A DNA stretch of 64,000 bases from a bacterium (GTDB taxonomy: Bacteria > UBA8248): positions 2,944,001-3,008,000 of the forward strand of contig OY843592.1 in the NCBI GenBank assembly GCA_963692865.2. Direction: 5' to 3'. Made by a program: the position numbers and the translations under genes. The notes beneath the pieces were generated by a model. That model was not told the origin of the DNA and ran no database searches. It worked only from the letters and a program-made list of their open reading frames with translations. This document shows positions 1 through 64,000 of the stretch, in pieces (the first letter of the stretch is position 1; the number at the start of each line of letters is the position of its first letter).

Positions 1-960
1 AGCCGCCGCGGTCTGCCGCCCTTGCGGCGTGGCTTGATCGTTCGATGCCCCCTCCCGGACGACTTGGTTTGCGACCGGAGCGCTCGCTTGCGCCGAAGGG
101 TTCGACGAGGCCGGCGGATTCTCCGGAGGCGAGGGTTCCCCTTGGGCAACGGGAGTCTCCCGGAGCGGAGCGCGCGCCTGCGCGGCGGAGCCGTCTTGGG
201 CCCGGGCGGCGGGACTCCCCTGAGCCGGAGGGGTCGCCGCAGCCCCAGGAGTCTCCGGGGCGGGGGCGCCGGCTTGAACGGGCGGCTTCTTCTCCTGGCC
301 GGACTCTTCGGAAACCGGAGGCTCCCTCGAATTCACGGTCGAGACGGGAGGGCGGCCTTGCTCGGGAACCTTCTCCTCGACGCCGCCTACCCGGCCTTCT
401 CCACCTTCGTTTTTCGCTTTCCCGCTCATGCCGTTAAGCCGAGGGAGCTTATCCGCCACGGGCGCGACCGCCGTCTTGATCCTGCCGACAATCGAGCCGA
501 CCGGAACAAGCTGCTCCGTTCTTCCCTTCATGAACCAGAGAAGTCCGCCGCCGGCGAGAAGAAAAATCAATACGAAAACAAAGGTCGCGACGGATGAGAA
601 CCGATTCGTCCGAAGAGACGGGGAGAACGAGGAGGTGGTCTCGGGAGCGAATCCAAACTCTTCCGACGGGGCGTCGTCCGCAATTTCGCGTTTATAGCTC
701 TCGGCGACGGCCCGGCTGTCCACGCCGACCGCATCCGCAAAGGCGCGAATGAAACCCAAACCGACCGGCCCCGTCGGCAATCTATCGAAATCACCGCTTT
801 CGATATTTTCCAGATAGTATGTTCGGATTCGCGTGTGTTCGGAGATCGAACGCAGGGTTACGTCTTTTTTCTCTCTCGCGCGCCGCAAGAAAGCGCCCAG
901 ACCCTCTTTTTCTATCTGCGCCATCAGTGTCGGGTCGAGATCTGTCATCATGCGCCCCAT
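1..960 (-). CDS. rodZ: RodZ-like HTH membrane protein (3' end outside window)
   Basis: Missed by the ORF track because it runs off the edge. Manual translation: MGRMMTDLDP...GLGAFLRRAREKKDVTLRSISEHTRIRTYYLENIESGDFDRLP..GFIRAFADAVGVD (HTH_25-like), then a TM helix FVFVLIFLLAGGGLLWFM and a low-complexity linker. Confidence 0.7.
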   Translation of the reverse strand, partial: MGRMMTDLDPTLMAQIEKEGLGAFLRRAREKKDVTLRSISEHTRIRTYYLENIESGDFDRLPTGPVGLGFIRAFADAVGVDSRAVAESYKREIADDAPSEEFGFAPETTSSFSPSLRTNRFSSVATFVFVLIFLLAGGGLLWFMKGRTEQLVPVGSIVGRIKTAVAPVADKLPRLNGMSGKAKNEGGEGRVGGVEEKVPEQGRPPVSTVNSREPPVSEESGQEKKPPVQAGAPAPETPGAAATPPAQGSPAARAQDGSAAQARAPLRETPVAQGEPSPPENPPASSNPSAQASAPVANQVVREGASNDQATPQGRQTAAA

Positions 961-1095
961 TTCGCCAAAATTCAACAAAACGACCCGAAATATGGCAATC
1001 GAGTCTATTCACAATCGGTTCGAAAGTCAATGTTGGAAAATGGGGAAAGCCTTCCCGCACCCGCTCGAAGCCCGTCAACGACGAATCGAGCGGCG

Positions 1096-1965
1096 TTACG
1101 AAACAATGGAAAGAATCGCGGGCGTTACGTGGCAGATATTCGGATTCGCGGCGGCGGTGAACAGGGTGTCCCCGCCTCTGCCGTAGAGCAAAATGGGAAC
1201 GGAGTTCGTCGTGTGCGCGGACGTTTCCATGTCCTCCACGTTGCCGTGGTCGCTGCTCAGAATGAACGTATCCCCGGACGGGTCGATATGCCGGAGCGCG
1301 GCCCGCAGAAACCGGTTCAAATCCGCCAGAACCTCGAAGGCATCCTCCGCTGTTCCGCGATGTCCGACGTGATCGGTCTGGAAAAACTCATAGACCAGCA
1401 GGTCCTTCGCGCGCGCCAGCCTGCCGAGGCGGTCGCCCGCCTCCTCGGGGTCGAGCCTGGCCACGTCATGGCCCTGCTCGGCGATGATCGCGTTCGTGTA
1501 GTCGCGGTAAACGGCCCTGCCCGCGACGAGGTCTTCGAGGCGGTTCAGGCGAAGGCCCGCGCTTTCGGCCATCACCGTGGTCACCGAGCGGATGCGGTTC
1601 CTGCCGCGCATGAAAAAACGAGGCGTATACGTGTTGGCGAATCCGACGGCGGCGCCCTTCTCGCGGGCGCGCCTCAAGAGCCCGTTTCGAGAGATGATGC
1701 GGCGCAACTGCGTATTCGGCAGGGCCTGGACGTGCCTGCCCACCGCCTTGGGCGCGTTCACCCCCGTGAACAGGGCGGTTCCGCCCGTCGCGCTCTGGGG
1801 GACGCCCTCGACGCCGAGGCGGGCATCCGCCTCGATGAGGCGGAAACCGGGCGCCTCGTTTCCGCAAATAAGCCCCAGCGGAGGCTCCAGGACGCGGGAG
1901 AGCGGATTGCCCGGCCCCGGCGGAGCGACGCCCAGGCCGTCCACGAACACGAAAAGAACGGACAT
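1096..1965 (-). CDS. Alkaline-phosphatase-superfamily metalloenzyme (cofactor-independent phosphoglycerate mutase-like)
   Basis: FVDGLG, PQSATGGT, DHVGH, SDHGNVED and HTTN metal-binding motifs. Confidence 0.75.
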   Translation of the reverse strand: MSVLFVFVDGLGVAPPGPGNPLSRVLEPPLGLICGNEAPGFRLIEADARLGVEGVPQSATGGTALFTGVNAPKAVGRHVQALPNTQLRRIISRNGLLRRAREKGAAVGFANTYTPRFFMRGRNRIRSVTTVMAESAGLRLNRLEDLVAGRAVYRDYTNAIIAEQGHDVARLDPEEAGDRLGRLARAKDLLVYEFFQTDHVGHRGTAEDAFEVLADLNRFLRAALRHIDPSGDTFILSSDHGNVEDMETSAHTTNSVPILLYGRGGDTLFTAAANPNICHVTPAILSIVS

Positions 1966-1966
1966 G

Positions 1967-2986
1967 CTACAGCGTTCTTCCGACGGCCTCTGCGAATGCC
2001 TTGAGCTCCTCGACGAGGGCGGCGAACTTCTGCGGTTTGAGCGACTGGGGGCCGTCGCTCATCGCCTTTTCGGGTTCGGGGTGCATCTCGAGCATCAGGC
2101 CGTCCGCCCCGACCGCCACGGCCGCCTTCGCCAGCGGCGCGACCAACCGCCAGGCGCCCGCCGCGTGGCTCGGGTCCACCACGACCGGCAGATGCGTCTG
2201 CTCCTTGAGCACGGGCACGGCGCTGATGTCCAGCGTGTTGCGCGTGGCCGTCTCGAAGGTGCGTATCCCCCGCTCGCACAGCACGACGTTCGGGTTCCCC
2301 TGGCTCATGATGTATTCGGCCGACATCAGAAACTCTTCTATGGTCGTGGACATGCCGCGCTTCAGGAAGATGGTCTTGTTCGTCTTGCCGACTTTTTTGA
2401 GCAACGAGAAGTTCTGCACGTTGCGCGCGCCGATTTGCAGCACGTCCGCGTACTCGCAGCACACGCCGATGTCTTCGGAGTCCATGACTTCCGTCTGGAT
2501 GGGGAGCCCCGTCCTTTCGCGCGCCTCGGCGAGGAGCGCCAGGCCTTCTTCCGCCATCCCCTGGAAGCTGTACGGCGAAGTGCGCGGCTTGTACGCGCCG
2601 CCCCTCAGGACGTGGCCGCCGCCCGCCTTCACCGCATCTGCGGATTCCATGATCTGCTCCTTGCTCTCCACGGAGCACGGCCCGCCGATGACGATGATTT
2701 GCTCGCCGCCGATTTCCACTCCCTCGCCCATCGGCAACTGGCTGCGCTCGGGCCTTCCCTCCGCGCTCGCCAGCTTGAAGGGCTTGAGGATAGGCATCGC
2801 GCTTTCCACGCCGTTCAGGGAAACGAGCGACTCCAGCATGTATTTCCCCCGTTCGTCCCCGATGGCGCCGATCACGGTGCGCTCCACGCCTTTGATGACG
2901 TGCTCCTTGTAGCCGAGTTCGTTGATCCTGGCGATGGCGTTCCCAATCTCGTCATCCGTCGCGCCCTGTTTCATCACGATAATCAA
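1967..2986 (-). CDS. aroF: 3-deoxy-7-phosphoheptulonate (DAHP) synthase, type I-beta, with N-terminal ACT-like domain
   Basis: [38 protein letters not shown] and DPSHAAG motifs; TTG start. Confidence 0.95.
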
Positions 2987-3030
2987 AACGAATCTCCTTT
3001 TTCCTTCCCTGAATTTTCAGCGTAATCCTC

Positions 3031-3062
3031 AAAAAAAACCGCCGTGAGGCTCTCCCACGGCG
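3031..3062 (-). terminator. Intrinsic terminator of the aroF attenuator
   Basis: Minus strand CGCCGTGGG-AGAG-CCTCACGGCG followed by GTTTTTTTT, lying between the leader ORF and the aroF start. Confidence 0.8.
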
Positions 3063-3117
3063 AGTGTTTCCCTATCGTCCGTGGCGACCGGGCCGTCCGC
3101 CCGCCCGCCGTTCGTTT

Positions 3118-3195
3118 TCACATGACGGCGCGCGGACGGACGGTGATAAAGCCGAAAAAGCAATATCCCTCGCCACATTTCTGGAACGTCCGCAT
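3118..3195 (-). CDS. Aromatic-rich leader peptide (MRTFQKCGEGYCFFGFITVRPRAVM)
   Basis: 25-aa ORF with a YCFFGF cluster just upstream of the terminator and aroF. Confidence 0.7.
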   Translation of the reverse strand: MRTFQKCGEGYCFFGFITVRPRAVM

Positions 3196-3302
3196 CTTGC
3201 TCGCCTTTGAAATTGCGAAAGTTTTAACGCCCTGAAAAACAAGGCCGTAAAATAGTCCTGGAAAAACGGGTAGTCAACCCCCGTCGGCGAAAACTTTTCG
3301 GA

Positions 3303-4469
3303 TTATCTCGGCTTCCGCGCCACCTCGGCGAGCCTGCGCCGTCCCGCCCCCGAGGGTCTCAGCAGCCTGCCTCCCAGAACCACGTGCGTCGCCTCGAGCA
3401 TTTGGTCCCCCTTGCGCCGCGCCCCCATGGAATCCTCGAAAACGAACCGGCCCTCGCGCATCCGGAACACGGCGGCGTCGCCCCGCGCGCCTTTTTTGAG
3501 CGTCCCCACCTCGCCCCCCAGGCCAATCCACTCCGCCGCCGTCTGCGTGCTGAGGCGCACTACTTCAGCAAGAGGGAAGCCCAGGGCCAGGAACTTGCTC
3601 ATGAGGCTGGGGAAATCATAAACCGGCCCGTGGATGCAGTGCGTGTGGAGGTCGGTGCTCAGGTTCCCCGGCATCAGCCCTTGCGCCATGGCGCGCTCCA
3701 TGATCTCGAAGCTGAAGCTCGAACGCCCGTGGGCCACGTCGAGCAGCACGCCCGAATCCCGCGCCTCCCACACCGCGCGGCGCACCCGGCCCCGCGTGTC
3801 GAGTATGTTCTCCCGCCTGCAGTGAAAGGCGTGCGTGAGCACGTCGCCCGGGCGAAGGCGCTTCAGGATGCTCGGTAAGGAAGAAGGCGTATCGCCTACG
3901 TGCGCCATGAGAGGGACTTTCAGGAACTCCGCCGCCTCGAGCGCCGCGTCCAGGGGCTTGGAGCCGCTGCGCTCCACCACGTTCTTGCTCAGGCGCACCT
4001 TCATGCCGATCAGGTATTTCCGGTGCGCCTCGTAGCACGCCACCGCCCTGTCCACGCGCAGCGCGCGCATGTCGATGTTCTCGCCGAGGCCGTCTATCAG
4101 GAGTCCGCCTTCGGAGATGTTGAGATACGCGCGCACCGTCGGGCGCGCCTTCTCCAGGAACCACTCCTGAAAACCGGGATACGTCTGCGCCCCCGCGCTG
4201 CCGGTATCCACCGCCGTCGTCACGCCGCGCGAGAGCATGGCGGCGTCCAGGTTCACGCCGTAGTGCGTTACGCCCTCGTAAAAATGGCAGTGGAGGTCGA
4301 CCAGGCCGGGCGTTACGATCTTCCCCCGCGCGTTGAGCGTCTGCCTGCCCTTCGGTTCGATATGGGGCGCCACCCTTCGTACGCGGCCGCGCGCTATCTC
4401 GACGTCCATCGTTCCCTCCAGATTCTGGGACGGGTCGATCACGTATCCGCCGCGTATGACGAGGTCCAT
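3303..4469 (-). CDS. Amidohydrolase/deacetylase family metallohydrolase (dihydroorotase-like)
   Basis: PGLVDLHCH, VDTGSAG, GMKVRL, LTHAFH, DVAHGRSSFSF and STDLH motifs. Confidence 0.85.
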   Translation of the reverse strand: MDLVIRGGYVIDPSQNLEGTMDVEIARGRVRRVAPHIEPKGRQTLNARGKIVTPGLVDLHCHFYEGVTHYGVNLDAAMLSRGVTTAVDTGSAGAQTYPGFQEWFLEKARPTVRAYLNISEGGLLIDGLGENIDMRALRVDRAVACYEAHRKYLIGMKVRLSKNVVERSGSKPLDAALEAAEFLKVPLMAHVGDTPSSLPSILKRLRPGDVLTHAFHCRRENILDTRGRVRRAVWEARDSGVLLDVAHGRSSFSFEIMERAMAQGLMPGNLSTDLHTHCIHGPVYDFPSLMSKFLALGFPLAEVVRLSTQTAAEWIGLGGEVGTLKKGARGDAAVFRMREGRFVFEDSMGARRKGDQMLEATHVVLGGRLLRPSGAGRRRLAEVARKPR

Positions 4470-4649
4470 GCGGAAAACTCCTCAGAGAAACGGAGCGCAT
4501 GCCGAGAGGTTCGGCGCACGCCGGAGCAAAAAAGTTAACTCGGGGCATTATTCCCCCCGAAAGCGTTGACATGCAATCACTGCGGAGTGGATTATGAAAC
4601 CCTGGAATTTGGCGCTTTCTCAAAATAATCAAACCACCGGAGCCAAGAA

Positions 4650-5822
4650 ATGAGCCTGCAAACGGAAACCACGCTGCAATTCGACCTCGACGAAACCCAG
4701 AAGATGCTCCGCCGGACGGTGCGCGAACTCTCGGAGCGCTACATCGCCCCGCGCGCCGCCGAGATCGACGAGAACGAGGAATACCCCGAGGACATCTTCC
4801 AGCTCCAGAAAGAATACGGCCTGCTCGGCATCTTCTTCCCCGAGGAATACGGGGGCGGCGGCATGGGTTTTCTGGGCGGCTGCGTCGCCATCGAGGAAAT
4901 AGCCCGCGTCTGCTCGAACTCCCCGCTGTTCATCGTGCTCAACATGCTATCGAGCCGCGTCATCGACCTGAGCGGCACGCAGGAGCAGAAAGACCACTAC
5001 ATGACGGGCCTCGCGAAAGGAGACCTCAGAGGCTCCTACGCCCTCACCGAACCCCACGCGGGTTCAGACGCCGGCAACATCCGCACCCGCGCCGTCAAGG
5101 AGGGCGACGAGTGGGTGCTCAACGGCACCAAGTGCTTCTGCACGGGGCCGGACAAGGCGGATTTCATCACCGTCGCCGCCAAGACCGACCCGCACGCGGG
5201 AACGCGCGGCATCACCTACTACATCGTGCCCACCGACGCGCCGGGCTTCAGCATCGCCAAGCACGAGCGCAAGATGGGGATGCGCGGCATCGCGACCTGC
5301 ATGCTCAACCTCGACAACGTGGCCGTCCCGCTCGAGAACCAGGTGGGCGAGCTCAACGCGGGCTTCAAGACCGCGATGATCGGCTTCAACCAGATGCGGC
5401 CCGCCATCGGCTCGCGCGCGGTGGGCCTGGCCCAGGGATGCCTCGACTACGCGGCAAACTACGCCAAGGAGCGCGAGGCGTTCGGGAAGCCCATCGCCCA
5501 GCACCAGGCCGTGCAGTTCATGCTCGCCGACATGTTCATGGACATCGAGGCGGCGCGGCTGCTCGTCTACCGCGCGGCCGCCATGGTGGACGCAGGGAAA
5601 ATCGGCAAGGAGAACGCCAGGTATTTCTCCACGGCCAAGACCTACGCGGCCGACATGGCGATGAAGTGCGCGATAGACAGCATCCAGGTGCTCGGCGGCG
5701 CGGGCTACATGAAGGACCACCCGCTCGAGCGCTTCATGCGCGACGCCAAGCAAATCCAGATCGTCGAGGGAACGAGCCAGATACAGCGGATGATCATCGC
5801 CCGGAACCTGCTCGACCTATAG
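4650..5822 (+). CDS. Acyl-CoA dehydrogenase
   Basis: ALTEPHAGSD, KMGMRG, REAFGKPI, GGAGY and RDAK..QIVEGT motifs. Confidence 0.95.
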   Translation: MSLQTETTLQFDLDETQKMLRRTVRELSERYIAPRAAEIDENEEYPEDIFQLQKEYGLLGIFFPEEYGGGGMGFLGGCVAIEEIARVCSNSPLFIVLNMLSSRVIDLSGTQEQKDHYMTGLAKGDLRGSYALTEPHAGSDAGNIRTRAVKEGDEWVLNGTKCFCTGPDKADFITVAAKTDPHAGTRGITYYIVPTDAPGFSIAKHERKMGMRGIATCMLNLDNVAVPLENQVGELNAGFKTAMIGFNQMRPAIGSRAVGLAQGCLDYAANYAKEREAFGKPIAQHQAVQFMLADMFMDIEAARLLVYRAAAMVDAGKIGKENARYFSTAKTYAADMAMKCAIDSIQVLGGAGYMKDHPLERFMRDAKQIQIVEGTSQIQRMIIARNLLDL

Positions 5823-5834
5823 GAGCGAGCCGAG

Positions 5835-7001
5835 GTGACGGGAAGTCCGGATTCCGGGGGCGCGTTCGAACTCAAACCGGCCCAGCGGATGCTGGCCGAG
5901 ACGGTGTATGAACTGAGCCGCCGCCACGTCGCGCCGCGCGCCGCCGAGATCGACGAGAACGACGAATACCCCGAAGATATTTTCGAACTCCTGAAATCCC
6001 ACGACCTGCTAGGCCTCTACGTTTCCGAAGCCTACGGCGGGGCGGGCCTCGGCATTCTGGAAACGTGCGTCGCCATCGAGCAGATGGCGCGTTTTTGCTC
6101 GAACTCCCCTCTTTTCTTCTCCGTCCACCTGCTCGCCACGCGGCCCGTCGCCATCGGCGGAAGCGAGGAGCAGAAGCGGACCTACCTCACCGGCGTCGCT
6201 CGGGGCGAGTTGCGGCCCGCCTTCTCGCTCACCGAACCGCACGCGGGTTCCGACGCCGCGAGCATATCGACGAGGGCGGTCCGGGACGGGGATTCGTGGG
6301 TCATCAACGGCCAGAAGTGCTATTGCACGGGGTCGAGCGTGGCGGACTTCATCACCGTGGCGGCGAAGACCGAACCCGGGATGGGAGCGAGGGGGATATC
6401 GTTTTTCATCGTCCCCAGGGGCGAGTTCCGCGTGGGGCGGCACGAGCGCAAGATGGGGATGCGGGGCATCCCGACGTGCGAGGTTTTTCTCGAAAACGCG
6501 CGCGTTCCCCTTGAAAACATGATCGGCGAACAAGGCCTGGGCTTCAAGACCGCCATGCTCGGCTTCAACCAGGCGCGGCCCGCCATCGGCGCGCGGGGCG
6601 TGGGTCTGGCGCAGGGGTGTCTCGATTGCGCCGGAAACTACGCAAAAGAGCGCGAAGCCTTCGGAAAACCCATCGCGCAGCATCAGGCGGTGCAGTTCAT
6701 GCTCGCCGACATGTTCATGGAAACGGAAGCGGCCCGTATGCTCGTTTACCGCGCCGCCTCGATGGTGGATAATGGCCGCTACCAAAAAGAAGACGTGCAT
6801 TTCATCTGCGCCGCGAAATGCTACGCCACCGACGCCGCCATGAAGACCGCCGTAGACGGCGTTCAGGTGCTCGGCGGCGCGGGCTATATGAAAGACCATC
6901 CGCTCGAGCGTTTCATGAGAGACGCCAAGCAACTGCAGATTATCGAGGGTACCAACCAGATACAGCGCATGGTCATCGCCCAGAATTTATTGAGTCTATA
7001 G
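5835..7001 (+). CDS. Acyl-CoA dehydrogenase (tandem paralogue)
   Basis: Same ACAD motifs; long stretches identical to the upstream copy. Confidence 0.95.
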   Translation: MTGSPDSGGAFELKPAQRMLAETVYELSRRHVAPRAAEIDENDEYPEDIFELLKSHDLLGLYVSEAYGGAGLGILETCVAIEQMARFCSNSPLFFSVHLLATRPVAIGGSEEQKRTYLTGVARGELRPAFSLTEPHAGSDAASISTRAVRDGDSWVINGQKCYCTGSSVADFITVAAKTEPGMGARGISFFIVPRGEFRVGRHERKMGMRGIPTCEVFLENARVPLENMIGEQGLGFKTAMLGFNQARPAIGARGVGLAQGCLDCAGNYAKEREAFGKPIAQHQAVQFMLADMFMETEAARMLVYRAASMVDNGRYQKEDVHFICAAKCYATDAAMKTAVDGVQVLGGAGYMKDHPLERFMRDAKQLQIIEGTNQIQRMVIAQNLLSL

Positions 7002-7029
7002 TTCCAGTTCTTCACCACGGAGATTCGAG

Positions 7030-7638
7030 ATGAGCCAGATGATTGAAATCCTGCAGCCCACCTCCTTCATCCGCGCGGGCGACCACCCCCTCGCGGAGCG
7101 GCCCGAGGACATCGGGGGCCTCAGGGTCGGCTTCTTCCACAACAACAAGCCCAACGCCGACGTCCTGCTCGAACAGGTCGAGGAGCTTTTCGCGCGCGAA
7201 GACGAGACGCTGCGCGTCGTCCGCTGGGGAAAGCCGAACCCCACCCTCCCCGAAGACCGGATTGAGGAATTCATCGAACAGGTGGACGTGGCCGTCTGCG
7301 CGGTGGGCGACTGAGGGAGCTGCACGTCATGGAGTATCCATGACTCGGTGGTGATGGAGAAGGCGGGCGTCCCCACGGCCACGTTCTGCTCCAGCGAATT
7401 CTCGGCCCTGGGCGCGAACGAGAGAACCGCCCTGGGCATGCCCGGCCTCCCGATAGTCGTCGTGGCGCATCCGGTGGGCGGCATCGCGCCCGAACAAGCG
7501 CGCGCCCTGGGCGACGGCGCCGTGGAGGAGATTCGGCGAATCCTCACGAGCGACGCCGAATCGCTCAGGCGGGAATACCGCGAGCGCGAATACGTCCCGC
7601 CCCGCAAGACGGTGCGCCACAAGGCGCTCTTCGCTTAG
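7030..7638 (+). CDS. UGSC-motif selenoprotein (thioredoxin-like), Sec at UGA 7312-7314
   Basis: ORFs 7030..7314 and 7348..7638 share a frame; read-through gives AVGD-U-GSCTSWSIHDSVVMEKAGVP; a hairpin follows the UGA. Confidence 0.85.
7326..7344 (+). promoter_or_regulatory. Putative bacterial SECIS element
   Basis: GTCATGGA-GTA-TCCATGAC perfect stem starting 11 nt after the UGA, with GU in the loop. Confidence 0.7.
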
Positions 7639-7650
7639 GCGGGCCAGACA

Positions 7651-8727
7651 GTGAACGATCACTCTCAGGAGAATATCGTGTTCGAGAGCGAGCGCGTGAA
7701 GGTGCGCGACACGCCCGAGGCGATGGCGCGTCTGCTCGAAGCAAGAGGCTGGGGCGACGGCCTGCCCGTCGTCCCCCCCACGCCCGAGCGCGTCGCCCGG
7801 ATGGTGGAGGGCGCGGGTCTCGCGCCCGATGCGGAGATCGGCCTCATGCCCCCTCGGCAGGGAGTCGTCACGGTCGAAGTCCTCGCCGTGAACGCCGTGA
7901 TGGCAGGCTGTCTTCCGGCATATATGCCCGTTCTCGCGGCAGCGGCCCGCGCGGTGCTCGAACCCGAGTTCTCGCTACACGCGATTCAGGCGACGACCCA
8001 CCCGGTGGCGCCCCTCATCATCGTGAACGGCCCCATCGTCGAAGATATCGGCTTGAACGCCGAGTATGGATGCTTCGCCCCCGGCAACCGCGCGAACGCG
8101 ACGATTGGCCGAGCGATGCGCCTGACGCTTCTGAACGTGGGCGGCGCGAGCCCCGGCGTTCTGGACCGCGCCACGCAAGGCTCACCCGCCAAATACGCGT
8201 ACTGCATCGCAGAGAACGAGGCGGCCTCGCCCTGGGAGCCGCTCCACGTCGAGCGCGGTTTCTCTCCCGGTGATAGCGCGGTGACGCTCGTGGGCTGCGA
8301 GGGTCCCCACAACATCAACGATCACGTGAGCCATACGGCGGAGGGAATACTCGCCACCGCCGCCGACACCATGGCCGTCATGGGGTGTAACAATTTCTAT
8401 CTGCGCGGCGAGCCCGTTCTCGCCCTCGGCCCCGAGCACGCGGCCACCATCGCGGGTGACGGCCTCACAAAGGCGGACGTGAAGCAGAGAATTTTCGAAC
8501 TCGCCCGAAAGCCCGTGCGGCAGTTAAAGCGCGGCGCCATGTGGGGGATGCAGACCTGGGGCGAGGAGATAGCCGAGCACGAAGACGACGATGATTTCGA
8601 GATTCCCCTTCTCGACGGGCCCGAGGACCTGCTCCTTATCGTCGCGGGCGGCGCGGGCAAGCACTCGTGCTGCATGCCCACCTTCGGTCCCACGCGCTCG
8701 GTGACCCGGAAGATCGACACCACCTGA
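7651..8727 (+). CDS. Conserved hypothetical protein, probable partner of the UGSC protein
   Basis: GWGDGLPVVPPTPERV, NAVMAGC, GNRANATIGRA and AENE..SPW motifs; 12 bp downstream of the UGSC gene. Confidence 0.7.
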   Translation: MNDHSQENIVFESERVKVRDTPEAMARLLEARGWGDGLPVVPPTPERVARMVEGAGLAPDAEIGLMPPRQGVVTVEVLAVNAVMAGCLPAYMPVLAAAARAVLEPEFSLHAIQATTHPVAPLIIVNGPIVEDIGLNAEYGCFAPGNRANATIGRAMRLTLLNVGGASPGVLDRATQGSPAKYAYCIAENEAASPWEPLHVERGFSPGDSAVTLVGCEGPHNINDHVSHTAEGILATAADTMAVMGCNNFYLRGEPVLALGPEHAATIAGDGLTKADVKQRIFELARKPVRQLKRGAMWGMQTWGEEIAEHEDDDDFEIPLLDGPEDLLLIVAGGAGKHSCCMPTFGPTRSVTRKIDTT

Positions 8728-8845
8728 TAAGGGATTGTTGAAAGACCCTGCCTGCAGAACCCTGAAGAAGATAGAAATTGCCGGTTCGCTCACTGCCTTG
8801 AATCGGGCGCTTTTCCCTCACCCCGAGCAGTAGCCTCCCGACTCG

Positions 8846-9217
8846 CCTCATCCTGAGTAGCGGCGAAGCCGCGTATCGAAGGTCAATCGCAACCAATGCG
8901 GGAGCGATTGCCTCTCGCCCGGCGCGAAGCGCTCGACTCCCCTCGTCCTTCGATACAAACGCTCCTTCATCGGGGCCGTTGAAAAAGCCTGTTCCGGGGT
9001 CGGGCGGACACACAGGTCCGCCCCTGCGTTTCGTTTCGCAGAGGTTGGCAGGTCAGACATATATGTCTGGTATATCATGCGACCCGTATTGTGAAGGCGA
9101 AAAGGCAGGGCCGCATGATATGCGGCCCCTACGGCGGGATACCGACCGGCCCGCAAGGGGTTTTTCAACAACCCCTTCTCAGTCGCGTTTGACCTTCGGC
9201 GGCTACTCAGGGTGAGG
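8846..9217. repeat. REP-A inverted doublet whose right arm is interrupted by a MITE-like element
   Basis: CCTCATCCTGAGTAGCGGCGAAGCCGCGTATCGAAGG at 8846-8882; inverted long variant split into 8947-8971 and 9176-9217. Confidence 0.8.
8972..9175. mobile_element. MITE-like element carrying two GTAG-type REP hairpins
   Basis: TIRs GGGGCCGTTGAAAAA / TTTTTCAACAACCCC; degenerate TSD TCATC/TTCTC; hairpins at 9002-9027 and 9108-9132 end in CTGC/CTAC. Confidence 0.7.
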
Positions 9218-9355
9218 AGGGGTGGTTGCGCGCCAAGGCGGCAAACGCGTCGTCAATGCCAAGCGATGAAAGAGAAAATACCGCCGTCATTCCGGCATCA
9301 ATTCCGACCCATGAGGAAGGGATGGTTATTTTGAAAACCGCTCTTTTTCGGAAGT

Positions 9356-9955
9356 CTAGCAAGCCGCTTCCGGCGGCGGCAACATGGCTTCCACCTGTCC
9401 GACGATGGATTGCGGAAAACTCCGATCGGGGGAGACGCGCGCCAACACCCTGAGTCCGAGAAACAGACCGAACAAAGATTTCGCCGTTTGGTCCGGAACA
9501 ACTCGGGGGCATATCTCCCCGCAAGCCTGCCCCCGCTTGATGGAAGCGTGAAAAAACTCCGTCATGCCGGCGAACGCGCCGGCCACGAACGAAGCCACCT
9601 CTTCATCATGCGCCCCGAGCTCGAGGGCGACGTTGACTTCGAAGCAGCCCTCGCTCGACTCGTTGTCCACAGCCTTCGAGGCGACCGCTTTGAATACAGA
9701 GATCACCGCTCTGCGCGGCGAAGAATCCTTTTCGAGTTCCTGTATCGGAACTACGCGGTAAAACCGGTCGTAATGGTAAAGCGCCCGCAAGAACATCTGA
9801 CGCTTGCCGCCGAACGCATGGTACAGGCTGCCTCGCAAGAGACCCGTCGCCTTCTCCAGATCCCGAATCGACGTCGCCGAATAGCCATAGCGCCAAAACT
9901 GATCCATTGTTTTCGTCAAAATTTCGTCCATATCGAACTTTGGCGCTTTCCCCAT
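9356..9955 (-). CDS. TetR/AcrR family transcriptional regulator
   Basis: FWRYGYSATSIRDLEKATGLLRGSLYHAFGGK HTH; GCFEVN in the C-terminal domain. Confidence 0.9.
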   Translation of the reverse strand: MGKAPKFDMDEILTKTMDQFWRYGYSATSIRDLEKATGLLRGSLYHAFGGKRQMFLRALYHYDRFYRVVPIQELEKDSSPRRAVISVFKAVASKAVDNESSEGCFEVNVALELGAHDEEVASFVAGAFAGMTEFFHASIKRGQACGEICPRVVPDQTAKSLFGLFLGLRVLARVSPDRSFPQSIVGQVEAMLPPPEAAC

Positions 9956-10270
9956 GGGTCCTCTCTTCGTTTTTCCCCGTTTTTACGCCGAATCACGGAA
10001 TTCCTGCTAACGCCATGTCAAAGCTGTAGCGGCTCAAGCCAGCCCACCAATTTGATGGTTAGCACACGGGCAAGCCCGTTTCAAGAAAAATCGTTCCCCG
10101 GCGGATTATTCCCCGGGAAGCGCTCGTGCGCCTGCGTTTAGAGTCTTTTTTGCCCGGTGGCGCGGGATAAATCCATTCATTTGCATTGCCTCGTGTTCGG
10201 CCCCGTGCTAGATTCTCGTTTCCGGGGAAGCCGACCTTTCTTTTCTGCCGAGACGCGGGAGGAACAACCC

Positions 10271-10663
10271 ATGGCGAAGCAACGAATCGACTCCGACAAG
10301 GTGAAGCCTGTCGCCGCGTATTCCACGGGCTGGAAGGTATCGAACGGACATCTCATCATGCTGGCGGGCCAGGTGGCGGTCGCCGTGGACGGCAACACCA
10401 TCGGCGGCGACGACATCCGGGCACAGACCCGGCAGGTGTACGAGAACATCAAGGCCGCGCTGGAGGCGGCGGGCGCCGGGATGGCGGACATCATCCGCCT
10501 CACGGTCTATATCACCGATCCTGCGAATGTCCCGGGATGTATGGAGGTGCGGCAGACCTACTTCGGCGAACCCTACCCTGCGAGCACGCTCCTGATCGTG
10601 AGCGGCCTGGCGAAACCGGAGTGGCTCATCGAGATCGACGCGATCGCCTTCGTGGAAGACTAG
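10271..10663 (+). CDS. Rid/YjgF family protein (lacks the catalytic Arg)
   Basis: AGQV, QTRQVYENI, YPASTL and LIEIDAIA motifs; start moved to the ATG after the GGAGG RBS. Confidence 0.9.
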   Translation: MAKQRIDSDKVKPVAAYSTGWKVSNGHLIMLAGQVAVAVDGNTIGGDDIRAQTRQVYENIKAALEAAGAGMADIIRLTVYITDPANVPGCMEVRQTYFGEPYPASTLLIVSGLAKPEWLIEIDAIAFVED

Positions 10664-10667
10664 AAAC

Positions 10668-11522
10668 ATGAGCAGCCGCAGGGCCATCGCCGATACGCTC
10701 GTGCTCGTCAAGGGAGGCGGAGACCTCGCCACAGGCGTCGCGCACCGTCTGTACCGCGCGGGGTTTCCACTCGTTATCACCGAAATTGAAAACCCCACCA
10801 TGGTGAGGCGCACCGTCTCCTTCGCCGAATGCCTCTACGCCGATGGATGGCAAGTAGAGGGCGTAACCTCCGCCCGGGCGGACGGCGAAACTCCCTCGGA
10901 AAAAGCAATGAGCGCGCGCGCCATCCTGGAGGCGGGTTCGATTCCGGTGATGGTGGACCCGCGCGCAGACGCAATCGCCCACGTCCGGCCCGCCGTCGTG
11001 GTCGATGCGATTCTGGCGAAGCGGAACCTCGGCACGCGCATCGATGACGCGGAGGTCGTGGTCGGCCTGGGGCCGGGCTTCACGGCGGGCGTGGATTGCC
11101 ACGCCGTCATCGAGACCTCGCGGGGGCATGACCTGGGACGGGTGATTCTGGAGGGCGCGGCCAAACCGAACACGGGCGTTCCGGGGCCCATCGGCGGCTA
11201 CACCACCGAGCGGCTCTTGCGCGCTCCCAAGGCCGGCGTCTTCACCTCCATCGCCCGAATCGGCGACACGGTGCGCGCGGGAGAAGCCGTCGCCCGCGTG
11301 GACGGCGAGGAGGTGCGCTCCGCCATCGACGGCGTTTTGCGCGGGCTTCTGAGAGACGGCATCGAGGTGAGCGACGGCTTCAAGGTGGGCGACGTCGACC
11401 CGAGGGCCGAGCCCTCCCATTGCCACACGATATCGGATAAATCGCGCGCCATCGGCGGCGGCGCGCTCGAGGCCATCATGATGTTCCTGTTCGGCGTTTC
11501 AGCCATGGAGTATGCGAATTGA
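10668..11522 (+). CDS. yqeB: Selenium-dependent molybdenum hydroxylase system protein YqeB
   Basis: VKGGGDLATGVAHRL, VRRTVSF, VDAILAKRN, GLGPGFTAG, ETSRGHDLG and ISDKSRAIGGG motifs. Confidence 0.9.
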   Translation: MSSRRAIADTLVLVKGGGDLATGVAHRLYRAGFPLVITEIENPTMVRRTVSFAECLYADGWQVEGVTSARADGETPSEKAMSARAILEAGSIPVMVDPRADAIAHVRPAVVVDAILAKRNLGTRIDDAEVVVGLGPGFTAGVDCHAVIETSRGHDLGRVILEGAAKPNTGVPGPIGGYTTERLLRAPKAGVFTSIARIGDTVRAGEAVARVDGEEVRSAIDGVLRGLLRDGIEVSDGFKVGDVDPRAEPSHCHTISDKSRAIGGGALEAIMMFLFGVSAMEYAN

Positions 11523-12403
11523 GTACCGAGATATTGAGTGAAACGGTGGAAAACGGCGTCTACAACATCGGACGCAGCGAAATCCCCATCAACGAGACCA
11601 ACGGCAACTCCTTCGTTCCCCCTGCGCAGTTCTATCTGGCGGCGGGCGACGCGCTCGAGCGCATCGCGTGGGCGGTGAGCCAAAACCTGCCCGTCCTCCT
11701 CGTGGGGGAGACCGGCGTCGGCAAGACCCTCTCGGTGCGCCACCTCGCCCACATGACGAACAACGGCTTCCGGCGCGTGAACCTAAACGGCATGACCACG
11801 GTCGATGAGTTCGTGGGCAAGCTGATGATCAACGAACAGGGCACCTACTGGGTGAACGGCATCCTGGTCGACGCCATGGAATCGGGCGACTGGCTGCTTA
11901 TCGACGAGATCAACGCATGTCTGCCGGAAATCGCCTTCTGCCTGCACAGCCTGCTCGACGACGACCGCATGATCGTCTTGTCCGAATACGACGGCCGCAT
12001 CGTCAAGCCCCACCCGAATTTCAGGCTCTTCGCCAGCATGAACCCGCACGAGGACCGCAGATACGGCGGCACCAAGCCCCTGAACGAGGCGCTTCTGGAT
12101 CGCTTCCCGGTCACCGTGAAGATGGACTACCTGCCTTTCGAGGCGGAAGTCGAGGTCATCATGCAGCAGAGCGGGAACCGCGACGAGGAGCTCGTCAAGC
12201 GCATGGTGCGCGTGGGCCACGACGTGCGCGAGGCCATGCAGAACGAGAAGGTGTTCTGCACGTTCAGCACCCGGCGCCTCATCGACTGGGCGCGCATGGC
12301 GGCGCAGTTCGACCCCATGGAAGCCGCCGTCTCGACGATTTTCAGCAAGGTCAACTCTTTCGACGCCAAGGTGCTCGAGGACATCGTAGACAACCACTTC
12401 TAG
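11519..12403 (+). CDS. MoxR-family AAA+ ATPase (CbbQ/NirQ/NorQ-like)
   Basis: Walker A GETGVGKT, Walker B LLIDEIN, LLDRF and C-terminal STRRL; start overlaps the yqeB stop. Confidence 0.9.
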   Translation: MSTEILSETVENGVYNIGRSEIPINETNGNSFVPPAQFYLAAGDALERIAWAVSQNLPVLLVGETGVGKTLSVRHLAHMTNNGFRRVNLNGMTTVDEFVGKLMINEQGTYWVNGILVDAMESGDWLLIDEINACLPEIAFCLHSLLDDDRMIVLSEYDGRIVKPHPNFRLFASMNPHEDRRYGGTKPLNEALLDRFPVTVKMDYLPFEAEVEVIMQQSGNRDEELVKRMVRVGHDVREAMQNEKVFCTFSTRRLIDWARMAAQFDPMEAAVSTIFSKVNSFDAKVLEDIVDNHF

Positions 12404-12417
12404 CCGGGAGATGAGGC

Positions 12418-14189
12418 ATGGAGCGCCGACGCGCCCGTCTCGAAGCGCTCGCGCAGGTGACCGCGCACGATTACGACCTCGCCCTGAACTTCGGCCCCAA
12501 GGCGAAGAACGGCGAGGACGCCATTCACGTCGAGGACCCCGAACAGACCCTGGCGCGCCTGGGCGGCGGACTCAACGACGAGCACGTCCTCAGATTCCAG
12601 AAAGGCATGACGCTCATCGAAGTGGCCCACAAAATCCACGGCACGTTCCGCTGGGCGGGGCGCGCCGCGCTCGCGAACCGCGAGAGGCCGGGTCTTTTCC
12701 ACATCTGGCACACGCTCGAGGACGCGCGGTGCGAAAACCGCCTCGCCGAATCGCTGCCCGGCACCAGGAAGAATTTCCGCGCCTTCATTCTGCCTGCCAT
12801 CGAGGCGGCCGAACGCAACCAGATGAGCGGGCAACTCCCCTTGTTTCTCCAGATCCAGTGGGGAATCTACCTCGCCGGGATCGGGCAGACGCCCGGCGTC
12901 CCCTCCTCGCGGCCCGGAGACTTGCCGGCGGCCTGGTTCGACACCGCCGTCGTCCAGATATTCCACAGGCTCACCCCGCTGGTAGACCGCGCCTGCGCCG
13001 CCGATGACCCCAAGACCGCCTTCGATTGCGCGAACGAGATCTACGACGCCATCCAGCGCTATCTCACCGAAGAGCAACTGGCCCGGATGAGCGAGGATCA
13101 GGACCTCTCGGATATCCCCGAGGAAATTTTAGAGAAAATCGAGAGCCAGAACCTCGAAGGCGACGACGACGAAGCGATGGAGATGCTTCACCCCGAAGCG
13201 GCGGAGGAAATCGACGAAGAGGACGTGGGCGAGCAGGTCGAACTGAGTCCCGAGGAACTCGCGGCGCTCGGGCACTGGGCCGCCCCCTGGTTCGAGTTAG
13301 AGGGCAACAAGAAGGAAATCCACCCCACCGCCGAGCATCCCGACGAGCGCACGGTCGTACTGCCGCCGGAGGGCAAGGCCGAGGAATACGCGGCGGTCAT
13401 CGACAATGCGGGCAGCCAAATCAAGGTGCTGGTGTGGAAGCTCATGCAGATCATCCAGGAGAGAACCTACACCCGCTACAGCGGCTCGCACCGCTCGGGC
13501 AAGCTGAACCTCCCCAAGCTGTGGAAACAGCGGCTGGGGAAATTCCATCTCTTCCACCGCAGGGAAGAGCCCGACAACTCGACGTGTGCTTCACGCTGCT
13601 CGTGGACGAGAGCGGCAGCATGAACCGCGAGTCGAAATACATGGCCGCCCGGGAGGCGACCATCTTCTTCGCCGAAGCGCTCGACCGCATCGACGTGCCC
13701 TTCGAGGTCATCGGCTATTCCACCGAGAGCTCGGAAGCCGCCATGGCGGCGGCCCTGGGCCACATCCCGGCGTTCAAGTTCCGCCACATCCGGCACTCGC
13801 CGCTGCAACACCGCATCTACAAGGGCTTTGAGGATCAGTTCGCCCAGGTGAAGCACAGGCTCGTCAACATCTATCCGCGCTTCAACAACTGGGACGAGGA
13901 GCACCTGCTCTTCGCCTACCGCAGGCTCATCCAGCGGCCCGAGGAGGAGAAGATCATCATCATCACCTCCGACGGCCAGCCCAACGGGGACGCGACCCAC
14001 CTCGTGAACACGGTGAACCGGCTGCAGAAACTCGGCGTCCGCGTCATCGGCGTCGGCGTGGTGGACCCATTCGTGGAGCAGATCTACCCCAACCACATCG
14101 TCGTGCAGGACCTCTCCCAGCTTTCCACCGAACTCGTGAACATCCTGAGGCGCGAACTGCTCGGCGGGTTGGAGAGCCGCGCTTGGTAG
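12418..14189 (+). pseudogene. CobT/NorD-like vWA-domain protein, frameshifted near 13575
   Basis: N-part in the 12418 frame (LEDARCE, acidic linker, SGKLN); vWA domain in the -1 frame (LDVCFTLLVDESGSM MIDAS, ITSDGQP). May be a sequencing error. Confidence 0.8.
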
Positions 14190-15010
14190 CGCGAGAGAGC
14201 GTCGTCCGCTCCCTCGGGGTCGAACCGGGCCAGAGCGTCGCGGCTGTCGGCGGGGGCGGAAAAACGAGCCTGCTGACGGCCATCGCCAGGCAGTTTCACG
14301 CCCAAAACGGAATGCCTGCGATTCTCACGACGACTACGAAGATTTTCGCGCCCCTCCCCGAAGAAGGAATCCATCTCGCTTTGGGCGACGCCGAGACGCT
14401 CGCAGAGAACCTCCGCCCCTACATGGGCGCCTGCGGCATATCCTGGCTCGCCAGAAAGCGCGAGGGCGAAGCCCCAATTCCGGGCCGGGAGAGCGAGCGG
14501 CGCATGAAGCTGGGCGGTTTTACGCCTTCGGAAATTGCCCGCTTCACGCCGGGTGACGCCCTGACGCTCATCGAGGCGGACGGCGCGAGAAGACTGCCCA
14601 TCAAGGCGCCCGGCCCCGGTGAGCCCGTCCTGCCCGAAGGCCTGGACGCCGTGCTGGGCGTCATCGGGCTGGACGCGCTGGGCGCGCCCTTGAGCGAGGC
14701 GCACGTCTTCCGCCCCGATGCGCTCTCACGCATATGCGATCTGGGAGCCGGAGAAGAGATTACGGCGGAGACGGTCGGGAAGTTGTGCGCGCATCCTGAT
14801 GGTCTTTTTCATAAAGCGGAGGCCGGCGCCCGCAAGTGGATCGTCATCAACAAGGCGGATCTGGAAACCTCGCTGGAAAAATTGCGCGAAATCGCATATA
14901 TTGTATGGGAGTTTGCCGGAAAACCTCATGGCCCGGCGGACGGCATCCTCTTTACGTCTTGTACGAACAACGAATGTGAAGTATTCATACGTATCACACA
15001 AGATGCGTAA
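14183..15010 (+). CDS. yqeC: Selenium cofactor biosynthesis protein YqeC
   Basis: VGGGGKTS, LTTTTKI, LIEADGARRLPIKAP..EP and VINKAD motifs. Confidence 0.9.
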   Translation: MVARESVVRSLGVEPGQSVAAVGGGGKTSLLTAIARQFHAQNGMPAILTTTTKIFAPLPEEGIHLALGDAETLAENLRPYMGACGISWLARKREGEAPIPGRESERRMKLGGFTPSEIARFTPGDALTLIEADGARRLPIKAPGPGEPVLPEGLDAVLGVIGLDALGAPLSEAHVFRPDALSRICDLGAGEEITAETVGKLCAHPDGLFHKAEAGARKWIVINKADLETSLEKLREIAYIVWEFAGKPHGPADGILFTSCTNNECEVFIRITQDA

Positions 15011-15041
15011 CGACTGCAATTCCAAGCAGGCGGAGCAAGGA

Positions 15042-16187
15042 ATGAGCAAGGACGTATTCAGGGAAATGGCGAAACTCAAGGAAGACGGCCAGGGCGGCGC
15101 GCTCGCCACCGTCGTGGCCCGCAAGGGGTCCGCGCCCATGAGCGGCGATGCGAAGATGCTCGTGCGCGAGGACGGCAGCACGGAGGGCACGGTCGGCGGC
15201 GGCTGTCTCGAAGCCGAAGTCTGGGAAACCGCCATGAGCGTCCTGGAGACGGGCGCACCCGAAAAGCTGCGCTTCGACCTCACCCAGCAGGAAGCCGAAG
15301 ACAGCGGGCACATCTGCGGCGGCGTGGTGGAGATACTCGTGGAGCCGTTCCAGGCGTTCCAGGAAGAGTTGCTCGGCGAGATCAACCGCATCAGAACCGA
15401 GGGCGGCAGCGCCGCGCTGGCGACCATCGTTCAGCCGGGCGATATCGACGCGCCGAATGCGGAGAACAGGAAGATGCTCTTCCGGCGCGACGGCAGCGCC
15501 GTGGGCGATATTCCCACCTACTCGACGGAGATATGGGCGGAGAGCACCCAGATCATCCGAAACGGCAGCCCCACGCTCCTGCAGTTCAACAGGGACGCCG
15601 CGCGCGCCGGAGAAAAGCGCTCGACGCTCACCGAGGCCACCGAAATTTTCGTCGAACCCATATCCGGCCAGCCCCTCGTCTATATTTTCGGCGGCGGTCA
15701 CGTCTCCTTCTGCGTCGCGCAGGCGGCCTACCTCGCGGGATTCCGCGTTTCGGTCGTCGAGGACAGACCCTCGTTCGCCAACAAGGAGCGCTTCCCGATG
15801 GCGGAATCGTTCCACGTGGGGGAATTCCCTGAAATTTTCGAGAAAATCCCGGTCGATGAGTCCGACTACCTGGCCATCATCACCCGAGGCCACGCGAACG
15901 ACGAGGTCGTCCTCGAGTGGGCGATGAAGTCCGACGCGCGCTACATCGGGATGATTGGCTCCAAAAGCAAGGTGCTGCTCACCTATCGCCACCTCCAGGA
16001 CAAGGGGTATGACCGCGGCGAACTCATCGAGCGCGTCCATGCGCCCATAGGCCTCGACATCGGCGCCGATACGCCGGGCGAGATCGGGGTGGCCATCGTC
16101 GCCGAACTCATCCGGCACCGCCGCAAAGGCGAGGCGCAGGGCGAAGGCGCGGGCAGCAAGAGGGTGCAACTCAGAAGAAAATCCTAA
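15042..16187 (+). CDS. xdhC: XdhC/CoxF family molybdenum cofactor chaperone
   Basis: GSAP, GTVGGGCLE, ICGG, IFGGGHV, YIGMIGSKSK and PIGLDIGADTPGEIGVAIVAEL motifs; start at MSKDVF. Confidence 0.9.
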   Translation: MSKDVFREMAKLKEDGQGGALATVVARKGSAPMSGDAKMLVREDGSTEGTVGGGCLEAEVWETAMSVLETGAPEKLRFDLTQQEAEDSGHICGGVVEILVEPFQAFQEELLGEINRIRTEGGSAALATIVQPGDIDAPNAENRKMLFRRDGSAVGDIPTYSTEIWAESTQIIRNGSPTLLQFNRDAARAGEKRSTLTEATEIFVEPISGQPLVYIFGGGHVSFCVAQAAYLAGFRVSVVEDRPSFANKERFPMAESFHVGEFPEIFEKIPVDESDYLAIITRGHANDEVVLEWAMKSDARYIGMIGSKSKVLLTYRHLQDKGYDRGELIERVHAPIGLDIGADTPGEIGVAIVAELIRHRRKGEAQGEGAGSKRVQLRRKS

Positions 16188-16267
16188 ATCTTCACGCCGC
16201 AGCCGGCCCGTCCGAGGAGGGCCGCATTCCTTAAAACCCGGACCCATGGAAGGTTCTTGCAGGAACC

Positions 16268-17023
16268 ATGGGTTATCTCCGCAGGCTCATCGGCGCAGCG
16301 ACGGATTTCCTCATTCCCCCGAAATGCCTCTTGTGTTCGGCTTCCATGAATATCGGCGAACCGCATGCGATATGCGCGCCATGCACGGAAGCCTTCGAGC
16401 GCTTCGAACCGCCCTGGTGCCCGAGATGCGGCAATCCCTTCCATTCCATGACCGCCCTCGCCCACTCCCCGGCGCACGTCTGCGCGGATTGCCTCGAAAG
16501 CGGACATCACTACGACATGGCCCGCGCCATCGGCGCGTATGAGGGCCTGCTGAGGGACTCGGTCCACCTCTTCAAGTTCCAGGGTTTCACGAAGCTCGCC
16601 CGCGAGTTCGCGCCCCTCCTCGCCGGGCTTGCGGCGGAGGAGTTCGGTATCGAAGATGACGCGCAGAACGTGGTCGTGACGCACGTGCCCATCGCCCCCG
16701 CCCGCTGGCGGACGAGAGGCTTCGATCAGGCGAAGCTGCTCGCCCTCATGACGGCGGAATGCCTGGAGCGGCCCCACGCGGATTTTATCGAGCGCGCGAA
16801 GGAGACCCGCTCGCAGACGGGCCTCACCGCGCGGGAGCGGCGCCGGAACATGCGCGGCGTCTTCGGTGTTCGGAACAAGGGAGTGCGCGAAAAACTCGAA
16901 GCGGCCACGTGCATCCTCGTTGACGACGTCGTCACGACCGGCTCGACCGCCTCGGCCTGCGCCCGCGAACTCAAAAAAGCAGGCGCCGAAGCGGTGCACC
17001 TGCTCACGATATGCAGGTCTTGA
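16268..17023 (+). CDS. comF: ComF family protein (double zinc ribbon plus PRTase)
   Basis: Four CxxC pairs, RGFDQ, QTGL..RRRN and LVDDVVTTGST. Confidence 0.9.
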   Translation: MGYLRRLIGAATDFLIPPKCLLCSASMNIGEPHAICAPCTEAFERFEPPWCPRCGNPFHSMTALAHSPAHVCADCLESGHHYDMARAIGAYEGLLRDSVHLFKFQGFTKLAREFAPLLAGLAAEEFGIEDDAQNVVVTHVPIAPARWRTRGFDQAKLLALMTAECLERPHADFIERAKETRSQTGLTARERRRNMRGVFGVRNKGVREKLEAATCILVDDVVTTGSTASACARELKKAGAEAVHLLTICRS

Positions 17024-17148
17024 AGGCGAGAGTTTTCGTAGCGCGACCTGTCCCTACGGATTAAATCTTCAAAAAACCACGAACAAAATAACGAAACCAA
17101 GCAAATATGACGGAAGGCATAACAACGATTTGAATGACAACAAAATAG

Positions 17149-17195
17149 TTGACAACATATTTGATGTATGATTAAATTCAACAGATATGTTGAAT
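17149..17195 (+). promoter_or_regulatory. Sigma70-like promoter with an overlapping palindromic operator
   Basis: TTGACA (17149) with TAAATT 18 bp downstream; ATTCAACA-GATA-TGTTGAAT palindrome at 17176-17195 in an AT-rich spacer. Confidence 0.55.
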
Positions 17196-17223
17196 CACAA
17201 AGAAATTTACGAAAGGAATTCGT

Positions 17224-18456
17224 ATGAAATCATCCACTGGCCGCTGGGTGAGCGGCGACGACTTTTTTGATCGTGAACCCGAATTACAGATACTGGAAGC
17301 ACAAGTCCAAGACCGCAATCACGTATTGTTGACCGGACAGCGGCGCATGGGAAAAACCAGCATTGCCCGAGAACTCGGGAGGTGGCTAGAAGCCAAAGAC
17401 TGGGTTTTCCTCTTCGCAGACGTAGAGGGGGCAGCTTGTCCGGAGGACGTTATCGCCCAAATCGCCCAAGCTGCGCATCCGGTTCGCGCGCTCTCCTCGC
17501 GTTTCACCGCCTGGTCTGAGCGCTTCTTTAGCGACAACATCGAGGAAATCAACGCGCTCGATTTTGGCGTGAAGTTCCGCGCCGGGCTGGATGCAGGCAG
17601 CTGGCGACGTCACGGAGAGCGACTGTTTCGAGATTGCGCCGAGTATGACAAGCCTGTTTTGCTCGTCATCGACGAATTGCCGATCTTCCTGAAACGGATG
17701 CTCCACAATGACGGCGATGCACGGCGGGTCGACGAGTTCATGAGTTGGCTGCGCGGCGTGCTTCAGGCGCTGGGAGAAGATTCTCCAGTCCTCATGTTAT
17801 CAGGAAGCATCGGGCTGGAGCCTCTTATGCGCAGACTCGGCCTGCCCGACCGCATCAACCATCTGTACCCCTTTCGCCTGGGTCCGTGGAGCCGCGACAC
17901 CTCCATCGAGTGTTTCGAACATCTCTCGGAGAGTTACGAAATATCCGTCGAGGCCGGGGTGGCGGATGCAGTATACGAAACCTTGGGAGTCGGCATACCT
18001 CACCATGTGCAGTCTTTCTTTGCGCGTTTGCGGGATTTCGCCACGATGCAGGAGCGGGAGCGGATAACGGTTGAAGACGTCGGCGAAGTCTATCGCAACG
18101 CGCTTCTGGGGGCTTCGGGACAAAATGATCTCGTACACTACGAAACACGCCTGAAAGAAGGCATCGAGGATGAAAACTACTCCATCGCCATGGAGATTCT
18201 GGCCGAGGCGGCGACTCTGGAGGTATTCACGCCCGCTGCCAGAAAGTGTCTCGAACGCTTGTATTCCACGGTGGTAGACGATGCGCCCAGTCGCATTGCG
18301 GACATTATCGAAGTCCTCGCGTACGACGGGTATCTGGAATCCGGCGATGGCGGCTACCGTTTCCCGTCGCGCTTGCTCAAGGATTGGTGGTCGGCGCGCT
18401 TCCGCGATCATCACACGCCCCTCGAAAAACGCCGACCCGAGGACAAATCACAATAG
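17224..18456 (+). CDS. STAND/archaeal-type P-loop ATPase with probable C-terminal winged helix
   Basis: FFDREPEL, Walker A GQRRMGKT, Walker B LLVIDE, GIPHHVQ and FPSRLLKDWW. Confidence 0.8.
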   Translation: MKSSTGRWVSGDDFFDREPELQILEAQVQDRNHVLLTGQRRMGKTSIARELGRWLEAKDWVFLFADVEGAACPEDVIAQIAQAAHPVRALSSRFTAWSERFFSDNIEEINALDFGVKFRAGLDAGSWRRHGERLFRDCAEYDKPVLLVIDELPIFLKRMLHNDGDARRVDEFMSWLRGVLQALGEDSPVLMLSGSIGLEPLMRRLGLPDRINHLYPFRLGPWSRDTSIECFEHLSESYEISVEAGVADAVYETLGVGIPHHVQSFFARLRDFATMQERERITVEDVGEVYRNALLGASGQNDLVHYETRLKEGIEDENYSIAMEILAEAATLEVFTPAARKCLERLYSTVVDDAPSRIADIIEVLAYDGYLESGDGGYRFPSRLLKDWWSARFRDHHTPLEKRRPEDKSQ

Positions 18457-18464
18457 AGGACCCA

Positions 18465-21047
18465 ATGAACGAAACGTCCAACAGGCAAATCCGCAAGTTC
18501 AACCCGGGCGCATACCAGTCGGATGAGGAGTTGATGGAGCAATTCGTCGTCCGAAACCGCGAACTGGAAATCGTACTCGAAGTGCTCCGCGCGAACATCG
18601 ACTCCCCATCGTGTCAGCACGTTCTGGCCGTCGCCCCGCGCGGTCGAGGGAAAACCATGCTTCTGGCCCGCGCCGCAGCGGAAATCCGCGCAAACGACGA
18701 ACTCGCCCGACGCCTGTTGCCCGTCCGTTTCATGGAAGAGAGCCAAGAGATTTTCCATATGGCCGACTTCTGGCTGGAGGCGCTGTTTCACCTGGCCAGA
18801 GAGAGCGCCCCTCACGATCCCGAACTCGCGCAAGAACTGCGAGCTACGCACGCCGACCTGGCCGCTCACTGGGGAGATCGGTCGCTTGAAGACCGCGCCC
18901 GCGCCGCCGTTCTGCAGGCGGCGGATCGACTGGACAGAAAACTCGTGCTGATGGTCGAGAACCTGCAAGCTCTGTGCGACAGCGTGGATGCGGATTTCGG
19001 CTGGAAGCTGCGCGGGGCGTTGCAGTCCGAACCCAAGATAATGCTGCTCGCCTCCGCCACCAGCCGCTTCGAGAGTCTGGACGATGCGCAGCAACCCTTC
19101 TTCGAGTTGTTTCGTATCATCTGCCTGGAGCCGCTGACCACCGAAGAGTGCCGTCTCCTGTGGCAGGCGGTGAGTGGGGACGAAGTGAGCGGGCGCGAGA
19201 TCAGGCCGCTTCAGATACTGACCGGAGGCAGCCCCCGCCTCCTCGTCATCGTCGCCGGATTCGCGCGCCATCACTCCCTTCGCCAGTTGATGGAAGAGTT
19301 GGTGACGCTGATAGACGAGCACACCGAGTATTTCCGAAGCCATCTGGAAGTCCTGGCCAAAACTGAACGCCGCGTCTATCTCGCGGTAATCGACCTTTGG
19401 CGGCCGTCGAGCACCTCCGAAATCGCGGCGCGCGCGCGCATGGACGTTCGGACCGTATCGACCATGCTCGGGCGGCTTGTCGAGCGGGGTGCGGTGATCG
19501 TGGAAGGAAAAGGCAGGAAGCGCCATTACGCCGCCGCCGAACGTCTCTACAGCATTTACTACAAGCTGCGGCGCGAAAGAGACGAAGCGGCCGTCGTGGA
19601 GAATCTGATCCGTTTCATGGTGGTTTTCTACAACGAAGAAGAACGGGCGGAGATGTTCCCCCGGCTGATTCGGGAGGCGACGGAATCAGCCGCCATTCGG
19701 GAGGGTCTCGACAGGGCGGCCGCCGGACTCCCGGAATTCGAGAGCCTGTATACCGGCATCATGCAGAGAAGCCGGTGGGAGCATCTAGTGGAGGAGATTG
19801 CAACGGCGTTCAAAGGGAGGGACTTCCAGAAAGTCATCGAGACCATAGGCCGCGCGTTTGCCGTCGATGGCGCAAACCGGTCTCAAGCGTCGGAGTCCAT
19901 CATTGCCTGGCTATTGCTTCGGAAGGCGTATTCACATCAAGAACTAGGCGATTTCGAAGCGGCGATAACAACCTATGAAGAGATAGCCGAACGCTTTGCC
20001 GACAGCGACGAACCTGAAATCCAACAGCGCGTCGCTACGGCGTTGGTAGACAAGGGAGATGTGCTGGAAGAACTCGGCGACTTCAAGGCGGCGATTGCAA
20101 CATACAGTGAGTTAGTCAATCGTTTTGGTGGCAGCAACACACTGGATATCCAATGGTGGGTCGCTACAGCTTTGGTTTGCAATGGAAATGCACTGGAAGA
20201 ACTCGGGGATTTCGAAGCGGCGATTATCACCTACGAGGAAGTTGTCAAGCGTTTTTCAAACAGCAACGTACCTGAAATCCAGTGGTGGGTCGCTGCAGCG
20301 TTAATCAATCAGGGGGATGTACAAAGCGAACTTGGCAATTGCGAAGTAGCAATAGCGACTTACAATGAAGTAGTAAAGCGCTTTGGTAACATCAACTCGC
20401 CGGAGATTCAGGAGCGGGTCGCCGTTGCGTTGGTCTTCAAGGGAATTGTGCGAGAAAAACTCGGCGATTTCGAAAGGGCGATTGCGGCCTATAAAGAAGT
20501 GGTCGAACGTTTTATCGACAACAGTGCGCCGGAATTGCAATTGTGGATAGCGAGGGCATTAGCCGATATGAGTATTGCACAAACTCAAATCGGTCGCGCA
20601 GATGAAGCACTGCACACTTGCGAGGAACTCGAACGAAGACTCGGAACATTCCTGACCGGCGAAGAAGAAACCGAGTTTCGGTGGCGAGTGATGTACACGC
20701 GAGTCTTGGCTCTACTAGGAAAGGGAGAACACCGAGCCGCCATGGACGCGTTTCGCTCCGCGTATGTCGAGTTCCTTCCTCGCAACGAAATCCCGATTCA
20801 CGAAATGCTGCGATTAGTGCCTAACTTGATCGCAGCGGGCGCATCGACCCATAAGCTCGTCGAAATCCTCACGAGCGATGAGACGAAATCCGGCGCGTTG
20901 GCACCCCTGATCGTCGCCCTGCGTCAACATGCTGGCGAGGCTGTTCGTGCGCCGGCGGAAGTGCTCGAAGTGGCTGCGGATATCCTTGAACGTATCGAGG
21001 AACAATCAGAGAAAGGTGTTTCCGGGGCTTCCCGACAACCTGAATAA
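18465..21047 (+). CDS. ATPase - winged helix - 43-aa TPR-like repeat protein (NLR-like architecture)
   Basis: APRGRGKT, VLMVEN, TGGSPRL, HTH TSEIAARARMDVRTVSTMLGRLVERG, then ELGDF.AAI.TY repeats; start at MNETSN after AGAGGA. Confidence 0.8.
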   Translation: MNETSNRQIRKFNPGAYQSDEELMEQFVVRNRELEIVLEVLRANIDSPSCQHVLAVAPRGRGKTMLLARAAAEIRANDELARRLLPVRFMEESQEIFHMADFWLEALFHLARESAPHDPELAQELRATHADLAAHWGDRSLEDRARAAVLQAADRLDRKLVLMVENLQALCDSVDADFGWKLRGALQSEPKIMLLASATSRFESLDDAQQPFFELFRIICLEPLTTEECRLLWQAVSGDEVSGREIRPLQILTGGSPRLLVIVAGFARHHSLRQLMEELVTLIDEHTEYFRSHLEVLAKTERRVYLAVIDLWRPSSTSEIAARARMDVRTVSTMLGRLVERGAVIVEGKGRKRHYAAAERLYSIYYKLRRERDEAAVVENLIRFMVVFYNEEERAEMFPRLIREATESAAIREGLDRAAAGLPEFESLYTGIMQRSRWEHLVEEIATAFKGRDFQKVIETIGRAFAVDGANRSQASESIIAWLLLRKAYSHQELGDFEAAITTYEEIAERFADSDEPEIQQRVATALVDKGDVLEELGDFKAAIATYSELVNRFGGSNTLDIQWWVATALVCNGNALEELGDFEAAIITYEEVVKRFSNSNVPEIQWWVAAALINQGDVQSELGNCEVAIATYNEVVKRFGNINSPEIQERVAVALVFKGIVREKLGDFERAIAAYKEVVERFIDNSAPELQLWIARALADMSIAQTQIGRADEALHTCEELERRLGTFLTGEEETEFRWRVMYTRVLALLGKGEHRAAMDAFRSAYVEFLPRNEIPIHEMLRLVPNLIAAGASTHKLVEILTSDETKSGALAPLIVALRQHAGEAVRAPAEVLEVAADILERIEEQSEKGVSGASRQPE
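19941..20630 (+). repeat. Intragenic 129-bp (43-aa) tandem repeats, 5 full plus 1 partial
   Basis: Units begin at 19941, 20070, 20199, 20328, 20457 and 20586. Confidence 0.85.
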
Positions 21048-21078
21048 AGCCGCGTGGATATTCCCAACAACCTTCCCC

Positions 21079-22152
21079 TCACCCATTCCCAACCATCCGC
21101 GCCGCGAGGATGAGCGCATCCGCCATGCTGGCGGGGTCGGCGAGGCCGCGCCCGGCGATGGGATAGCCCGTCCCGTGCTCGACCGAGGTCCTGACGATAG
21201 GCAGGCCCAGCGTGACGTTGACGCCGCGCACGCTCGCCTGCCCCCGGGAGTCGAAGCGAAAGCACATCAGCTTGCCCGGAATGTGGCCCTGATCGTGATA
21301 CATGGCCACGACGCCGCTGTAGTAGCCGCCGCGCAGTTTGCCGAAAATCGTGTCCGGCGGCTCCGGGCCGTGCGCGTCGACGCCCATCTTCCTTAAATCC
21401 GCAACCGCAGGCGCGATTTCCTCCATCTCCTCTTTTCCGAACAGACCCGCCTCGCCCGCGTGGGGATTGAGCCCCGCAACGCCGATTCTGGGCGTTTTGC
21501 GGTCGAGCAGGCGCAGGGCGTCGTCCAGAACGCGCGCCACGTAGACGATTCTCTTTTGCTTGACGCGCCGGAGCGCGACTCGCAAGGGGCAGTGGGTGGA
21601 CAGGTGCGCGATGCGAATCCCCCGGTGCGCCAACATCATCACGGGCTGGCCGCCGTTGCACAGATCGGCGAGCATTTCGGTATGGCCGGGGTAGTCGTAG
21701 CCTCCGGCTTGCAGGGATTCCTTGTTGATCGGCGCAGTCGCTATGGCGTCCACAAAGCCCGCGCGCGCCATCGAGACGGCCCTTTCGATGTACCGGCCCG
21801 CCGCCGCACCCAGTTCGGGGAGAACTTTTCCGTACACGCGGTGCTCGGGAGCGACGTTTTTGAGATCGATCACGGGCGTGGCGGCCGAGCCTTCGTATTG
21901 CGCCAGTTTCGCCTCATCGGTTACCCGCTCCAGACGCGCGGGAATCTTCATCCGCCGGGCGTGTTTCCTGAGCACGGCCATATCGCCCACGATGAGGGGC
22001 GCGCATTTTTTCAGCACGCTCGGCTCCAGAGCGGCCTTGAGGCACACCTCGGGTCCCACCCCCGCCGGGTCTCCCATGGTCATGGCGATTACGGGTCTTC
22101 GCTTCAACGCGGCTTCCTTTTCTGCTCGGCGCGTCATGCGCAGAAAACGCAC
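21079..22152 (-). CDS. pdxA: 4-hydroxythreonine-4-phosphate dehydrogenase
   Basis: TMGDPAGVGPE, TAPINKE, GHTE, LNPHAGE, MYHDQG and RTSVEHGT; start position uncertain. Confidence 0.92.
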   Translation of the reverse strand: MRFLRMTRRAEKEAALKRRPVIAMTMGDPAGVGPEVCLKAALEPSVLKKCAPLIVGDMAVLRKHARRMKIPARLERVTDEAKLAQYEGSAATPVIDLKNVAPEHRVYGKVLPELGAAAGRYIERAVSMARAGFVDAIATAPINKESLQAGGYDYPGHTEMLADLCNGGQPVMMLAHRGIRIAHLSTHCPLRVALRRVKQKRIVYVARVLDDALRLLDRKTPRIGVAGLNPHAGEAGLFGKEEMEEIAPAVADLRKMGVDAHGPEPPDTIFGKLRGGYYSGVVAMYHDQGHIPGKLMCFRFDSRGQASVRGVNVTLGLPIVRTSVEHGTGYPIAGRGLADPASMADALILAARMVGNG

Positions 22153-22319
22153 CCCGTCCGCAAGAATCCAAGCATATCACTTCGGGCAGGTTATCATATT
22201 CCCGCCGTCTCCGATTCGAGCAAAAATTTCGCCGGGAACCCTTGACTTCAAAGACGCGCGGCGCGGAAGATGGCCCTTCGGCAGATGAGAATATGCAATT
22301 CCCACCGAGAGGAAAATCC

Positions 22320-22829
22320 TTGAGCGATAAGGGCGCAAGCGCACAGAAAACCGTTCAGAAACTTCACGAACTCGGCTTCACGCACGCTCTCATGATCCCC
22401 GACAGCGAGAGCCGTCTTCTATACGAAGCGCTGGAAAACGACCCCGAAATCGACCTGATCACCCCCTGCCGGGAGGGAGAGTCGGTCGCCATTGCGGCAG
22501 GACTCTGGACGGGCGGCCTCAAACCCTTGCTCGTCATTCAGAACACGGGCCTGATGGAGGCGGGAGACTCCCTGAGGGGCTGCGGCGTCGGCCCCAGGGT
22601 GCCCCTGCGCATGATGGTCGGCTGGCGGGGGTACGGCGGGGCGATGGCGGGCAAGCTCCCCATCGATTCGGCCTATACCTTCACGGAGCCGCTGTTCGGG
22701 GCGTGGAAAATCCCGACCTGGCGCCTCATGTCCGACGACGACCTGGGAACGCTCGAACTGATGGACCAAACTGCGGCGGATACTTCCTATCCGGCGGCCG
22801 TGATCACCGGCTACGGGTTCAAACCCTGA
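22320..22829 (+). CDS. TPP-dependent decarboxylase alpha subunit (sulfopyruvate/phosphonopyruvate decarboxylase-like)
   Basis: IPDS, REGESVAIAAG and IQNTGL motifs. Confidence 0.75.
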   Translation: MSDKGASAQKTVQKLHELGFTHALMIPDSESRLLYEALENDPEIDLITPCREGESVAIAAGLWTGGLKPLLVIQNTGLMEAGDSLRGCGVGPRVPLRMMVGWRGYGGAMAGKLPIDSAYTFTEPLFGAWKIPTWRLMSDDDLGTLELMDQTAADTSYPAAVITGYGFKP

Positions 22830-22842
22830 AAGGCGGACTCCC

Positions 22843-23427
22843 TTGATAGAGCGCATGGATCTGTTCCGAACCGTGGCGGAACAAAGGACAAACGAGATCG
22901 TGGTGATGACGATGACGGCCACCCTGCAGTGGCCGCTGGTTTCCGAGAGTGACCTCGATTTCGATTTTCTGGCCTTCGGCATGGGGCACGCCGCCGATTT
23001 CGGCTTAGGGTTAGCCATCGCCCGGCCCGAGCGAAAAACCATCGTCTGGAAGGGCGACGGGGGAATGCTGATGAGCCTGGGCTCGCTGGTGACGCTGGCG
23101 CGGTATGCGCCGGAAAACCTCGTGGTCTTCCTGCTCGAGAACAGGAGCTACGAGATGGTGGGCGGGCAGGAGCTCCCCCCTCGGGCCGATTTCGTCGAAC
23201 TGGCGCGCGCCTCGGGATTCGAGGGCGGCGGAGCGACGTCCAAAGGCAAGGTCGAGCAAATCGATTCTCTCGAAGCGTTTCAGAACGCCCTGCCCCGCAT
23301 ACTTGCCGAGGCGGGTCCCCATTTCATCGTTTTGCCGGTTACGAACAGGGAAAAACTTCCGCCGGTGAACCACTCCGATCATGCAGGGAGAATCCGGGGC
23401 CTGAGAAAGGCCCTGAACGTTTCATAA
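22843..23427 (+). CDS. TPP-dependent decarboxylase beta subunit (ComE-like)
   Basis: MGHA..GLGLA and the GDGGMLM...N TPP-binding motif. Confidence 0.8.
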   Translation: MIERMDLFRTVAEQRTNEIVVMTMTATLQWPLVSESDLDFDFLAFGMGHAADFGLGLAIARPERKTIVWKGDGGMLMSLGSLVTLARYAPENLVVFLLENRSYEMVGGQELPPRADFVELARASGFEGGGATSKGKVEQIDSLEAFQNALPRILAEAGPHFIVLPVTNREKLPPVNHSDHAGRIRGLRKALNVS

Positions 23428-23442
23428 GCCCCCCACAGGGCC

Positions 23443-24132
23443 TCACTTGTGAACCAATACCCTCCCCAGTTCGTCGAGCGAGGTGATTTCCGCGTCGATT
23501 TCATGCGGGACGCGCTCTTTTTTCTGCGCAAAGCGATTCACCCAGACGACGCGGTACCCGAAATGAGAAGCGCCCGCGATGTCCCAGCCGTTTGAGGAGA
23601 AAAAACATATCCTATCGGCGGGAACACCAAGGCGGTCCACCGCCAGTTGATAGACCGATGCGTGCACCTTGAATATCCCCACACTCTCTACGGACAGGAT
23701 TTCTTCGAGATATTCCTCGATTCCGGCGTTTTTCACCGCGCTGTCGAGCATTTCGGGAGAACCGTTCGAGAGAATCGCGGCCCGTACTCCGTCTTCCCGC
23801 AGCTTTTTGAGCACGCCCCCCACTTCAGGGTACGCGCTCAGTTGCTTGTAGAGCATCATGAGTTCTTCGCGAAGGCCCGGTCTCTCCATTCCCAGCGTAT
23901 CCATGGCGAAATCGAGCGCATCGCCCGTTACCCGCCAGAAATCCGCATGGTTGCCCATCAGGCTTCTCAGCCACGTATATTCGATCTGCTTGGTGCGCCA
24001 GAGCGAGGAGAGCGCCTGCCACCCCTCGCCGATTTCTGATTGTTTTTCCGCCGCCGCAGCGGACACGTCGAACAGGGTGCCGTAGGCGTCGAACAGACAC
24101 AGGTCGATTTCATGATCACCCAGCAGGAGCAT
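23443..24132 (-). CDS. Haloacid dehalogenase type II
   Basis: FDAYGTLFDV, WRTKQIEY, LSNG and SSNGWD motifs. Confidence 0.92.
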   Translation of the reverse strand: MLLLGDHEIDLCLFDAYGTLFDVSAAAAEKQSEIGEGWQALSSLWRTKQIEYTWLRSLMGNHADFWRVTGDALDFAMDTLGMERPGLREELMMLYKQLSAYPEVGGVLKKLREDGVRAAILSNGSPEMLDSAVKNAGIEEYLEEILSVESVGIFKVHASVYQLAVDRLGVPADRICFFSSNGWDIAGASHFGYRVVWVNRFAQKKERVPHEIDAEITSLDELGRVLVHK

Positions 24133-24168
24133 CTGTCATCCACCTCCTCGAAGTGCGGGGATTCCCCG

Positions 24169-25143
24169 CTAGGGCGCCAAATTTATCTTGCCCAAAAACT
24201 TGCCGCTCAGAAGAACCTCGTGCGATTCGTTCGCCTGCCCCAGCGGAAGCTCTCGTCCGATATGCGGCTTGACGGCTCCGCCCTCCAGTAAGGGCTCCAG
24301 ACGCTTCAGAATGCCCGGGACGAGGGGATTCAGATTGCCCGATGAGAGCGCCAGTATCCGGGCGTCCCGCCCCATGGCCGCAGGCAGGGGAATCGTCACA
24401 TCCGGCCCTTTGCCCGTTCCGGTCCCAACGATGACGATCCGGCCGTTGATGGCGTTGAGCTTGAGATCCGAAGGCAGGTTGTCACAGCCTATGTTTTCGA
24501 CGACGACATCGACGCCACGGCCCGAAGTCAACTCCATCACGCGCTCGGGCACGTCTTCTTCCCTGTAATTGATGGCCGCATCGGCGCCCGCCGCCAGGCA
24601 AAAGTCCGCCTTCTCCTTGGAACTCACCGTCGCAAACACCCGGCAGCCCATCGCGCGGGCGAGCTGAACCGCCAGATAACCCACGCCGCCGGCTCCCCCC
24701 TGCACGAGCACGCAATCGCCCGGAGCCGCCTCTCCCTTCACAACCAGGGCGTTCCAGGCCGTAAGGAGCGGGATTGGCAGCGCGGCCCCTTCCGCGAAGG
24801 AGATGGAATCCGGCAGTTTTCCCGTCGAGCCTGCGGGAATCAGCCCTTTTTCGGCGTACGCTCCGGTGGACGCCCTGCCCCACACCCTGTCGCCCGGCGC
24901 AAACGCCTCGACGCCCTCGCCCACCGCCTCCACTTCACCCGCGACGTCCGTGCCGCAGGTATAGGGCAGCGTCATCGCCCCCGCGCGCGGATGATTCCCC
25001 GTGCGTATGGCGACTTCCAGAGGGTTCACTCCCGCCGCTGCGATTCGCACCAGCATCTCCCCCGGCCCAGGCTTCGGCTCCGCCACTTCCTCCAACTCCA
25101 TCGGATTCTCCAGCCCGAACCGCATCACTCTCACAGCTTTCAT
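24169..25143 (-). CDS. NADPH:quinone oxidoreductase (zeta-crystallin/MDR family)
   Basis: GVNP, GTDVAG, VLVQGGAGGVG and GRGVDVV motifs. Confidence 0.9.
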   Translation of the reverse strand: MKAVRVMRFGLENPMELEEVAEPKPGPGEMLVRIAAAGVNPLEVAIRTGNHPRAGAMTLPYTCGTDVAGEVEAVGEGVEAFAPGDRVWGRASTGAYAEKGLIPAGSTGKLPDSISFAEGAALPIPLLTAWNALVVKGEAAPGDCVLVQGGAGGVGYLAVQLARAMGCRVFATVSSKEKADFCLAAGADAAINYREEDVPERVMELTSGRGVDVVVENIGCDNLPSDLKLNAINGRIVIVGTGTGKGPDVTIPLPAAMGRDARILALSSGNLNPLVPGILKRLEPLLEGGAVKPHIGRELPLGQANESHEVLLSGKFLGKINLAP

Positions 25144-25173
25144 CTCGCTCTCCTTCTTTGCCTCGGTTCGCGG

Positions 25174-26148
25174 CTACGGAACCAGAACGACCTTGCCCAG
25201 GAACTGACCTTCCAGAACATAATCATGCGCCTCGTTCGCTTCCTCGAAACTCGACGCCTTGTCGACGTTGATCTTAAACGCCCCCTCTTGCAGCAGGGGC
25301 GTGAAACGGCGCACCAGCTCCGGCATTTTCGGAAACAGATTCACCACGGCCAGCCCCAGCACCACGGCGTCTTTCGTCATGACTGCAGGCACCCGGAATT
25401 CCGCGCCCGGCCCTTTCCCCGTGCCCGTGCCGATGACGATGATTCTCCCATCCACCCGGATGGCGTCCAGGTCCTTGTCGAAATTATCGCAGGCGCAAAG
25501 CTCGACGACGACGTCGACGCCGCGTCCGCTGGTGAGCTCCATGCAACGCTCGGCGAAATCCTCCTCGCGGTAGTTAATCGTCTCGTCCGCGCCCATGTCC
25601 TGGCAGAACTTCGCCTTCGCATCGGAACTCACCGTCGCGAAAACGCGGCACCCCAGACGCTTGGCGAGCTGAATCGCCGCCATGCCGACGCCTCCCGCGC
25701 CGCCTTGCACCAGCACCGTCTCGCCGGGGCCCGCGTTGGCCTTGATGACGAGCGCGTTCCAGGCCGTGTAGAACGCCACCGTGATGCACGCCCCCTCTTC
25801 ATAAGAGTAGGCCTCGGGCAACTCGGCCGTAGCGTCGGCCGCGAGCCGCACGTTCTCGGCGTAGCTTCCGCCGATGGCGCGGCCGTATACGCGCTCCCCG
25901 ATCCGCCGGCCCGCCACACCATCGCCCAAGGCGATGATCTCTCCCGCCGCCTCGGCTCCGGGAACATAAGGCGGCGTAACCAGTTTGGCGTAAGGGTGCT
26001 TGGCGGCCCGAATGGCAAGGTCCACCGGGTTCACACCGACTGCCCCGGCCTTAATCAGCACTTCGCCGGGCGCAGGCTTCGCGTCTTCCACCTCATCCAC
26101 CCGCATGGGAACGTCCATGTTGAATTGATGCACGCGCACGGCTTTCAT
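25174..26148 (-). CDS. NADPH:quinone oxidoreductase (tandem paralogue)
   Basis: Same motifs and the same 324-aa length as the neighbour. Confidence 0.9.
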   Translation of the reverse strand: MKAVRVHQFNMDVPMRVDEVEDAKPAPGEVLIKAGAVGVNPVDLAIRAAKHPYAKLVTPPYVPGAEAAGEIIALGDGVAGRRIGERVYGRAIGGSYAENVRLAADATAELPEAYSYEEGACITVAFYTAWNALVIKANAGPGETVLVQGGAGGVGMAAIQLAKRLGCRVFATVSSDAKAKFCQDMGADETINYREEDFAERCMELTSGRGVDVVVELCACDNFDKDLDAIRVDGRIIVIGTGTGKGPGAEFRVPAVMTKDAVVLGLAVVNLFPKMPELVRRFTPLLQEGAFKINVDKASSFEEANEAHDYVLEGQFLGKVVLVP

Positions 26149-26244
26149 CAGAATTCACTCTCCTCGGTTTTGAGAATCAGTCCGAAAGTTATCGAACGAT
26201 AGAAAGAATCCACCTCATAACTCATAAAAACATACGAAGAATCA

Positions 26245-27096
26245 CTAATACTCATCCGTCCAGCTTCTGCGGCGTCTTTCGCCTGCGTCACATGGCGGGG
26301 CCGCTCTCGACACCAGAACGGCGCTTTCCGGAGGGTCCGGCGGATCAACCGCTCGTTTCTTTTCTTTTTCCGGCAAGTTGACAATCTCCAGAATCAGTTT
26401 CCTGCGGATGGCGCGTCCGAAAGACTTGAAATCATTCGCTACCACCAGGAAAGCGCGCCTGCCTCCGATGACGCATTTCCTGTAATACAGATCCAGGTTC
26501 GGCATCGGCATCCTTCCCCAGGGGCTCGGACGGTTGTTCATGATGGGAAGCCCGTTAATCGTCACGCCGGCGCGCAAGGCCTTGTCCCGCGCATGAATCA
26601 CGAAATCTCCGCTGTTGTTCGGACCGTCGCCGGAAATGTCGATTACGCGGCGCTCACTCTTGTAACCGTTGTTCTCGAACAAGGGAAGTGCGAACTCTAT
26701 CGCGCCGCTGATTGAGGTGTAGGGACCCACCCCCACCGGTTTTCGAGAGAGCTCGGAAGCGAACTCCTCGGCGCTCGCTTTGTCATGAATCTGCCTCCAG
26801 CCCACGACGACTCTCTGGAAATCGAAGCCCGCCCATTCCATATAACTGACCGCAATGCTTTTGCGCCTCCCGGATTGAATGGCGCGCAAAACCGAGGGGG
26901 AGCGAAAGGCGTCCACGTACCCCATCCGCTGGAGCTTGCCTTCTTCCTCGTCCACGCTCCCGGAAACATCGACGGCCAGGACGAGTTCCAAATCCACACC
27001 GACCGGAGCAGGCCACGCGAGACTCGAACCCAGCAGAATCGCGAAACCAGCCATGAGCACCGCCCGACCGCCTCCCACCCTCAGGTAGCGCATCAT
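26245..27096 (-). CDS. DUF1194 vWA-like secreted protein
   Basis: Signal-like N-terminus, LVLAVDVSGSVD, RVIDISGDGPNN, VIGG and IRRKLILEI. Confidence 0.85.
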   Translation of the reverse strand: MMRYLRVGGGRAVLMAGFAILLGSSLAWPAPVGVDLELVLAVDVSGSVDEEEGKLQRMGYVDAFRSPSVLRAIQSGRRKSIAVSYMEWAGFDFQRVVVGWRQIHDKASAEEFASELSRKPVGVGPYTSISGAIEFALPLFENNGYKSERRVIDISGDGPNNSGDFVIHARDKALRAGVTINGLPIMNNRPSPWGRMPMPNLDLYYRKCVIGGRRAFLVVANDFKSFGRAIRRKLILEIVNLPEKEKKRAVDPPDPPESAVLVSRAAPPCDAGERRRRSWTDEY

Positions 27097-27135
27097 TTCC
27101 GCCCGCTCCTCGGGTTTTCGCGAATCACCGGAGAA

Positions 27136-28149
27136 TCACTTCTCTTTCAAAACGCCGGCAGCGGATTCCAGTTCCAGGCGAATCTGTTCTATCAGGGAGG
27201 CATACATGTGTTTTTCTGTCAGCAACGCCCTGGTCTCCTCCGCCACTTCCCGCCGTTTGCCCAAGGCGTAATCACAGCGAAGAATCCGCCACCGCGAAAA
27301 CCGGCGGTAGAGTTTCGTGATGTCGCCTTCGGACCGATTGAATCTCGACTGCAATTTCGCATATTCCGCTCGCGCGCGCGGGTAATCCCCCGCGATGAAA
27401 AAACTTTCCGCATACGCGATGTCGTACAAGGGGTTCTTTGGATAGCGCCCGCGCAGGAACGCGGCGTCCTTTCGCGCCTCCTTGAATTTCTCCACCCGGT
27501 AGAGCGCCCAAATGAGAGCCAGCCGCGCCGAATTGGATATCCACCCTTTTGCATCGACCGCGCGGCGCAGATAGGTCCTGCCCTTCCCGCTCGTATCGCC
27601 GATGAAAAACCGGAACATCCTCACCCAGCTCTCGGTGCTTCCCCGGATGTGGTAAATCCCCAGCCCGTAGTAGGCGTCGTGAAGTTTCGGATCCAGTTCG
27701 AGCGCCTTTTCCAAGTGCTCCTGCATGGCGCCGGCACGCAGGAACGCTGTGAGGTAGCTGCCGCCGTCGAGCGCGTCGACGATCCGCATGCCCTCCGTCA
27801 GGCCGGCGACGAGGAGGGCTCTCGTGTCTTTCGGGTTTTTCTCCAGCAAAGCCTCGGAGAGGGCGAGGGCCTTCTCCGCGTTTTTCCGCCATGTTTCCTT
27901 ATAGCCCTTGCGCTGGATATGCCCTTTGAGTATGTGGAAAACCGACGCCTTGAAGAAATATCCCTCCGGGCGCTCGGGCGACGACGAGATCACGCGATCA
28001 AACGTATCCGAGGCGGCCGAATAATCGCCGGAGGCGACCTGCTCGAGGCCTGCGTCAATCGACTTTACATTCAGGGGCGCGCCATGACACACGCTCGCCG
28101 AGACCGAGGAAACGACGAACAAAACACACGCTTTCATATATTGGCGCAA
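27136..28149 (-). CDS. TPR-containing exported protein
   Basis: Signal-like N-terminus; TPR helices such as LEKALELDPKLHDAYYGLG. Confidence 0.7.
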   Translation of the reverse strand: MRQYMKACVLFVVSSVSASVCHGAPLNVKSIDAGLEQVASGDYSAASDTFDRVISSSPERPEGYFFKASVFHILKGHIQRKGYKETWRKNAEKALALSEALLEKNPKDTRALLVAGLTEGMRIVDALDGGSYLTAFLRAGAMQEHLEKALELDPKLHDAYYGLGIYHIRGSTESWVRMFRFFIGDTSGKGRTYLRRAVDAKGWISNSARLALIWALYRVEKFKEARKDAAFLRGRYPKNPLYDIAYAESFFIAGDYPRARAEYAKLQSRFNRSEGDITKLYRRFSRWRILRCDYALGKRREVAEETRALLTEKHMYASLIEQIRLELESAAGVLKEK

Positions 28150-28287
28150 GTCGGCTCCTCCGGTGAGCAGGCGGCGACAGCCTCCGGGGTCGGGCGGGCG
28201 TTTCCCCGAAGGACGGTTTGCCCGCGCTCGGGATTGGGCCTATCGTAGTATTGATGATTCGGGTATTTCAACCACGGCGGGGCGACG

Positions 28288-29616
28288 ATGCTGAACATAA
28301 AGCCTCCGGATACGGCGATTCAGATTATCGAAGCGCTTCAAGCCTCGGGCTATCGAGCGCTTCTGGCCGGCGGATGCGTGCGGGACGCCCTGCTCGGCCA
28401 CGAACCCAAAGACTGGGATATCGCCACGGACGCAACGCCCGAAATCGTGCAGGGGCGTTTCGAGAAAACCGTCGCAGTGGGGTCGCAGTTCGGAGTGGTG
28501 CGCGTGCGGGCGGACGACCACGAGTTCGAAGTGGCGCAATTTCGAGAAGACGGCGCCTACGGCGACGGGAGACACCCCGACTCTGTCCGTTCCTCCGATG
28601 AGCGAGGAGACGCGAGGCGGCGCGATTTCACCATCAACGGGATGTTTTACGACGCACTGAACGACCGGGTTCTCGATTACGTCGGCGGCCGGCGCGACCT
28701 TAAAGCGGGCATCATCCGGGCCATCGGCGAGCCGAAACTCAGGTTCCGCGAGGATCATTTGCGGATGATGCGGGCGGTTCGCTTCTCGGCGCGGTTCGGT
28801 TTCGCGCTCGACCCCGCGACCGCCGCCGCCATCGAAGCCCATTCGAAGCTCATCGTGAAAATCAGCCCCGAAAGAATCCGCGACGAGCTGACGACGATTC
28901 TGACCCAGGAGAACGCCGACGCCGCCCTCGCCATGCTCGATTCCACAGGACTCCTGGAGCACCTCCTTTCTGAAGTCGCCGCCATGAAAGGCGTCGCGCA
29001 GCCGCACGAGTTTCATCCAGAAGGCGACGTGTGGACGCACGTGCTCGCCATGCTGCGCATCAAGAAACGCTCCGCCCCGCCGACGCTCGCCTGGGGCGTG
29101 TTGCTCCATGATATCGGGAAACCCCCGACGTATACCGAAACCGACCGAATCCGCTTCAACGGGCACGACAAGGCCGGCGCGGCGATGAGTTCGGACATCT
29201 GCGATAGGCTCCGCATGCCCAAGGCGCGCGCGGCGAGAATCCGCGAACTCGTCGCCAATCACATGCGCTTCATGCACGTGGAGAAAATGAGGGCGAGCCG
29301 CCTCAAGCGCTTTCTGCGCGAACCGTATTTCGAAGAACTGCTCGAACTCCACCGCCTCGATTGCCTCGCCAGCCACGGGAACCTGAGGACCCATGAATTC
29401 TGCAAGCGCAAACTCGCGGAGCTTCGCGAGGAGGATTTGCGTCCGCCCCGCCTGCTCGACGGCCACGAACTCATGGCGATGGGCTACCCACCGGGACCCG
29501 GGCTGGGGGAAATCCTCCTCGCGCTCGAAGACGAGCAACTTGAGGGACGCATCTCCACCAGGGAGGAGGCCAGGGACTTCGCCGGGCGGAATTTCCCGCT
29601 CCACGAGGGTGATTGA
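28288..29616 (+). CDS. cca: CCA tRNA nucleotidyltransferase with HD domain
   Basis: GGCVRD, DWDIAT, RRDFTING, EDHLRMMRAVRF, ERIRDEL and LLHDIGKP. Confidence 0.9.
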   Translation: MLNIKPPDTAIQIIEALQASGYRALLAGGCVRDALLGHEPKDWDIATDATPEIVQGRFEKTVAVGSQFGVVRVRADDHEFEVAQFREDGAYGDGRHPDSVRSSDERGDARRRDFTINGMFYDALNDRVLDYVGGRRDLKAGIIRAIGEPKLRFREDHLRMMRAVRFSARFGFALDPATAAAIEAHSKLIVKISPERIRDELTTILTQENADAALAMLDSTGLLEHLLSEVAAMKGVAQPHEFHPEGDVWTHVLAMLRIKKRSAPPTLAWGVLLHDIGKPPTYTETDRIRFNGHDKAGAAMSSDICDRLRMPKARAARIRELVANHMRFMHVEKMRASRLKRFLREPYFEELLELHRLDCLASHGNLRTHEFCKRKLAELREEDLRPPRLLDGHELMAMGYPPGPGLGEILLALEDEQLEGRISTREEARDFAGRNFPLHEGD

Positions 29617-29676
29617 TCCGCGCGCCCGCCGGCGCTAGGATGGCCGAATCCGCATCCCTCGACTCTGGACGCCCCC

Positions 29677-30210
29677 ATGACGCGAATCTCCATCATGACG
29701 GCGCGCGAACTCGAACTCTCGCTCAGAAGAATCGCCTCCGAGATGGCCGAGGCCTGCGCGGCGGAAGAGAACGTCGCCCTCATCGGCGTGCTGACGCGCG
29801 GAGAACCGCTCGCCAGGCGGCTCAAGCGACACATTGAGGAACTGGAAGGCATCACCCCCCCCCTGGGCGCGCTCGACATCGGGCTTCACAGGGACGACGC
29901 CGGCCACCCCGCCGAGGGGCGCGGTTTCGAACCCACCCTCATCGACTTCGATCTCACGGGGCGGGGGGTGTTCCTGGTCGACGACGTCTTTTTCACGGGC
30001 AGGACGGCGCGCGCGGCCATAGACGCCGTGATGGAACTCGGACGCCCGCGCAAGATATGGCTCGCCGCCCTCATCGACCGCGGCCACAGGGAGCTCCCCT
30101 TCCGGCCCGACTTCATCGGCAAGAACGTGCCCACCTCGCTCGATGAGCGCGTCCGTGTCGGGATGCGCGAGGTGGACGGCGAGGACGGCGTGTGGCTGCT
30201 CAGGCAGTGA
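29677..30210 (+). CDS. pyrR: Bifunctional pyr regulator / uracil phosphoribosyltransferase
   Basis: LDIGLHRDD, LVDDVFFTGRT and DRGHRELPFRPDFIGKNVPT. Confidence 0.92.
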   Translation: MTRISIMTARELELSLRRIASEMAEACAAEENVALIGVLTRGEPLARRLKRHIEELEGITPPLGALDIGLHRDDAGHPAEGRGFEPTLIDFDLTGRGVFLVDDVFFTGRTARAAIDAVMELGRPRKIWLAALIDRGHRELPFRPDFIGKNVPTSLDERVRVGMREVDGEDGVWLLRQ

Positions 30211-30399
30211 CCCCGCCCGACGGCAAGTCCAACGTGGGGATGGGGGAGGGTTCGCAGCGCGGCCAAATGCGGGGAATTGCGGGCGAGGAGCGATTCCCGG
30301 CCGGGGCGGGAGGGGCCGCCGACCGACGAGCAAGGGCCGGATTGCGCGGTTTCGCAGGGACAGCTGGCGACCCGTCCCTGCAAAGCAACCGGCCGCATC

Positions 30400-30865
30400 G
30401 GGGTTGTTGAAAAAGCCCCCCTGAAAAGGGTGGTTGGGGGTCGAACCCGACCGGGGAGGGGTTGTTGAAAAAGTCCTCCACCGCCTCATTCTGCGTAGGC
30501 GTCTCCCAACCCGCCTCATCCCGATCAGCACCTACCCCAACCACCTCATCCTGAGTAGCGGCGGAGCCGCGTATCGAAGGATGCCCTCTCGCCACGACGC
30601 GGGAGGGTCGGCTCCCCCCGCCGCCTTTGACAGGCTCAGGACAGGCCCCTTCGATACGCGGCTCCGCCGCTACTCAGGGTGAGGAAAGAGACGTCGTCGG
30701 TTTGCAGGGTCGCATATGGGGCTTTTTCAACAGCCCCGGGGCGGGAGGGTTTGGAGGGAATCATGCTTCACCCGCTCCGCTCGCCCTCCCTCGGCTTGAA
30801 AACCAACCCCCTTGTCCCCCCCTGGTAAAAGCAACACCCCCGGCGAGAGGTTTTTCAACAGGTCT
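30400..30865. mobile_element. Outer MITE-like element with a perfect 5-bp TSD (GCATC)
   Basis: GGGGTTGTTGAAAAA (30400) ... TTTTTCAACAGGTCT (30865); GCATC at 30395-30399 and 30866-30870. Confidence 0.8.
30458..30737. mobile_element. Inner MITE-like element carrying a REP-A doublet
   Basis: TIRs GGGGTTGTTGAAAAA / TTTTTCAACAGCCCC; flanks GGGGA/GGGGC; REP-A arms at 30544-30580 and 30648-30684. Confidence 0.8.
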
Positions 30866-31060
30866 GCATCCATGAGGCTCCTGCACGGAAACTCTCCGTT
30901 TGCGGAAGCGGTTCTTGACCGTCAAACGCGGAATTTCCCCCTACCCCGGGGCGCGCGCTTGTTGTAAGATGCCCTGTCCGGCCAAGGACGGCGCGGGCTT
31001 CGGTCCGCGTCGTATACCGCCGCTTCCGAACGCCGGGATTTCATATTGGGAGATACCCTG

Positions 31061-32026
31061 ATGGCCTCCCCGCCCGACCTTCCCGAGCGCCTCCTGGTCG
31101 CCGTGGGCGGCAACGCGACCCATCCGCCCGAGATACGCGGCACCGCCGCCGAGCAGGCCGCCATCGCCGCAGCGACCGGCCGCGCGCTGCTTCCCCTGCT
31201 CCAGCTTGAGAACGAACTCATCATCACGCACGGAAATGGGCCCGTCGTCGGCAAGATACTCATGCGCCAGGCGGTATCGAGCGAGCAGGTGACGCCCATG
31301 ACGCTCGACATCTGCGTCGCCCACAGCCAGGGGGGCATCGCCTACCTCCTCATGCAGGCGTTCGAGAACGCGCTGAGGCGCGCGGGCGACCCGCGCCACG
31401 TGGTCTGCCTGCTGACGCAGGTGGAGGTCGATCCGGCGGACCCGGCGTTCGACGCGCCCACCAAGTTCGTGGGCTACACCTACACGAAGGAAGAGGCGAA
31501 AAGATACGAGAAGGAGATGGGCTGGACGTTCCGCGAGGACGCGGGACGCGGCTGGCGGCACGTGGTCGCATCCCCAAAACCCAGGCACATCGTGGACATC
31601 TCGCTCATCGAGACGATCGCCAAAAGCGGCGCGGTGGTCATCGCGGGCGGCGGCGGTGGCATCCCCGTCGTGAGGGAAGCCGACGGCGCGCGCCGGGGGC
31701 TCGCCGCCGTGATCGACAAGGATTTGACTTCGGCCCTCATGGCGAACGTGCTCGGGGTCGAGACGATGATGATCCTCACCGCCGTGCCCCGTGTGGCGAT
31801 CCGTTTCGGGACGCCCGAACAGCAGGAACTGGAAAGAGTCTCCCTTGCAGACATCAAGGAATACCACGCCGAGGGCCACTTCCCGCCCGGCAGCATGGGT
31901 CCCAAGATAGACGCGGCGATCCGCTTTCTCGAAGGCGGCGGACGGCGGGTTTACATCGCCGCGCTGGAGGACGCCGTCCCCGCCCTGCGCGGCGAGACGG
32001 GGACGTGTATATATGAGGAGGAATGA
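31061..32026 (+). CDS. arcC: Carbamate kinase
   Basis: VGGNA, THGNGPVVG, WRHVVASPKP, GGGGIPV, VIDKD and GSMGPKI. Confidence 0.92.
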   Translation: MASPPDLPERLLVAVGGNATHPPEIRGTAAEQAAIAAATGRALLPLLQLENELIITHGNGPVVGKILMRQAVSSEQVTPMTLDICVAHSQGGIAYLLMQAFENALRRAGDPRHVVCLLTQVEVDPADPAFDAPTKFVGYTYTKEEAKRYEKEMGWTFREDAGRGWRHVVASPKPRHIVDISLIETIAKSGAVVIAGGGGGIPVVREADGARRGLAAVIDKDLTSALMANVLGVETMMILTAVPRVAIRFGTPEQQELERVSLADIKEYHAEGHFPPGSMGPKIDAAIRFLEGGGRRVYIAALEDAVPALRGETGTCIYEEE

Positions 32027-32051
32027 GGCGGTCTCCCCGTATTCAAAAATC

Positions 32052-32221
32052 ACTCCCCGCTTGAGGGTCTGGCATCCCGAAGGGAAAGCCAGACGCGGAA
32101 ATCAAGCCCTTGGGCGAAGGTTGACGCGGTGGGGGGAGTTTTTATTTTAGTGGGAATCGTCCCCCCACCGAATCAGCCTCGTCGTCGGGCTTTCCCTTCG
32201 GGATGCCCGACCCTCAAGGGG
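32052..32221. repeat. REP-C inverted-repeat element (variant), right end interrupted by a TIR
   Basis: ACTCCCCGCTTGAGGG...GCGGTGGGGGG...CCCCCCACCG...CCCTCAAGGG; same layout as 33700-33861 and 37128-37294. Confidence 0.75.
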
Positions 32222-32734
32222 CTGTTGAAAAACCCCTCTCCGCCTCACCCTGAGTAGCGGCGAAGCCGCGTATCGAAGGCACGAACCCGACGATGAGGGA
32301 GGGTTCGCCGGGGCGCATTTCTCCTGCGGACGCGAATTTCGCCCTTCGATACAAACGCCCCTTTCTCGGGGTTGTTGAAAAAGTCCGATGCGGCGCAATC
32401 TCCTCCTCGCCCTGCGCAGCCCGCCGCTCCGCCTCACCCTGAGTAGCGGCGAAGCCGCGTATCGAAGGGCGAAGTTCGCGTCCCGCTGGTCAGATGCGTT
32501 CCCCCATCCTTCGATACGGCGCTTACGCGCCTACTCAGGATGAGGAAAGAGGCGTCGGCGGTTTGCGGGGGTCGAAGACGAGGGTTTTTCAACAGCCCCT
32601 TCTCAGTCGCGTTTTACTTCCGGCGGCTGCTCAGGGTGAAGTCAATATGGCGGCAAGGCAAGACGAGGACTTTACGCGAGCGAGGAGCGAGTCTCGAACG
32701 CGCCTGTTTCCAGAGCGATTTTTTCAACAACCCC
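32218..32734. mobile_element. Outer MITE-like element with a REP-A doublet and a nested element
   Basis: GGGGCTGTTGAAAAA ... TTTTTCAACAACCCC; REP-A at 32243-32279 and a split arm at 32343-32367/32600-32639; no clear TSD. Confidence 0.65.
32368..32599. mobile_element. Inner MITE-like element with a perfect 5-bp TSD (TTCTC), inserted in a REP-A arm
   Basis: TIRs present; TTCTC at 32363-32367 and 32600-32604; REP-A arms at 32432-32468 and 32508-32545; right subterminal sequence matches that of 30458-30737. Confidence 0.85.
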
Positions 32735-32818
32735 GTAGCACGCAAGAGTCGGAGTTCGCCTTTGCGCTCCTCCTCAAGCTCGCATAGTCTGTCGCTTCGA
32801 TTTCAGGGAGGACGTTCC

Positions 32819-33604
32819 ATGTCGATGAAACCACTGGTTCTCATAGAGCGCGACGGCCCGCTCGCCACGCTCACGCTCAACCGCCCCGAGAAGCGAAACG
32901 CCATGAACTCGCAGATGACCGGCGAGGCGAAATCGGCGATTGCCGAACTCGCGGGGGCGGAGGGCTTGCGCGTCCTCGTCATCGAGGGCGCGGGGGGCGT
33001 CTTCTCCGCCGGGGCCGACGTGGTCGAGATGGGCGCGCTCACCGAAGACACCGCGCGCGAATTCATCTCGAACCTCCACTCCCTCATCCACGTCGTGCGC
33101 GAATTCCCGCATCCCGTGGTCTGCAAGTGCCGGGGCAACGTGCTGGGCGGGGCGCTGGAGTTGATGCTCGGCTGCGACCTCCGGGTCGCGGCGGAGGATA
33201 CGAAGTTCGGCATGCCAGAGGTGCGGGTCGGCGTGCCGTCGGTCATCGAAGCGGCGCTGTTCGCCCCCTTCTGCGGTTTGGGCGCCGCGCAGGACCTGCT
33301 GCTCACGGGCCGGACGTTCGACGCACACGAGGCGCATCGCCTGGGAATCGTCCAGCGGATATGCGCGCCTGCGGAACTCGAAGAAGCAACAGGGGAGGTT
33401 GTGTCGGAACTGCTCGAAGCGGCCCCCGCCGCGCTCAGCGCCCAGAAAGCGCTTTTAAGGCGATGGATGCAGGCCTATCTCGAAGCCGCCGTTCCGCCCT
33501 CCATCGACGCCTTCGAGGCATCCTTCCGAACCGGCGAACCGCAAGAGGGCATGGCCGCCGCGCACGAGAAGCGTCCTCCCGCCTGGGCGCCAAGGCAGGG
33601 ATAA
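32819..33604 (+). CDS. Enoyl-CoA hydratase/isomerase
   Basis: LNRPEKRNAM, FSAGAD, GGALEL..CDLR and FGMPEV; true start after the GGGAGG RBS. Confidence 0.92.
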   Translation: MSMKPLVLIERDGPLATLTLNRPEKRNAMNSQMTGEAKSAIAELAGAEGLRVLVIEGAGGVFSAGADVVEMGALTEDTAREFISNLHSLIHVVREFPHPVVCKCRGNVLGGALELMLGCDLRVAAEDTKFGMPEVRVGVPSVIEAALFAPFCGLGAAQDLLLTGRTFDAHEAHRLGIVQRICAPAELEEATGEVVSELLEAAPAALSAQKALLRRWMQAYLEAAVPPSIDAFEASFRTGEPQEGMAAAHEKRPPAWAPRQG

Positions 33605-33632
33605 GACCGCAGAGAGAATCACCTCCCCTTCG

Positions 33633-33920
33633 GAGGTTGTTGAAAAACCCCGATTTCGTGATCTCGCGCATGGAGCCAACCGAGGAGGGAGGAGAAAATA
33701 CTCCCCCCTTGAGGGGGAGTCACAGAAGCCGAGTCCTTTGGACGAAGGCCGATGTGGTGGGGGGTAAAACGCGTTTTATTGCCCACTCCGAATTATCCCC
33801 CCCACCAGTTCGCTTTCGGGCTTACACCCTCAGCTCACTGACTCCCCCTCAAGGGGGGAGTGAACTTCAAAAGCATGCGTGAAACTCAAAATTGCTTCCC
33901 GGAACTTATCCAACGGTCCC
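33633..33920. mobile_element. MITE-like element carrying a REP-C element
   Basis: GAGGTTGTTGAAAAA left end and degenerate right end; ACTCCCCCCTTGAGGGGGAGT (33700) / ACTCCCCCTCAAGGGGGGAGT (33841); subterminal sequence matches 37340-37388 inverted. Confidence 0.65.
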
Positions 33921-33991
33921 CTCGCGGTGGCGTTCGCTGGTTTCATGTGGCATCTTCACTCCTCTCGCCGTAACGAAACAGGAGAACCAGG

Positions 33992-34321
33992 ATGTCGGAA
34001 GATGAAATGTTGATCGCGCGCATACGCCCGATTCTCAGGCGGCGCAAGGGATTTTCGGAAAAACGCATGTTCGGCGGCGTGTGCTTCATGATCAACGGCA
34101 ACATGTGCGCCGGGACGTGGAAGGGCTCGCTCATCGTGCGGCTCGCTAGGGAGAACCACGAAGCGACGCTTGCGGAACCTCACACGAAGCCCGCCGACAT
34201 GGCGGGCCGGGTGATGAGGGGCTGGGCGCTGGTCGAACCGGCAGGGATTACGACCGAAGACGATTTGAAATCCTGGGTGCGCCGGGCGGCCAAGTTCGCG
34301 GGCTCGCTTCCACCCAAGTGA
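33992..34321 (+). CDS. TfoX/Sxy N-terminal domain protein
   Basis: EKRMFGGVCFMINGNM, MRGWALV and LKSWV motifs. Confidence 0.85.
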   Translation: MSEDEMLIARIRPILRRRKGFSEKRMFGGVCFMINGNMCAGTWKGSLIVRLARENHEATLAEPHTKPADMAGRVMRGWALVEPAGITTEDDLKSWVRRAAKFAGSLPPK

Positions 34322-34372
34322 ATGCTCCCCGATTCATGATTCTTGGATTCATTTGTGATGAAGGATGAATAG

Positions 34373-35368
34373 ATGAAAGCGATTACCGTCCAGGGAGACG
34401 CCGGAATCGAAGGACTCGTGTACGGCGAGGTACCCACGCCGGATCCGGGAGAGGGCGAGGTGCGAGTCCGCCTCCTGGCTTCGGGCATCAACCACATCGA
34501 CGTATACCAGTGCACCCCCGCCATGGTGCGCCACGACAAGCCCCATACCATGGGAGCGGACGGAGCGGGCGTCGTCGATAAGGCGGCGCCGGACGCGGCC
34601 TTGAAACCGGGTGATGAGGTCGTCGTGGACCCCAACCTGTGCGACCCAACGAAACCGGGTTACGGCATCGTCGGCGCGCACTGTGCGGGCACGCACGCGG
34701 AGTTCATTGTGCTTCCTGAGAAGAATTTCTTTCCCAAGCCCGGGAACCTTTCCTTCGAGGAGGCGGCGGCGCTTCCCCTCGCCCTTTGCACGGCCTATCG
34801 CCAGCTCATCAGCCGCGCCAGACTCAAGTCGGGTGAGAGCGTACTCATCCACGGGGTGGGCGGCGGCGTCATGCTCTATTGCCTGCAACTCGCCGCGCAG
34901 GCGGGCGCCTTCACCATCGTCACCTCATCGAGCGAGGAGAAGCTGGAAACCGCCAAATCCTTCGGCGCCGACGTCTGCATCAATTACAAAACGGGGGACG
35001 TCGCCGGAGCCGTGATGGAGGCCACCGATGGCCAGGGGGCCGACGTGGTGGTCGACAACGTGGGCGCTCCAACTTTCGCGCTGAGCGCCAAGTGCGTCGC
35101 GCTGAACGGGCGCATCACCATCGTGGGCGGGGCGGCGCACCACGTAATCCCCGAAGTGAACCTGCGCGATCTCTACTTCAAACAGGTGGACATCCACACC
35201 TCCACCATGGCGACGCCCGAGGAATTCAGCGCGGCGATGGCCCTCGCCGCCGAGGGGAAGATAAATGCCCACATCGATTCCACTTATCCCCTCTCCCGGT
35301 TCCGCGAGGCCATCGGGCGCGTGGCGAAGGGCGAACAGTTTGGAAAAGTCGTGATAACAAGAGATTAG
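34373..35368 (+). CDS. Zinc-binding dehydrogenase / MDR family oxidoreductase
   Basis: NHID, GADGAG, VLIHGVGGGV and QFGKVV motifs. Confidence 0.88.
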   Translation: MKAITVQGDAGIEGLVYGEVPTPDPGEGEVRVRLLASGINHIDVYQCTPAMVRHDKPHTMGADGAGVVDKAAPDAALKPGDEVVVDPNLCDPTKPGYGIVGAHCAGTHAEFIVLPEKNFFPKPGNLSFEEAAALPLALCTAYRQLISRARLKSGESVLIHGVGGGVMLYCLQLAAQAGAFTIVTSSSEEKLETAKSFGADVCINYKTGDVAGAVMEATDGQGADVVVDNVGAPTFALSAKCVALNGRITIVGGAAHHVIPEVNLRDLYFKQVDIHTSTMATPEEFSAAMALAAEGKINAHIDSTYPLSRFREAIGRVAKGEQFGKVVITRD

Positions 35369-35436
35369 GAGCAAGACGCCCGCGCCGCACTCTCACCATT
35401 CGCGCGGAGCCATCAATTTCGGAGAATGCCTAAAAC

Positions 35437-36585
35437 ATGAAAAGACACCTCGCCAAGACCGTCGCCGCGACTGCAGGTGGAGAGCGCGCCAATCACATGA
35501 CGGCCAGGAAACCGCCGGGCCTGGTGCCGCTCGATTCGGGAACGCCCAACTTCCCCACGCCGGAGCACATTACGGAAGCCGCCAAGGAGGCGCTCGACCA
35601 GGGTCTCACGGGCTACGCGCCCGGACAGGGAGACCCGGAATTCCTCGAAGCCGTATGCGAACACGTCGAGCGAGAGGCGAACGCGAAATACACGCCCCAC
35701 TCCGTCATCGCCACGAACGGGGCGAGTTCGGGCATCTACGCCGTCATGACGGCGTTCCTGGACCCGGGCGATGAGGCCATCCTGATGGACCCCACGTTTT
35801 CCCTCTACGCCCACGTCGCGCTTCAACTCGGAGCCGTTCCCGTCCAGGTGCCCCACGATGCGGACTACCAGATCGACGTAGAGGCCGTGCGCCGCGCCAT
35901 CACGCCGCGCACGCGCCTCATTCTCGTCAACAACCCGAACAACCCCACCGGCGTGGTTTACCGGCGCGAAGATCTGGCGGCCCTCGCCGGACTCGCCACG
36001 GAGCACGACCTCATGCTCGTATCGGACGAGGCCTATGCGAAGATACTGCAGCCCGGCTTCGAGCACGTTCCCCTGCTCTCGTTCACCGAACACAGGGACA
36101 GCCTCATCCTGCTCGACACTTTTTCCAAGACCTATTCGATGACCGGCTGGCGTCTGGGCTTCATGGTCTTGCCCGAAGACCTGCCCCAGCCGATGTTCAG
36201 CGTGCACCGCTCCATCAACGGGCCGATCAACACCTTCGTCCAGCGCGCGGGAGCGGCTGCGCTCAGGGGTTCTCAGGAGTGCGTGGCGGAGTTCAGGCGC
36301 GAGTACCACAAGCGGGGCCGCCTCATGAACGAGATGACGCGCGATATTCCCGGTCTCATTCCCATCGAGCCCCAGGGCGGCTTCTACCAATACTGCCGCT
36401 ATGAATACCCCATTCCATCGAGTGAGGTGCGAAAGCGCGTCTGGGAGGCCGGGGCGGCGATTCGCAGCGGGTCGGAGTTCGGCGCTTCGGGCGAGAACCA
36501 TTTGCGCTTCACCTATTCGGTAAATGAGGATGTCATCGAAAAAGGCATGAAGATCGTGGGCGAGGTCTTCCGCCACCTGGGCTGA
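35437..36585 (+). CDS. PLP-dependent aminotransferase class I/II
   Basis: NNPNNPTG, SDEAY and FSKTYSMTGWRLG motifs. Confidence 0.92.
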   Translation: MKRHLAKTVAATAGGERANHMTARKPPGLVPLDSGTPNFPTPEHITEAAKEALDQGLTGYAPGQGDPEFLEAVCEHVEREANAKYTPHSVIATNGASSGIYAVMTAFLDPGDEAILMDPTFSLYAHVALQLGAVPVQVPHDADYQIDVEAVRRAITPRTRLILVNNPNNPTGVVYRREDLAALAGLATEHDLMLVSDEAYAKILQPGFEHVPLLSFTEHRDSLILLDTFSKTYSMTGWRLGFMVLPEDLPQPMFSVHRSINGPINTFVQRAGAAALRGSQECVAEFRREYHKRGRLMNEMTRDIPGLIPIEPQGGFYQYCRYEYPIPSSEVRKRVWEAGAAIRSGSEFGASGENHLRFTYSVNEDVIEKGMKIVGEVFRHLG

Positions 36586-36623
36586 GGCTTGTCCGTTCCG
36601 CGCTTGAAGGCCGTCCTTTTGAG

Positions 36624-37446
36624 GGGGCTGTTGAAAAAGCCGCCCTGCGCAACCCGCCAATCCGCCTGACCCTGAATAGCGGCCCTTCGACAGCCTCAGG
36701 ACAGGCTCCCTCGACTTCGCTCGGGGCAGGCTCCGCCGTCCCCCCACCTTCCTCACCCTGAGTAGCCGCCGGAGGTCAAGCGCGACTGAGAAAGGAGCGT
36801 TTGTATCGAAGGGCGAACCAGAGAAACGCGCCCCCCATCCTTCGATACGCGGCTTCGCCGCTACTCAGGATGAGGGTTTGGGGCCGGCCGGGAAGGAAAC
36901 GCCTTAAGGGGCGTCGCTACCTTTCTCTCCGAGGCGGTGCGGTTTTGTTCACGGCGGTGGTCAATAGCGAGCGAGATGAGGTTTTTCAACAATCCCAATG
37001 AATAAGTGCTTGACACGATTGATGAGAAGATTGCTGAAAAAGTCCTGTTCAGTCGGACTTGACCCCTATCGGCGCGGCTGCGGATTTCGCCATTGAACAG
37101 CTTTGCCAACCGACAAGAGAGGAAACCACTCCCCCCTTGAGGGGGAGTCGCAGAAGCCGAGCGGTTTGTGCGAAGGCTGATGCGGTGGGGGGAGCATTTT
37201 CTCTGTTGGAAACATTTCTTCAAAAATCATCCCCCCACCGAATCGCTTGCGGGCTTGCGCCCTTACCTCGTCGACTCCCCCTCAAGGGGGGAGTGGTTGT
37301 AGAGCGCTCTACAAGGGGGGGTGATTCTCATCTCTTTCAGGTCGGCTCCATACGCCAAATCACGGAATCAAGGTTTTTCAACAACCCCATATTCGACCCC
37401 TACAGTGGAATCCCGACCAAACTGCAAGGGCTTTTTCAACAGTCCC
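36624..37446. mobile_element. Composite of MITE-like elements with REP-A and REP-C cargo
   Basis: Left TIRs at 36624 and 37027; right TIRs end at 36996, 37388 and 37446; REP-A at 36751-36812 (intact long variant) and 36839-36875; REP-C at 37128-37294. Confidence 0.7.
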
Positions 37447-37475
37447 TTTTTCCCGGGCGGCTCCTCACAACCTCA

Positions 37476-38414
37476 TCAATAGACCGGCATTATATCCTTC
37501 TCGTAGGTCTCGTCCACGCCCCGGGCGGCGGCGTAGAAGATCTCCTGCAGCCTGCGTGTGATTTCCCCCGGCTTCCCGTCTCCCACCTCGATGCGGTCGA
37601 GTGATAGCACGGGCGCGACCTCCGCGGCCGAGCCGCAAATCATCGCCTCATCGGCTACGTAGATCTCCGTGCGATCCATCGGCCGCTCCACGGGTTCCGG
37701 GCCGATGTGCCTGCCGAACATTTCGAGCACGCTGTCGCGCGTGATGCTCTCGAGTATCGAGGCCGTCACCGGCGGAGTGATGAGCTTCCCCTCGCGGACG
37801 ATCATGATGCACGTGCCCGTGCCCTCGGCCACCGTGCCGTTCTGGTTGAGCAGAAGGGCGTCGTCGTATCCGTTTATCCGCGCCTCGACGCCCGCGAGCC
37901 TGCCGTTCTGGTAGTTCGCCGAAGCCTTGACGCGCGGCGGCACGGAATCGTCCGAGATGCGCCGCCAACTGCTCACGCACAGGTTCACGCCCCCCTCCTG
38001 GCGCCTGCGGTTGCTGTTCGGCCCCCCACTGATGAATACGCAGGTGTCCACCTCGTCCGCCGCGTATCCCTTCATGTCCAGGGGTCCCGAATCGTCGAAA
38101 TACACGTTGAGCCTGAAGTGGAGGTCTTCCCTGAATTCGTTCGCCCGTATCCACTCGATGACGGCGTCCTTGAATTCCTCCGCCGTATAGGGCGGCGTCA
38201 TCCGCATCACCCGCATCGAATCGAAGAGCCGCCGGATGTGCGGATCCATCTTCCAGAGGAAGAGATTATTCCGCTCCTCGCTCCAGTAAGCGCGAATCCC
38301 CTCGTACACGCTCGAACCCCTGAGGACCGCTTGGCTGAAAACGCTGATCTTGGCCTCCTCGGGCGGTACCACCTCTCCGTTGAGCCATACCTTGGCATGA
38401 TCGTAGCTGGGCAC
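37476..38414 (-). CDS. ilvE: Branched-chain amino acid aminotransferase (class IV)
   Basis: YEGIRAY, KASANY, AEGTG, ILESITR and GSAAEV; GTG start after GGAGG. Confidence 0.85.
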   Translation of the reverse strand: MPSYDHAKVWLNGEVVPPEEAKISVFSQAVLRGSSVYEGIRAYWSEERNNLFLWKMDPHIRRLFDSMRVMRMTPPYTAEEFKDAVIEWIRANEFREDLHFRLNVYFDDSGPLDMKGYAADEVDTCVFISGGPNSNRRRQEGGVNLCVSSWRRISDDSVPPRVKASANYQNGRLAGVEARINGYDDALLLNQNGTVAEGTGTCIMIVREGKLITPPVTASILESITRDSVLEMFGRHIGPEPVERPMDRTEIYVADEAMICGSAAEVAPVLSLDRIEVGDGKPGEITRRLQEIFYAAARGVDETYEKDIMPVY

Positions 38415-38580
38415 GGGAACCTCCAATGTGGACGTGTATGTGGGCCATCGACACGGAAACACGGCATGATGAACAATTTGGGGGCCGGTTGACAAGGGGC
38501 GACCCCGCCTTGACGCTCGGGCGCGCTTGGGCGTAGCGTTGTGCCGGACAAATTTCAAACTGCCCCATTCGGAGATTTTC

Positions 38581-39951
38581 ATGCAGCAGCCCACGGACAC
38601 CCCGAAACTCGCGGACGCCTACGCCGAATCCCTGCCCGCCTCGCGCGCCCTCTACGAGCGGGCGAATGAGGTCTTCCCCGACGGGGTGACGCACGACAAC
38701 CGCAGGATGCAGCCGTTTCCCATTTACGTCGAGCGCGCCGAGGGCGCCTACAAGTGGGACGTGGACGGCAACCGCTACATCGACTACTGGATGGGCCACG
38801 GCGCGCTTCTCTACGGGCACAACCCGCCCCACATCCGCGACGCCGTGAGCGAGGCCGTTCTCAAGGGCTCGCACTATGGCGCCAGCCACAAGCCGGAGGT
38901 GGAATGGGGCGAATGGGTGCAGCGCCTCGTGCCATGCGCCGATCGGGTGCGCTTCACGGCTTCTGGCACCGAGGCGACGCACATGGCGCTCAGGCTCGCG
39001 CGCGCCTTCACGGGCAGAAAGCGCATCGTCAAGTTCGCGGGCCACTTCCACGGATGGCACGAGGGGCTCGAAATCGGCGTGCGCGCCCCCTACACGAACG
39101 AACCCGAAGCGGGGCAACTGGAAGTCGTTACCGACCTCGTCACCGTCTGCCCGCCGGACGACTTGGAAGCCGTCCGCGGCGCGCTGGCCTCGGGCGATGT
39201 CGCCGCGCTCATCCTGGAGCCGACGGGCGGGCATTTCGGCACCATCCCGATGCGCGGGGATTTCGTGGCCGCGCTCAGGGAAGAGACGAACAAGGCGGGG
39301 GCGCTCCTCGTCTTCGACGAAGTGGTTACCGGCTTTCGCGTTTCGCCGGGCGGGGCGCAGGCGCACTTCGGCGTGACGCCCGACCTGACGAGCCTCGCCA
39401 AGATACTCGCAGGCGGCCTGCCGGGAGGATCCGTCGTGGGCCGCGCGGACGTGCTCGAATACCTCGCCACCAAGCCGGATCCGGAGGCGAACCGCCACAT
39501 GAAAATCGCCCACCACGGGACCTTCAACGCGAACCCCGTCTCCGCCGCCGCGGGCGTCGCCATGCTCTCATCCCTGGCCGACGGCCGGGCGACCCAAGAG
39601 GTGAACGCGCAGGCGCAGAAGCTCAGATACGGCATGAACGAGATTCTCGCCCAAGAGGCGGTGGCCTGGCGGGTGTATGGCGAATACAGCGACTGGAAGA
39701 TTCTTTTCGACGCCGACGCCCCGCCGAATGACGGAGGGGATCAGGACGTTAGCGGAATCGACTGGCGGCGTCTCGACTCCAAGAACGCGCAGAAAAGCCG
39801 CGCGCTCAGACAAGCACTCATCTTACACGGGGTGGACTTCAACGGCGCGCGCGCCCTCGTGGGAACCTGCCACACGGACGGCGTGATCGAGGAAACCCTC
39901 GCCGCCTTCCGGGCGGGCGTCCAGACCATGAAGGAAGAAGGGGTCGCCTAG
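38581..39951 (+). CDS. Class III aminotransferase (glutamate-1-semialdehyde aminomutase-like)
   Basis: DVDGNRYIDY, SGTEAT, FDEVVTGFR, LAKILAGGLP and HGTFNANP. Confidence 0.88.
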   Translation: MQQPTDTPKLADAYAESLPASRALYERANEVFPDGVTHDNRRMQPFPIYVERAEGAYKWDVDGNRYIDYWMGHGALLYGHNPPHIRDAVSEAVLKGSHYGASHKPEVEWGEWVQRLVPCADRVRFTASGTEATHMALRLARAFTGRKRIVKFAGHFHGWHEGLEIGVRAPYTNEPEAGQLEVVTDLVTVCPPDDLEAVRGALASGDVAALILEPTGGHFGTIPMRGDFVAALREETNKAGALLVFDEVVTGFRVSPGGAQAHFGVTPDLTSLAKILAGGLPGGSVVGRADVLEYLATKPDPEANRHMKIAHHGTFNANPVSAAAGVAMLSSLADGRATQEVNAQAQKLRYGMNEILAQEAVAWRVYGEYSDWKILFDADAPPNDGGDQDVSGIDWRRLDSKNAQKSRALRQALILHGVDFNGARALVGTCHTDGVIEETLAAFRAGVQTMKEEGVA

Positions 39952-39995
39952 GTTTTTCCAACCGATTCATCAAATACCATGAAGGAGAGCCGCAC

Positions 39996-41246
39996 TTGCA
40001 CAGCGCGCTGAAAGGCCTCTTGAGCCTGGAATCCGGACGCATCGTGGACGACATGGAACACCCCTTCACTTGCCCCGAGACGGGCGGGAACCTGCAGGGC
40101 AGCTACGATGTCGAGTGGGTAAAGGCCCATGTCGACAGGGACGAGATCGCCCGCAGACCCCGTGGCATCTGGCGCTGGCGCGAACTCTTGCCCGTGCGCG
40201 ATGAGAAGAACGTGGTCTCGCTCGTTGAGGGCGACACCCCCCTCATCCCCGCCGAGAGGCTCGGGAAAACGCTTGGATACAGGAACCTCTATATCCTGGA
40301 TGAATCGAGAAACCCCACGGGGTCGTTCAAGGACAGGGGCGGGTCGGTCACCATCAGCAAGTGCAGGGAAGTGGGGGTGGACCGCATCGTGCTGCCCTCC
40401 TCGGGCAACGCCGCGGCCTGTTTCAGCGCCTACTGCGCGCGGGGCGGAATCGAGTTCATCGGCTTCGTGCGCGACGACAGCTCTGCCGTCCATTGCCTGC
40501 AAGTCGGCGCATACGGGGCGTTCACGCTCATCATCGAGGGCGATCAGGGCACGGGCGGACGCTTCGCGGAAGAGGTATCCAAGGAACTCGGCTGTCTGCA
40601 CGCCACCCTGCCCCGGAATCTCTACAGAATCGAGGGGAAAAAGACCGCCGCCTTCGAGATCGCCGAAAAACTCGGCTGGCGCGCGCCGGACCGCGTCGTC
40701 TGCCCCACGGCGGGCGGCACGATGGCGCTTGCGATGGACCAAGGCTTTCGGGAACTCCTGGCCTTGGGCTGGATAGACAGGATGCCCGCGATCGACGTCG
40801 TACAAGTCGATGGCTGCGCGCCCATCGTCCGTGCCCTTCACACGGGCGGTAAGGTCGAGCCCTGGGGCGAGGTGCACACGAAATCCGCCGGCCTCACGAG
40901 CCCCTCCCCCGGCGCGGGCGAGCGCGTGGCGGGAGTTGTTCGGAAATCAGAAGGCCACGGCGTGCTCGTGAGCGACGCGATGAACCTCGAAGCCGAGTTT
41001 CTCATCGCCGGACGCGAGGGGCTTTTCCTGCAACCCGCTTCTGCGGCGTCCGTGGCGAGCCTGATGGAGGACGCCGAGCGGCCCCGAAGGCCCGAAGCCG
41101 ATGAGGTAATCGTCTGCATCGGCACGGGCACCGGAAAGAACGCGGCGGAAGTGGCGGGCGAAGCGCTCGGCAGGCCGGAACGCATTCCGCCCGATATCGA
41201 CGCCTTCACACGAGCCCGCGACGCCTGGCGGGGGGACGGCGCCTGA
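39996..41246 (+). CDS. Threonine synthase-like PLP enzyme
   Basis: IWRWRELLP, EGDTPL, NPTGSFKDRG, SSGNA and EGKKT. Confidence 0.85.
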   Translation: MHSALKGLLSLESGRIVDDMEHPFTCPETGGNLQGSYDVEWVKAHVDRDEIARRPRGIWRWRELLPVRDEKNVVSLVEGDTPLIPAERLGKTLGYRNLYILDESRNPTGSFKDRGGSVTISKCREVGVDRIVLPSSGNAAACFSAYCARGGIEFIGFVRDDSSAVHCLQVGAYGAFTLIIEGDQGTGGRFAEEVSKELGCLHATLPRNLYRIEGKKTAAFEIAEKLGWRAPDRVVCPTAGGTMALAMDQGFRELLALGWIDRMPAIDVVQVDGCAPIVRALHTGGKVEPWGEVHTKSAGLTSPSPGAGERVAGVVRKSEGHGVLVSDAMNLEAEFLIAGREGLFLQPASAASVASLMEDAERPRRPEADEVIVCIGTGTGKNAAEVAGEALGRPERIPPDIDAFTRARDAWRGDGA

Positions 41247-41321
41247 GGCGGCCGACAAGCGCTATCAAGCCGCAAGACTGCCGAAACACACCACCCGCAA
41301 CCGGAAAAACACATCCTTCCC

Positions 41322-41624
41322 CGGGTTGTTGAAAAAACTGGCCCGGCCCTGGGAGCGGACGCGTTTGATGCCCGTCTTGCATGCCACCGTATCGACCTCA
41401 TCCTGAGTAGGCGCGCAAGCGCCGTATCGAAGGATGGGAGGCGCGTAAACGCTCCCTCATCAATCACGTTTGACCCCGCAGGCATGAACTTCGCCCTTCG
41501 TACCCGGCTTCGCCGCTACTCAGGGTGAAGGAGATATTACGCGCCGGAGCGGCGAATGCGCTGCAGGTATCGGTCTTCCCGAGGAGGAAAAACCGATCCT
41601 TGAGGGGACTTTTCCAATAACCCG
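41322..41624. mobile_element. MITE-like element carrying a REP-A doublet
   Basis: CGGGTTGTTGAAAAA / TTTTCCAATAACCCG; REP-A arms at 41396-41433 and ~41494-41529; no clear TSD. Confidence 0.65.
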
Positions 41625-41763
41625 TATTCGGCAGGCGCGTCTTCACGCATATCCATGCGGCGAAAATTGTCCTTCCTTTCGCTTCTACCGTTCACATTCT
41701 ACTTTATAGTACCCAATATAACTAACTGTTAATTTGTGCATTATAGTTCAATTAAAAATTTCC

Positions 41764-41792
41764 TTGATTTTCGTTTTATTTTCGTATACATT
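41764..41792 (+). promoter_or_regulatory. Sigma70-like promoter of the radical SAM gene
   Basis: TTGATT-17 bp-TACATT in an AT-rich tract. Confidence 0.5.
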
Positions 41793-41828
41793 TTCTCCCT
41801 CACACCAACTCGAACAGGGAGAACAATC

Positions 41829-43073
41829 ATGGTGACGGAAAAAACCCTCCACAAACTGGCCATTCTCGGTGGGCAATCCTTCGACGACAGGGAGGGTCCG
41901 CCCGGCATGCGGAAAAAGCCCAAATACCGGCGAAAATTCCTGGCCTCGGACACGCCGGCGATATTTCCGGTCCCCTTCAAGGGCGGGCGCATCATGCCGC
42001 TTCTCTCCACCATGATGACCAACGCCTGCAGCTACGACTGCCGCTATTGCCCCATGCGGGCTTCTCGCAACATGCCGCGCTATGCCTTCGGCCCCGAGGA
42101 GCTGGCCGACACCTTCATGGCGCTCAAGCGGAGAAACCGCGCCGAGGGGCTTTTCCTCACCAGCGGCGTTCCGGGCAGCGGCGTCACGGGGGTGGACAGG
42201 ATGATAGCCGCGGCGGAAATCCTGCGCTTCAAGCACCATTTCCATGGCTACATCCACTTGAAGATGCTGCCGGGGGTGGAGGATTCCCAACTCGGGCGCG
42301 CAGCCCAGATAGCCACGAGACTCTCGGTGAACCTCGAAGCCGCCACCCAACGGGGTCTTCACGCCATGGCGCCCGAGAAGAGCCTCGACGCCGACCTGAA
42401 ACCCGCCCTCGAATACGCAGGGGAGATGGCGCGCGAGTCGTTTTTCGAAAGATCCGGCCTCATCGCCGACGGCGTGACGACGCAGTTCATCGTCGGCGCA
42501 AGCGGGGAGAGCGACATGGACGTCCTCTCGGCTTCCCACGCGCTCCAGAAGAAGGGTCTTTTGCGCCACACCCATTTCAGCGCCTTCAAGGCGGTGGAGA
42601 ACACGCCGATGGACGGGGTGCCCTCGGTCTCCAAAACGCGCGAGCACAGGCTCTACCAGGCGGAACACCTCCTGCGCGAATATGGATTCGGGTTGGATGA
42701 AATTCCCGCCTCAGACGGCAACCTGGCGCTCGACGAGGACCCCAAGACGACGTGGGCGAGGAGAAACCTCTCGCAGTTCCCGGTGGAGATCATGACCGCG
42801 GACCCACAGACCTTGATGCGCGTGCCGGGGGTCGGCCCCACATGGGCGAAGCGCTTGGTGGAAGTCAGGAGAAAAGCCCACATCCGCGATTTCAGGTATC
42901 TGACGCGACTGGGCCGCATCCGCAAATCGGCGGCAGGGTGGCTCGCGCTTCGCGGCAAGCGCCTTGGGCCCAAACCCATGCTCGCCACGCAACTGAGCCT
43001 CGGCCTGCAGCACAGGGGAAAAAGGCGCGTTCATCCCTCGATGAGCAACTTACCGCCGTGTTCATTTCGTTGA
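41829..43073 (+). CDS. Putative DNA modification/repair radical SAM protein with helix-hairpin-helix
   Basis: TNACSYDCRYC, GLFLTSG, GYIHLK, REHRLYQA, DPK..WA and MRVPGVGP. Confidence 0.88.
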   Translation: MVTEKTLHKLAILGGQSFDDREGPPGMRKKPKYRRKFLASDTPAIFPVPFKGGRIMPLLSTMMTNACSYDCRYCPMRASRNMPRYAFGPEELADTFMALKRRNRAEGLFLTSGVPGSGVTGVDRMIAAAEILRFKHHFHGYIHLKMLPGVEDSQLGRAAQIATRLSVNLEAATQRGLHAMAPEKSLDADLKPALEYAGEMARESFFERSGLIADGVTTQFIVGASGESDMDVLSASHALQKKGLLRHTHFSAFKAVENTPMDGVPSVSKTREHRLYQAEHLLREYGFGLDEIPASDGNLALDEDPKTTWARRNLSQFPVEIMTADPQTLMRVPGVGPTWAKRLVEVRRKAHIRDFRYLTRLGRIRKSAAGWLALRGKRLGPKPMLATQLSLGLQHRGKRRVHPSMSNLPPCSFR

Positions 43074-43196
43074 TGTTGCGGCCAAAATGCGTGGTTGGAT
43101 TGCGCCCGCCCGCTTGACGCGGATATGCGATGGGACTACCCTTCCCGTCTCTCGCTGTAGAGCCAATGCGCGCGATGCGAGAGGACACCGCTTCAT

Positions 43197-43271
43197 GGCC
43201 CCTTCGTCTAGCGGTCAGGACACCGGCCTCTCACGCCGGTAACAGGGGTTCGAGTCCCCTAGGGGTCACCA
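43197..43271 (+). tRNA. tRNA-Glu(CTC)
   Basis: GGCCCCT/AGGGGTC acceptor stem, CCGGC-CTCTCAC-GCCGG anticodon arm, GGTTCGAGTCC and encoded CCA. Confidence 0.97.
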
Positions 43272-43301
43272 GTAAGAACAAGCTCACAAGTGATACTCGC
43301 C

Positions 43302-43946
43302 TCAACCCCAGGTGTTCATGTGGACGATCTCATCGAGCGGTCGGCGCTTGGCGGGCCGGAAATTCATCCCCAGCGTCCAGGCCACTGGGATGAGCGCCAC
43401 CTGCATGAAGTCTTCCGGCACGCCGAGAAGCTCCGCCGCCTCCATCTCGCAGCGCAGGTGCAGCGTGGTGAACACCGAACCCAGCCCGCGTGAGCGCAGC
43501 GCCAGTTGAAAACTCCACACCGCCGGAATGACGGACCCCATGAGGCCAGCCCACATGAAACGCGGCGGATTATCGGGCAGGAAATTCTGGATGCACGGAA
43601 TCACGTGCACGGGGGCGCGCTCGATGTTCTCGGCCAGATAGATGGCGGAATCGAACACCCGCTCATCCTGCGCGGCCCCGCTTTCTCGCGCCTGCGCCAG
43701 GCCCTGCGCGAGGTATTCATCCCCTCCCTTGCGGTAGAGCCGCCCGAGTTCACGGCGTTTGTCCTCATCCGTCACCACGAGCCAGCGCCAGCCCTGGCGG
43801 TTCGAACCCGTGGGGGCCTGCAGGCCGAGTTCGAGACAATCCATCACGACCTCTGTCGGCACTTCACGGTCGAAATCGAGGCGCTTGCGCACCGAGCGCG
43901 TCGTGGAAAGGAGTTTGTCGGTCATTGCGAGGTCGAAACCGGCCAT
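43302..43946 (-). CDS. Nitroreductase family protein
   Basis: TTRSVRKRL, QAPTGSNRQGW and LALRSRGLGS. Confidence 0.9.
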   Translation of the reverse strand: MAGFDLAMTDKLLSTTRSVRKRLDFDREVPTEVVMDCLELGLQAPTGSNRQGWRWLVVTDEDKRRELGRLYRKGGDEYLAQGLAQARESGAAQDERVFDSAIYLAENIERAPVHVIPCIQNFLPDNPPRFMWAGLMGSVIPAVWSFQLALRSRGLGSVFTTLHLRCEMEAAELLGVPEDFMQVALIPVAWTLGMNFRPAKRRPLDEIVHMNTWG

Positions 43947-44106
43947 GCGGCCCTCCTTTCAGGTGCAAGATTCGGTTATTTCAAGCGAGATGCGACATGG
44001 TATCAAAACGCAAGACTCCGCGTAACGCACGGCGCGCGCCGGTTCCCAAAGGCGGCGTCGTTCTTCTATAATCCCTCCAATTCCTATCACCAAAACGAGG
44101 ATAATC

Positions 44107-44790
44107 ATGTCGAACCAGGCAAGCGAAACCAGCAAAATCCGGCTGCTCGACCCCGATGCGGCGGCGGGTGATACGGCGCGTTTCTTCGAGGCGACGCGCG
44201 AGTTTCTGGGACGCATCCCCAATTCCGCGCTCGCAATGGCGAACACGCCCTACATCGCGCGCTTCTACCTCCCCTTCAACGCCACGCTCCAGCGCGAGGG
44301 CATGGGCGGTCTGCTGACCTGCAAGATAAAGGAGATCGTGGTTCTCAAGACGAGCTTCGTGAATTCTTGCGCCTACTGAATCGCGCACAACACGGCGCTT
44401 GGTCAAGCGACGGGAATCACGGATGAGCAGATCGAGGCCATCGCCTCGGACGATTACATGACCTCCCCCCTTTTAAGTCCGCGCGAGCGCGCCGCCTGCC
44501 TGTGGGCGGAGCATTTTACGCGAAACACCGCGCGCGAGAACCCGGACGTGCTCGAAGAGGTGAAGCGGCATTTCACCGATGGCGAGATCGTCGAGATGTC
44601 TCTCATGAGCGGCAAGCAGAGCATGATGAACCGCTTCATGGACTCGTTCGCCATCCCCATTGAGGACGAGGGCGAGGTGAACAAGATCAAAAAATCTGTG
44701 CGCGGGAATCCCGACAAGATGAAGGCGTATCTCCAGGCGCTCATCGACAACTGGCCCGAGGAGTTCCCCGAACCCAACCCGGATGAATAG
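44107..44790 (+). CDS. AhpD/carboxymuconolactone decarboxylase-like selenoprotein (CxxU), Sec at UGA 44377-44379
   Basis: ORFs 44107..44379 and 44458..44790 share a frame; read-through gives NSCAY-U-IAHN, matching the AhpD CxYCxxH motif. Confidence 0.88.
44396..44409 (+). promoter_or_regulatory. Putative bacterial SECIS element
   Basis: CGCTT-GGTC-AAGCG hairpin; the G-initiated loop lies 21 nt after the UGA. Confidence 0.6.
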
Positions 44791-44817
44791 GGAGCAAAGA
44801 CAAAAGCCGCCCCCGGC

Positions 44818-45852
44818 CTACAAATAATCCCGTACTGCCACAGTCCGTCCCATGCGCGAACTCGCGTCCGCCGCGAAGACGACGGCGAGGTTCTCGTGCG
44901 CGACGCGGCCGTCCACCTCGGGCGTTCTGTCTCCGCGCACGCAGTCGGCGAAATCCTCGAGCGCGTCTCGGAACATGTCCCCCTCGGGCACCTCGTATAC
45001 GGCGTCTTCGCCCAGCGGATCCCTGTCGACGTGGAGGCGGATGGGTTCCGGCGCCTTGGAAGGGTCGCGCCACTGCTGGCCCGTGATGCGGAAGTGCGCG
45101 ACGCCCTTCGTGCCGTGCACGTTCATGTGAAACGCCCAGGGACACGCCCAGCCCCCGCCGACGTAGGAGAGCGCGCCGCTCTCGTGCTCGAGAATCATCA
45201 TCGAGGTGTCGTCCACGTCCTCGGTCGCATAGGCGCGCTTGAGCCTGGCGGTGACGTTTTTAATCGGACCGTGCAGGTAGCGGAACGTGTCGATGTGGTG
45301 GATGGACAGCTGGATGACGACGCCGGTGGGGTTGAGCTCCCGGCTCGAGCGCCACTTCTCGGGCGTGAGTTCCAGCCCCCGCTCGGTGCAGAAGTTGCTC
45401 TCGCTCATCGAGATTTTTCCAATTTCACCCGCGTCTATCAGCTCCTTCATGCGCCTCGATACGGCCAGTCGGCGCGCGCTGTGGCCCACCGCCAGCTTGA
45501 CGCCCGCGCCCTCGGCCGCATCCACGATGGCCCGGGAGTGCTCCAGGCTGTGCGCGATGGGCTTTTCGCAGTAGACGTGCTTGCCCGCGGCGGCCAGGGC
45601 CTCGATGTGCTCCTTGTGGTTGTGGTTGGGCGTCGTGAGGATGACGGCCTCGACCTCATCGTCATTCAGCAGCGCATCCAGGCTATCCGCCTCGCGCGCG
45701 CCGTAGCGCTCCATGAAGGCGCCGCGTTTTTCCGCTGTGCGGCTGAAGCACGAGACGAGCCGGATTTTGCCTCCACGGAGCGCTGCGTCTGCGAGCACGT
45801 TGGCCCAGCGGCCCAGCCCCATCGAGGCGACGCGCACGGGTTCGAACGACAT
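44818..45852 (-). CDS. Gfo/Idh/MocA family oxidoreductase
   Basis: GLGRWA, TPNHNH, GKHVYCEKP and IHHID. Confidence 0.92.
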   Translation of the reverse strand: MSFEPVRVASMGLGRWANVLADAALRGGKIRLVSCFSRTAEKRGAFMERYGAREADSLDALLNDDEVEAVILTTPNHNHKEHIEALAAAGKHVYCEKPIAHSLEHSRAIVDAAEGAGVKLAVGHSARRLAVSRRMKELIDAGEIGKISMSESNFCTERGLELTPEKWRSSRELNPTGVVIQLSIHHIDTFRYLHGPIKNVTARLKRAYATEDVDDTSMMILEHESGALSYVGGGWACPWAFHMNVHGTKGVAHFRITGQQWRDPSKAPEPIRLHVDRDPLGEDAVYEVPEGDMFRDALEDFADCVRGDRTPEVDGRVAHENLAVVFAADASSRMGRTVAVRDYL

Positions 45853-45953
45853 GTTGTTTTCTCCTCGGGAAATTGTAAGTCGGTGGATTAGCGGAATCCG
45901 ATATTCATCAGGGCGAGCGAAACTCTGAAAAACTCCACGATATCAAGCCTGCG

Positions 45954-46412
45954 CTAGATACTCACCTGGAAATTGGGCAAGCGCACGCCCGCCGCCGGAT
46001 CCACCGGGGCCGCGCTCAATTCATCGAGCGTTGTGTTGCGCAGCGTCTCGTCTATCGCGTCTTCGAGTTTTTTCCACAAGGCGCGGCTTCCGCATACCGG
46101 AATGTTCGGACACGGCGACGAGGGAGGCTCATCGCCGCAATCGACGGGCTGAATCGTCTCCCCCACCGCGGAGAGAACGTCGCGCATGTTGATATCAGAA
46201 GGCGGCAGCGCGAGGATGTAGCCGCCCCCCGGCCCCCGCGTACTGCTCACCAGAGAGGCCCTGCGCATCTTCACGAACAACTGTTCGAGATAGTGCTGGC
46301 TGATTCCGAGCCTGCCGGCTATCTGGGGCAAGGGCACGGGATGCGTCTGCGAATGCCTCGCCAGCTCTATCATGGCGAGCACGGCGTATCGCCCCTTGGT
46401 CGATATTTTCAT
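45954..46412 (-). CDS. Rrf2 family regulator (CymR/IscR-like)
   Basis: MKISTKGRYA, YLEQLF and STRGPGGGY; three Cys in the C-terminal half. Confidence 0.92.
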   Translation of the reverse strand: MKISTKGRYAVLAMIELARHSQTHPVPLPQIAGRLGISQHYLEQLFVKMRRASLVSSTRGPGGGYILALPPSDINMRDVLSAVGETIQPVDCGDEPPSSPCPNIPVCGSRALWKKLEDAIDETLRNTTLDELSAAPVDPAAGVRLPNFQVSI

Positions 46413-46443
46413 CGGCGGCGTCCTCTCATCTCACGTCTAAGCC

Positions 46444-47184
46444 TCATGGCTGAACGAGCGCTCCCCGCCTCGTGGGGATTTTCGTTTGCTCACTCCCGGC
46501 GAGCGCGCAGACGGGGCAATCCGGATCCCGGGCCACACGTACGCTCCCGGCGGTGTTTTTCCACAAATCGGCCGTCATCAGCCTGTTCGACCAGGCCGGC
46601 TCAAGCCCCCCGAGAACACGCAGCGCATCTGCGGCCTGCGCCATGCCCACGAAACCGGCCACCGCGCCGAAAACGCCCGCATCCCCGCAGTCGAGGCCGC
46701 GCGCGTCAGCGCCCTCCTCGCCCACCAGGCAGCGCAGGCAGGCGCTCTCACAGGGCAGAATCGTCATCACCTGCCCGAAAAAGCGCAAGACGCCTCCCAT
46801 GACCCACGGCGTCCCGGCCGCGATGCAGGCGTCGTTAAGAATGAGCTTGGTCGTCAAATTGTCGCTTCCATCGATCACGACGTCATAAGGCGCGATGATC
46901 CGGGCGACATTCTCGCGCGTGATTTTCTGGGGAATCTTGTCCACCGCTACTTCGGTGGACAGCCTGAATATGGAATCAGCGCCCGAGTCGACTTTTAGAC
47001 GGCCGATGTCTTCGGTTCGATGGAGAATCTGGCGCGCCAGGTTGTCGAGCGTCACGGCGTCGTGATCGGCAAGCCCGATACGCCCCACGCCGGAAGCAGC
47101 CAGCGCCAGCGCCGCGGGGCAGCCCAGGCCGCCGACGCCCACAATGAGTGCGGACGAACGCGCCAGAGCGCTCTCATCACTCAT
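46444..47184 (-). CDS. ThiF/MoeB E1-like adenylyltransferase, catalytic motifs intact, N-terminal RYSR segment missing
   Basis: Starts MSDESAL (AGGAGG RBS, ATGA overlap with the JAB gene); GVGGLG, NLARQ, DGSDN, CLRC, LDC and CPVC. Confidence 0.88.
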   Translation of the reverse strand: MSDESALARSSALIVGVGGLGCPAALALAASGVGRIGLADHDAVTLDNLARQILHRTEDIGRLKVDSGADSIFRLSTEVAVDKIPQKITRENVARIIAPYDVVIDGSDNLTTKLILNDACIAAGTPWVMGGVLRFFGQVMTILPCESACLRCLVGEEGADARGLDCGDAGVFGAVAGFVGMAQAADALRVLGGLEPAWSNRLMTADLWKNTAGSVRVARDPDCPVCALAGSEQTKIPTRRGALVQP

Positions 47185-58502: not shown

Positions 58503-59336
58503 ATGTTTCAGTTCTTGGCCGAACGCAAAAGCTTAGCCCTCCTCTCAGGGTTGTTTATCGTTTGCTTCACGCTTATGACGCTGAGCTTGCGCTTTCGGGG
58601 TCAATCCACTTTATTCGAAAGAGCGCTTTTCTCCCTCGTCGGTTCGATCACTCAGGTTGCCGACACACCCAGAAAATGGTCGGTCGAACTCTGGCAAAAA
58701 TACCTGCTCTTCAGGAACGCGCATGAAGAAAACATCGTGTTAAGACGAAAGCTGGAATCACTCGCTACGCAGCATGCCCAGATACAGGAATTGAAATCGG
58801 AAATCGCGCGCCTCGAGAAATTGCTCGGCGCATCGCAGAATCTGGAGGCGCCCGTTCGCCTCGCCCGAATCATTGCCCGCGACAGAAGCATCTATGGAGA
58901 ATCGCTGCTGGTAGACCTCGGTACCCGGGACGGCCTGCAAAAGAACATGCCGGTCATGCACCAAGCGGGCCTCGTGGGAAGAATCTCGCGCGTAGGCAAC
59001 AACGTAAGTCAGGTTTTGACTCTGCTCGATTCGAGAAGCGCCGTCAATGTCATCGCCCAGCGTTCGCGCGCGCAAGGTGTTTTCTCCATCTCCTCCAAAG
59101 GAGAAAGTGAGGTGCGCTACATGCCGCTTCACTTGGAAATGAAACGCGGAGCTCTGCTCGTCTCCTCCGGGTTGGGGGGTATTTTTCCAAAAGGCCTCCC
59201 CGTGGCCCATATTACGGAAATCAAAAACGCAAGAGGGTTGTTCCTGAAAATCAAGGCCAAGGCGATCGTGGATTTTTCAAACTTGGAAGAAGTGATGATC
59301 CTGATGACGAAGCCCAAGGAAAATCCCTGGAAATGA
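58503..59336 (+). CDS. mreC: Rod shape-determining protein MreC
   Basis: TM, coiled coil, GLVGRI and SGLGGIFPKG; operon position. Confidence 0.95.
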   Translation: MFQFLAERKSLALLSGLFIVCFTLMTLSLRFRGQSTLFERALFSLVGSITQVADTPRKWSVELWQKYLLFRNAHEENIVLRRKLESLATQHAQIQELKSEIARLEKLLGASQNLEAPVRLARIIARDRSIYGESLLVDLGTRDGLQKNMPVMHQAGLVGRISRVGNNVSQVLTLLDSRSAVNVIAQRSRAQGVFSISSKGESEVRYMPLHLEMKRGALLVSSGLGGIFPKGLPVAHITEIKNARGLFLKIKAKAIVDFSNLEEVMILMTKPKENPWK

Positions 59337-59854
59337 TTGTTTTATTTTATATTCTACTCGCCGTTCTGACAATTGCCATACACACGTCGGTGGCGGAGTA
59401 TTTCTCCATCTGGATCGGCGCCAAGCCGGACGCCATGCTCCTTGCGACAGTTTTCCTGGGTCTGCGTCATGACAGGGAGACCGGACTCACGGGAGGATTC
59501 ATCCTCGGAATTTTCGAGGACGTGCTCTCGGGGGGCTTGCTGGGTTTCAACGCGCTCCTCAAAGGGCTGATTGGTCATTACACGGGCGGACTGAAACCCA
59601 ACGTGACGGCGCGTTTCGTCGTATTCCACGGCGCGGTGGCGTTTTTCGCCTCTCTATTCAACATCTTGTTTTCTTTCATTCTTGTGCAGATATTTCTGCC
59701 CGATCAACCTCCAACCACCGGTTATTGGATGGATGCGATCGAGACGGCGGGTCTGAATACCGTTTTGGCACCGTTCGTCATCAGCCTTTTCGGAAAAATG
59801 CAAGACAAGATGCTGCCATCCGAAACGGGCACACCCTACCCGGAACGAGCCTGA
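59333..59854 (+). CDS. mreD: Rod shape-determining protein MreD
   Basis: Hydrophobic protein with KPD and G..EDVLSG motifs; operon position. Confidence 0.9.
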   Translation: MIVLFYILLAVLTIAIHTSVAEYFSIWIGAKPDAMLLATVFLGLRHDRETGLTGGFILGIFEDVLSGGLLGFNALLKGLIGHYTGGLKPNVTARFVVFHGAVAFFASLFNILFSFILVQIFLPDQPPTTGYWMDAIETAGLNTVLAPFVISLFGKMQDKMLPSETGTPYPERA

Positions 59855-59855
59855 G

Positions 59856-61757
59856 ATGAAAGAGTGGCAATTCAACTCGAATCCCGAAACGAGCGATGCG
59901 CTCAAACGCCGCGTTCTCATATTCGGCGCCTGCTTCGGCGTCGTCTTCTTCGGCTTGTTCATCAGACTCTGGAACCTTCAAGTGATCCAGGGAGTAAAAT
60001 TTCGTTCCCTCTCTGAAGACAACCGAATCGCCTACCGTCTCGTACAAAGCCCCAGGGGCATGGTGTTCGACTCGAAGGGAAAACTGCTTGCGGACAACCG
60101 CGCGTCGTTTAATATTTATCTGATTCGGGAAAACGTGAAAAATCTGAAACGGACGATTCGCCTGCTGGCCGAAATCACGGGTCAACCCTTTGAGGAACTC
60201 TACAAAAGAACCCGGAATGCGAATCCTTTCCGGCCGTTTCTGATCCAGGCGGACATCAGCCGGAACACCATGGCCTTCCTGGAGGAGAACAAGCCCGATT
60301 ATCCCGGCGTATTCGTTCAGGTGACGCCGCTCAGGCAATACCCCTCCAAGGATCGGGCGAGCCACCTTCTGGGTTACATGGGCGAAGTCAGCAACCGGCA
60401 GTTGCAAAACCTGAAAAAACAAAACTACCGGCAGGGAGATCTCCTGGGCCAATACGGAGTAGAGCGGACCCAGGAAAAATTCCTGCGTGGGCAAAGCGGC
60501 TTCAAGCAGGTAGAGGTGGACGCCTACGGAAGAGAATTGCGCGTCATCCGCCCCTTTGTGGAAAAACCCGGGAACAACATCTATTTGACAATTGACATAA
60601 AACTCCAGGAAAAGGCGGAGGAGTTGTTCCAAGCGCATGAAGGCAGCATCGTCATTCTCGACCCCTCGGACGGCGCCATTTTGGCCATGGTGAGCAAACC
60701 GTCGTTCAACCCGAACATCTTCGCCGGAGGCATCAACGCCAAAGACTGGCAAGGTCTCACGGAAAACCCCCTGAAACCCCTCGAGAACAGGGCCATCCGC
60801 GGACAGTACCCCCCCGGCTCGATTTTCAAGATCGTAATGGGTTTCGCGATTCTGAACGAGAAAATCGCGCGCTCCGATAAAAAAATACGCTGCCACGGCT
60901 CGTTTCCATTCGGGAAAAGGATATTCCATGACTGGAAAAAAGGAGGGCACGGGCCTATAGACTTCGTCCAATCTCTGGCCCAGAGTTGCGACGTCTACTA
61001 CTACACCAACGGCCACAAGCTGGGCATCAAGAGAATCGCGCGTTACGCGCGCATGTTCGGCCTGGGTTCGCCCACCGGTTTCGGAGCCGCCGAAAAAGGG
61101 GGGCTCGTGCCGTCGGACGCCTGGAAGCGCCGCCGATTCAAGGAAAGATGGTATGAGGGCGAGACGATCAGCGTATCCATCGGCCAGGGCTTCAACCTGA
61201 TCACACCCATGCAGGCCGCCAACCTTATCGCCACCGTGGCGAACGGCGGTCATCTCTGGAAACCCTATATCGTGAAAAAAGTGATGAGCCCGGGCGGAAG
61301 GACGTTTTTCGAAGCCAGTCCCCGACTCATTCGCAAGATTCCAATACCCCAGGAAATTTTCCAGAAAGTTCGAGAAGGTCTCAAAGAAGTCGTCCATGGC
61401 GAAAAGGGCACAGCGAAAAAAGCCCGATTACCGGGCATCTTTATGGCCGGCAAGACGGGCACCGCCCAGACAGTCGGCCTCAAACACACGGGCCGCAAAA
61501 GGAAACCCGAAGAATTGCCGCGCAAATTTCGGGACCATGGCTGGTTCGTCGCATTCGCCCCCTACGAAAATCCCAGCATTGCGATCGCCATTTTGGGGGA
61601 AAACGCCGGCAGACCGGGGTCTTTTTTCGCCCCGTATGCAAAAGAGTTGATTTCTTTTTATCTCGGAAAAAACGATAAACAGATTCTGGCCTCAAACAAA
61701 ACAAGGGAAGAAAAACCATCCCCTCCGAACAACCGGACTGTGGGAGAGCGCAGATGA
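59856..61757 (+). CDS. mrdA: Penicillin-binding protein 2
   Basis: PGSIFK, SCD and GKTGT transpeptidase motifs. Confidence 0.96.
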   Translation: MKEWQFNSNPETSDALKRRVLIFGACFGVVFFGLFIRLWNLQVIQGVKFRSLSEDNRIAYRLVQSPRGMVFDSKGKLLADNRASFNIYLIRENVKNLKRTIRLLAEITGQPFEELYKRTRNANPFRPFLIQADISRNTMAFLEENKPDYPGVFVQVTPLRQYPSKDRASHLLGYMGEVSNRQLQNLKKQNYRQGDLLGQYGVERTQEKFLRGQSGFKQVEVDAYGRELRVIRPFVEKPGNNIYLTIDIKLQEKAEELFQAHEGSIVILDPSDGAILAMVSKPSFNPNIFAGGINAKDWQGLTENPLKPLENRAIRGQYPPGSIFKIVMGFAILNEKIARSDKKIRCHGSFPFGKRIFHDWKKGGHGPIDFVQSLAQSCDVYYYTNGHKLGIKRIARYARMFGLGSPTGFGAAEKGGLVPSDAWKRRRFKERWYEGETISVSIGQGFNLITPMQAANLIATVANGGHLWKPYIVKKVMSPGGRTFFEASPRLIRKIPIPQEIFQKVREGLKEVVHGEKGTAKKARLPGIFMAGKTGTAQTVGLKHTGRKRKPEELPRKFRDHGWFVAFAPYENPSIAIAILGENAGRPGSFFAPYAKELISFYLGKNDKQILASNKTREEKPSPPNNRTVGERR

Positions 61758-62896
61758 AAGGCATGGCTCCTTCTCAGTCATCCCCTTTTCGGCGAGCCCT
61801 CTCGCAAGTGGACTGGCTACTCGTTCTAGTTACGCTTTTGCTCAGCTTGACAGGTATTTTCATGATATACAGCGCGATTCATTCCAACCCCGCTTTTCTT
61901 AAGAATTCCCTGCATCTCAAACAAGCGCTGTGGTCATCCATTGGGTTATGCGTATTGCTTTGTATCCTCATTTTCGACTACCACTTCTTTACACGATGGG
62001 CCTATTTTTTTTACGCCCTCGTCATCGTTCTGCTCATCGCCGTCCTCTTCTCGGGACAGGTTGTCTACGGCGCGAAACGCTGGCTCGTTTTCGGCCCCTT
62101 GCGGCTGCAACCCTCCGAACTGGCGCGCCTGGCGGTCATTCTCGTGCTGGCCAGATATTTCGGCTCTCAGGGAGAAGAAGAACCCATGGGCTTCAAAAAG
62201 CTCGCCCCGGCGTTTCTTCTGGCGCTCGCACCGGTGTTGCTGATTGTCCGGCAACCCGATTTGGGTACCGGGCTCACGGTCCTCCTGATAGCGGGTGCTA
62301 TGGTTCTGGTCGTCGGCGTCAAACAAAGAGTCCTCATCATCATCGGGAGCGTGGCGCTCGCGTGCGCGCCCTTGGGCTGGTTCTTTCTCAAAGAATACCA
62401 GCGCCGTCGTATTTTGACGCTGTTTAACCCGGACGCCGACCCTCTCGGAGCCGGCTATCAGAGCATGCAAAGCATCATCGCCGTCGGCAGCGGAGAATTC
62501 TGGGGCAAAGGACTCCTACAGGGGACGCAGAGCAGGCTTCACTTCCTGCCGGAGAAACACACCGATTTCATTTTTTCCGTGCTGAGCGAAGAGTTGGGTT
62601 TTATCGGCAGCGTCACAGTTCTGGCGTTGTTCTCCATTTTCATTCTACGGTGTCTGAGCGCAGCGCTGAACGCCGCCGACAAGGAGGGCGCCCTGATCGC
62701 CGTAGGCGTCACCACGGCGTTTTTCCTCTACATCATCTTCAATATCGGGATGACACTCGGCCTGATGCCAATTGTCGGAATCCCGCTCCCCTTGGTCAGC
62801 TACGGGGGGAGCGCCTCCATCTCATCTTTCATCGCCATCGGTCTGGTCTTGAGCGTCGGCATGAGAAGAAAAAGCTTTACCCCCGTGTTCGGCTAA
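61754..62896 (+). CDS. rodA: Rod shape-determining protein RodA
   Basis: GAKRWL, QPSE, QPDLGT, LPEKHTDFIF and PLVSYGGS. Confidence 0.96.
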   Translation: MKGMAPSQSSPFRRALSQVDWLLVLVTLLLSLTGIFMIYSAIHSNPAFLKNSLHLKQALWSSIGLCVLLCILIFDYHFFTRWAYFFYALVIVLLIAVLFSGQVVYGAKRWLVFGPLRLQPSELARLAVILVLARYFGSQGEEEPMGFKKLAPAFLLALAPVLLIVRQPDLGTGLTVLLIAGAMVLVVGVKQRVLIIIGSVALACAPLGWFFLKEYQRRRILTLFNPDADPLGAGYQSMQSIIAVGSGEFWGKGLLQGTQSRLHFLPEKHTDFIFSVLSEELGFIGSVTVLALFSIFILRCLSAALNAADKEGALIAVGVTTAFFLYIIFNIGMTLGLMPIVGIPLPLVSYGGSASISSFIAIGLVLSVGMRRKSFTPVFG

Positions 62897-64000
62897 CTGC
62901 CCTTCTCCCCGTATTCTCTCTCTCCCGGAGGCGGAGACGCGAAACTGTTCCCGATGGCGACCACGGCCTCTCGTCCGCCGTGCCGCTCGACCAGCGCCGC
63001 CTGCTCCGCCTTGGCGCGCCTGTCCACCTCCTCGGGGTCGAGGACGCGCAAAAGCCGCGCTTCGAGTTCCGCGAGAACGGATTGGTGCGCGGGACTCCTG
63101 GAGATGTCGCATCGCTCTTCGGGGTCGTCTTCCAGATCGAAGAACTCGGGTTCGTATCCCACGTAGTGGATATACTTGTAGCGCCCGCGGCGAATCATGA
63201 ACATTCCCGTCTTTGCGCCGAGGGCATGAAACTCGCTGAAAATCTCGCGCTCCGGGTCGTCGGGTTCGTTCGCGAGTTGGAAAAGGGAATCCCCATGCAA
63301 CCGTTCTTCCTCATCATTATCGAGCACGCCAGCGCAATCGAGCGCGGTGGGATACAAATCGACGAGCGAGACCGGCGTTCGAGACATCTTGCCCCCCGGA
63401 ACGCCCGGTCCCGAGACGATGAGAGGGACGGAAACGGATTCCTCGTACATGGTGGATTTTCCCCAAAGGCCGCGCTCGCCCAGATTGTCCCCGTGATCGC
63501 TGGCGAAGAGCACCCGCGTATTTTCACTGAAACCCGACTCCTCCAAGACGTTCAGGATTTTTCCGACGTTCGAATCCACAAAGCTGATCATGGCGAAATA
63601 AGACGCCAGAGCGACGCGGCGCTTGTGGTCATCGAAATAAATATCGTACGGGGCGCATTCGTGAAGCGCCGCAATCCACGGGTGCCAATCGTAACCGCCC
63701 GAAGGATGCGGCTTGGGCAGAGGAATGTCTTCCAGCGAATAGTGTTCGTAAAACTCGGGCGGCCCGATGAAGGGAAAATGCGGGCACGTGAGGGAGACGA
63801 ACAACGCCCAGGGCCGTTCGCCGTGCTTGGGCGCTTCGTGAGCTATCCACTCGCAGGCCAAATCCGTGATTTGCCCGTCATATGCAATGTATTTCGAGTC
63901 TCCCGGCCCGATGCGCTCGGCCATCCACTCCGGATTGTTCCTGGGAGGCAGGCCCTTCTCATCGCGAACCGCGCTGTGGATATCACCTATTCCACCTTTG
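62893..64000 (-). CDS. Sulfatase (choline-sulfatase-like), 5' end outside window
   Basis: PHFP, SDHGDNLGERGLWGKS.MYEES and FFDLEDDPEE. Confidence 0.88.
   Translation of the reverse strand, partial: KGGIGDIHSAVRDEKGLPPRNNPEWMAERIGPGDSKYIAYDGQITDLACEWIAHEAPKHGERPWALFVSLTCPHFPFIGPPEFYEHYSLEDIPLPKPHPSGGYDWHPWIAALHECAPYDIYFDDHKRRVALASYFAMISFVDSNVGKILNVLEESGFSENTRVLFASDHGDNLGERGLWGKSTMYEESVSVPLIVSGPGVPGGKMSRTPVSLVDLYPTALDCAGVLDNDEEERLHGDSLFQLANEPDDPEREIFSEFHALGAKTGMFMIRRGRYKYIHYVGYEPEFFDLEDDPEERCDISRSPAHQSVLAELEARLLRVLDPEEVDRRAKAEQAALVERHGGREAVVAIGNSFASPPPGEREYGEKGS

What the first reader, a model, noticed from the sequence alone, without database searches (positions are those of the whole stretch)
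10271..16187. yqeB and yqeC interleaved with a MoxR AAA+/vWA chaperone pair and xdhC: candidate ATP-driven selenium-insertion machinery
Seen: Rid-yqeB-AAA-vWA-yqeC-xdhC lie with overlaps or short gaps (yqeB/AAA and vWA/yqeC overlap), and no Mo-hydroxylase structural gene is nearby. Established: YqeB/YqeC mark the labile-Se molybdenum hydroxylase trait, whose mechanism is unresolved. CoxD (AAA+), CoxE (vWA) and CoxF (XdhC) mature the CuSMo site of CO dehydrogenase, and NorQ/NorD insert iron into NO reductase. Inference: this AAA/vWA pair remodels apo-hydroxylases so YqeBC can install Se, giving a stand-alone maturation operon acting in trans.
Basis: partly seen in the sequence, partly recalled or inferred. 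Interest (0 to 1): 0.75.

Follow-up and report, generated by a model that had tools for sequence, protein, structure and literature searches.

The report
Motor pair inside selenium-molybdenum maturation operon
A real, conserved helper operon for molybdenum enzymes carries an ATP-driven motor and adaptor pair fixed next to yqeB, a gene tied to the poorly understood selenium cofactor, which gives a testable lead on how that cofactor is installed.

Summary
Rid, YqeB, an AAA+ ATPase, a vWA protein, YqeC and XdhC lie head to tail at 10271-16187, with no Mo-hydroxylase gene in the window. The genome has a selenocysteine-type selD and 11 hydroxylase large-subunit matches, but only one XdhC, one yqeB and one AAA/vWA pair.

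Contigs of four public runs carry one extra A there, so the break is an assembly error.

Across the phylum, yqeB sits directly upstream of the ATPase in 47 of 47 genomes that have the ATPase. In one family the unit is yqeB-AAA-vWA alone, with yqeC-xdhC elsewhere. Two genomes without hydroxylases lack all of these genes but keep selD.

The link is lineage-specific. None of 7 yqeB-positive genomes from other lineages has this ATPase. A sister clade of the pair lies instead behind a four-subunit hydroxylase whose best solved match is selenium-dependent nicotinate dehydrogenase.

The pair is closer to CobS/CobT and NorQ/NorD than to CoxD/CoxE. A role in Mo-hydroxylase maturation is well supported. 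A selenium-specific role remains inference.

The scan found this module before in other genomes (e1-1888259, e1-707781, e1-1205946).

The parts
10271..10663 (+). Rid/YjgF-family protein, first gene of the string; not part of the conserved core
   Evidence: PF01042 95.2 bits; TIGR00004 77.7 bits, below its cut-off of 106.25. Present upstream of yqeB in 24 of 30 related loci. Absent in the class-level relatives.
10668..11522 (+). YqeB, a marker of the selenium-cofactor trait of Mo hydroxylases
   Evidence: TIGR03309 363.3 bits against a cut-off of 220. It is the only copy in the genome. The model (pLDDT 88) has a Rossmann-like domain plus a biotinyl/lipoyl-like barrel-sandwich domain. An H-C-x-T-I-S-D-K motif near the C-terminus is invariant.
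11519..12403 (+). AAA+ ATPase of the MoxR/CbbQ/NorQ/CobS class; its start overlaps the yqeB stop by 4 nt
   Evidence: PF07728 100.5 bits, PF08406 39.9 bits, PF07726 39.3 bits. CobS equivalog 85.1 bits against a cut-off of 558.55. Against PDB sequences: CobS 97.5, NorQ 81.9, CbbQ 80.1 bits. GETGVGKT and D-E-I-N are invariant in 18 homologues. It lies directly downstream of yqeB in 47 of 47 genomes.
12418..14189 (+). vWA (MIDAS) adaptor protein, 590 aa when read whole. In the window's letters one A is missing behind 13575, which splits it into two frames
   Evidence: PF11775 CobT_C 67.5 bits, PF00092 30.6 bits. Contigs of 4 runs have the extra A and orthologues read through. D-E-S-x-S (MIDAS) is invariant in 28 homologues. 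The model has an N-terminal helical domain, a disordered acidic linker and a vWA domain. The best fold matches are NorD VWA (9qh6_G, E 1e-7) and the midasin MIDAS domain.
14183..15010 (+). YqeC, a P-loop protein and second marker of the selenium-cofactor trait
   Evidence: TIGR03172 157.2 bits against a cut-off of 73.05; PF19842 116 bits. A second paralogue lies at C1:243938-244579.
15042..16187 (+). XdhC-family molybdenum-cofactor insertion chaperone; the only one found in the genome
   Evidence: PF02625 87.5 bits, PF13478 127.9 bits. NF045664 (XdhC_rel_AOR) 309.8 bits, below its cut-off of 350. There is a single tblastn match in the genome.
9356..9955 (-). Divergent TetR-family regulator; context only, seen in the closest relatives alone
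   Evidence: PF00440 44.7 bits, PF16925 44 bits. tblastn hits occur only in near-genus loci.
16268..17023 (+). ComF/GntX-like phosphoribosyltransferase; a conserved downstream neighbour that is probably not part of the system
   Evidence: PF18912 44.7 bits, PF00156 29.9 bits. It follows xdhC in 23 of 24 complete loci but is absent next to the module in class-level relatives.

Best explanation
This is a trans-acting operon that finishes the active site of xanthine-oxidase-family molybdenum hydroxylases. It is built from two modules that this lineage has joined: [yqeB - AAA+ ATPase - vWA adaptor] and [yqeC - xdhC].

Shown: the genes, their order, their conservation, and their loss together with the hydroxylases.

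Inferred by analogy with NorQ/NorD, CobS/CobT and CoxD/CoxE: the ATPase forms a ring and the vWA protein docks through its MIDAS site onto a client. The client would be a folded apo-hydroxylase or cofactor-loaded YqeB. ATP hydrolysis then opens the client so that the labile terminal ligand of molybdenum can be installed or the finished cofactor handed over. That ligand is most likely selenium from SelD-made selenophosphate, given YqeB, YqeC and SelD.

XdhC holds and inserts the cofactor. The role of YqeC is unknown.

My odds: the operon is real, 0.95. The pair serves Mo-hydroxylase maturation, about 0.75. The step is selenium-specific, about 0.4.
For: Gene identities.

Adjacency: yqeB lies immediately upstream of the ATPase, on the same strand, in 47 of 47 genomes of the phylum that have the ATPase. 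These span 13 genera and 3 families.

The module survives rearrangement. In four class-level relatives (G001-G004) only yqeB-AAA-vWA stay together, among unrelated flanks. Where I searched for XdhC (G002, G004), the single yqeC sits beside the single xdhC elsewhere.

Joint loss. G005 and G006 (95% complete) have selD but no match to PF02738, no XdhC, no yqeB, no yqeC and no ATPase.

One system for many clients. The own genome has 11 hydroxylase matches and one XdhC. G002 has 74 hydroxylase matches and G004 has 71, each with one XdhC.

Independent context. In 13 of 15 more distant loci the pair follows a hydroxylase gene. The ATPase in these loci is 44-69% identical, mostly 60-69%. In 12 of the 13 the pair is adjacent; in 1 a single gene intervenes. 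The FAD, 2Fe-2S, L and M subunits were confirmed in L051, and the FAD and 2Fe-2S subunits in L067. The best solved matches of the L and M subunits are 3hrd_A and 3hrd_B, nicotinate dehydrogenase, at 211.6 and 229.3 bits over the full length. A 2025 preprint counts that enzyme among the selenium-dependent hydroxylases (passages).

Motor features are intact: Walker A and B and the MIDAS motif.

No chelatase partner: no PF02514 (CobN) match in the genome.

The vWA gene is whole in reads.
Against: The yqeB link arose once. The 39 yqeB-linked ATPases form a single clade (SH-aLRT 100, quick tree). Its conservation is therefore partly inheritance, and the genomes are kin rather than independent trials.

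Outside the phylum, none of 7 yqeB-positive genomes has the pair. YqeB evidently works without it elsewhere.

The hydroxylase-linked sister loci show no yqeB or yqeC within their flanks of 0.6-10 kb. I could not see whether those organisms have selD.

Selenium dependence cannot be read from hydroxylase sequences; the authors of the 2025 preprint say so.

selD is needed here for selenocysteine in any case.

No binding, expression or activity data exist.
Confidence: 0.5

Rival explanations
1. The pair is a general maturation or assembly motor for Mo hydroxylases. It might serve cofactor insertion, sulfuration, or subunit assembly for many paralogues. It would have no special tie to selenium, and its place beside yqeB would reflect only that all hydroxylase helper genes are gathered in this lineage.
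For: The sister clade sits behind hydroxylase structural genes without yqeB or yqeC in view. One module serves 6 to 74 hydroxylase paralogues. yqeB works without the pair in 7 of 7 sampled genomes of other lineages. CoxD is tied to sulfuration of the Mo site, not to selenium (PMC4240915, abstract and passages).
Against: When the helper genes are split (G001-G004), the pair stays with yqeB and not with xdhC. yqeB is adjacent in 47 of 47 genomes, with a 4-nt overlap in the window. The sister clade's client is most like the selenium-dependent nicotinate dehydrogenase among solved structures.
Confidence: 0.3
2. The pair serves an unrelated client, as in a cobalt or magnesium chelatase, NO reductase or Rubisco activase, and lies next to yqeB by historical accident.
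For: The nearest solved relatives by sequence are CobS, CobT, NorQ and CbbQ. Sources name homologues 'cobaltochelatase CobS' or 'CobT-related'.
Against: CobS and CobT equivalog scores are far below their cut-offs: 85.1 against 558.55, and 55.4 against 759.05. The genome has no CobN or BchH match. Two independent genomic contexts both involve Mo hydroxylases. The pair is lost together with the hydroxylases in G005 and G006.
Confidence: 0.07
3. The vWA gene is a pseudogene in this organism, so the motor is dead here.
For: The window's letters split the gene into two frames near 13576.
Against: Contigs from four runs, at word depths of 44, 28, 56 and 4, all carry one more A at that place and no other difference. 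All orthologues read through. Other long-read assemblies of this group show similar single breaks in other genes.
Confidence: 0.03

Closest known systems
CoxD / CoxE / CoxF of Oligotropha carboxidovorans CO dehydrogenase
   Same: An AAA+ ATPase, a vWA (MIDAS) protein and an XdhC-family protein act together as post-translational maturation factors of the Mo site of a xanthine-oxidase-family enzyme (PMC4240915, abstract and passages).
   Different: These are not orthologues. VWA_CoxE scores 19 bits against a cut-off of 26.4. The ATPase carries a CbbQ_C domain and is nearest to CobS, NorQ and CbbQ. There are no cox structural genes and no copper site. YqeB and YqeC are present instead. The operon stands apart from any client.
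CobS / CobT motor of the aerobic cobaltochelatase CobNST
   Same: These are the closest solved relatives by sequence: CobS 97.5 bits, CobT 52.1 bits, with the CobT alignment also reaching into the region before the vWA domain. The vWA protein carries the Pfam CobT_C domain. The layout is the same: a AAA+ gene followed by a vWA gene. The motor transfers energy to a separate substrate-holding subunit (bioRxiv 10.64898/2026.10.09.757910, abstract start seen in a search listing).
   Different: Equivalog cut-offs are missed by a wide margin. The genome has no CobN. The neighbours are molybdenum-cofactor genes, not cobalamin genes.
NorQ / NorD, which insert the non-haem iron of NO reductase
   Same: The NorD VWA domain in NorQ-NorD complexes is the best fold match of the vWA domain (9qh6_G E 1e-7, 9qhd_G). 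NorQ scores 81.9 bits against the ATPase. It is a MoxR-class AAA+/VWA pair that remodels a folded enzyme to let a metal in (PMC9976466 and PMC13036017, abstract starts seen in a search listing).
   Different: The client and the neighbours differ. The vWA protein here has a 380-aa N-terminal part with a long acidic linker and no Pfam family.
YqeB / YqeC / SelD selenium-cofactor trait of Mo hydroxylases (Haft and Self 2008; Johnstone and Self 2024)
   Same: YqeB and YqeC score over their equivalog cut-offs, selD is in the genome, and XdhC lies beside them. YqeB is often fused to XdhC-like domains (PMC2276186, passages). Genetics in C. difficile found yqeB needed and yqeC dispensable (PMC11448449, abstract and passages). 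This fits the tighter yqeB link seen here.
   Different: None of the passages I read in these papers mentions an ATPase or vWA partner. Here the pair is inserted between yqeB and yqeC. The host is an uncultured Nitrospinota/Tectomicrobia-labelled lineage (record titles), not a purinolytic anaerobe or an enterobacterium.

Membership tests
Selenium-cofactor (SDMH) accessory set | YqeB scores over the TIGR03309 equivalog cut-off | tested here: met
   363.3 bits against 220. The genome search gave 363.1 bits.
Selenium-cofactor (SDMH) accessory set | YqeC scores over the TIGR03172 equivalog cut-off | tested here: met
   157.2 bits against 73.05. A second copy scores 136.4 bits.
Selenium-cofactor (SDMH) accessory set | selD is present in the same genome | tested here: met
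   TIGR00476 334.6 bits against 125, with one in-frame TGA, at C1:65915-66877.
Selenium-cofactor (SDMH) accessory set | Mo hydroxylases are present in the same genome | tested here: met
   11 PF02738 matches of 222-285 bits. Two of them (C1:1557150 and C8:24975) have identical scores and may be one gene assembled twice.
Selenium-cofactor (SDMH) accessory set | A labile selenium atom sits at the Mo site of a client enzyme | not testable with these tools
   No sequence signature is known (10.1101/2025.04.24.650524, passage). This needs metal analysis of purified enzyme.
CoxD/CoxE/CoxF maturation set | The vWA protein matches VWA_CoxE (PF05762) above the gathering score | tested here: not met
   19 bits against 26.4.
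CoxD/CoxE/CoxF maturation set | The genes lie within a cox cluster next to CO dehydrogenase structural genes | tested here: not met
   No PF02738 match falls inside the window.
CoxD/CoxE/CoxF maturation set | The ATPase is orthologous to CoxD | not tested
   No CoxD sequence or model was at hand. The listed NCBIfam hits were only CobS, GvpN and a putative cobaltochelatase.
CobS/CobT cobaltochelatase motor | CobS (TIGR01650) and CobT (TIGR01651) equivalog cut-offs are reached | tested here: not met
   85.1 bits against 558.55, and 55.4 bits against 759.05.
CobS/CobT cobaltochelatase motor | A CobN-type catalytic subunit is in the genome | tested here: not met
   No PF02514 match in the own genome, which is 97.4% complete. 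The control search rang in 5 of 14 known genomes.
MoxR-class AAA+ / VWA pair (broad class) | A AAA_5/AAA_3-type single-ring ATPase with Walker A and B motifs | tested here: met
   PF07728 100.5 bits, PF07726 39.3 bits (above 27), PF08406 39.9 bits. GETGVGKT and D-E are invariant. The motif names are recalled.
MoxR-class AAA+ / VWA pair (broad class) | The adjacent gene encodes a vWA domain with a D-x-S-x-S MIDAS motif | tested here: met
   PF00092 30.6 bits. D397, S399 and S401 are invariant in 28 sequences. The fold matches NorD VWA and the midasin MIDAS domain.
XdhC family | An XdhC_CoxI N-terminal domain plus an XdhC Rossmann domain | tested here: met
   PF02625 87.5 bits and PF13478 127.9 bits. 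The named equivalogs are not reached: NF045664 309.8 bits against 350, and TIGR02964 116.7 bits against 161.6.

The most novel reading that the evidence does not exclude
YqeB, the ATPase and the vWA protein form a three-part, ATP-driven 'selenium insertase' built like a class I chelatase. YqeB would play the part of CobN by holding the molybdenum cofactor or the selenium donor. The CobS/CobT-like motor would open already folded hydroxylases so that the terminal ligand on molybdenum is exchanged for selenium after assembly. The machine would work in trans for anything from a few to more than seventy hydroxylase paralogues. The sister clade next to nicotinate-dehydrogenase-like enzymes would do the same for a dedicated client.
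Probability: 0.2. Interest if true: 0.85.

Novelty: new variant of a known kind. Interest (0 to 1): 0.62.

Why it matters
How the labile selenium atom gets into selenium-dependent molybdenum hydroxylases is the least understood route of selenium use. The 2024 C. difficile study says the mechanism is unknown and that YqeB and YqeC have no recognised domains (PMC11448449, passages).

A motor and adaptor pair locked to yqeB in a whole phylum gives concrete hypotheses and reagents. A sister pair sits behind hydroxylases of the nicotinate-dehydrogenase type. Together these offer an energy-requiring step, a MIDAS docking site to mutate, and a defined three-gene unit to co-express with a client enzyme.

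It also extends the recurring AAA+/vWA logic of metal-site maturation, known from CoxDE, NorQD, CobST and CbbQO, to a new clade.

The finding is limited to uncultured lineages, and the selenium link rests on gene neighbourhood alone.

Tried and rejected
Co-folding of the vWA protein (alignment A2, first row an intact orthologue) with YqeB (A3) scored 0.00 in two runs. The verdict was 'no answer', so the result counts neither for nor against binding.

A search for fused forms of the ATPase among longer proteins found only midasin-like multi-AAA proteins at 49% identity or less. No YqeB-AAA or AAA-vWA fusion appeared. The tool itself calls this weak evidence.

YqeB fold searches gave no whole-chain match (TM of the query 0.31 or less). 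Only domain-level likeness appeared: Rossmann-like folds, and a biotinyl/lipoyl-like barrel (Z about 10). This suggests no function by itself.

Two 'selD-like' matches near hydroxylase genes were followed up. One is thiL (289.9 bits) and the other is a HypE/AIR-synthase-like protein below every cut-off. Neither bears on selenium.

The promoter and terminator scan of 9800-17300 found no more sites than shuffles give. It found no + strand terminator-like site inside the cluster. It is not informative.

Eighteen sponge-metagenome runs hold 0.17-0.22 of the sampled words of 13200-14000.

The careful tree search did not finish in 300 s, so I used the quick tree.

I could not reach whole genomes of the hydroxylase-linked sister clade. 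Whether those organisms have selD or yqeB stays open.

The 32 loci L068-L099 (37% identity or less, or short partial matches, to that scan's reference sequence) are other AAA_5 proteins and were left out of all counts.

Supplementary files of the papers were not seen. Gene-neighbourhood tables in the supplements of Haft and Self 2008, Lin et al. 2015 or the 2025 preprint might list such an ATPase.

Full report
OBSERVATION. On the + strand of the window lie six genes in a row.
- A Rid-family gene, 10271-10663.
- yqeB, 10668-11522 (TIGR03309, 363.3 bits against a cut-off of 220).
- An AAA+ ATPase, 11519-12403 (AAA_5 100.5 bits, CbbQ_C 39.9 bits).
- A vWA gene, 12418-14189 (CobT_C 67.5 bits, VWA 30.6 bits).
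- yqeC, 14183-15010 (TIGR03172, 157.2 bits against 73.05).
- An XdhC-family gene, 15042-16187 (PF02625 87.5 bits, PF13478 127.9 bits).

The yqeB stop and the ATPase start overlap in TTGA. The vWA stop overlaps the TTG start of yqeC by 7 nt. A TetR gene lies divergently upstream and a ComF-like gene follows 80 nt downstream. No Mo-hydroxylase large-subunit match of the genome falls in the window.

In the window's letters the vWA gene runs in one frame to 13623, and its vWA domain, with the MIDAS motif, is in the -1 frame from 13578. I laid the contigs of four public runs that hold 94-97% of the sampled words of 13200-14000 (one study, possibly the source sample). All four have one more A behind 13575 and no other difference, at word depths of 44, 28, 56 and 4. 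In 30 of 30 related loci that passed my filter the gene reads through without a stop (4 loci were left out as truncated). Some of these loci are the same record fetched twice, for example L050 and L107. The break is an error of the assembly. The protein has 590 residues. For all searches and folds I used the intact orthologue of L021, which is 97% identical in the N-part and 98% in the C-part.

THE GENOME. The window is C1:2944001-3008000 of a 4.15-Mb assembly in 8 contigs, 97.4% complete and 6.7% contaminated.
- It has selD with one in-frame TGA (334.6 bits).
- It has 11 PF02738 matches in open frames of 757-903 aa. Two have identical scores and may be one gene assembled twice.
- It has one yqeB and two yqeC.
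- By tblastn it has one XdhC and one copy of this ATPase and vWA protein.
- None of the three hydroxylases that I scanned reaches an NCBIfam equivalog cut-off.

The helper genes must act in trans.

CONSERVATION WITHIN THE LINEAGE. A scan of species-representative genomes with the ATPase gave 30 loci at 75-98% identity. Where named, their records are titled Nitrospinota or Candidatus Tectomicrobia.
- In 24 of the 30 the whole string yqeB-AAA-vWA-yqeC-xdhC is present in the same order.
- The other 6 are cut by a contig end but are colinear as far as they go.
- Rid is present in 24 of 30, and ComF follows in 23 of the 24 complete strings.

The phylum as held here has 51 genomes.
- The ATPase is found in 47.
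- yqeB is found in 49. Two of these are truncated matches in assemblies of 460-490 contigs, and those two are among the four genomes without an ATPase match.
- yqeC is found in 49.

Reading the coordinates side by side, yqeB lies directly upstream of the ATPase on the same strand in 47 of 47.

yqeC follows the vWA gene in 35 of 47. In 7 the contig ends first. In the 5 genomes of one family (f4) it is elsewhere: two lie 368 and 598 kb away (G004, G002) and three lie on other contigs (G001, G003, G007).

I fetched four of these f4 loci. Only yqeB-AAA-vWA are together. In the one whose flanks I scanned (G002), the flanks are a GNAT acetyltransferase on the other strand and an ornithine cyclodeaminase-like gene. 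In G002 and G004 the single yqeC lies immediately before the single XdhC. The system is therefore two modules, [yqeB-AAA-vWA] and [yqeC-xdhC], which are joined in the window's family.

Two genomes of 2.1 Mb (G005 and G006, 95% complete) have selD with its TGA but no PF02738 match, no XdhC, no yqeB, no yqeC and no ATPase. G002 and G004 have 74 and 71 PF02738 matches with one XdhC each, and G042 has 6. These genomes are kin, so the counts describe a lineage and are not independent trials.

OUTSIDE THE LINEAGE. A sample of 70 genomes from other lineages of the domain held 7 with yqeB. None of the 7 has this ATPase. One has a 29%-identical AAA protein on another contig. In a sample of 350 genomes outside the phylum, none has a match at E 1e-40 or better (only 6 candidates per genome were scored). 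The link of the pair to yqeB is thus not a general property of the YqeB/YqeC trait.

A metagenome scan with an alignment of the more distant homologues (A1) returned 49 loci.
- 32 are other AAA_5 proteins (37% identity or less, or short partial matches, to that scan's reference sequence) and were left out.
- 2 (L062, L063) are of the window's type.
- 15 form or approach a sister group. Their ATPase is 44-69% identical to the window's. Among the loci with enough sequence after the ATPase to show it, the N-part of the vWA protein is 24-32% identical and the C-part about 49%.

In none of the 15 did tblastn find yqeB or yqeC within the flanks held, which run from 0.6 to 10 kb. In 13 of the 15 a hydroxylase large-subunit gene lies upstream of the ATPase: adjacent in 12, and with one gene between in L057.

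L051 reads FAD subunit, 2Fe-2S subunit, a 431-aa protein with the hammerhead and MoCoBD_1 domains, a 335-aa MoCoBD_2 protein, then the ATPase and the vWA gene. L067 has the same order, but only its FAD and 2Fe-2S subunits were scanned against Pfam. Against all PDB sequences, the two halves of the L051 split subunit match best, and over their full length, the large and medium subunits of nicotinate dehydrogenase (3hrd_A 211.6 bits, 3hrd_B 229.3 bits). Next come 4-hydroxybenzoyl-CoA reductase and the CO dehydrogenases. A 2025 preprint lists nicotinate dehydrogenase among the selenium-dependent hydroxylases (passages).

The neighbours of these operons are sugar-acid-type dehydrogenases, a transketolase-like protein and, 6-8 kb on, an XdhC. 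The substrate need not be nicotinate.

In a quick maximum-likelihood tree of 51 ATPase rows, the 39 yqeB-linked rows form one clade (SH-aLRT 100) and the 10 hydroxylase-linked rows lie outside it. The root is unsure and the careful search did not finish. The yqeB link therefore arose once.

WHAT THE PAIR IS.
- The ATPase is very conserved, with 71% mean column identity over 18 homologues. GETGVGKT and the D-E of Walker B are invariant (motif names recalled).
- By sequence, its closest solved relatives are the AAA modules of midasin, then CobS (97.5 bits), NorQ (81.9), CbbQ (80.1) and a MoxR protein (45.3).
- The vWA protein matches only CobT among solved chains (52.1 and 49.5 bits).
- Its model (pLDDT 77) has a helical N-domain, a disordered acidic linker at 228-297 and a C-terminal vWA domain.
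- The best fold matches of that vWA domain are the NorD VWA domain in NorQ-NorD complexes and the midasin MIDAS domain.
- D-x-S-x-S is invariant in 28 homologues.
- It is not CobS/CobT proper: the scores are far under the equivalog cut-offs and the genome has no CobN.
- It is not CoxE: VWA_CoxE scores 19 bits against 26.4.

It is a separate clade of the MoxR-class AAA+/vWA pairs.

YqeB (model pLDDT 88) has a Rossmann-like domain with an inserted barrel-sandwich domain like biotinyl carriers (2d5d_A: Z 10.1, rmsd 1.4 over 64 residues). No whole-chain match appeared. This agrees with the AccB likeness noted by Johnstone and Self. An H-C-x-T-I-S-D-K motif is invariant in 17 orthologues.

MECHANISM.
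Shown:
- a compact operon
- a three-gene unit yqeB-AAA-vWA that survives rearrangement
- joint presence and absence with Mo hydroxylases
- a sister pair attached to hydroxylase structural genes

Inferred: as in NorQD, CobST and CoxDE, the ATPase ring and its MIDAS adaptor grip a client and use ATP to open it. The client would be an apo-hydroxylase or YqeB carrying cofactor. Because the pair stays with yqeB rather than with xdhC, and because yqeB is the gene that genetics ties to selenium-dependent purine use, the step it serves is most likely the installation of the labile terminal ligand, selenium.

The main rival is a general hydroxylase motor without a special tie to selenium. The data here cannot exclude it.

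LITERATURE AND EARLIER NOTES. No paper in the held library contains both 'yqeB' and 'von Willebrand'. The 17 papers that hold yqeB and yqeC were seen as a listing. I read passages of five of them and found no ATPase or vWA partner. Two papers hold 'selenium-dependent molybdenum', 'ATPase' and 'chaperone': one of them showed no partner in the passages read, and the other was seen only as a listing, with a title on another subject. Supplements were not seen.

After my own analysis I looked up the scan's notes. Three earlier follow-ups on other genomes describe the same module and the same sister context (e1-1888259, e1-707781, e1-1205946). One describes the Chloroflexota operon around the hydroxylase (e1-3396837). 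They agree with what I found. They are not independent evidence.

VERDICT. This is a new clade, and a new genomic setting, of a known kind of maturation motor. It is of real interest because it makes an old question testable. The selenium step, however, rests on neighbourhood alone and on one lineage.

Noticed in passing
G002 and G004 (whole genomes; class-level relatives): These genomes have 74 and 71 matches to the Mo-hydroxylase large-subunit domain PF02738 in 6.2 and 5.2 Mb, but a single XdhC, a single yqeB-AAA-vWA unit and a single yqeC each. This is an unusually large hydroxylase family served by one helper set.
   Followed up: partly
own genome C1:243938-244579 (L101 3707-4660): A second yqeC paralogue (135.4 bits) lies between an iron alcohol dehydrogenase and an M20 peptidase. 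This recalls ygeY, the M20 peptidase in the E. coli selenium/hydroxylase region listed by Haft and Self. Nearly all genomes of the window's family have two yqeC copies.
   Followed up: partly
window 7030-7638 (+): Two short adjacent ORFs (7030-7314 and 7348-7638). I did not recheck this.
   Followed up: no
L051, L054, L055, L057, L066, L067 (metagenome contigs): The four-subunit split hydroxylase with its AAA/vWA pair sits among genes of several families: zinc alcohol dehydrogenase, D-2-hydroxyacid dehydrogenase, xylose-isomerase-like TIM barrel, a transketolase-like protein of 805-821 aa, aldehyde dehydrogenase and 3-hydroxyisobutyrate-dehydrogenase-like. An XdhC lies 6-8 kb downstream. The substrate is unknown.
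   Followed up: partly
L033 (yqeC), L036 (yqeB), L047 (comF): Single frame breaks in other genes of the same operon occur in other assemblies of this group. They are likely the same kind of consensus error as the missing A in the window. They were not checked against reads.
   Followed up: no
window 17224-21047 (+): Two large neighbouring genes lie just downstream of comF. One is 410 aa with AAA_16 and AAA_22 domains. The other is 933 aa with an AAA_16 domain followed by many TPR repeats. Both are STAND-like ATPases. Their function was not pursued.
   Followed up: no
own genome C1:1117392-1118126 (L102 5143-6354, - strand): An AIR-synthase-family protein that reaches no named cut-off (HypE 110 bits, SelD 91.8, ThiL 84.9) lies 2 kb from a Mo-hydroxylase large-subunit gene.
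   Followed up: partly
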